The position numbers and the translations under genes were made by a program. Below, piece after piece: positions 1 to 64,000 of a DNA stretch of 64,000 bases. The notes beneath the pieces were generated by a model. That model saw nothing but the letters and a program-made list of their open reading frames with translations, did not search any database and was not told the origin of the DNA. The stretch's first letter is position 1; each line of letters opens with the position of its first letter. This DNA is from Podarcis erhardii (Eukaryota): assembly GCA_964252035.1 (NCBI GenBank), contig OZ176205.1; one strand, written 5' to 3'.

Positions 1-504
1 ACCACAGCCACTGGCACTTATTTTCCATATGTGACACCTTGGTTTCCAACCAAAATTTGGGATACAGTGAAGTGATTGCAGAGTTGAAAAAGTTGATTTG
101 GGTGTAAGATCCCACTGCAGTAAATGCAGGTCCCACTTCTGATCTTTAGGTGACCATTTCTCTGGTTGATTACTTCAAATCACTGGGTAGCCGTCAACTA
201 CCGTTTACTCAGAGTAATTAACTTGTACTCACTTAAATTACTGGACCTAAGTTAATTGCAGCCATTAATTTAAAGACGCCTACTCTGAATAAAAGATAGT
301 TGAATACAACCCACCACATGAAATTCGGCACACACACAACTTCCTTGGCATTCGTAGCCCATGGCCCTCTGTCCACCCTTTTTACCTTGTTCTCTGTTCA
401 GTGTCAGCAACAAACTCCTTCCCTCAGGCCAACAGTCAACCCCTTCCCTTAACTCTCTGATTTGGCTTCCCTTTCAAAGTTTCCAAATATCACCTCCATC
501 ACTA

Positions 505-670
505 AATCACTAGGTGTCTTTATGCAAGCCACAATCTCTCATCTTCACCCTCTATTCTCCATCTGCAAGATGGAGATAGTAATATTGATCTACCTGGCAG
601 AGTTGTTGTAAGGATTATTGAGAGATTCCAAGTAAAATGCTCTGAGCTCTCTGAAGTGCTATATAAGCAC
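505..670 (+). mobile_element. Old CORE/MIR-like SINE remnant
   Basis: CORE-like text 'ctccatctgcaagatggagatagtaat...ctacctggcagagttgttgtaaggatta'; diverged, boundaries approximate. Confidence 0.5.
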
Positions 671-727
671 GAAGTAGCTTATATAGTATACTAGCAGCTA
701 ACCCTCCGCTTTGTTTACCATCTAGCC

Positions 728-854
728 CAGCCTCCCCCAAGCTGGTGCCCTCCATAAGTTCTAGACCACAATTCCCATCCACAATACTGCCAGCACAGCT
801 GTGGTAGCTGGGACTGATGGGAGTTACAGTCCAAGTCTACAGAGCACCAGGTTA
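728..854. mobile_element. Short palindromic hAT-type MITE
   Basis: Internal inverted arms (acaattcccat / atgggagttacagt); 8-bp direct repeat ATCTAGCC at 720-727 and 855-862. Confidence 0.6.
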
Positions 855-1399
855 ATCTAGCCTGAGAAGTCAAAAGCTTGAGCACTATCCTGTCATACTT
901 TGGTTGTCCAGGACAGATTCATTAACAATGCACTCGTGTCCCATGGAAAACACCCTCATGAAAGTTCATGTACTGACTGTACTACCTTCAATATCAGGAG
1001 CCAACTCCCTGTGAGGGAAGATCTGGCCGTCATATTCAAACCCAGAGACAATTGCATGGAGAGAATGACACAACGAAATAGGTGAGGCTTTAACTAAGGC
1101 TGACTATCCAAATGTCAAAAAGGGGGCACCAGGGCAAGCAAAATGAGAAGGCAGATGGTTTTCCCCGGAAGTAGAGCCATTCTTCTTTCCCTCATAGAAC
1201 AGATATTTCTCACTTAAATTTCAAGTCAAATTTCCATTGCTAATTAAAACCAGCAACGAACGGCTGGATTGGGTGGGAATCCTAAACCACATTATCTGCT
1301 ATATGAGTATCAGGGGAAATGCGGGTTCGCTTTGTGACTTGGGTGGCTTTGTCCCACAGAAGCAGTCACAAAGTGGAGGCTTGAGGGACCAGAGAGACG

Positions 1400-2320
1400 A
1401 TGCCACGTATTACTTGGCTAAATAAATTTCGCACGCTTTTAACTTCCAAGATCTTTCCAGCTACAGGCCCCTGTGGCTCCAGAAGGAGCCATCGCGGGTG
1501 GTGCCCCGGGGTCTCCTTCAGCTCCTAGGCTCGAGGGCGAGGAGGGACACGCGCACCCTCTCTCCTGCGCCTCAAGCCATGCGAGTAGAACCCAGGTTTC
1601 CCTTGGCGCAGAAGCGCCGCGGGGGAACCGACCCGCCGCCTCCCTGCGCCACCTGAGCCTCTTTGGCCAACAACAACAGGAGACGCTACGAGGGAGGAAG
1701 GGGAAACGCCTTCCGAAGAAGTCGCAGCAGCAGGGAAACCGGAGCCAATAGAGAGCAAGCGGGACGCCTCCTTATAACTGCCTTTCCCCCGCCATCGCCA
1801 CTCCCGTCACCTACCAGCCGCAACAGAACAAACTGGTTCCAGGAGGAGGAGGCGAGGTTGCCAAAAGCTCAAGTCGGAGACGAGGCGCGGGGGGGGGGGG
1901 AGAGGAGCAAGATCCCCTGCTCCGGCGATCCCTCCAGCAAGTAAAGACGTAATGGGGGGGGGGGCTTGAGATACCAGCGCTTTACCCTTACTAGCCGTCC
2001 GCCCAGCCCTGGAGAGAAGAAGGGGCGCTGCGCGTAAAGACGCAGTGGCGACCTCTGGGACCCTTTGGCCGCGGAGAGGCGCGCCCTTCGCCCTCCCCGT
2101 GCGCCAGGCCTTGCCAGGCGTCCTCTTCCCCCGGCGCTCTACGGCTGGGGCGGCCGCTTGCCTTTCCTTCCGGGCTGGGGAGGGAGCCAATCGGTGGCGG
2201 AGTTTCCCTGTTTCGCGACCGAGAGAAGGCCGCCTCCAGCCGCTGTGTTTACTGTCAGCGAGTTGAGCGTGGAGGAGATTCTGAGCTGTGATTCTGCACC
2301 TACCTACCGGCAGTCCGGAG
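1400..2320. promoter_or_regulatory. CpG-island promoter, probably of OMA1 (first exon non-coding, minus strand)
   Basis: Strong GC/CpG enrichment, GC boxes, CCAAT near 1745 and 2188, candidate minus-strand donor CTG|GTAGGT at 1815/1814. OMA1 identity is synteny inference only; no OMA1 coding sequence is visible. Confidence 0.6.
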
Positions 2321-2324
2321 TGAT

Positions 2325-2395
2325 GGAAGGCATAGAATCGTAACGAAGGGATCCCGAGGGTCATCCCGTCCAACCCCCTGCAATGCAGAAATATG
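2325..2395 (-). mobile_element. CR1-type 3' end fragment
   Basis: 'catagaatc...gtccaaccccctgcaatgcag' is the reverse complement of a CR1-type 3' terminus; same motif recurs near 55320. Confidence 0.5.
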
Positions 2396-2444
2396 CCATA
2401 TTCTGTGACATGTGTAGAACCAGGTTTTTTAATGGCCTTGCGAG

Positions 2445-2573
2445 CATGGGCGTAGCCAAGGGGGCGCAGCTATGCCCCCCAGATCAAATAAAACAATAGA
2501 AATACTTAACTAACTGACCAATCACGTCGGTTTTGCGCCCCCTCCCCCAGGAAAAGTCCTGGCTACGCCCATG
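2445..2573. mobile_element. hAT MITE family A, copy 1
   Basis: TIR CATGGGCGTAGCCA...TGGCTACGCCCATG; 8-bp TSD cttgcgag/cttgccag (1 mismatch); further copies at 45474 and 62704. Confidence 0.8.
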
Positions 2574-4544
2574 CTTGCCAGATGCGGATCTGCCGCTACT
2601 TCCATTCGTACACCAGCGATGGATGGTTCAGAAGTGTGTTGGGGCACTTACACTACTCTCATATGGGCACACATATATTGTAAGTGCATTTTCATGTAAC
2701 TAGGTACCACTGGGAAATAAATGTCCATGTGTGGTGGCTTTCCCTGGAGAAATCAAATGGAAGAAACCTTTAAACGGTGGCTCATCAACCGCCTTTCCTG
2801 TTGCAAGGGAGGACAGAGATTTTTCTCCTTCTGGACATCTGGATTTCAAAATTAGGGGAAGACAAACAAGTGGTTGGCCAAGTTATGCCATAATGGACCA
2901 TTGTGTGAAGAGGGTACTTTTCAATGGCTGCAGGGTCCAGAGCATATGCTAATCAGAGCCGAGGAGCACATCAGTTATACTTTCTTGTCCTTGGCCTGTC
3001 ATCCAGTACAGAACCAGATTATATTTGTGAGCTAAGGAGGCATTAAAGGGACCAAGCAGTGAGCTGTGAAAAGTTCTGAGGGGCTGGAAAGCAGAGATGC
3101 ACTAGGCTCACTCAGCTCAGGGGTGGGAAACCTCTGACCTGCAGGACTAATTTGGCTCGGCATGGGTTCCAGTTTGGGGCACAAAGCCATTTTCCCAGAA
3201 CCATGCCCACCTGCCCCACACCTGCAACATGAAGAGGGGGGCTGGTAGAAACACAGCTGCCTTTGCACAATCAGGAGCCTTAAAGTGCCCCAGCAAGGGA
3301 GGCTTCTTGTCACTGGCAATGAGAGTGATCCTGTCAGGTTCAGCTGTGCTACTAAGTTCCCCACGGAGAACTTGGCTGCACAGCCAACCCCTGGCCAAAG
3401 CGGCTCATGAAAGCAGATCACTCTGCTTTCCACAGTCCCCCACCAACCTGGGAGCAAACTCAAAACGCCACCTTGTGATCTTTCATAGGAAAGTATGGTT
3501 TATAAATATGTAAACAAAATAAATGATGCAAGCACTAAATTCCCTTTTGCAGCTGTGTTACACCTTCTTCTGTATCTTCACAGCAGCCATTATGACGTAG
3601 GTTAGGCTGAGAGTTGGTGAATAGCCTAAGGTAGGAAGTGAGCAAAAACAAGGACAAGTTGAGTGAGTTTAAAATGTGAAACTACAAATGCTCATGGTGT
3701 TTTCTTTTTGTTTATCAGGGTTGGGGAAATGCTTTTCATTTGTGGTTTGCTGATGATTGTGCAGCTGAACAGACTCACAAGTACTTTTTGTAGCCCATGA
3801 AAGCTTTTGTGATAATAAACCACAAGACTTATTTTGTGAGACTTTATTCCATTTGTTCCTTTTGGGAGGAAGGGGGGGGGGGCTATTTTGGGAACTGAAC
3901 TAGGGCCCTCATATCACCTTAAAAGGAAGGTGGTGGGTTTAATTCTCCTGTGCCTTATTCAGAAATATGAAGCCGTGATAGTTATTCTAGGGAATCTTGG
4001 AAACAGCAAACAACACTATCTCCATTGTCAAGTCATGTTTGCATCCTGTCAGCCCTTCAGCCAGACGGATGGCATAACCTTACAAGTCATTAGCTCCTCT
4101 ATTTTTTTTTTTAAAAATGCTTATCTTTCATTAAGTATTCATAAAATAATAAGAATGTTAAACCACTGTGAAATATTTATAGAGCAGTAAGGAACAGGTT
4201 TACTCTACAGATTTGGAACTGAGATTTTGAATATTTAGAGATATATTTATGCATTGCTTTTGAAGATGACATTTGCAAACAAGAAAGGAGATATTGCCCA
4301 TGAACCTGAAATAAGTAGCTCTGGGAGCTGAGTTTCTTAAAAAATAATTGTGGCATAAAATTATGAGGCTTGCAATAAAATATTAGCTGCAGCTGTCAAG
4401 CTGCCAGTCCTGACACTAAAACTCCCTGGTTCATTTAGCACCCGCTACTCAGGCTGAATCTTATACGCTCCTTTCTGGGGAAAAGTTCCACTGAACTCAA
4501 TGGGGCATACTCCAGGGCAAACAAGTATAGGCTCGCATCTACAC

Positions 4545-4680
4545 CATATATTAAAGCCTATTGCTTCTCCCAAAGAATCCTGGGAACTCTCGTTTGTTCA
4601 GGGTGTTGGGAAATTGTAGCTGCAGGGGTTAAATGACAGTTCCCAGGTTTCTTCAGGGGAAGCCATTTTTTAAAATGTGC
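4545..4680. mobile_element. Short hairpin-type interspersed repeat (MITE-like)
   Basis: Inverted arms 'gcttctcccaaagaatcctgggaact' and 'agttcccaggtttcttcagggggaagc'. Confidence 0.5.
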
Positions 4681-5394
4681 TTTCAAATGCACCTAGGATT
4701 ACAGTCCACACCTTCGCATTTTCAGGCTGGCCTGGTTCAGATACCAGAGTTCTCACCAGAGACAACTGAAAATTACTGAGACCCACTGTTTTGGCTCCCA
4801 CTCGTAGACACAGTACTTGAACTTTCAACTTTATTGCCAAAGGCTTTATTCCAAAATTCTCTGCAGGGTCTAAAAATAGGTCAGGTTACAGGTACAGAGG
4901 TCAGGAGCTCAAAAGCGCTCTAAGACGAATGGCTAAGATGTCTCAACACTTGACACACATGCTTGACCCACCTTTTGAAGAGCAGGGCAGGTGCGGTCAT
5001 TGTGTTGTTCTCTTACCAAAGACTGGGCAGGCAAGCAGGCACTCCTGCAAGTAGGCTGGCTCTGCTGGTGCTGACATGGCCAATGGAATGTCCTTAGAGA
5101 TGGAGCAGTACATCTATCTCATGGTCCGACCTAGGCTCAGAAACATTCCTTGAGGTGGGAAAAGCTTCAAGGCAGGGTGGAGACTGGACCAGATGGCTCT
5201 TCCTCCACAGCTGGAACATCCAATGCCACTGGGGTGGTGCTTTCTCCCAACAGACCACTTGGCCCCTCCCCAACGCCAGGCACTCTTCCCAATCGTCATC
5301 CCTCTTGGACCAGCCCTGCCAAGATGTCTTCACAGGGCGTATGACACCCACCCTGAGAGACTTCTTGTTCACATGTCCTCCTTTAAGGCTTTCC

Positions 5395-5476
5395 CACAGT
5401 TGGCCACTGTGAGAACAGGAAGCTGGACTAGATGAGCCATTGGCCTGATCAAGCAGGCTCTTACTATGTTCTTAAA
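5395..5476 (-). mobile_element. Short SINE/LINE-tail fragment
   Basis: Reverse complement reads 'taagaacatagtaagagcctgcttgatcaggccaatggctcatctagtccagc', a common reptile retroposon motif (recognition only). Confidence 0.45.
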
Positions 5477-7192
5477 ATGGGGCAGAGCCAGATTAAAAAT
5501 GGCAGCAAGGACAGTTTGGCATAATCACTTGGCAATTGCTGATGTTGATACCGAATCCTTCTTTGGAAATTGCTAAACCAGAACGAGCCACAGTGAGCCT
5601 AAGGCTTGCCCCTCTTCTAGCCTGGCTACGAGGAATTCACATCCATTTGGGCTTAGCTTCAGCTTCTCATATTGTGAGAAACAACAAATAACTGTGTTTG
5701 CTGCTAATAATGGTTTGTTTGAAACAAGGCACCTTAAAACCATAGGTTATGAAGTTGGCTTGTTTAAACAACCACATTTAAAATGAACAACAATTTGGTT
5801 TAGGGAAACACACTAAACTCTGGTTAATGGAAGAGTGAAAGGTTCTGACGTGCCATTTCAAACATGCCAGAGGCTCAGCTTGCTGTGACTCATTCTTGTC
5901 ACACTAAACTATGGTTTAGCTTGCCATCCGAACGTGGCTGCTGCACAGACACTCTGTCAATTGTGGGTGTATGAAGCTTATGTTATGGTACTAAATTCAC
6001 ATTATGCACCTGCTTTTCTAAAACACCCCTGACTGGCAATCCTACATATTAATATTCTAAAGTCGTCACCAAATGTAGCATGAGTAATTACAGGATAGCT
6101 TCATTGAAATCCAACAGTGAATACCTCTTAATATAGAAATGTAACATGTATAGTCATACAATTAGAAATGTGTAAGTGCTGGTTTTCTTTAAATAGGCAG
6201 CTAGATCTACAGACATAAGTAGTTATTAAAGGCTGTGGCTGTTCGTGAATTTTAATGAAGACATAGCACCTTTTATTTTGAGGAAAGGATCAAAAAGAGC
6301 TTTTTAAAATAAAGTTCCCAAGAGACTCTGGCCTTAGGTCAACCTTTGGACAATTGAACTAACATTATTTTCTATACAAAAAACCCGACACCTTATATTG
6401 TACATAGACCTTGGCTGCTACGGGTTTTACCAAGGGCAAGCTCTGAGGTATATCCAGGAATATAGCAGCCCTTTAAAATATGCTTCGAGCATTTTGCTAC
6501 TGAGATAAAGAGAAAAGAAAATAGAAAAACACCATCTGCATTTCATTAACAGGAGGCCTGCTTTGCCTACCAAACACCGTGTCTAGAAAAGGCAGAAAAA
6601 GCAGGAGGAGCTGAAATTGTATTTTGCTGAAATGCGTAGCAATTCCAAAATTAAAATTTCATAGGATTATGGATGTCAAAATGCGGATTTGGAGAGTATG
6701 TGTGAAAAACCCTGAAATGGCTGAATAAAATGTTGCTAAAACAATTGCAGTCCCTTTGTATGACAGATACATGGCTTTTGTAAATGCAAGCCCAAATGGA
6801 ATTTACCTTACCTCCAAGGAGTGCTGTTTATACAATACACCTAAAATACAAACTTTTCCTGGCTGCCAGGTCCCTCAGTGTGATAGCTTACTAAAAGATT
6901 ACAGGTGAAAACTTATTGTTTTTTTCTCTACCCTTTTATGCTTGCAGATATTGTTCAATAGTCCCCAGAAAGAATTAACAGATTTTAACATTATTGTACA
7001 AAGAAACTGTACTGTATCTGTGTAAATATTCAGGGAATGACAGAGGTTAGAGAGAGAATTAGAACTAGGATTCCCCTCCCCCCACCCTTTGTGCACTGGA
7101 GACCCCATTCAAATAGGCCATTTACTAGAAAGATCCAATTATTATACTGTTGTTCAGCATATTTCCTCCGCTGAGAAAAAAGACTTTTTTTT

Positions 7193-7194
<2 letters not shown>

Positions 7195-7234
<40 letters not shown>
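7195..7234. repeat. (AC)n microsatellite, about 20 units
   Basis: Direct reading. Confidence 0.95.
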
Positions 7235-7239
<5 letters not shown>

Positions 7240-10200
7240 TCTAGTGGGGACAGACGTTTATTCCAAATAAAAATTGCCTGAGAAATAATGGGAGCAAATG
7301 TCACCGGTTCTTTTGGGGTCCATCTCTAAAACCTCAGAGGAGGATTACAAATCCATTCTCATTCTGCCTCTCATTTAGATAACAACCATGTGTCTCCCCA
7401 TAATTGTTTCCTAGGTAGTGAAGTGCACTGGAGTAGGATTCTAAGTGTATTGTCCCTCAGGGAGCAAAGACCTTCATGAAAATAAAATGAGGATCTTGTC
7501 AGCTTATTCAGCGTGTGCAAAATTTTAACGAGGCAAAACTGTGGCATAAGGAATAGTGCTCTGGCTGCCAAACAATATATATAAATATATATAAAACCTG
7601 GGAAAGTCAAGTCTTCCTGCTCTGATAGGCAATTGTAACATCTCAAGATTAATTTTAGCATTAAAATGAAGTAATTGCGGCACTTAGAAATTTATCAAAA
7701 CCCTGAAACAGATCAATGGGAAGGCTTTGAAAAGGGTAATTGTACCTGCATGGGAAAGATTATTGCTGTAATAGTATTAACCATCCCAATTAAGGAATAG
7801 GGAATTGAGGGGGCAATTTGTTAATATTACAACCCATTCTCTGAAGAAGTGGTTAAAACCCTAAGATATAAATTATGTAGTGTTTATCAGTATTTTATCA
7901 CGATTATTTAATTACTTAAACTGTTCCAACTGTCATGTACCTAGCTTTTTTGTAAAGCACTTGTGATTAGATATATCTATACTTTTCCTAAGCATGTCAA
8001 AGGACAAGAAAACCATTTCCAGTGTGGTGAGATCACTTTACATTATATACAGTATGATTGAGCTGCTAAAACAACAGAGTTTTCTTACACCTCAACAACT
8101 GTTAAATTTATTGTCACCCAAACTTCTGTGGGCCAGATTCCAATTCATCAGAAAGCATGAATATGTTTATTAAATTTCCACAAATTTCACATGTAATTCC
8201 AATACATAATAATTTTTTTCTTTTGTTTTATCAACTTCCCCTTTTTTTATTTCGGCCCCTTGCTGCACCCTATCTTCCGTCTCTTATATTATAATCTCAA
8301 TGCAATAATTTCTAATTATTCCTTTTGCTCATAGTTCAAATCCTGCTCATGGGTTCTTCATATTATAATGTTTCTTTAAATAATAAAAAAAGAGGCTTTC
8401 ATTCTTCAATAAAACAATCATCACTATTTTTTCTTATTACTGAAACTGGGTGCAAAACCTTTTACTATGTGCTGATTAAAGTGAAATATTTTTTGTTGGC
8501 TGGTTTCAGCTCTAGCGACAACTAGATCATGTTTAATGAGGCAACCATTTTGACTGTCCACATTCGTAGAGCAAGTGAATGTTGTCCACTGGGTAAGCAT
8601 GGACAAAGCAGCTTTTGGGTGACATAGATCAGAGAAGTAGAACATGACCCACTGGATGTATAGTAGCCACAGGAAAAGCATTTGAGAACTCTCTGCACTG
8701 CATCCTGGCCAGTGATCAGCCAATTTTGTGAACCCATGGCCTAGCACCAAGTTCAATTTTTGACACCCACAGCCAATGTTCAAAAGGCAGGTGGTACACC
8801 AAAAGCTGAATCATGTGTGTGTTGTGGTAAATCTCCGCAACTGAATGACAGGCTAGAAACTGCCATGCACAGGAGTTCCTCCTTGTCCTTCCTGCTGAGT
8901 TCTACAGGGGCAAAGCTGAGGCTAAAGAAGAGGCAGCTAACAGCTCCAGTCACCCCCTGGACTGTAGGGATGCAGGTGAAGAGGGCTGGCTGAGGGCAGT
9001 GCCCCATGCCCCCTAGTCAACCAACCTCCAATGATGTCCTGGTAAGAGCTGTTTCCACTCACACAAATGACTACACCAGATTACAGTAGAAGCAGAACAG
9101 AGAGGCTTTAACCATGAATTCAGTGAAAAAGAATAAACAATTTCAAGGAGTGTGAACTGTGGCCGCCTATTAAAGCAAGACTTGCTAGTACACAAAAGTT
9201 GTGAAGGCTAAAGACCGAGGAGAGAGCTTCTAGGATTCTCCTGTAGTGTTATTTTCAGTTTTTGGGTCTAATAACATACAATAAAAGTGGTTTTCACCAA
9301 ACCCACCTCTAGCCAGTCCTTTCAACTATCCATCAACATGCCTGCCTCAGTAAATTGTTTGGCTTTTCCAATGCCTATTATGGATTAATTTATCATAGAG
9401 CAAGTTGCGGGTTGATTTCATTGCACACTGGAATGGGTCTGTGCTAAGACCTCTAATGAACTTGATCTGGGTGTGTGGGTGATGTAATTGGATAGCTTCT
9501 TCGTCCTATGAGTACTTACTCAAGTATGGATTGAAGTCGGTCTACAACTCAGCATATTGAAAGGGTAAGTTGAATTTTCTCACAGTCTATGGTTCCCTTT
9601 CATGCACTTCCCATGAAATTAAAAGATCTCTGTGAACATTATTGGTAAAACACTGGTAGTCATCACAAGGTCCCGGTTAAAAATGAATGTGATAATAACA
9701 GCCACAGGTAGGTAAAGGAGGAAAAGTAGGAGTGGTGAGAAGGTTGAAATTGCAAGAAAGGAATGTAACCTGACTCAGAAAGGACGTGGAGTTTGTCAAA
9801 GTCAGTTTCTTCCTGCGTCTTTATGCCAGCTAGAATGGCATATGGCCAGAGATGTTCTCTGCATGTCTTGCTGCAATTAATCTTTCTGTTCTTTTGATTA
9901 ATTGCTGGCATATACTGTATCCCTCCCCATTTATGACCTCTGAGCTTTCTCTATCCCTTAGCAGCATATACAACTGAGTCTTGACGGCATACACAGAAAT
10001 ACCAAAGCCCATCCACTTTTAGATGGGGTTAATTAATTATAGAAACTTTGATACATCTGTAGCTATGCATGGCCTAGTCTACTCTCTCACACAGAAACAA
10101 AAGTCTTCTCCTAACCCATCAAATCTCAATTATTTTTTCTGCTTTTTTGAAACAATTATGATTACTTGCACTTGCTTTCTTACTCATTAGTTTTCTTACT

Positions 10201-10299
10201 CATTGGATACATTGGCTACATTTACAATTCATAGTAAGTCACATGGCCAATAGTTTACCATGAACATTGATTACTTTAGTCCTCCCTGCTAGCAGCAGA

Positions 10300-10602
10300 A
10301 GCAACAAACCACAATCCTTGGTTTAATGTTTAATGTTATGTCCAATCCAGGGATTGTGGTTTGTTTCGTGTATCAGGGGTGTTATTTGATCTTATCCGGA
10401 GATGCATACAAAGAATATATTTTAAAACAAAAATAAAATTCTGAACAAAATTCTGAACAAAATAAATTCTGAACAAAACTTATAAACCACAATTGGTGAG
10501 TAAATAGCAAACCTTGGCTTCAAATCATGGTCATGGTTTGTTTGGAACAAAACAAACCACAATCCCTGGTTTGGACATAACACTAAACCAAGGTTTGTTG
10601 CT
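10300..10602. mobile_element. Old foldback element with about 60-bp inverted arms and an internal tandem repeat
   Basis: Left arm about 10300-10366 matches the reverse complement of the right arm about 10549-10602; three internal copies of aaattctgaacaa at about 10436-10478. Confidence 0.55.
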
Positions 10603-10793
10603 CCCACTTGCTTGTTGGGGGAGTGAAATAGGAGCATTCTGTATGTTCGCAACATTGCCACCCACATTATGAAAACCATGGGCCCGAGGCATTGTTAGCT
10701 TATTTGATAACTCTGTCCCTGGTCAAAATAGCCTTGATATCTGTTGTCAGAAAAAAAAAAAATTAAGAGCAGGACCAAGTACAGATGTTCTCA

Positions 10794-11299
10794 GTCTGTA
10801 GTCCACTGGCAGCAGGAGTTCAATATGGGTATGTCTTTGAGTTAACATCTTACATCAAAAACCTGACAGTACCTAACTATCGAAGGCTTTTTACCAAGGC
10901 CAGACTGAATGTCTTCCCCTCTGCAGTGCTGGATGGTAGGTTGAGAGGAGTTCCCTACCAGGACAGACTTTGCTCGTGTGCTCAAGACATCGATTCCATA
11001 AATCATATTTTGTTACATTGTGCGAAGTATGAGCAGGCCAGGGCTGAATTGATACTACCCTTGCTGGTGCCTTTCCCGGGAAAGTCAGAGGCTCACTATG
11101 TCAGGTTCCTACTGGAAGAGCGGACAAAAGCTAGAACTTTGGCAGTGGCAAAGTTTCTATCGGTGGTTGCAAGAACAAATGAGCCCTATATTCCAAACAA
11201 AGTGCTTGATTAACCTGAAGGTAGGCTGTATGAACTCTGTATTGATTTGTAATGTTTTGTTGGTCTCTGGACCGTAATAAAGATTGTTGTTGTTGTTGT
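10794..11299 (+). mobile_element. 5'-truncated non-LTR retrotransposon (ORF2 C-terminus with CCHC knuckle; clade unresolved)
   Basis: Open frame 10785-11213 with RLCSCAQDIDSINHILLHC (C-x-C-x8-H-x4-C); AATAAA 11276-11281; (GTT)n tail; candidate TSD TGTTCTCA at 10786-10793 and 11300-11307. Confidence 0.75.
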
Positions 11300-12045
11300 T
11301 GTTCTCAACTATTCTGCAACCTTTCTGCAGAACATCTTAAAGAAGCTCTAAGATCACTTGGGTACCTCTGACTTGACAGCCTCTACAACGAAGGAACATT
11401 ATGCTTACAGCTATATGTGACTCACAGCTATATGGAGGAGTGCTTGTTCATTCAGCAGCAGTGGTTACAGATTATGGTGCAAAGATTGTGGTGGCCTGTA
11501 ACAACTACCATAGTTTGTAATGACAATTTTAATAGTGACTTACTGCTTTGGGGGAGAGGCTTTGTGGCTAAGATGACCTATCTATAGTGTCACAATAGCA
11601 TGAAAGGTCCTATTTTGCCTGGACAAGTTAGTTAACAAGAGGAGTACACTCTATAGCATATGCAACTATGTTGTACTGAGTCATTTTAGGTCTATTAAAA
11701 CAGTAGAGAGGTTTTCCGGGGTTTCTTGCCAGCTAGACTGTGATAACAAAGATTAGATAGCAAGCAGTGCACTTACTACCAGCAGCTGCTGTCACCAGAT
11801 GAAAACGGGTGATACTTTCCAAGAAATGGCAATGGCTGGCAATGGTTTGATTATATTACACCACCCAGTACATGACTGGCAAGTAGTTTTCCCAGAGCTG
11901 GAATTCAGCAAGGACAGAAAAAGCTTACCCCTACAGTAAAACACCAGGAGATAGTTAAGGACCACAGGCAGCCTGATCTATGCTGGGAGGAAAAATCCTT
12001 TAGAATCACAGCATGAAACTTAGCAACAGTTTAAAGTTAAGAAAA

Positions 12046-12051
12046 TTTATT
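12046..12051 (-). terminator. Candidate TACSTD2 polyadenylation signal AATAAA
   Basis: TTTATT on plus, about 660 nt downstream of the stop codon. Confidence 0.5.
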
Positions 12052-12713
12052 TCAATGAAGATTACATTATAAACACACACACAAACACACAGACACACAC
12101 CAGTTCCATGGTAAACGCTGACATTTGTTCACAGAAGGTATTACTATTTTACAAAAGAAATATTTTAGATCAGAGACAAAAAACAATCAGGTTTAAATGG
12201 AAGAAGGGAACCTTTCCAACACTTTTAATAATAGAAAGTCTGTCTCAAATGCACAGACAGAACACACACACCTTAGCAGCATGGGCCAAAGAGAACAGGG
12301 CGGGGGATTGGGGGATAGCTACACATAAACACACCCCAAAAAGATGTAGAAATGCAGTTAAAATAAATTAAACTAACCGTGTAGCTACAGAACATTGTTT
12401 TCTTAAAAAACTACAGATCTGGAAAAGTTCAGTACAGGGATTTTGTCCCTAACACATTGATATTCATCTCAAATTATTATTATTTTTATCACATAGTACA
12501 CTATAGTTAAAGGGAAATGCTAACTATATCCCAATATTTTCCAATCTGGAATTGTGGACGTTTTACAAAGCTGTTTCTTTTATCTTTGATTAAACATTAA
12601 TTTAAAAAAGAAAACCAAGTGCCCTCCCCACCTTCAAAAGACATGGTAGCAATCTTGTCGTCTTCTTTCCATTCCGCCCATGTCATCTTAGTTCTACAGT
12701 CAAATTAAGGCAC

Positions 12714-13640
12714 TTATGCATGTTGTCCTTTTCGCATTTCTCCCATCTCTTTAATCTCAACCTTCTCATACTTGCCCGTCTTCCGCCTCCTGGTAACCAC
12801 GAGCACAGTTATCCCAATAACAATGGCCAGGACTACCACCACCACCACTGCAATGATGCCCGCTGTCAGGCGCTGCATAGAGAACTCTGGTGGTTTGTCA
12901 TCAACGTAGTATACTAGGATTTCTTCAATATCTAGAGGTTCGTCATTGACATAGAGACCAAACATATTATCGGGTGGGAAAATGGGTTTACCCTGGATGT
13001 CTTTTTCAAAGTAGTAAGCTACATCTGCAATGTCTACATCTCTGTAAGACTTGTCCGAAATGTTCTGCTTTAGGTCGATATGGATTAATGGCTCCTTGTA
13101 CTCAACAGCTGTGATGAACTTCGGATGGAGCATATAGCGGTTTTCAATGAGCTGTCGGAAGCTGTTTGCCACTTCTGATTCAGACAAGGGAGTTTTTCGC
13201 TCTTTGTGCTTCATCTCAATGTAGATCCAGCTTGTTCTGACCAGCTCGTTGCACCTCATGTTGAGATCCCCCTTGTCCGTCCTCCTTACCCCAGCGCTGT
13301 TCACACACCAACAAGTATCTGTCTGATTGCACTGCCTGGCTTTGAAGAAGCCCACGGTATCACATTCTGGGTTATAAAGTCCATCGTTGTCCACAAACCC
13401 ATGTTCGGGCCTGGGAAAACTTCTGCCTCTTTTGGTTTTTATTTCCGCCTTCAGCAGCAGACATTTTGGAGTCAGCGTTGAACAGTCCAGCCTCTGGTTC
13501 GAACCGCGTGCCGTACAGATGCAGCTGCCAGATTCCGAACTGCAAGACGCCAGGTTATTCGTTGGGCAAAAGCAGTCGTTCTGGGCAGCCGACGTGGCCA
13601 CAAGCATCAACACCAGGGCAGCCCCCAAAGCAGACTCCAT
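12714..13640 (-). CDS. TACSTD2: Tumor-associated calcium signal transducer 2 (TROP2), intronless, 308 aa
   Basis: ATG at 13640 (MESALGAALV signal peptide; the longer ORF call begins at a TTG). Cys-rich N-domain, thyroglobulin type-1 domain (QCN..TCWCV), TM GIIAVVVVVVLAIVIGITVLVV, tail KYEKVEIKEMGEMRK. Single exon and position next to MYSM1 favour TACSTD2 over EPCAM. Confidence 0.95.
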   Translation of the reverse strand: MESALGAALVLMLVATSAAQNDCFCPTNNLASCSSESGSCICTARGSNQRLDCSTLTPKCLLLKAEIKTKRGRSFPRPEHGFVDNDGLYNPECDTVGFFKARQCNQTDTCWCVNSAGVRRTDKGDLNMRCNELVRTSWIYIEMKHKERKTPLSESEVANSFRQLIENRYMLHPKFITAVEYKEPLIHIDLKQNISDKSYRDVDIADVAYYFEKDIQGKPIFPPDNMFGLYVNDEPLDIEEILVYYVDDKPPEFSMQRLTAGIIAVVVVVVLAIVIGITVLVVTRRRKTGKYEKVEIKEMGEMRKGQHA

Positions 13641-15871
13641 GGAGGATGAGCAAAAGAGGTCTTTAGGGAGAGACAGGGCAACACAGCAGCCTGAAGACAA
13701 GACACATCCACAACAAGAGCCTCCCGGTTTCTGAGTGATAGGGCGGGACAGCTGCCTCTCTTTCTACCATCGGACCTGCCCAACCAGTCTGGCTGGTGAC
13801 GCTCAAACAAAGCAGGTGTGTGGTGACACAGAAAACCCACAGACCAAGGGAGCTGCGCCTTCTTCAGTAGGGAGTGGCAGCAACTCTCTGCCTTCTCATA
13901 CTTCCCTACCCTCAGCCTCGCCTCCTGGTAATCACAAGTGAGGTAATTCCAGAAATAATGGCCAAGACTTCCACCACCACCACCTGCTTTTCTTTCCTCC
14001 CACTGAAGGAGGAAGCACATCATGCCAGAAACACAGAAACCAATACTACATTAAGCTCTTACAAATAGAAACGTGCCTACCCCATGGGCCAAACTATGCA
14101 TAAGTGCTGGGTTAGAGGCTACTGTCATGCCAAGCCCAGTCAGCCTCCGTTTGGTTCAGCCCAGGAGGCCTACTAAACAGGGAAGACAAACACTAGCTCC
14201 AGTGGTCAGTACTCATAGTAGACAGGAGGTAAAGTGGAAGGGATCACAGCCTCCAGAACCCCCCCTTTTCTGTTCTTTTCTTTTCTCTGTCTTTTTTTTT
14301 TTTTAAAAAAAGAATCCTTATTATGTGTCAAGTGATTCAAGATGTAATGCTGAGCCATTTCCATGGATAATCCACCAGACTATGGTAAGAAAGTCAGAGG
14401 GGGTGAGCAGACACTAGGACAGTTCTGGAAGCAGTGTTATACTTAAAATTTTTTGAATGCCCAAAGCAGCCAATCCCAACCTGGTCCTCTGTAGATTTTG
14501 TTGGGATGACAATTCCCATCACCAGCCACAGTAACTGCCTTCCTCTAATGTGGGTTTCACTGCCTTCTATCACTTTTTAAAAGTGTATACCTAATAAAAT
14601 TCAACCGTACAGTACACCAAAAGTGTGGATTGGGGTAGCTGTGATTGGCCATAGCTCCCTATTTAAGTGTGCCCTGTGTCAAATTGGGCTTTCCCTCTGA
14701 GTAATGTGTGAAGTGGCCCTCATTTCACAATCAACTCTTAAGAAATGTTGTTCTCCATACCATGTATCCCTGTTGCCTTGACCCTCATGAAGAGGCCCTG
14801 TCCAGTCCTGAAATTACATCAGGGGATTAAGATTGAAAACAACAACACAAATAACCCTATGATATCAGTGAGGGGCATTCAGCCTTTGTTGACCAGGGTG
14901 CTCTCCAAGTGTTTTGGTCTACAACTCCCATCATCTCTGGGCAGCATGGCTGTACTCACTGGGGCTAATGGGAGTTGTAGTTTCAACGCCTGGAGGGCAC
15001 CATATTGGCACAGGCTGTTTTAACACAATAACACCATTACAGTTTCTTCTTCTATTAGGTTTCAGGATTCTTTACCATTGTCCTCTGCTATGACCATCCA
15101 AACCTGCCCTCTGTACACAGAAAACACATTACTCCAGGGGTCCATAGGTCCATTATTGTGTCAAACCACGAGGGCATACGGCTTAAGCTAGTCTTTCCTG
15201 TAGGGTTCTTGTTATCCAATACGATCTTCAAAATTGGTGTTATTGCACATCCTTGATGGGTTGGCTATTTATCTCATTTTAAAACAAAACATGTTTCTGC
15301 TCCTTGTGGATGGTCACTACATAACCTGCTCCTTTTGAAATGTTCCAAGCTTAGACAATAAAAGACACAGCAACTTTCACTTGAGCTTTGCAAAGTTAAA
15401 AATACAATGATTAATATCATCAGGGAAGTTTCAGGAGGCATTTTGCAATCAAAACTCTGAGTAATTACTTCATAGGTGGCATTCTAGCAGACAGAGAGGC
15501 TAAGATCCAAGCAGCAGGCATGTCTGGTTAAATAGTCATCCTCCCCCCAAAGGAACCATGGAGACAGCAGCTTGGGTGGGGGCTACAGATCTCAAAGTGG
15601 TCAAAAAACACAATGAAAACTGCCACCCTTTGACTGCTGGGATCTCAGATGTGGGGCATGATTCAAAGAGCTGCATATGGACCTCCAGACATGCACTTTG
15701 GTTTAAAGCAGTTCCCTCCCATTCAGTTCTTCAGGGTCCTCCAAACTGCTCCACACAAAGTTGGAGAAGCTCCTGCCTTTGGATTGGTCCCTACTGAACT
15801 TCCAATAGGGCTGGCCAGTCAAAGTTCCCACTTGCTCATATGTTAGGGATCAGCTGACAGGCACTTATCTT

Positions 15872-15890
15872 CCTTGCCCCCTGCGGGCCA
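15872..15890 (-). promoter_or_regulatory. Candidate CTCF site
   Basis: Minus strand TGGCCCGCAGGGGGCAAGG versus consensus TGGCCACCAGGGGGCGCTA; motif match only. Confidence 0.35.
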
Positions 15891-16812
15891 AATGTGACAT
15901 GGCGAGATGACAAGGTGATAACTATAGGCTGCATACACACTAACCCGTTTATGGCGGAAAATTGCAGGTTTTTCTCAATCCAGAATTATTCACACTTATC
16001 CTCAACATGCTGTTTTCCACTTAGTTTAAGTCCAAATTATTCTAGATCTTACCTCCCACAAGGATGGGCATGGTTACTTGATAACCACCTCAAACCCTCC
16101 CCTTGGTTGGGTTATTCATGCCTTTTCCTCCATGCACATGCCCCAGATGACCGAAGAAGGAAGTGGTGATTGGCATCCTGGCATACGCCCACCCACAATG
16201 TCATTGGGCAGGTGTAGACGTGGGCGCACACACCCCATTGCCAGGACTGCTGATGTCTGTTTTCACCTCTTTTCAAATGGACAAACTGCAAAGCCAACCT
16301 GGAATGAGCTTTTATTTTTATTTTTTTGAAAGAAACCAGTTTCTTAGGAAGCCCCTTTCTGGGAGGCAGAAATATGCAGTAGATCTAGGCCGTGCGTGGA
16401 CTGCATATGGAAAAAAGTACTCAGGCTCCATTGATTCTAGAATAAAATAATGTATGTACACTGAATTAAACAAACACATGCACTCTTTAAGGCTGCAATG
16501 CCACTTATTTGGGAATGAACCCCCACTGAACTCAATGGGATTCTGATTTCTAAGGGGTTTTTGCACTGTAAGAAAACCTGTCTTCCGCTTACCACTGTCA
16601 CAGGTCACCCAAGACCAAGTTTACACAACCTCTGCAGAGGTGGTGGATGTGTGCTAAAGGTTGCTCTAACATGCTTTCTGTTGTGCACTGAGAAATCACT
16701 AACAAAAGACTCTGCTCTTTCTTTTTTAAAGGCTCGGGGTAAATTACATATCCAGTTAATTCATAGAACTGACTCTGGCATATATTGGTTTGGGACGAAA
16801 TATATCCAAAAC

Positions 16813-17097
16813 AGAATTTTAGATGCAGAATTGCAGCTAAAACTGTTTGATGATTTAAGGTGAAATTGAGAATGACAATGAGTTTAAATTTAATTGGCAA
16901 AAAGGGTTGTTGAAAAACTGTAAAATAAGGATGCAAAAAGGGTGAGGTATAGGGAAGTCCGAGAAACGAGGCGTATGAAAATGAGGTTAAGAAATGATAT
17001 TTTTTGTGTGTGTTCGTATTTGTTGATGTTTGTGTGTTGTTGTTGTTTAGTGTTAAAAATTGGAAAATTAATAAAAAATTATTTAAAAAAAAAAAAA
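16813..17097 (+). mobile_element. 5'-truncated L1-type LINE 3' end with poly(A)
   Basis: G/T-rich 3' UTR, AATAAA, poly(A) run; perfect 16-bp TSD GAAATATATCCAAAAC at 16797-16812 and 17098-17113. Confidence 0.8.
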
Positions 17098-20000
17098 GAA
17101 ATATATCCAAAACCAGCTCTTGAATATCCTTCCATTTATCTTCCCCAACTGTGTGCTCTCCAGAAATTTGGACCACAATTCTCATCAACCCCAGTGAATA
17201 TACCCTCCAAAATGTACGGAGGGCACCACCTGCCCTACTCATAGTTGCTGGAGCCACGGGAATCTTTCCACAGGAGACGACTCTTTCTATGATCCGTCTG
17301 GGTGTGTTTTTACATCACAGATACCAACATTCTCTGGAGAGTAGGTAGAAAATAGGGGTGGGGCCAGGAAATGCTAGGGGAATACCAGGCAAGGTTATTA
17401 GCGTTCTTCTGCTGATGAAAGGTGTCTAGGGAGTGACAGTAAAAAAAAGAGGAGTAACCGGAAACAGCAGCCAAAAAGCTGAGAAGCAGGACAACAGCAT
17501 CATTTCATACTTCATCAGAGATTTATTGCCATCAAAATGAGCCCCTGGACACAGGCCTGGTATACTCACATAGCAGGATAAAGTGACAAACTGCTAAGGT
17601 GGCAAAACTGACTGCACCACTGCAAGCAAAAGGTCCTCTGTCTTCTTTAAAATAAAATAAAAAAGCCCTGCCTGCAAACAGAAACCTAGCACGTCATGGA
17701 GGAAAATCGACCACAGTACTGGTTTTCTATTTTGCACGGCACCCCCATCCACCAAGCATATATCCCACCAGATATATAGGAGGAATATGAGAAGGTACTT
17801 GTCTATTCTGCCACTTTGGCACTATAGCATGGTAATTAAATGACTGACTGCCATGAGGAAGTCCCCGGTTTGAGGAAGTCAATAGGTGGCCTTTAGCAGG
17901 CCACTCACTCAGTCATCAGCAGTTCCCTCACCTGTAGTATGGGGAAATAATTATGACGACTTACTTTCCAAGTTTGTTTCACCGATTGCAGGTTCATAAT
18001 GCTTATGAAGTACCTTGAAAGCATTATGCAAATGTTGAGTATTATTATTTCTGAAGTACATGTTGAGGCAAATAAGCCAAAGTCTAGAATATACCAACAG
18101 TGCATCGCCAGCAGAAGAAAACAGATGGAAAGGGGTGGAGAGATCAGTCTTATTTCTTCCACAAATTTACCATGCAAAACACCAAGTGCTCTCAATGTCC
18201 AGGGCCTGTTAACATCTACTCCGGGGAGTTTTAGACCCTTCAGAAGCCCGCTGTGATCTGTTTATAAGGTACTCAGGGTAAAGTTACTCGCCTTCATAGC
18301 AATCCTGATGCCACATTTACATCTTCAGTGAGATGTCCAGTGCAAGGTCTGCAGAACCATCGTGGGACCAGTTTCAGCTGCTGGGGTCAGATGACATGAT
18401 GACGGAGCAAACAATGTGTTTCCTTGATTCTTGCCCCTCTTAGTTTATCAAATCTTCCCAAGGGGGGTGGCCAGAGGGATCTAGGGGGTGGTCAATGCAA
18501 CTTTGCAGGAGATAGTAGCCCTGGTCATCTTGAAACCCAGGTACTCCTGAAAAAGCACTGCCTGGACCTCTCAGTTTCTGACAAGAACTACCTGATCTTA
18601 AATACCGACACTGGAGGAAAGCTGATTGAGAGGGCTATGGTGCAACAATGGCAAATGATGTTTCATCTAAGAGTAGATTGGCCTACTCCAATTTGGGTTT
18701 AGGCCTGATTGTGGAACTGAATCAGCCCTGCCCAGATGGTTGGCCTTTATTGGAAGAAAGTGAGGGTGAGTGTCGCACTGTTATTCTTACTCACTATCTT
18801 AGTGATATTTGATGCCATTGCTCCTGGTATCCTTATGAGCCAGCTAAGGGCTACTCCACACTTCTACTTGTCCTGTTCCTAGAAAGCACAGGTCCAAGCG
18901 GTTTTCTGTTTGACTTGCACTTTCTAGGCACAAATCCGAGTGGTTTTGTCTTTGCCCCACCACTTCCCCCTGGGAACAAACAGCAATCCACAGAAAACCT
19001 GATTGCTGTTTATTCCGATTCTGCGCTAAAGATCGGGTTCCCCCAGGCAAAAGCAATGGGGCAAACAGAGGTGTGGATAAGCCCTAGTGAGATGAGTATA
19101 GGAGGCAGTTTTACAGTGGTTCTGATCCTATCACCAGGATCAGAGAATAGCATTGGCTGTCTGTCTTTTGGCACCATCTTTACAGCGCCTGCTGGAGATC
19201 TTCTTTCAGCAAGCCTTTAAGTGAAAATATGTATGCCAGCTTGCATCTGCATTCAAACTATTTTTAAGCACTTTATATATGAAATTAAATGTTTGGGTTG
19301 CTAGTCCCACTCAGAGTAGGCCTATTGAAATTCATGAATCTAAGGCAGCCACGTTCATTAAATTCAATGAGTCTCCAAAGACCAGCACTGGAAACAAACC
19401 TTCCTTCCTTTTTATATGTGGAACTGTTTTTAATAGCTTTTACACTTTTCTTGTGGTTTGTCACTGTTTTGTTTTATAAGGGTGTATTTTATTGTTGTAA
19501 CCCTTCCTGGGCTTTTGTGGTACAGAGTGGATAAGAATTCATATAAATAAGTAAGGTATTTGCAACAATATCACGCTGTTCTTTCTATGGGGTTTCCCCA
19601 GGGTGTGCTCTTAACTGAATCCACACATGGTAAGGCTCACTGTAAACACTTTCCAAATTGTTTTAACCATGCAGCTTGTCAGTATGTGTGCAATTTATCT
19701 TATTCTGGCTTAACAAGTCCAGATCCATATATCTACTTTTACAAGAGTGGGTGAAGTCGAGAAGTGAATGAGATGGCTTGGTCTCCATTCTGCTTCCTTT
19801 TTACAAGTCACTCAGCAACTAGTGAGAACCATAATTAATTGGAAGATGCAATTGGCTTGGTAAATACATCTCATTCTACATGAATCCTGGATAATACTAT
19901 ACTTTGGACTCAATCCAATCCTGAACTATGATTAGGCAAGCCTAATTCGTTTTTACAAACTCCCCTTCTGTTCCCATGAAAGAATAATCCATGGAAGACA

Positions 20001-20582
20001 CTACCATTTAAGAGCCCATTATAATACAGAGGGCTTGCAGATGGGTGTTTACTGCAGGCTTGGCACATCCATACATCATCTGAATCAAAATGCCAACTCA
20101 TATTTTCTCAAATATTAAGCTTCTGTCTGGAAACAACCACAGTGGTCAAGAACATGCGGCTCAGTGGTGCAAATCTCACCTAGGACACACTAAGGGTGGA
20201 GTTTAATCAGAGCAGACACATAGAATTCAATGAACAGCATAAGTTAGGTTCCTTAATTCTAAGCAACACTTAAGTGAAAGATCACCCTAAGTATTAAAAA
20301 ACTTGACACACCTGGGTCTTGCTTTAGCCCTTAGAAAGAACTGGTAGAATTTTGCCCTACAGACAACACCATTTTATCTCCAGAAAGCTCCTTTTCAAAA
20401 TAAATTTCTGCTAAAAAACATAGAGACTTTTCTCAATTACATTATCTGATGGAGAACACATCAGGAATATTTCTAATAGCTGAATCCCATTCATCAGAAG
20501 GCTTTGCCACTGAGTTCTGTTTCCTCCCAGGTAACTGTGCACTGGCTTGCAGCCTAAATAACTCTGAAGCATTGGTCCAGCA

Positions 20583-20718
20583 CAGGCATCCCCAACCTGC
20601 AGCCCTCCAGATGTTTTGGCCTACAACTCCCATGATCCCTAGCTAACAGGAACAGTGGTCAGGGATGATGGGAATTGTAGTCCAAAACGTCTGGAGGGCC
20701 AAAGGTTGGGAATGTCTG
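20583..20718. mobile_element. Palindromic hAT MITE (family B)
   Basis: TIR caggcatccccaacct / aggttgggaatgtctg; TSD gtccagca/gtccagta; relatives near 728, 14900, 27590, 57830 and 59240. Confidence 0.75.
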
Positions 20719-21599
20719 GTCCAGTAGCTGGCTACAAACTGCTAATCACCCTTAAACTCTGTATCCTTGACTTTTCCACCTTTTTTTAATGCTATTTTGA
20801 AACCCAAGAGACTTCCTGTCCCAGACTATTGGCGTAACAAGCTATGGATGCATGCGTGAGTGGCATACCATGCCACACACTAGCATCAAGCTGCTGGAAA
20901 ACACAAGGGGAAGAACCTTCACACAGAAGGTCTCTTGGTCTTTTTGTGCTGCCATGTTAAGTGCAGGATGAAGCTGCAGTGCTGGCTTCCAGCCTGGCAG
21001 AGGAATAGAAGAACTCATCTCACTAGTCACCACCACCCCACAAACACACCTATTTAGATTTAATGCAACCAGCTACCACTCCTCATTATGCCTACTACCT
21101 AGGATTTGAGTAAATGTTACTACACATCTGATCATTTGCTTGTTGTTACTGCATTTCTGATCTAATATTCAGCTGCATGTCCAAAAAGCGACAGCCACTG
21201 AACCACTTTTCTTGCCTCCCATCTTCCTGCGTCTCACCTCCATTAGGTCAGAGGCTTATAAAATGAGTCATGACGGTTTGGATGACTTCCTGCTTATTAC
21301 ACGCCTTATCTTTTCCGGCCTCTTTATCTTTTGACACACTGATGCCAAGCTTATGTAAGCCTTTTATTACTGAGTTAAGAGACTAGTGCTGTGAATTTTG
21401 ACCAGCTTAATTACTGTGAGTGAGCAAGCCTATTACTGGGCAACTGAGTGGATGAAAAACAAAAACACCTATGTCCCCTGATAGCTGGGAATCTCTCCCC
21501 AGTCTTTGGATGGCAACCTCCTCTTGAGGGGAGGGTCAGCGAAACAGTTTGAAGCTGATTTTGCAGCCTGAATTTTAGTTAGAACGTAACAGAACTCAG

Positions 21600-22065
21600 G
21601 TGCAGCCTTGAATTTGCTGAGGTCCAAATTCTCTGGTTTGAAGATACAGCTGTGGAACGCCCTCCCATCAGATGTCAAACAGATAAACAACTACAGTGGT
21701 ACCTCGGGTTACAGACGCTTCAGGTTACAGACTCTGCTAACCCAGAAATAGTACCTCAGGTTAAGAACTTTGCTTTAGGGTGAGAAAAGAAATTGTGCGG
21801 CGGTGGCGCGGCAGCAGCGGGAGGCTCCATTAGCTAAAGTGGTACCTCAGGTTAAGAACAGTTTCAGGTTAAGAATGGACCTCTAGAACAAATTAAGTTC
21901 TTAACCTGAGGTACCACTGTATTTGATTTTTAGAAGACATCTAAAGGCAGTCCTGTTCAGGGAAGTGTTTAATGGTTGATGTTTTATTGTGTTTTTAATA
22001 TTTTGCTGGGTGACACCGAGTCAGATGGGTGGTTGTTTTGTTTTGTTTTATTATTTATTTATTAG
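21600..22065 (+). mobile_element. L2-like LINE 3' tail, split by a MITE
   Basis: 'ctgtggaacgccctcccatcagatgtcaaa...ttttagaagacatctaaaggcagtcctgtt...ttattattt' reads continuously across the MITE at 21694-21919. Confidence 0.55.
21694..21919 (+). mobile_element. Tc1/mariner-type MITE family C, copy 1
   Basis: TIR CAGTGGTACCTC...GAGGTACCACTG, TA on both flanks; copies at 43783, 60810 and 61623. Confidence 0.9.
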
Positions 22066-23047
22066 AAATCAGAGGGGTAGAATCAAGTAGCTGCAATCAC
22101 TGGTAAAATGCTAACCAGCACTTCACTGTTGTAGTTCTAGAAAGAGCATTTCTGTCCATATAAGCCTCCACATTGGGTGAAAGATTCCTGAATTGCAAGA
22201 GTTTGGACTATATGGCACCTTCCAACTATGATTCTATGTAGGTACTAGTAATTGCAAAGGCAAAAGTATTTCAATGTCTTTGGGATAACTGGGACATTAC
22301 TATAAATTAAGGAGTCACTTCTTTAAATTAGTTGTCACATAGCTCCCTCTGCTGGCTTCATCCAGGTTTCAACCACAGCTAATTTCAGCCGTTGTAATAT
22401 TTACACAAAATTTTATTTTTTTCCCTGGAAAAAGGAAATTAGTAGGGAAATAAAAATAGCCTGAACTTGCTCACTGGTGCCAGAATGTATGGTTCTAAGA
22501 AGTGATAATTCTCATCTTCAGATGTTGTAAAATAAAGATGCCATACGGTTTATTTTGCTTTGCAAAATAAAGCCCTCGCAAAGAGATACTGCAAACAGCC
22601 TGCTTATAATTGTTTATGAACTGATTCTTTTCCTGTGTCAGAGAGGGCTAAATGCTGTAATGACGGAGTATTTACTAGGGGCGTGCAAACAATTCAGGTA
22701 ACTCCCAAATGAAGAACCAAAGTGGGGCTGCTTCAGGAAGATTCTGGGCTTGTCTGAGCCAAAGGGGCATCTCTTCAATGTATCCTGAACGGAGGACTGA
22801 TGAAACACTTCAGAGATTGAGATGTTAAACTATGGCATTGTGTCTCCAGAAATTGAAGCATTTTCCCCAAGGATAACACCAGGATGTGGAGAGCTCTTTT
22901 GTGACAGACACGCCTAACTTGAAAGCAGAGGGAATTATTATACCAAGGCTCTCCAATCACAGTGCTTTGGTGAAGGGATGTCAAATTTATCTCCTTGCTC
23001 CTTTCTGTCCTGTGCTCATGGGGCACTTTTTTGATGTGTGCTGTTTC

Positions 23048-23787
23048 CACAGAATCATAGAGTTGGAAGAGACCACAAGGGCCATCGAGTCCAACCCCCT
23101 GCCAAGCAGGAAACACCATCAGAGCACTCCTGACATATGGTTGTCAAGCCTCTGCTTAAAGACCTCCAAAGGAGACTCCACCACACTCCTTGGCAGCAAA
23201 TTCCACTGTCGAACAGCTCTTACTGTCAGGAAGTTCTTCCTAATGTTTAGGTGGAATCTTCTTTCTTGTAGTTTGGAACCATTGCTCTGTGTCCGCTTCT
23301 CTGGAGCAGCAGAAAACAACCTTTCTCCCTCCTCTATGTGACATCCTTTTATATATTTGAACATGGCTATCATATCACCCCTTAACCTCCTCTTCTCCAA
23401 GCTAAACATGCCCAGCTCCCTTAGCCATTCCTCATAAGGCATCGTTTCCAGGCCTTTGACCATTTTGGTTGCCCTCCTCTGGACATGTTCCAGTTTGTCA
23501 GTGTCCTTCTTGAACTGTGGTGCCCAGAACTGGACACAAGTACTCCAGGTGAGGTCTGACCAGAGCAGAATACAGTGGCACTGTTACTTCCCTTGATCTA
23601 GATGCTATATTCCTATTGATGCAGCCCAGAATTGCATTGGCTTTTTTAGCAGCCGCGTCACACTGTTTGCTCATGTCAAGTTTGTGGTCAACCAAGACTC
23701 CTAGATCCTTTTCACATGTACTGCTCTCAAGCCAGGTGTCACCCATCTTGTATTTGTGCCTCTCATTTTTTTTGCCCAAGTGCAATA
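23048..23787 (-). mobile_element. 5'-truncated CR1 LINE (ORF2 C-terminal part and 3' UTR)
   Basis: ORFs with [31 protein letters not shown] and [31 protein letters not shown]; frameshift near 23538; CR1-type terminus TCTATGATTCTGTG. Confidence 0.92.
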
Positions 23788-26070
23788 CCATTAAAAACCA
23801 ATGCACACCAAACCAAGTGGTTGCAATGTATAGTTCTCCTCCACAAAAATCAACTTTAAATGTGCCTATCACAAAGTCCCCTGGCACTATCTGTCTGCAA
23901 CTGGGCAGGTTTCTTACCTGAGGGGCACCTTTCCCAAACTGTAAAATGGTTTCCCCTTTCAGAAAAATCACTGGAATGATCCTTATGCAATTTAGCAGCA
24001 TACATTCCTTCAGAAGAGTCTGTCATACCTGTAGATTTCATTCAAACCCCCCCCCCAAAAAAACCTATAGATGTTTCTCTTTTTTAAAAAATATATCAAA
24101 TTGTAAAGGTGCCCAGCACAATAAATCCCTGACCAATTTGTCTGATTTGGCAGGCTATATGCACTCTGGAGGGGCTACTTTGCCTAAAGATATTAGCTAA
24201 TTCTGTCAAAAGAAAAGGAGAAAAAAATCCTCAGTCACTTTTGATTAACGATAGGGGGACTTAAGCTTCATTTTTCTAAAGCAACTTTGGACCCAGAACT
24301 GACTCAGACAAACTATGAAACAGTCCAATTTCCAAATAAATGCCAAATCAGGATGAAAACCAAATCTTGTGGCCGGTGCAAAACCTTAATATTTACACAC
24401 AATGAACAAGCAACAAAGTCTGCCTGGCTTTTTGACCCAAAGTTCGAAATAAGTGCAATTAGAAATTGAAATTGATCTTGTACTGTTTAGCTGAACCCCA
24501 GGACATTTAGTACTTAATTATTTGATACAAAATGATGCTCCTAAATGCAAATCTATGAGAGAAAAACAAATAAATCTGCAATGTTCGTGGGATTTTTTTC
24601 ATTTTTTTTATGTACAGAAATACTAATTTGAAGCCAAACAACATTGAAATCATCTTCACACAATTTATTGAAGGGGCAATGTGAGCAAGAAGAGTTCTTT
24701 GCATTGTTTTAATGATAAAATCCTTCTCAATTCCTGATAAAGACATCACGGGCAAATATACCTGTATTGTGCTTTTATATGAGGGTCAAATAGTCCAGTA
24801 ATTCTCTTCTGTACAAATATACAATATTTACATTGCTGTCATATGGCAATATGCAGATTTACAATAAGGATGTAAACAATAAAATTTAGAAGCTGCAATA
24901 TGATTATCACATAACTCTGTAAAACATAAACTATGGTTTTGGATATTCCAATCCAGAGGAATTCCCAGATATTATTTAGCAATATGCTAGAATTTCAATG
25001 GGGAAGATGAGGCATTGGATCACATGCAACTTGGAAGTCGTAATGGTCTAAGGAGTCAAGTAACAGGCAATATTTCAAAAGCAATGCGAATACACCTAGT
25101 GCACTATGATACAGGGTCCCTTGCATGCAGATGATTACTGAGTCAAATATATTCTAATACTGAACTAAAGGGGCTAAAGTGGAACATGTTGCACATTCAT
25201 CCATAACTTCCACAGGGTAAAAATAAAAAAAAGTCCACCTGGGATTCAAGAATAAAGTTATATAATCCTTCAGAAAATTTATTACTCCTTTGTATGTCTT
25301 TCATATTTAGTACATAGTCTGAGTTGTGATACCCAAGGGTCAAGGGAATGTTTTAAGCACAATTCTTGATTTCTGTTTGGAAAGTCTCAGCCTTCTTTCC
25401 CTAGTTCTTGAGAAATGAACAAGGCCACCCAAACTCTGCAAAGCTATACAATTAATCTGGATAGAAGAATTTGATATGAAGGATTTATTAGTCCAATATT
25501 GTTTTGCTACTGCAGACTTCTGTTGAAAGTAGTAAGCCTCTTGAATGGGCTGCGCACGCATCAAGTGAGAAACTCAAGGCTGAGATGCTCAATGAGAAAT
25601 CATATCCTTGTTGTCTTGTGGTTTTCCATCCTTTCCCGATTTCAGCAATATGCAATACAACTCAGTTTATCCACTGGACAAAATGTGCTTGCAGATACAT
25701 TAGACATTGAAATGTATAACACAGGGGTGTTCCCTAAAATGGCACAAGGTAGGCAATATAACTAATTTATGTTAACATCAAATTTCTAATAGCTCTTGGT
25801 CCAAGCAGAACACTATCACTTCAGCTATTTGGGGCAACAAATGGCGCAACTGTTTTATCCAAGTGGTGGGCTGCCAAGTGGTTCATTCATTTCTTTGCAA
25901 CACAACCATAATTTCAGAAGATTAGAAGTTATGTCAGAGATCAGATAGTTTGTCATGATTGTTTCACACTGTCTTTCAGTAACAGTCATTTTCTTGACCC
26001 GCAGTGGATGCTGTCACGTTCAAGAATTGACACTTTATAATAAAGTGAGCATTTATTCTTTTCAGCACTA

Positions 26071-43173
<17,103 letters not shown>

Positions 43174-43782
43174 GCCGACACCCGCCCGCCGACGCCGCAG
43201 CAGCCGCCAACACCGGAAGTCGCGGGAACAAAACAGGAAACGGGGCGTCCAAGGCCGGCCCAGGGAATGCGGCTCAACCATAGAGAGTTGTGAGCATGCG
43301 CCGCACGAAGCTGCGAAGCTGCGGGCGCCCTTCCTTTTGCCCTCAAGCTCTAACGGGGAATCGCTGGGCTTGGCAGGGGGCGAGGGGCGCGCGGTGGGAA
43401 TAGGAAGAGAGCTTGGTAGGAAGCGGACCGCGATGAGAGAAAAAGAGAGAAAAAGCAGGGTAGGAAGAATAGAATAGGGTATGTTCTTGTCTCTACACAC
43501 ACACATAGCTGGATGACAAGGGGGAAGCTTCCAAAATGAAAACGTAAAAGCGCAACGTAACCATACAAAAAGCAGAATTTTGCAGGGAAAGTGGGAGTCC
43601 TCGGGGAGAAATTAAAACGGGATACAATGACCTCTTCTGGTTGCAAGCCATGGATGGTGATCAAAAGCAAAGGATAGAAGTTGAAGGAGAGCTCTCGAGG
43701 CAAAAGTAACATACCGGTCCTACTTAGAATTCAGTTAAAAATACCTCTGTCAACGCCAGTAGCCACTGCCTATGTTAGATTA

Positions 43783-44021
43783 CAATGGTACCTCGGGTTA
43801 AATACGCTTCAGGTTAAATACGCTTCAGGTTACAGACTCCACTTACCCAGAAATATTACCTCGGGTTAAGAACTTTGCTTCAGGATGAGAACAGAAATCG
43901 CGTGGCAGCAGCGGGAGGCCCCATTAGCTAAAGTGGTACCTCAGGCTAAGAATGGTTTCAGGTTAAGAACAGACCTCCGGAACGAATTACTACTGTAAGT
44001 TCTTAACCCGAGGTACCACTG
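43783..44021 (+). mobile_element. Tc1/mariner MITE family C, copy 2 (upstream of MYSM1)
   Basis: TIRs with TA flanks; extra 16-bp subterminal unit; 8-nt insertion at 43990-43997. Confidence 0.9.
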
Positions 44022-44788
44022 TATTGCCCTATTGCTCAGGTATAGAAGATTTGTAAAATGCACGCATTTCGCAGATCCTTAACGAGAAATTTCATATTTA
44101 CGACTAAACAGAGGACTGAAATCATAAATGTGGGAGTATTTTTTCAGATTATTAACTATAAAGTTGTTGAGGCACCAAGAATTGTGTGAGAGCAGACAGC
44201 ACGTCAGCTGCCTTTAATGGTGTTAGCATGACTCAGCTTTATTCTGATGTAAGCTTCTTCTGAGCTTGTTGAAGGAATAATGGGAACCAAATTCTATAAA
44301 TAAACAATATAGCAGGAAGAACAGGTACAACCATCAATTACAAATTTGGTTTTATTATTTTTTTTGTAAATTGTTCTGAAGGTTTTTGTTTTTACAATCA
44401 AGCAGTGTACTGTAGAAGTTTTAAGAAATAAGTAATACTCTTGGTGTTTCTCCATCCTTGCTTTGTTCAAACCTGCCATTGCTTAAAACAGTCACTTTCC
44501 CCCTTTCAGAACCCCCACTTCTTCACTTACTTTCCTTCTTCCATTCCTCAGCTACCCTATATGAGACAGATAATGGATGTGGATCCCACAAATTTTTCAT
44601 AGTATGTTCCCATAGAGTGTTTCACTCTTACCATATATTGCCTTCGAAATAAAGTTCCAGATTCAATGCAGTAATTCAGATATTTTATTATCAAGCAAAC
44701 ACCCATATATAAACAACAACTTAAGCTTCTCTAACTGAACAAGCTAACTGACATACCATCTCTTAAAATTTTATTTGTTTTAAAGATA

Positions 44789-45154
44789 AAGTAAAGGTAA
44801 AGGGACCCCTGACCGTTAGGTCATCGCGGATGACTCTGGGTTTGCGGTGCTCATCTTGCTTTACTGGCCGAGGGAGCCTGCATTTGTCTGCAGACAGCTT
44901 TCCGGGTCATGTGGCCAGCATGACTAAGCCGCTTTTGGCAAACCAGAGCAGCACATGGAAACGCCATTTACCTTCCCACCGGAGCGGTACCAATTTATCT
45001 ATTTGCACTTTGATGAGCTTTTGAACTGCTAGGTTGGCAGGAGCAGGGAACGAGCAATGGGAGCTCACCCTATCGCAGGGATTTGAACCACCAACTTTCT
45101 GATCAGCAAGCCCTAGTCTCTATGGTTTGGACCACAGCACCACCCACGTCCCAG
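44789..45154 (-). mobile_element. Full-length Sauria-type SINE
   Basis: tRNA-derived head at the right end, (ACCTTT)n-type tail at the left; 12-bp TSD GTTTTAAAGATA at 44777-44788 and 45155-45166. Confidence 0.9.
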
Positions 45155-45473
45155 GTTTTAAAGATACAATAACATATAATCATGAGGGTATATGTGCAAA
45201 TGGGACTACAGAATATGAGAGAAGAGAAGGCCTGGAGGGGGGCTGTGTGAATTGGGGTGCCCAAATGGAGAGGGAGGCATGGACATAGGGGAAAACGGGT
45301 GGATATAGGTGCAAAGTTGGGCTGCAGAACAGAAGAGAGTAGCTGCTTCAAAGGTATAGTTGGGAAGGTGAAATGGAGGTTTAGCAATTGCATGGGGTGA
45401 AAAAGGAAAGAAAAAGAGGGTTAATGTGGGGGCACTGGGGGTTGCCAAATGGAATGAGCAGGGAGGGCAGAAC

Positions 45474-45619
45474 CATGGGCGTAGCCAAGAGGGGGCAGCT
45501 CCCCCCTTCCCCCGATCAAGTAAAACAATATAAATACTTAACTAACTGACCAATCACGTCAGTTCTGTCCCTCCAACAATGTCCTGCCCTCCCTAACAAA
45601 AATCCTGGCTGCACCCATG
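45474..45619. mobile_element. hAT MITE family A, copy 2
   Basis: CATGGGCGTAGCCA TIR; perfect 8-bp TSD GGCAGAAC. Confidence 0.85.
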
Positions 45620-46375
45620 GGCAGAACCCTCCTAGTACAGTAATATCTATAATCCCAACCACACCCCGACAAGCTTATGTCCAAAGCAGCTAATATCAAT
45701 TGTAATAAAACAGCACACAACAATAAAACATCAAAACAAATCAGGAACAATAAGAGATAGGCAGGCAATCTAAAACTAAAATCTAAATGCTAAGCGGTAA
45801 TCCAACTGAATAATTTTGAAGAGCAAACCAAAACAACACTGTCAAGGAGGGAGATAGCTTAGTCCCTCCATGGAATGGCATTCCATGTGCTGGGTGCCAT
45901 TACAAGAGAAGGTTAACCTTTCCATGACTGTATTTAAGTACTGTAGTAGCCTAGTACCTGTAGGCAGCATGGAATTGCATGCAGGCAAGTGAGTAGGCTT
46001 GAGGAGAAGGAGGGATGAGGGCCCCATTCCTCCTCTGTGCTCAGAATAGAAACCAAGTGCACTGGTAGTTGAGGGAAGCCCTGCCTCTGTAGGAATGCAG
46101 AGAGGCTTGCTTCGGGAGGAATGAAACACTTCTGCCAACCGCCTCCAGTGGACGGACTAGTTGTTTTCTTAAGGCTAGGACCTTTTGTGGGCTTGTTTAT
46201 AGGAACCCTCCCTCCTTTAAGATTTTGATTTAAAATAATAATAATCAAAAGTTCCAACCACTGATTTCCTGCATTGACCCTGAAATAGGGCAGCCCAGAC
46301 ACAGGTGAGAACAAGGCACTAGACAGCAATAAGAATCAACTTGTGCTTCTTACAGGTAGTTTCTTCTTAGCACAT

Positions 46376-48646
46376 TTATCTTATCAATAACATTTTCTTT
46401 TTCAAAAGAGTAACAATTTGAGCCTGGCTTTCAGTTGGGCTGGATTCTGCTACTTGAAGTGGAGTCTTCTTCAGGCTATTTGTGGCCTGTAGATTTGCTT
46501 TACCCCCCTCAGACCAGCTGACCAGTGCGCTCACACAGTTAAAATGACCGGCTCTGCAAGCACAATGCAATGGTGTGTCCTTATTGTTGTCCAGAGCATT
46601 AATGGCTGAACCGTTGCTCAAGAAGAAATGTATTAGGTCGCTGTGTCCGTGTTCTGCTGCAAGATGTAGCGGCGTCTTCCTCCAAATATTTTTGTCATCG
46701 ATATTTTTATTCTTGCCAGCAGCCAGAAGGGCCTGTAGTATCTCCACATTCCCATTGATGGCGGCATAGTGCATAGATGTGCATCCGTCCATGTCTTTGG
46801 CACCAAACCTGGACTTCTTCGCTAACAGCGCTTTCACTGCGTTAAGATGACCTCCCATGGCTGCAAGATGAAGCGGGGTCTTTTTCTCCTTGTCTGTTGC
46901 ATTGGAGTCAGCATTGTAGTTCAGCAGCAGTTCTACCATAGCAGGGTTTCCTGCTTCAGCAGCAAGATGCAGAGCTGTCTTTGCCTGCTTATCCTTAAAG
47001 TTGACATTAGCCTTTCGCCACAGCAGCTTTTGCGCAACTTCCACATGGCCCTTATAACTTGCAACGTGCAAGGGAGTGAGCAGTTCTTTAGTGACCGAAT
47101 CAGTTTTTGCACCTCCGTCAATTAATAAGTCAACTAGCCCTCCCTTATTGTGCAATGCGGCCATGTGGAGGGGGGCCTGATCTCCCTGCCCGGCAATGTT
47201 GGCATCCAATCCTTTGCTCAGGAGCATCTTTGCAATGGAGGAGGCTCCAGCTTGAACTGCCAGATGTAAAGCACTGCTTGAGTCTGGGGTCTTGTCCGTC
47301 AGGCTCGCTCCCTTTTCAATGAGAACTTTTGCTGACTCGGTCTTGCCCATCTCACATGCCACAAGCAGTGGTGTGTACTGCGCTTTGTCGAGGGCGTTTT
47401 TGTTGGTTCCTTTGTCAATTAAAGCTGCTACGATGCCATGCAGGTCCTTTTGAACGGCTTTAAAGAGAGCTGACACCATCGTAGCCGGCGACATGCCTTT
47501 GGAATAGTCCAGCAATAACTTGAAGAGAGATTGACTGTTGCTGTTAAAGGCTACATCAATGATGCTGGAATCAATGTTGGCTCCAGCTTCCAGGAGAACC
47601 TGGACAGTCTTCTCAAACCCTCGAGACACAGCATAGCCCAAAGCGGTCTGTCCTCTCTCATCCTTGGCATCCTTCAAAGCACCATTCTTTAGGATGGCTT
47701 GCACCAGCTCACTGTCATCTCTGAGAGCAGCCATGTGCAGGAAGTTGTGTTGGTTCTTGTGTCGCCTCGCCTCTTCTTTCAGGATGCTCTTCAGAACATG
47801 GGTGTGGTGGTTCTGATGGGCCAAATGAAGGGGGCTCTTGCCTTCCTGATCCAAGGTGTACATGTTGGCACCCGATTGGAGCAGCATTTTCACAGCTTCG
47901 CCGTGACCTCTCTCAGCAGCTCTGTGTAGCGGGGTTCTTCCTTTCTTATCCTTAACTTCCAGCTTAGCCCCTCTGCCGATTAGATAGTCAATTATTTCTG
48001 TATGCCCGTGAGCTGCTGCAATGTGTAGGAGGGTTTCATCTTCAGAGTTTACTGCGTTAATATCATTCTCTTTTAAGATCTTTTCTAAATAGGAAAGATT
48101 ACCTTTAGCCACAGAAACAAAGATGGAAAGAGAATTGAAAGAATTGTCTTGGGATTTCACAGCAGCTGAATCCTGTTTTACTTTATGTTTGATCTGAGTC
48201 AGCTTTTCTGGCTTAGCTAAAACCTGTCTGGGGCTATCCTTCTTTTCTTGGTGAGGATCTTTACCCTTTTGAACCCACCCTTTATCTTTCTCCAGTAGAT
48301 ACCCTATCAGTTGCCTTCTGGCATCACCAATTCTTTCATTCACATTGCTGACATAACTCCTCATGTTGTTATATAGCTGTGGCTCAATCTGTTTCAGACA
48401 TGGGTAAAAAAAGAGCCTGCAAGCTCGCTCACCTTGAGAAACCAATATATCCAGGACCCTGGAGTTCTTTGCAGTTCTTGTTCTGTAGTAGGATAAGACC
48501 ATTTTTTTCTCTGGTGTAAAAATGCCACGTTCTATCAGCCAGTTCAGAAGCTGATCAGGGTTCCTTATGCCATCTACAAGTTCATCCTTTTTAGTTCTCA
48601 GTACTTCTGTGGCATAGGGATTTGTGAACATGCCAGCTGAATACAT
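46376..48646 (-). CDS. CAIAP: CARD- and ankyrin-repeat-containing inflammasome adaptor-like protein (Caiap), intronless, 756 aa
   Basis: Uninterrupted ORF; N-terminal CARD (about aa 8-97: [42 protein letters not shown]); about 16-18 TPLH-type ankyrin repeats to the C-terminus. ORF and domains are near certain; the symbol rests on recalled Caiap architecture. Confidence 0.85.
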
Positions 48647-49759
48647 TATGTGTTTAGATTATGCACCCGCAATACATTAAACATGCCTTTGAAGTTCGGT
48701 ATTTAGCATGAGAAAGTGCAGTTTGCTCCAGTTTCTGCCAACAAATATTCTGGTGGTCCAACTGGAAATTTCAGCGACAACCACACACACGGGGGGAAAG
48801 GGAGAGCATAAACTTTTCACCTTTCGTTGTGCAACGCTGTTGCCTTCCAATTCTCTTTTCTATTCCTTAACAACAGACTGGAGTTGACGAATTGAAACAA
48901 AACAAAACTCAGTAAAAATATTCCAGTAAAAATGGTCGCATTGCAAGAACTTGCAAGATAAAATCGGGAGGAAGTTTTCAAAGTTGGTAGCTAAGCTGTT
49001 GATGGATAGAAACTTTAAAAAAAAAATGTATTTGGCATGTGTGACCCATCTGTCAGACATGTCAGAAGAAAAGCAGCAGGCTAGTAACTGTTGCTATGTA
49101 ATTAGCCTTTGTGTAACATTAAGATAAAATTGTATACCCGTCAGTTAGTTACACAGCGGCATATCACACAGTGATCAAAAGCTGCAGGGCAAGTAGCTAA
49201 GAATGAGTTTAATGTTTCAAAAAAAGTAGATCCCACATTTATTTTATTTATTTAGAAAAATGCATTAGCCACTTTTTTTAAAAAAAGACTATCCTAAGCA
49301 ATGTACATACAACAATAAAACTTTTCAGACAGCAACATAATGGCATGCTATGAAAGGGCCATATAGGTGAAACATGAAAGAAAATCAAGAAAGAATACAT
49401 TTATTTTGCCTTTCCCAACATGTAATAATTCAATCAGTGCTGTGAGCTCATGGTGTTTCCATAAAGGCAAATTCTCATTGAAAACACATCTGTCCTCAAG
49501 GTGGAATATTTTAACAACTGAGGAATTTTCATTAAAGCGATATGGGCAAATTATAATGACGGCTTCTAATAAACAGAAGATTAGCAGAACAATCTTACAT
49601 AGCAATTGCACCAGGAGTAAAGTTGCATCACTTCTATTTTATATTTATGGACATATTCATAGTCTGCCCTCTCACAAAATATCAGGGCAGTGCACAGCAA
49701 TATAACAAAATATTTTTTAAAAAGCAGTATGGAATAATCATTAAAATAACTGGCTACTC

Positions 49760-49790
49760 AATAAATAAATAAATAAATAAATAAATAAAT
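49760..49790. repeat. (AAAT)n microsatellite
   Basis: Direct reading. Confidence 0.9.
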
Positions 49791-50096
49791 GCATAGGTCT
49801 GTCAGCAGCATTCTGCTAAGCAGGTAGGATGGCTATACATGCTCAGCCCAGGAGTAGAAGAGAAAACACACAAAACAGAAAATTCAAAAATAGCATAAAA
49901 GCAGAAGATAGGCCCCTGCATCCGTGAACACATAGCCAAAATCCACCACACACGAACCATACACAGAGGAAGCCAGTGAACTCACAGTGAAAAGGACATG
50001 CTTTTGGGCACTGTGCCATTCTTTTGCATGCTGCGCAGGGGTATATTCTGATACACCCCCACACAACGTATGAAAGAATGCCACCGCACCCAAAAC

Positions 50097-50220
50097 TAAG
50101 GTAACCAGACATCCCCATTTCCTAGGGACAGTCCCCAGATTTACAAATCAGTCCCCATACAAAATCCATTGAAGTTGAAAAGTGTCCCCGGATTCATTGG
50201 AAAAACATCTGGTAACCTTA
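50097..50220. mobile_element. hAT MITE, 124 bp
   Basis: Perfect 13-bp TIR TAAGGTAACCAGA / TCTGGTAACCTTA; perfect 8-bp TSD CCCAAAAC. Confidence 0.9.
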
Positions 50221-51749
50221 CCCAAAACCATCAGGCAGCAACAACTTTCCTCCTTCTACTAGCACCCCTCCAGGCAGGGGCTCCATTTTCCTTATGCTGC
50301 TCACAAGCAGTGCTGGGAACGCCACAGAATGGGATGGCACAACACAGAGTGTCAAGCTCAGAACGTCCTCCCCTCCCTTTGATAACTTCACAGATAAAAA
50401 TTAACAAGCAGTTGATAGATTTATAGTCTTTTTATTACAGCTTCATGTTGCGATCACAAAATAGGCAGCTCTCCTCAAGGAGGGCAGTTCCTCATTTGTG
50501 GAGGAAGTTCCTCAAAGAAAGTGGGATATATATTTTAAAAGAAATGTTCACATAGAACAAATGGGTCACAATTGTCACACTTTGCAGCCAGTGTTTCCCA
50601 CTTCCTTTGCTTGCCTGTGTGCGATGTGGTTGTTGGATCGGAGGGGGGGGTTATTGTTGGGTTTCGAGGTTCCCCCCTAGAAGTGAGGTTCTCAAATTCC
50701 CCTATATGTTCTGGAAGCCGGTTGTCTGTGGATGCTTCCAGACTACCATCACTTTTGGATCTCTCACCCATTATAATAGATGCCAATTATGTTCCTTCAC
50801 GAAATAACATGGCCCTTCTTCTTAACCCACTTCCAAGAAGATGGGTACATCGTGGTAAACAGCAACAGCACTACAGGCTTCTCACGCTTAAAAAGTAGGC
50901 TTTTTGCAGTAAGAAATGTGATGGGGGGAAGCAGTAGAAAGTGTGGGATAATTCCCACTTGATGGCAGTGTTGTATAACCTCTGCAGAAATGTTGTACAA
51001 ACCAATGAGACCAAATGCCCAACAAACAGGTCTCTGGAAACCACTCCTGTGTCTGCAAATCCCCCCACCTCTTTCCTGGTTTCCCCATCTGGCCTTTGGG
51101 AGCTCTAGGCATGGGGCAAGTGGGGACGTGCCTTCAGCTGCAGTCTCCCTATGTAGGATTTATTTACCTGGTGTGCTGCAATTGGGTGATGAGTTACACC
51201 ATATCCTATGCCTGGCCCAGCAAAGTGAGCAGGATGGTCATTGACACAAGGAGGTTTTCTTTTCCCCTTTTATCTTTTTAAAGAAGTTTCTCTCCCACTG
51301 GCGTCAGCAGGAGGGAAACTCTTTGCATCTTTAACTGTTTATGGCATGTTTATGGCATGGTCACTGGAGCCTAGAGAAGTATAGCATATCACGTAACTGT
51401 GCACTTCTCTGGGCCACCCCATCCTGACTCCACTCCACAGGCAGATCTTCACTGGCAGAAAACCTACACAAGCCAAACTATTCTGCTGATGTCAGATTTC
51501 ATCAGCGTATCTGTCATGTCTGCACCATCCCTGGCATTCTGCTTATGGTGCTGAGTTTCTGTCAAATCCTCAGTCAGCAATGGTCAAATACAGGACTGTG
51601 TCCTGAATATAGTTTTTCCTAGAACTATCATAGGCAGATAGTAGAAAATTGGTGGGGTTTTTTGAAAAATGGATTGAATAACTAAAGGAGATAAGTGGCT
51701 AATTGGGATCCAGAACAATCTTAGAGCATTTTTGTATTTCTTCCTATAG

Positions 51750-51810
51750 AGCCAGTGTAGCATAGTGGTTAGAGTATTGGGCTATGACCTGGAAGACCAG
51801 GGTTTGAATA
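51750..51810 (+). mobile_element. tRNA-derived SINE head fragment
   Basis: A-box 'tagcatagtggttagag' and B-box-like 'gggtttgaat'; not a complete tRNA. Confidence 0.45.
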
Positions 51811-52334
51811 AAGATAGGATATAAATGGAATAATAAATACATACAAATAAATAAAAATGTCTTTTGGTCTGGAATGTGCGGCTTGTGTTAAAGTAGGATT
51901 GAAACCGGAACGAATGCTTTGATAATTTCTAGTCAAATAAAGTTTTGCATATTAATTAGAGACTTGGGAAATGCAAAGCAAAATAAAACAGAACAGTGTA
52001 AATGCTGTTGGGATCAGGTGGGATCTGTATTCCTGGAATCTTAGGGATTTGCAGTAAGCAGCATCTTTAAGGGAAAAGTGTGTGTGTGTGCGCGCGTGCG
52101 TGATATTTGGCTGGGAAAGCACTTGGAGAGGAAAGTAGTAACCTCGTTGCCAATGGGCCCAAATGGCTGTTGTAGTTTTTGAAAAGGAACTGGCCAGTTT
52201 TGTGCACACTTTAGAAGAATGCATACTTAACGTAATGTGTTGTTTGAGCCGAAGACGTGGTGGCCCATCTGTAGGTGGTGAATTGAACAAGTTAAATGTG
52301 GTAGATAAAGCAGAGAGGCCCAGTGGGTAGATTT

Positions 52335-52830
52335 TCATGCTCGGAGAAAGAGCATTTGCTTTGTATGCAGAAGGTCCCAGTTTCAATACCTAGTACAGTG
52401 GTGCCCCGCAAGACGAATGCCTCGCAAGACGAAAAACCCGCTAGACGAAAGGGTTTTCCTTTTTTCGAGGCGCTTTGCAAGACGAATTTCCCTATGGGCT
52501 TGCTTCGCAAGATGAAAACGTCTTGCGAGTCTTGCGAGTTTTTTCCCTCCCCCCCCTTTTTCTAAGCCACTAAGCCGCTAATAGCCGCTTAGCCGCTAAG
52601 CTGCTAATAGCGCTAATCCGCTAAGCCGCTAATAGGGATGCTTCGCAAGACGAAAAAACCGCTAGACGAAGAGACTCGCGGAACGGATTATTTTCGTCTT
52701 GCGAGGCACCACTGTATCTCCAGGAGGGCTGGGAATGACTTCTGTCTGAACCTCTGGGGAAACACTGGCAGTCATTGTAGACAGTATTGAGCTATATTGA
52801 CCAATGATGTGATTCAGGGTAAGTCTAATT
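52335..52830 (+). mobile_element. tRNA-derived SINE interrupted by a MITE
   Basis: Head 'gagcatttgctttgtatgcagaaggtcccagtttcaatacc' resumes after 52716 with 'tctccagg...gtagacagtattgagcta'; related copy at 57594-57760. Confidence 0.6.
52396..52714. mobile_element. Tc1/mariner-type MITE family D, 319 bp
   Basis: TIR CAGTGGTGCC..CGCAAGACGAA / TTCGTCTTGCGAGGCACCACTG; TA flanks. Confidence 0.88.
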
Positions 52831-53927
52831 CCTGTACTCCTAATCTTCTGGCTTTAGTGGTCATTGCAATGATGGAATCGAGGCACTTTGTATCATCTGC
52901 CCCAACCATGTGATAAGTTTTATGGCTTCCCTGTGAACCACTAGCATAAGGGAGCATGGGGGGGGGAGAGTCAGAGCTTTGGTGATGCTCACATGAACAT
53001 TTAACATTTGAATGCACTCTCTATTTGGTCCTTTTGTATTGGAGTGAAATGTAACCGCCAAACCATGCCAAGGCATTTTGTTTGTATAATCTAGCAATTC
53101 TGGTCCAATAACTGGGCCAGTAAGTCAAGTTAATCTTCACTTGAAAGAGGGAGATGAGTATATTTCAACTAATTGTTTAGTCTTTATATCTGGCTTTGAA
53201 GCTCTGCATGCTTTGAAGCTGTATGGTTTCCTGGCTTTCCCAAGATGAAGCTGTTTCTTAATTAATAAAAGAGTCAGTTTTCAAAAATAACATCCTTTGT
53301 CAACATGAAATGTGTTTGACATCCTTTATTTACATTTCCCCCCCATAAAGGAGAGCAAATAAAACCCTGCTCTTAGATTAATATTATATCAGACTCTTGC
53401 CAAATACAGTTTTGACTTCTTTACAAAATCCAGAAGAGGTCACTGTTTCTCTTTTGAGTGTTTTCAACAGCCGCAGTTGGCAGAAGGTCCTCTTTAAACT
53501 AATTAAGAGACCTGGAACCTGTTAAAACGGGTTGAATGTAACTGAATGGTTTCCAATGCCTTCTTTACATTCTCTAGGGTGTTTGGCCTGACATAACAGC
53601 TGGAATAAATGAACATAAATATATCAGTAGTGAGTGAAGTTGTGTTATTAATGTTTCCCAGCATGCATTTTAATTTCAGATTCAGCCATTGAAGCACAGC
53701 GCTTATCTATAATGCAACCAAGCTCTTTATTGAAAACATTCAATAACTTTATTTTTCCTCTTCTTTTTTACAAGCTGGGCAGTGGCTTGTTCTGGAACGA
53801 CAATGTCAAATGTTTTCATTTTACTTGGTGGCATTATGAACAAGTGCTTTGCCTCAACATAGTGACCCAAACTATTGCAGAAAATGACATTAAGCGTTTT
53901 ATGAAGGAGTTTAACAAAGACTATCAG

Positions 53928-54286
53928 GGTGGCGCTGTGGTCTAAACCACTGTGCCTCTTGGGCTTGCCAATTGGAAGGTCGGCCATTCGAATCCACCCA
54001 ATGGGGTGAGCTCCCATTTCTCTGTACCAACTTCTGCCAACCTAGCAGTTTGAAAGCATGCCAGTGCAAGTAGATAAATAGGTACCACAGTGACGGGAAG
54101 GTAAACGGCATTTCTGTGTGCTCTGATTTCCATCACGGTGTCCCATTGCACCAGAAGTGGTTTAGTCATGCTGGCCACATGACCTGGAAAGCACCAGCTC
54201 CCTTGGCCTGAAAGCGAGATGAGTGCCACACCCCATAGTAGTATTTGACTGGACTTGACTGTCTGGGGGTCTTTTACTTTTACCTT
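53928..54286 (+). mobile_element. Sauria-type SINE (older copy)
   Basis: Head GGTGGCGCTGTGGTCTAAACCAC, tail ttttacttttaccttta; flanking direct repeat TATCAG(GGT). Confidence 0.85.
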
Positions 54287-55318
54287 TATCAGGGTTTGGT
54301 CAGCTAAAGAAAAGTCAGTCTACAACCTTTTCAAAGTTAGAAAAGAGGGGGCAGTTATGAAAATGTGGGCTTGCCCAAGACATGATTTTGCTGCCTGAGG
54401 CAGAACAACAAATGATGCCCTCCCCAACAAGCCAAGGTGCCTAGGCTGGTCAAGTTGTGTTGGCACCTGAGGGAGAAAATTCCACATGCACCTCTGCCCC
54501 TTCCTGGCAGGAAAAAAAAATACAACCATCAAATTACTAAGAGCTGTCTGCTGTCTCATGACACCCAGAAATAGCTGCCTAAGGAGGCCATCTCACTCTG
54601 TCTAATGGTAGAGCCAGCCTAAAACGGTGTCTGTGTGTCTTCCTTTACAGTCTTCTATTTGAAGGGCTAGCTAATCCAAACACATTTTAAAGAGAACGAA
54701 TCCTAAGAAGGAAGAGCAGTATGAGTATTGAATTGCTTATATACAATTAGTACATGGGCAGCAGATTGAGCAGGCCTATAGGTCACTTGGCTAGTGTTTT
54801 GTACCCTGGTGAAATGTGTTGGGCAGTATTCACTTCATGAGCCCTGCTTAAGAACTTAAGAACACGCATGCAATGGGGCTTCCTTCTGCATGCCCCCTGA
54901 AATTGACTGGGGTGGGTTGGGGGAACCCCCAGAAGAGTGCACGGGGGGAGCAGCTGAAATTCCTGTGCAGGTGGAACATTCGTAATAGTGTGATGTTGAA
55001 TCCCACCCATTGCATTTCTATCTAAAGGATAGAGATTGTTTCTAACTAGCAGCTTTGTATCCAGTATTTGCTCAGGAGTGCTAAGAAACCAAAAGTTCAG
55101 TGCAGTTTTGAAAGGTTCGGTCTGCCATCTTGATTCCAAATGGTGTCCAGCTGCGTCCAAACAAACAATGAAAACCTGCTCTTTATTCTCGGGAACCGTC
55201 ATGCAAAATGCGTTCATGATAACTTAAAAGACATCCAAATTCTGAGCAAACAAAAACTTTCCAAGATATATAGTAGATTGTGAATGTATACATATAAATT
55301 CGTGCATGCACATTTTAT

Positions 55319-55497
55319 CACAGAATCTTAGAGTTGGAAGGCATCCCAGGGGTCAGTCTAGTCCACCCCCTGCAATGCAGGAATCTCAGCTAAAGCATCC
55401 ATGGCAGATGGCCATCCAACCTCTGCTTAAAGACCTCCAAGGAAGGAGAGTCCACAACTTCCTGAGGGAGACAGTTCCACTTTCAAACAAGTGTGTC
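55319..55497 (-). mobile_element. CR1 3' end fragment
   Basis: 'cacagaatcttagagttggaagg...acctctgcttaaagacctccaag' parallels 23048-23200. Confidence 0.75.
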
Positions 55498-57593
55498 TTC
55501 TGGTGAGGCATTTCCTTTGTTTGGTCCCCCACCCCACCCCTGGTAATGCATAAGTGGCCTTCCTATGTATATTTATAGAATTGGGCCATCCATGCTAATC
55601 ACCTTTATATAGAAGCACACTTTGCAAATTCTAGTGGAATCCACTTCCAACTAAGGCAGCAGTCCTACCAACTTATATCTTTGATTAAGCCCTGTTGCAT
55701 TATATAATGTAACTGATCCCAGAAAACAGGCATAGAGTTTACTGTATTTAGGGTGACAACTTTCCATAGGACTCCATGAGCAGAAAGCTGCTCTTCCTTG
55801 GAGTTGCCCCAAATGTTTACAGATTGCTTTGACCAAACCGGTTTGCCAGAACAAATCGCAAGGCAGTGCTGGGGTCTCAAATAGTTACTACATTTTAAAT
55901 CGTAAAACGTCATTGCATAAATGTGTTCATAATTGAATCCTCATGTGGATTTTGCTGCTTAAGGCCATAATCCTAACTTTGCCTGTTTGGAGGTTAACCC
56001 CATTGAAATCAACAGGACTTCTGATTAAACATGGTGAATATTGAGTTGCCAGCAAGTCTTTGTTATTTATCACTTTGCTTCCTATGCAACTCTATGTCAA
56101 AGTAACCCAGTGTAAATATAGCTCTCGCAGCTGATTATCCAAATGTTTTATATGTCCCTTGCAGTGTTACTGTAACCTTCACCTCTCTCTTAGTGTTTAC
56201 TTATTTGGAAGAAAGCTGTTTAAAACCAACAGGACTTATTTCCACATAAATGTGTTTTAAGAGTGAATGTTAAGATTTAAAACATATTTATGTGGAAAAA
56301 TGTCCTGTACTTTAGAAAACCTTTCTTCAAAGTGTACTAGGACTGCGGTCTGAAGTTGTGCTGCATGGAAAAAATGGTATATTTATATTACTTCAAGTTG
56401 AACTTAATTAAAGCAACTTAGAAGCCCCTTTGCCCCAACAAGGACACATTATGGAGCAAGTGATCCAGATATCACCAAGGGAGGTAGGCTTAGAGGTCAC
56501 TGTGATCAGGTGATGCCTTGCCACCAGCTCTCTGTCAAACTAACCACTGAACTGTTGAAATGAATTGTACAAGGAGTTTGTCTTTACTTGTAGAGATGGT
56601 GATTCTGATCTGCATGACCAGTGTTGTACTATTAGGGTGAGGAAGTGGGGGCAGGGTTTAACTCATGAGAAAAATTATAACACCAGTGCCCATTCAACAA
56701 ATGGTCACATGTGAGCTATTGTAACCCATGTAATCCAAATCCATATTGTCCTATGCCACAGGGGTAAATCATGCATGCAGATTTTGCATCAAAATCATTA
56801 TATTATCCGACGTCATAATGATTCAGATGAGTGACACCTGTCAAAGATCTTGTTGCACATTTGGGAAGCACTGCAGTTTTATTTTGTTTTGTTTCTAGGA
56901 TCCCTGTACGCAGCACTTCCCAAGCAAAGGGATTGCAAAGCCCTTTTGGCAGCACTTCCAAAAGGCCAATGATCTGCTGCTTCGGAAGTACTGCACAAAG
57001 TGCTTTGCAGGCACCCCCAATTGACAGTGCCTGCAAAGCCCCCTTTGGCCCTTCCCTACCCCATGTCAGACTTCATTAATGACATCAGATATAAAGCAAG
57101 TGGTTGTGGCTTGCCTGAAACAGATACATGGCGTGGGCCAAATGGGAAGCCCAGGGGGACCAAATTTGGCCAGCAGGCCAGAGCTTCTCCCCACTTGTTT
57201 TAAGTCTGAGTTCAGTGGGGGGCCAGGTAAAGCCTCTCTAGACACTTGTGTGCCTGCAGCTGCCGTGTTGGTATATGGTATATGGTTAGGAGTTTTTGCT
57301 CCAATATATATACTTGCTTACATTGAACAGCATTCACCATTTGAATGCCCATTCGCCCAGCCTGGACAGATCCTTTTGGAGTTCCTCACAATCCCTTGTT
57401 GTTCTTACCAACCTGAACCATTGGGCATAATCAGTTCACTCCAAGTCATTTATGGACAAGTTAAAAAGGAGCAGTCCCAATAGTGACCATTGGGGGACTT
57501 CAGTGCCACCAAAAGGCAAGAGTGGTGTGTCCTGTCCACCCCTTGAGGCTTCACCCTGCTTAATGGCTGGGCCAGCCCTGTATTTAGAAATAT

Positions 57594-57760
57594 AGGAAGC
57601 TGCCTTATACCGAGTCGGACCTTTGGTCCATCTTGCTCAGTATTATTTACACGGACTGGCAGCAGCACTCCAAGGTTTCAGGCAGAAGCCTCTCCCAACG
57701 CTACCTGAAGATGCTGGGGATTGAACTTGAGACATCCTGGCTCTACCACTGAGCTGACCT
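57594..57760 (-). mobile_element. tRNA-derived SINE (same family as 52335)
   Basis: Reverse-complement similarity to the 52717-52830 segment plus a tRNA-like head. Confidence 0.6.
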
Positions 57761-59944
57761 GTTGCCCTTCCTTGATGCTTTCTGACCATAGGAGGTGATA
57801 TAGTAAAATGGGGACAGGGAGCCTGTTGGATCCCAACTCCTCTCAACCCCAGCCAGCATGGCCAATGAGTGATGGGAACTGGAGTCCAAAAACATCTAGA
57901 AGTCCCCCACCCTTGTGTCAAAGCTGTGGCAAAACGGCACCAAAGGAGTGGAGCAAAGCAAATGGGCTATTGAGGGCTGGGGAAGACATGAGACGAGTGC
58001 TGATGTCCTGGAACGGCTGTCTGGAAATCAAGTGGCCGGCCCTAGAACATAGGCATCTTGCAGAACGTAAAGGGGTTGGGAAGCAGAGGCACAAGCAGAA
58101 GGGAGCTGGAGTGGGCAATGGAAAAGTTTCAGTCTGTGTGGTGGATATTCCTGTGGTCTCCTGGTGCCCAGAGTTGAGGTGCTACTGGGGGCTGGAGAAG
58201 GATTGGGTTGCAGCCAATCATCTTTCCTCTTTTCTCAGTTAGAGTGATGAGCAACCACTTCCTCCAGGCTCGGTGGCTTGGCCCCCCGTAGGAGCTTTCA
58301 CACAGCCACTTTCTCGGCAGCACATCCTGTGAAATCTCGAAGAGCAACAGAGCGCCATAGGCAGCCAGTGGGTTTTGGCAGCCTCCCTCTGGCTGCCGTC
58401 TCCATGCCGCTGCCACTGCAGGGGAGCAGCTTGGATTTGAGGAGAACTGGGCTGAGTCGGAGGCTTGTTCACAAATAACAGTTGCCATCTGTCTTCTTAA
58501 AATAATACAAATAATAATACATGACAACTTGTACTTTCCTGTGGGCAAGGCTTAATGTAAAGCAGTTGCACAAAAGCCTTTCATTAGCATAATGTTTAAG
58601 CGATGCCGAGATATTAGGTTACCAAATGCTGAGGCAGCTTCAAGAATCAGCAAAATGAGACAGCTCCTCGAGTTCCTTGCAAAATGGCCAGAATTCCTCC
58701 TTCCCATTTTCAACACAAATGGCCTCCTGTGGTTTTCAGTCAGGATGAGGCACTGTCAGTAAATTTTTGCAGAAACTAAGATGTTTCCTGCTTTAACCTC
58801 TTAAAGGAAGGTTCTTCCTGCTGTTTATAGATTTATTAATTTTCTAGGCTGACACTTTCACTGATGTTGATTGGTGCTAGGGGAGGATACAACGAAACTT
58901 TCCAATTTGTCTTGGGGTTATTCTGCGGTGAGTTTAAATAGCCCGCAGTGCTAGTCTGGGCAGCCTTCCTGTGAGGCAGAGTGAAGGAGCTATATTTGGG
59001 GTGCTATAAAAGGACAGCAAATTGTTAATTATTTAATTCATTGTGTTTTTACTGACTGGGAGCAGGAGAGTCATTTGGGTGATTTATCTGCTTCAGGTGC
59101 CAAAACAACTTGACTGACCTAGGGTACTATGGCTAATCACCTTGAAATAAGGGTAGGGCAGGCATTTGCTGTTCCATATCTCAAGCATATCTTAAGCCAG
59201 CTCTCTTAACATCTGGAATTTGTCATCGTAGCCTCCTGTGGCATCCAGATGTTGCTGGACTACAATTCCCATGACCCGTGACCACTGGCCATTCCGGCTG
59301 GGCCTGGTGGGGAATGTAGTCCAAAGCAGTTGGATGGCATCAGGTTGGGAAAGTCTGATCTAAAGGAACTTTCTTGGTGGATACTGTCCTGTGCCATAAG
59401 CAGTCCCAAGCACGTGTTCCTGGAACTGATGGTTGAAGGATTCTTTCCAGGTGTAACTTGCCTATGAAGCCAGCCGCTGACTTGGTTTAAAGCTTGTTGA
59501 ATATACAATATGAATGGAAGCCAACATTTGGTTGTGCTCAACAAGGCCTGAGCTATTGTTTATTGGGTTTTATATCCCCAAATGTCTAATAATATATAGC
59601 TAAAATAAATTTACATACAGAAAATAAAACAGCAGCAGACATGACAAATGAGTCAGATAAGTCAGACAAACAACAACAACAACAACAACACTTCATTATC
59701 AATTTATTTACATGGCCTTTTTTTCTCAGCAAGGTGAAAGGAATTCCTTACCTCATTATCATGTACGTTTCATGAGTAGAAAGTAGATCTGAGGTTGAAA
59801 GATGCATTTTTAACATCTGCACTACACCACCGTCCTAGAACTCCCTAGGCGCTATGTTTCCCTAACTCACAAGCCTGCACGCCACAGCAGCACTCAAGGA
59901 AGTTAAGCACCTTATAGCTGGCGTATCACATTAATCCATTTCGA

Positions 59945-60137
59945 TTGCAACCCTATGGCAGCTTCACTGGGACCACACCTTCTGAAAACCACTGGCCTTT
60001 CTTCTGAGTAGACACATATACATATGATTGCACTGTTAATGTCTCAGCATGCAAGCTTATGCACCTTTACCTGGGAGTAAGTGCCAGTGAATCCAATGCA
60101 GCTTGCTTCAGAATAAGCAGAACATAGGATTGCACTG
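59945..60137. repeat. Two adjacent copies of a short palindromic interspersed repeat
   Basis: 'gcaaccctat...gattgcact' units with an internal ccactgaa..caatg motif; similar units near 4450, 16490, 19290, 28850 and 55965. Confidence 0.5.
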
Positions 60138-60723
60138 TGGAGGAGTAACTGGAATAGTTACTAACTGCCGTTTTGCATTAATTATATGAAAAAGGAATTT
60201 GCTGTGAAATCAAGGGTGGTTTTTTTTCTTTTTGCTTGTAGCATCTGTCACTTTTCTCTGCTCCAGGTTCTGCTACATTTTTAGATAGCTCCAACCAGAG
60301 AATGTAATTGCAGCTTAATGATAATGTACCCTTTTGCTTTTACCTATCTATCAATCTGCCCTCCTGAATGCTGGCAGATTACTTGGACAACACTGATATT
60401 TAGTTAATTTATTACTCATGCCCAGTACATTTTCAAGTGTACCTGCCTGGTGTAATAAAAGAAAAAGAGGAGGTTACATGATTTGTTCTAGTTCACAGCA
60501 CTTCTGAACTTGCACAAGCCTTCTGCTACTTATAGCTGTGCTATCTTATATCTCTTAGACTTTATTTTTTAAAAAGCCAAGCACCCATTAAAAATACAGA
60601 ACAGTGTTTGCAAATCATGCTCACTTTCCATACTGTCTCATAAGAACACAAAATACTGCAAAAAATAATATTGAAGTTTTTGAGCAATTTTTAACAGAAA
60701 TCGCCCAAAACGACACTGCCAAC

Positions 60724-61078
60724 ATGGGTTGCCACAAGTCCGGATTTTCCCGGACTTTTTGTTGTTGTTTTTTGCAATTTCCGCCCGGACACTGCTTTGA
60801 ACTGCAGTACAGTGGTACCTCAAGTTAAGTACTTAATTCGTTCCGGAGGTCCGTACTTAACCTGAAACTGTTCTTAACCTGAAGCACCACTTTAGCTAAT
60901 GGGGCCTCATGCTGCTGCCACGCCGCCGGAGCATGATTTCTGTTCTCATCCTGAAGCAAGTTCTTAACCTGAAGCACTATTTCTGGGTTAGCAGAGTCTG
61001 TAACCTGAAGCGTATATAACCTGAGGTACCACTGTATTCCAGATATGCCTGGGAAATTCCGGACATATGGCAAGCCTA
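60724..61078. mobile_element. hAT-like MITE (GGGTTGCCA termini) hosting a nested mariner MITE
   Basis: Left gggttgccacaagtccgga versus reverse complement of right taggcttgccatatgtccgga; no TSD recognisable. Confidence 0.55.
60810..61034 (-). mobile_element. Tc1/mariner MITE family C, copy 3
   Basis: TIRs, TA flanks, reverse orientation to copy 1. Confidence 0.9.
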
Positions 61079-61622
61079 GGACTGGCCAGGTGAATCTTAC
61101 TTCAGCACTGCTAATGGGACAGAACCTCACCACACCTGAGGCCAGCAGGCAAGCTTAAGAGGCACAGGGCAAGCTGCTTAATCCACACAGTATCTGTTCT
61201 CCATCCATCCACATCTGCCATCTAAGGAGGCTGCTTTACTCTGCCTAATAGCAGGGCTGGCCCAGCTTACACCAAGTCAAATGAGTGGTTCAGCCAACAT
61301 TCAGCATTGTCTCTACATTGATGGAGTTTCTCTCTAGAGTTTCATATGGGATTCTTCCCTAGCTCTCCCTATAAACAATGGTAACATTTGTGTGGAAAGC
61401 ATATGCGCTGAGCTACAAACCTCCTCCCACTGACGAGGATAGGAACTGGATTGCCAGCAAAGCAACACCAAAAGTGAGGCACAAACTGTAGAGATATAAT
61501 GAGCACAAGATGGAGTGCAGAGTGGACTTGGGCGGCTGGGGGGTTGGTTGATTGTAAGAACCATGGGAATTGTCCAGCGGCATCCTACGCGGTTTCATCT
61601 TTTCCATGCTATTTAACATTTA

Positions 61623-61864
61623 CAGTGGTACCTCAGTTTAAGTACTTAATTCATTCCGGAGGTCTGTTCTTAACCTGAAACTGTTCTTAACCTGAAGCAC
61701 CACTTTAGCTAATGGGGCCTCCTGCTGCCACCGCGCCGCCGGAGCACGATTTCTGTTCTCATCCTGAAGCAAAGTTCTTAACCCAAGGTACTATTTCCGG
61801 GTTAGTGGAGTCTGTAACCTGAAGCGTCTGTAACCTGAAGCGTATGTAACCTGAGGTACCACTG
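61623..61864 (-). mobile_element. Tc1/mariner MITE family C, copy 4
   Basis: TIRs, TA flanks, extra 16-bp subterminal unit. Confidence 0.9.
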
Positions 61865-62703
61865 TATCTGGAACTGCTGGGTGCTGTCAGCAGGGAATTT
61901 GGAATGAAGTGTCACCATCTCCCCCCACCCCCATCTCTCATCTGAATCAGGAGAGGCACATCAGGTGCCAGACCAGCTTGGAGGCCGCAGTGGGCTGGAT
62001 GTGGAAAATGCAGTGAAGGACAGGTAAGAAATCTGATAAGTAAACAAACTTCCAGACATTGCAGAAGGTACTTGAACTTCAGCAAAGCACCCAACAGCCA
62101 CAGGTGTCTTTCAGATTCTCCGTCACTTATGTGTTGTGAAAGTCTCAACTAGAAAGGAAAGGACTTTCTCCTAATCTATGTGATAGGGGCAAACTGGGTG
62201 GTGGCAGTCTCTTGGGACCATCATCACAACCAGCCAAGCATGTATACCGAATCAGAATATTGATGCAACTAGACACGGAACTGTGGAGCCTCCCTATCTA
62301 GCTTATACTGTTCACCTCCTTCCCTTCCTTTGCTGAGAATTAGGCTTGAGGAGGAAATTGTTGGAGCTAATAGGAAGCTTTTGTTCAGTGCCATATTTCT
62401 TTTTTGGGGGGAGGTAGGCTTGCAGCGGGAAAGTGAAGGAGTCCCTTACATAACATCAGGGACGGACAAGCAGTTTCCCTAGGATTTCATATAGCCCTTA
62501 GCTTAATTTCAAATGATTTGTCCCTTCCTTGGCAGCCTGCTGGGTGGAGAGAAAGAAAGAAGCGGTGTTAGCATAATGCAGAAAAGGGAAGAAAAGAGTA
62601 TGGCCTCCAGCAGAAGATGTTTACTAACCCATTGCACCCCATTCCTTTGGCCGACTAACTTGAGGTTTGCTTTTTGTGTGTGTTTTTGTATGTGGCTTTG
62701 TAA

Positions 62704-62834
62704 CATGGGCATAGCCAGGACTTTTGTTAGAGGGGAGCAGGATTGGTCAGTTAGTTAAGTATTTCTATTGTTTTACTTGATCTGGGGAGGGGAAGGGCAG
62801 CTGTCCCCTCTGCCCCCTCTTGGCTACGCTTATG
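62704..62834. mobile_element. hAT MITE family A, copy 3 (inverted)
   Basis: TIRs; TSD ctttgtaa/cttggtaa. Confidence 0.8.
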
Positions 62835-63911
62835 CTTGGTAAGAAGTATATGCCTATGATGCTGCTTATATTATTGATGCCAATGTGATTTTTTTCAAGC
62901 GCAGCCTGGCATTCTATCCAAGAAAAGCTTTCATAAATCGGGGAGGAAGAGGCCTTTCTGTACACACTTCCTGTGCTTCCGATCCAAACATGAACAGTTG
63001 TATAAAGAAGGCGAAGGAGAAAACTGGCAGAAATGAGCCACTTAGGCAGTTGTCCTACTTATTTGATGCTGTGAAAACTAAATTAAGTAGATCGGAAACC
63101 AGAATCCCATTTTTACGTGAGATATAGCCAGCACGGCCACGTGTCCTACTTTCCAGAGCGCTGTCCTCTGTTTGGAGGCATTCTCCACTTGAATGGCTGT
63201 CTGGTAGAAGGATAAAGAACAGTAAGAATGGAGAGCAAGGGTCTTGAAGTTGCTTAACCAACCAGGGAATCTCAGGTTTGTGGCTTGTGGTTTTTGTAGG
63301 AAGGGCACACACTGCTCAGGAGTGTTGGGTGAAAACAAGTGCAGCTTTATTGATTATATGGCAGGTCAGTGGGGTTGGCATGGCACAAGGGCAAAGGCAA
63401 GTTCTTCATTCCAGCCAGCTCTTGCTATTGAAGCGGCATTTTGTGTGATGGTTGGGAAGCACCCAACCACCCCTGGGGGTTGACCACAGTGTCAGACAAT
63501 GCTGTGGGGCAAGCCAAGTACCCAGGATCCCACTGGGTATCTGGGGGAGAGGTCCATTCCCAGCCAGGTGGGGCCCCATCCGAGCTAGGACCATGCCTTG
63601 AACCTATCATCCCCTCCAGGCCCTTTATGGGGACATCCTTACTAGTCTGATCCTGCCCAATGCTGTTTGTGCACAAAGTAGTGGCAGAAGATTGAGAACG
63701 CCTAGCCTGTCAAAGTGCTCACTGAGGGAAAGAGGTGGGAAACCCAGAGCCAACTAAGGTTTGGGGGGGGGGGGAATCATTTCTGGACCTGATAACCAGT
63801 GACCCAAAGAGCACAGACAGGCCCTAACAAGGCCTCACTAAGCATGTGGGAAAGCACGCAGGGCAAAATGGCCTCAACCTCTTTGTGGCTGAGGCTTTTA
63901 AGCACTTGACC

Positions 63912-64000
63912 AGGGGTCAGCAAACTTATCACGATTTGGGCCAGTGTCTCCAGTGCCACTCGCGCGGAGGGCAGGGGAGCACGTGCCAATACGCATGCGC
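63912..64000 (+). mobile_element. Start of a probable hAT-type element, truncated by the window edge
   Basis: CAGGGGTCAGCAAACT terminus typical of hAT; the other end is not visible. Confidence 0.4.

What the first reader, a model, noticed from the sequence alone, without database searches (positions are those of the whole stretch)
46376..48646. Intact intronless CARD-ankyrin inflammasome adaptor (Caiap-like) in a reptile, in an interval where placental mammals have no known coding gene
Seen: a 756-aa unbroken ORF with a CARD, a basic linker and about 16-18 ankyrin repeats, and no kinase, NACHT or protease domain. Recalled: zebrafish Caiap has this architecture, promotes caspase-1 activation and bacterial clearance, and was reported from fish to marsupials but not placentals. 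Inference: reptiles keep an ASC-parallel sensor/adaptor arm, with the ankyrins as ligand or scaffold surface and the CARD as filament nucleator. To my knowledge it is functionally uncharacterised in squamates. The architecture itself is not new.
Basis: partly seen in the sequence, partly recalled or inferred. Interest (0 to 1): 0.8.

Follow-up and report, generated by a model that had tools for sequence, protein, structure and literature searches.

The report
Lizard copy of known Caiap gene
This is an intact lizard copy of Caiap, a known CARD-plus-ankyrin inflammasome helper protein that databases already annotate in lizards and a 2017 paper already lists for reptiles, so the gene itself is ordinary.

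Summary
Window 46376-48646 (minus strand) carries one unbroken 756-aa ORF. It has a CARD (Pfam 39 bits against a cut-off of 23.9), a disordered basic linker and about 16-18 ankyrin units, with no kinase, NACHT or protease domain.

It is the 1:1 orthologue of zebrafish Caiap:
- 51% identity over 99% of the length.
- The gene tree follows the species tree.
- It lies directly upstream of MYSM1 on the same strand, as in other squamates and in birds.
- dN/dS against six squamates is 0.15-0.19.

NCBI already annotates the same 756-aa protein in Podarcis, Lacerta and Zootoca (96-97% identical). Tyrkalska et al. 2017 already listed reptile orthologues and the absence from placentals. A marsupial probe found eight marsupial clusters, then sauropsids, and no placental protein.

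There Caiap needs Asc, its ankyrins bind active caspase, and its CARD self-oligomerises.

Three side results are more interesting than the gene:
- Lamprey and lungfish have orthologues, although the 2017 paper reported none.
- The marsupial stem branch is very long.
- Songbird Caiap is still under purifying selection, although songbirds are reported to lack ASC and caspase-1.

Verdict: already known, low interest.

The parts
46376..48646 (-). Complete Caiap coding sequence: 756 codons plus the stop at 46376-46378, in one uninterrupted block
   Evidence: ORF list. Full-length orthologue hits: 97% to lacertids, 51% to zebrafish Caiap. dN/dS 0.15-0.19 against six squamates.
48329..48613 (-). CARD, residues 12-106 (Pfam match 14-96)
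   Evidence: Pfam PF00619 at 39 bits, cut-off 23.9. NOD1 CARD is the best solved relative, E 2e-5. The model shows a six-helix bundle with a broken helix 1. dN/dS 0.09-0.27.
48284..48325 (-). Post-CARD conserved segment, residues 108-121 (short helix 113-120). It is the most conserved stretch of the protein across vertebrates.
   Evidence: Mean majority fraction is 0.90, against 0.76 for the CARD. R111, Q112, L113, G115, Y116, L117, L118 and E119 are invariant in 38 vertebrates. It is modelled with low confidence, pLDDT 52-55.
48131..48283 (-). Disordered basic linker, residues 122-172
   Evidence: pLDDT 29-34. Conservation 0.36, 12 K/R against 6 D/E, pI 9.9. dN/dS 0.23-0.55.
46379..48130 (-). 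Ankyrin-repeat solenoid, residues 173-756: 18 helix-pair units, about 16 of them canonical repeats
   Evidence: Pfam Ank_2, Ank, Ank_4 and Ank_5 at E 1e-110 to 1e-61. Helix pairs in the model, pLDDT mostly 90 or more. Concave-groove positions are more conserved than convex ones: 0.68 against 0.59, p 0.02.
48647..48900 (-). Conserved 5' flank (5' UTR and/or promoter). It holds a candidate splice acceptor (pyrimidine tract plus AG at 48762-48763) conserved in 5 of 7 squamates.
   Evidence: The seven-squamate alignment has 66% mean column identity. Sequence. The RNA contig whose coordinates are listed reaches only to 48694, and mean depth is zero from 48749 to 49142. The exon structure of the 5' UTR is not resolved.
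45694..46375 (-). 3' untranslated flank covered by RNA-library contigs. Candidate poly(A) signals lie further down at 44775 and 44689.
   Evidence: Contig pieces at 45694-45975 and 46178-46341 from a close relative's RNA libraries. AATAAA positions.
42501..43500 (-). Context: CpG-rich promoter region of the downstream neighbour MYSM1, which bounds the Caiap transcription unit
   Evidence: GC 0.56-0.66 and CpG observed/expected 0.62-0.94. A MYSM1 SWIRM exon lies at 36559-37311. MYSM1 (Myb+SWIRM+JAB) follows Caiap on the same strand in 3 squamates and 4 birds.

Best explanation
[quoted passage not shown] It is intact, kept under purifying selection, and sits in its ancestral place just upstream of MYSM1. 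Inferred from zebrafish: it most likely works as it does there. After an upstream sensor and ASC have activated caspase-1, the concave face of the ankyrin solenoid binds the active p20/p10 protease. The N-terminal CARD then joins Caiap molecules to one another. This holds active caspase-1 in large, stable complexes and prolongs or strengthens its activity against intracellular bacteria. On this reading it is a downstream stabiliser, not a sensor and not an ASC substitute. I put identity at about 0.97 and this mechanism in lizards at about 0.5-0.6.
For: Identity: CARD plus ANK and nothing else. Best hits are named Caiap orthologues ordered by phylogeny: lacertids 96-97%, other squamates 73-85%, turtles and alligator 70-72%, birds 62-67%, amphibians 57-63%, zebrafish Caiap 51% over 99% of the length. 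In the tree the window groups with Zootoca (support 100) and then with Rhineura (99), and the whole gene tree mirrors the species tree, far from ANKK1, ANKRD52 and inversin. The same-strand MYSM1 neighbour is present in squamates and birds. Function retained: dN/dS 0.15-0.19 overall and 0.09-0.27 in the CARD. Five annotated lacertids (six sequence versions) and the window are all 756 aa with no indel. RNA-library contigs of a close relative cover the ORF and 3' flank but not the upstream flank. Mechanism: in zebrafish the ANK domain pulls down wild-type but not catalytically dead Caspa, the CARD mediates self-oligomerisation, and Asc is required (PMC5662874). Concave-groove ANK positions are more conserved than convex ones (0.68 against 0.59, p 0.02), most strongly in the C-terminal repeats, as expected for a conserved protein-binding groove.
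Against: Nothing functional has been tested in any reptile. Zebrafish Caspa has a PYD prodomain, whereas tetrapod caspase-1 has a CARD, so a direct CARD-CARD contact that cannot occur in zebrafish is possible in lizards. Songbirds, reported to have lost both ASC and caspase-1 (PMC11258412), keep an intact Caiap with dN/dS 0.28 overall and 0.06 in the CARD, no weaker than in other birds. Part of the constraint on the gene therefore cannot come from caspase-1 or ASC. Zebrafish Caiap acts downstream of flagellin, yet the same paper did not find NLRC4 in the lacertid Podarcis muralis. The expression evidence is thin: low-depth contigs whose RNA status is guessed, and no reads in two raw RNA-seq runs.
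Confidence: 0.6

Rival explanations
1. Caiap's main conserved job does not depend on caspase-1 or ASC. The ankyrin groove holds another partner, such as another caspase or a signalling protein, and the CARD couples it to other CARD proteins. The caspase-1 effect seen in zebrafish would be one output among several.
For: Songbirds are reported to lack ASC and caspase-1 (PMC11258412). They still keep a full-length CARD+ANK Caiap next to MYSM1 with dN/dS 0.28 overall and 0.06 in the CARD. Lampreys, for which that paper reports no identifiable ASC, also have a CARD+ANK orthologue. The most conserved segment, residues 108-121, has no assigned role.
Against: The only experiments (zebrafish) tie it to Asc and Caspa. 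The losses in songbirds come from annotation-based searches that I did not re-test. Pairwise dN/dS cannot exclude a recent relaxation of constraint.
Confidence: 0.25
2. One reading: an ASC-parallel sensor/adaptor. The ankyrins sense a ligand or scaffold a sensor, and the CARD directly nucleates caspase-1 CARD filaments without ASC.
For: Tetrapod caspase-1 carries a CARD, so a direct CARD-CARD contact is structurally possible (general knowledge of the family). Birds mostly lack ASC yet keep Caiap. The CARD is under strong constraint.
Against: In zebrafish Caiap needs Asc, and ΔCARD Caiap still binds and forms specks with active Caspa. Songbirds keep Caiap without caspase-1. No ligand-binding evidence exists. 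The closest solved CARD by sequence is NOD1's, not a caspase-1, ASC or NLRC4 CARD.
Confidence: 0.12
3. The ORF is a generic ankyrin protein or a decaying, non-functional relic that only looks like Caiap.
For: Older NCBI names for the same proteins were 'ankyrin-3-like' or 'ankyrin-1-like'. Two raw RNA-seq runs gave no reads.
Against: The ORF is full-length and intact with a scoring CARD. Orthologues align end to end. dN/dS is 0.15-0.19. Length is conserved at exactly 756 aa in lacertids. RNA-library contigs lie over the ORF.
Confidence: 0.02

Closest known systems
Zebrafish Caiap (Tyrkalska et al. 2017, Front Immunol 8:1375; PMC5662874)
   Same: N-terminal CARD, variable linker, about 16 ANK repeats and no other domain. 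51% identity over 99% of the length. One uninterrupted ORF. CARD scores are similar: 39 bits here, 44.7 in zebrafish.
   Different: 756 aa against 744 aa. The lizard's effector caspase-1 has a CARD prodomain, whereas zebrafish Caspa has a PYD (paper). No functional data exist for the lizard. Whether the lizard gene has the separate 5' non-coding exon implied by the zebrafish 'two exons, single ORF' structure is unresolved.
Annotated lacertid proteins 'CARD- and ANK-domain containing inflammasome adapter protein-like' (Podarcis muralis XP_028589153.2, P. raffonei, P. lilfordi, Lacerta agilis, Zootoca vivipara)
   Same: All are 756 aa, 95.6-97.2% identical to the window protein, without indels.
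   Different: 21-33 substitutions each, mostly in the ANK region. The window's exact sequence is not in the protein collection, so it comes from another lacertid species or assembly.
NOD1 CARD (PDB 2dbd, 2b1w, 4jqw, 2nsn)
   Same: Closest solved structure by sequence to residues 5-100, E 2e-5.
   Different: NOD1 continues into NACHT and LRR domains. Here the CARD is followed by a conserved short helix, a basic linker and ankyrins. There is no NACHT hit.
RIPK4 / ANKK1 (kinase plus ankyrin repeats)
   Same: A C-terminal run of ankyrin repeats, about 32-33% identical to marsupial Caiap over the ANK part only.
   Different: They have an N-terminal protein kinase domain instead of a CARD. No kinase family is hit here. 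ANKK1 sits on a distant outgroup branch.
ICEBERG / INCA (CARD-only regulators of caspase-1)
   Same: Small regulators that act directly on caspase-1. The Caiap authors themselves draw this comparison.
   Different: They bind through CARD-CARD contacts and inhibit. Caiap binds the active protease through its ankyrins and promotes activity.

Membership tests
[quoted passage not shown] | N-terminal CARD | tested here: met
   PF00619 at 39.0 bits against a cut-off of 23.9, residues 14-96. Only CARDs are hit in the PDB. Six-helix bundle with a broken H1.
[quoted passage not shown] | About 16 C-terminal ankyrin repeats and no further domain | tested here: met
   ANK families at E down to 1e-110, with nothing else above threshold. 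18 helix pairs including caps.
[quoted passage not shown] | Full-length orthology to zebrafish Caiap, with a gene tree that follows the species tree | tested here: met
   51% identity and 99% coverage to Danio rerio Caiap. The tree places the window with Zootoca (100), then Rhineura (99), inside squamates, and the clade is separated from ANKK1, ANKRD52 and inversin.
[quoted passage not shown] | Conserved genomic position | tested here: met
   Directly upstream of MYSM1 on the same strand in the window, in Rhineura, Elgaria and Crotalus and in four birds. Zebrafish and marsupial synteny not shown: MYSM1 is not within 10 kb in Dromiciops.
[quoted passage not shown] | Coding sequence in a single exon | tested here: met
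   Uninterrupted ORF here and contiguous CDS in 11 other species. The zebrafish gene has two exons with a single ORF.
[quoted passage not shown] | The ANK domain binds catalytically active caspase-1/Caspa, the CARD self-oligomerises, and Asc is required for bacterial resistance | not testable with these tools
   Known only from zebrafish experiments. The indirect support here is a more conserved concave groove.
[quoted passage not shown] | Transcribed at a low level, in immune cells | tested here: inconclusive
   Low-depth contigs from RNA libraries of a close relative cover 46178-48694, and mean depth is zero from 48749 to 49142. Two raw RNA-seq runs gave no reads. Tissue is unknown.
RIPK4 / ANKK1 | N-terminal protein kinase domain | tested here: not met
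   No Pkinase hit at E up to 0.1. The N-terminus is a CARD.
NLR (NOD1-like) | Central NACHT NTPase domain | tested here: not met
   No NACHT hit. Only the CARD resembles NOD1.

The most novel reading that the evidence does not exclude
Caiap has an ancestral function that needs neither ASC nor caspase-1. It predates the lamprey-gnathostome split. It also stays under purifying selection in songbirds, which are reported to have lost both partners. In sauropsids, lizards included, it may therefore scaffold a different protease or CARD partner. It could be one of the missing links in bird inflammasome-like signalling that Billman et al. 2024 asked about without mentioning Caiap.
Probability: 0.25. 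Interest if true: 0.6.

Novelty: already known. Interest (0 to 1): 0.2.

Why it matters
The gene itself adds nothing new. Reptile Caiap orthologues were published in 2017, and this protein is already named in five lacertid genome annotations. The comparative picture gathered on the way may be of more use. The family is older than reported, because lamprey and lungfish copies exist. It evolved very fast on the marsupial stem, in the lineage whose placental sister group lacks the gene. It is also conserved in birds said to lack its only known partners. Together these make it a testable question whether Caiap is really a caspase-1 stabiliser only. Lizards have both a CARD-caspase-1 and ASC, so they would be a reasonable tetrapod system for that test.

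Tried and rejected
1. The full-length search of the 50%-identity representative library was swamped by giant ankyrin proteins. Only the single-stretch hits of about 750-820 aa were useful, and they had to be named through.
2. The look-up of the Zootoca protein's contig failed because it is not on record, so the closest CDS used for dN/dS was Rhineura.
3. The raw RNA-seq runs X20 and X21 gave no reads on the gene. They only lit up a repeat at 50097-50223. The 5' UTR exon could therefore not be mapped, and read laying is limited to one call.
4. Literature searches on 'Caiap' after 2017 returned mostly unrelated words (plant cultivars, place names) and reviews. None reported work on reptiles.
5. 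RIPK4/ANKK1 kinship was rejected: no kinase domain and a distant outgroup position.
6. Generic 'ankyrin-3-like' was rejected as an outdated automatic name.
7. A NOD1-like role for the CARD was considered because NOD1 is the nearest solved CARD. It was not pursued, since 27 bits says little about partner choice.
8. I did not test the placental MYSM1-JUN interval for a pseudogene. No vertebrate genome collection is on hand, and I did not work with human sequence.

Full report
OBSERVATION. One search lists one ORF at exactly 46376..48646 on the minus strand. It is 756 aa and starts with ATG. An in-frame TAA lies 15 nt upstream of that ATG. The next longest ORF in the whole window is 328 aa, so this is not a chance ORF.

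Pfam finds a CARD at residues 14-96 (39.0 bits against a curated cut-off of 23.9). It also finds ankyrin families at E-values from 1e-110 to 1e-61, and no kinase, NACHT, death-domain or protease family. A sequence search of solved structures with residues 1-134 returns only CARDs, with NOD1's best at E 2e-5.

An AlphaFold2 model built on 38 orthologues (mean pLDDT 83.5) shows four parts:
- A six-helix bundle at 12-106 with the kinked first helix typical of CARDs.
- A short helix at 113-120.
- A disordered stretch at 122-172.
- 18 helix pairs from 173 to 755, which is about 16 canonical repeats plus caps and a few irregular units.

The linker has 12 K/R against 6 D/E and a pI of 9.9.

WHAT IT IS. 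The protein search returns full-length hits that NCBI names 'CARD- and ANK-domain containing inflammasome adapter protein'. Their identity falls in step with phylogeny:
- Lacertid 97%.
- Rhineura 85%, Elgaria 80%, Sceloporus 79%, Anolis 77%.
- Snakes 72-76%.
- Turtles and alligator 70-72%.
- Birds 62-67%.
- Amphibians 57-63%.
- Lungfish 59%, coelacanth 58%.
- Sharks 52-55%.
- Zebrafish Caiap 51% over 99% of the length.

The 90% cluster of the top hit holds the 756-aa proteins of Podarcis muralis, P. raffonei, P. lilfordi, Lacerta agilis and Zootoca vivipara. These differ from the window protein at 21-33 positions and have no indels. The window's exact sequence is not in the collection, so it belongs to another lacertid species or assembly.

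A maximum-likelihood tree puts the window with Zootoca (support 100), then with Rhineura (99), inside squamates. The whole Caiap clade reproduces the vertebrate species tree and is far from ANKK1, ANKRD52 and inversin. This is single-copy orthology.

CONTEXT. The window also holds an intronless EpCAM/Trop-2-type ORF at 12714-13700 (minus strand) and a MYSM1 SWIRM exon at 36559-37311 (minus strand). A CpG-rich region lies at 42.5-43.5 kb. It fits the MYSM1 promoter, about 3 kb downstream of the Caiap stop.

In Rhineura, Elgaria and Crotalus, and in zebra finch, crow, loon and falcon, the Caiap CDS is likewise one uninterrupted block. In each it is followed on the same strand by a Myb+SWIRM+JAB gene, which is MYSM1. 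JUN is not in the window.

That the human MYSM1-JUN interval has no coding gene is my recollection of the human map, not something tested here.

IS IT FUNCTIONAL. Pairwise Nei-Gojobori dN/dS of the window CDS against six squamates:

| Region | dN/dS |
|---|---|
| Whole CDS | 0.15-0.19 |
| CARD | 0.09-0.27 |
| Ankyrins | 0.13-0.17 |
| Linker | 0.23-0.55 |

Contigs from RNA libraries of a close relative cover 46178-48694 and part of the 3' flank (45694-45975) at low depth. Mean depth is zero over 48749-49142 upstream. This argues for transcription rather than DNA carry-over. However, the libraries' RNA status is guessed, and two raw RNA-seq runs gave no reads on the gene.

The 250 nt upstream of the ATG are conserved among squamates (66% column identity). 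They contain a candidate acceptor (AG at 48762-48763) behind a pyrimidine tract. Zebrafish caiap has two exons with a single ORF. Whether the lizard gene has a separate 5' non-coding exon stays open. 'Intronless' is shown only for the coding part.

HOW IT PROBABLY WORKS. The only experiments are in zebrafish (PMC5662874). There Caiap is needed for inflammasome-dependent resistance to Salmonella, acts downstream of flagellin, and requires Asc and Caspa. Both wild-type and ΔCARD Caiap co-precipitate and form specks with wild-type Caspa, but not with catalytically dead Caspa. The CARD drives self-oligomerisation. The authors conclude that Caiap stabilises active caspase in high-molecular-weight complexes.

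By orthology this is the best-supported mechanism for the lizard protein. It is an inference. Two things computed here bear on it:
- In ten canonical repeats, the positions that line the concave groove are more conserved across 38 vertebrates than convex-face positions (0.68 against 0.59, one-sided p 0.02). Within squamates they also have lower dN (0.111 against 0.169). The effect is strongest in the C-terminal repeats. This is what a conserved protein-binding groove predicts.
- The most conserved stretch of all is not the CARD but residues 108-121 just after it (0.90; eight invariant residues). No role has been assigned to it.

It remains possible in tetrapods, because their caspase-1 carries a CARD.

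A COMPLICATION WORTH NOTING. Billman et al. 2024 (PMC11258412) report that birds have mostly lost ASC and that songbirds have also lost caspase-1. The paper never mentions Caiap.

Yet songbirds keep a full-length Caiap next to MYSM1, and its CARD scores well (46.9 bits). Zebra finch against crow gives dN/dS 0.28 overall and 0.06 in the CARD region. That is no weaker than loon against falcon, at 0.33 and 0.12. If the reported losses are real, part of the selective constraint on Caiap cannot come from ASC or caspase-1.

The same paper did not find NLRC4 in Podarcis muralis, although zebrafish Caiap acts downstream of flagellin. I did not re-test those absences. For these reasons I give the zebrafish mechanism only about 0.5-0.6 in lizards. 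I keep a caspase-1-independent role as the main rival, at about 0.25.

DISTRIBUTION. The 2017 paper reported no orthologue in placentals, lamprey or lungfish.
- The representative search plus name look-up shows 817-aa orthologues in four lamprey species. They are 45% identical and align end to end, and the CARD scores 36.6 bits.
- There is a 756-aa orthologue in the lungfish Protopterus, with a CARD at 43.3 bits.
- Probing with the marsupial Dromiciops protein returns eight marsupial clusters at 70-100% identity. It then drops straight to sauropsids at 45-47%, then to fishes, then to generic ankyrin proteins. No placental and no monotreme protein appears.

The search covers only predicted proteins of 415-1320 aa that share words with the query, so it cannot exclude pseudogenes or unannotated genes.

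The marsupial stem branch is 0.89 substitutions per site, against 0.03-0.17 for neighbouring internal branches. Marsupial CARDs score lower, at 22-35 bits.

NOVELTY AND VERDICT. However, reptile Caiap orthologues (Anolis, garter snake, king cobra, alligator, turtles) were listed in 2017, and NCBI already names this protein in five lacertids. The gene is already known. Its function in squamates is untested, as for most lizard genes. Interest is low for the finding itself. The side observations on lamprey and lungfish presence, marsupial acceleration and songbird retention are modestly interesting leads.

Noticed in passing
P0149 (lampreys), P0093 (Protopterus); Lampreys (Lampetra, Petromyzon, Lethenteron; 817 aa, 45% identical, CARD 36.6 bits) and the lungfish Protopterus (756 aa, 59%) have full-length Caiap orthologues. 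The 2017 paper reported none in lamprey or lungfish. The family therefore predates the cyclostome-gnathostome split.
   Followed up: partly
L008, L009 (songbirds) against L010, L011; Songbird Caiap is intact, lies next to MYSM1, and is under purifying selection (dN/dS 0.28; CARD region 0.06). Billman et al. 2024 report that songbirds have lost ASC and caspase-1, and that paper does not mention Caiap.
   Followed up: partly
Marsupial proteins P0144, P0279-P0285; The marsupial stem branch is very long (0.89 substitutions per site). Marsupial Caiap is only 44-47% identical to sauropsid Caiap, and its CARD scores weaker (22-35 bits). No monotreme or placental protein was found with a marsupial probe.
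   Followed up: partly
window 48284-48325 (-), residues 108-121: A short segment right after the CARD is the most conserved part of the protein (eight invariant residues from sharks to lizards). It is modelled with low confidence and has no assigned function. It may be a binding motif or a seventh helix packing on the CARD.
   Followed up: partly
window 50097-50223: A short interspersed repeat. RNA contigs and raw reads pile up here at depths of hundreds, with many variants and loose ends on both sides. This is typical of a high-copy SINE-like element transcribed from many loci.
   Followed up: no
window 12714-13700 (-): A complete intronless 328-aa EpCAM/Trop-2-type ORF (EpCAM_N, thyroglobulin type-1, EPCAM-Trop-2_C). 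It fits TACSTD2 beside MYSM1, as I recall from the human map.
   Followed up: partly
window 23498-24001 (-) and 10785-11213 (+): ORFs whose translations look like fragments of LINE reverse-transcriptase or C-terminal regions. They are probably decayed retrotransposon copies.
   Followed up: no
window 48629-48646 (-): There are two in-frame ATGs (Met1 and Met6), both before the CARD. The Sceloporus annotation starts at a later ATG than those of other squamates, so the true start codon is uncertain by a few residues.
   Followed up: no
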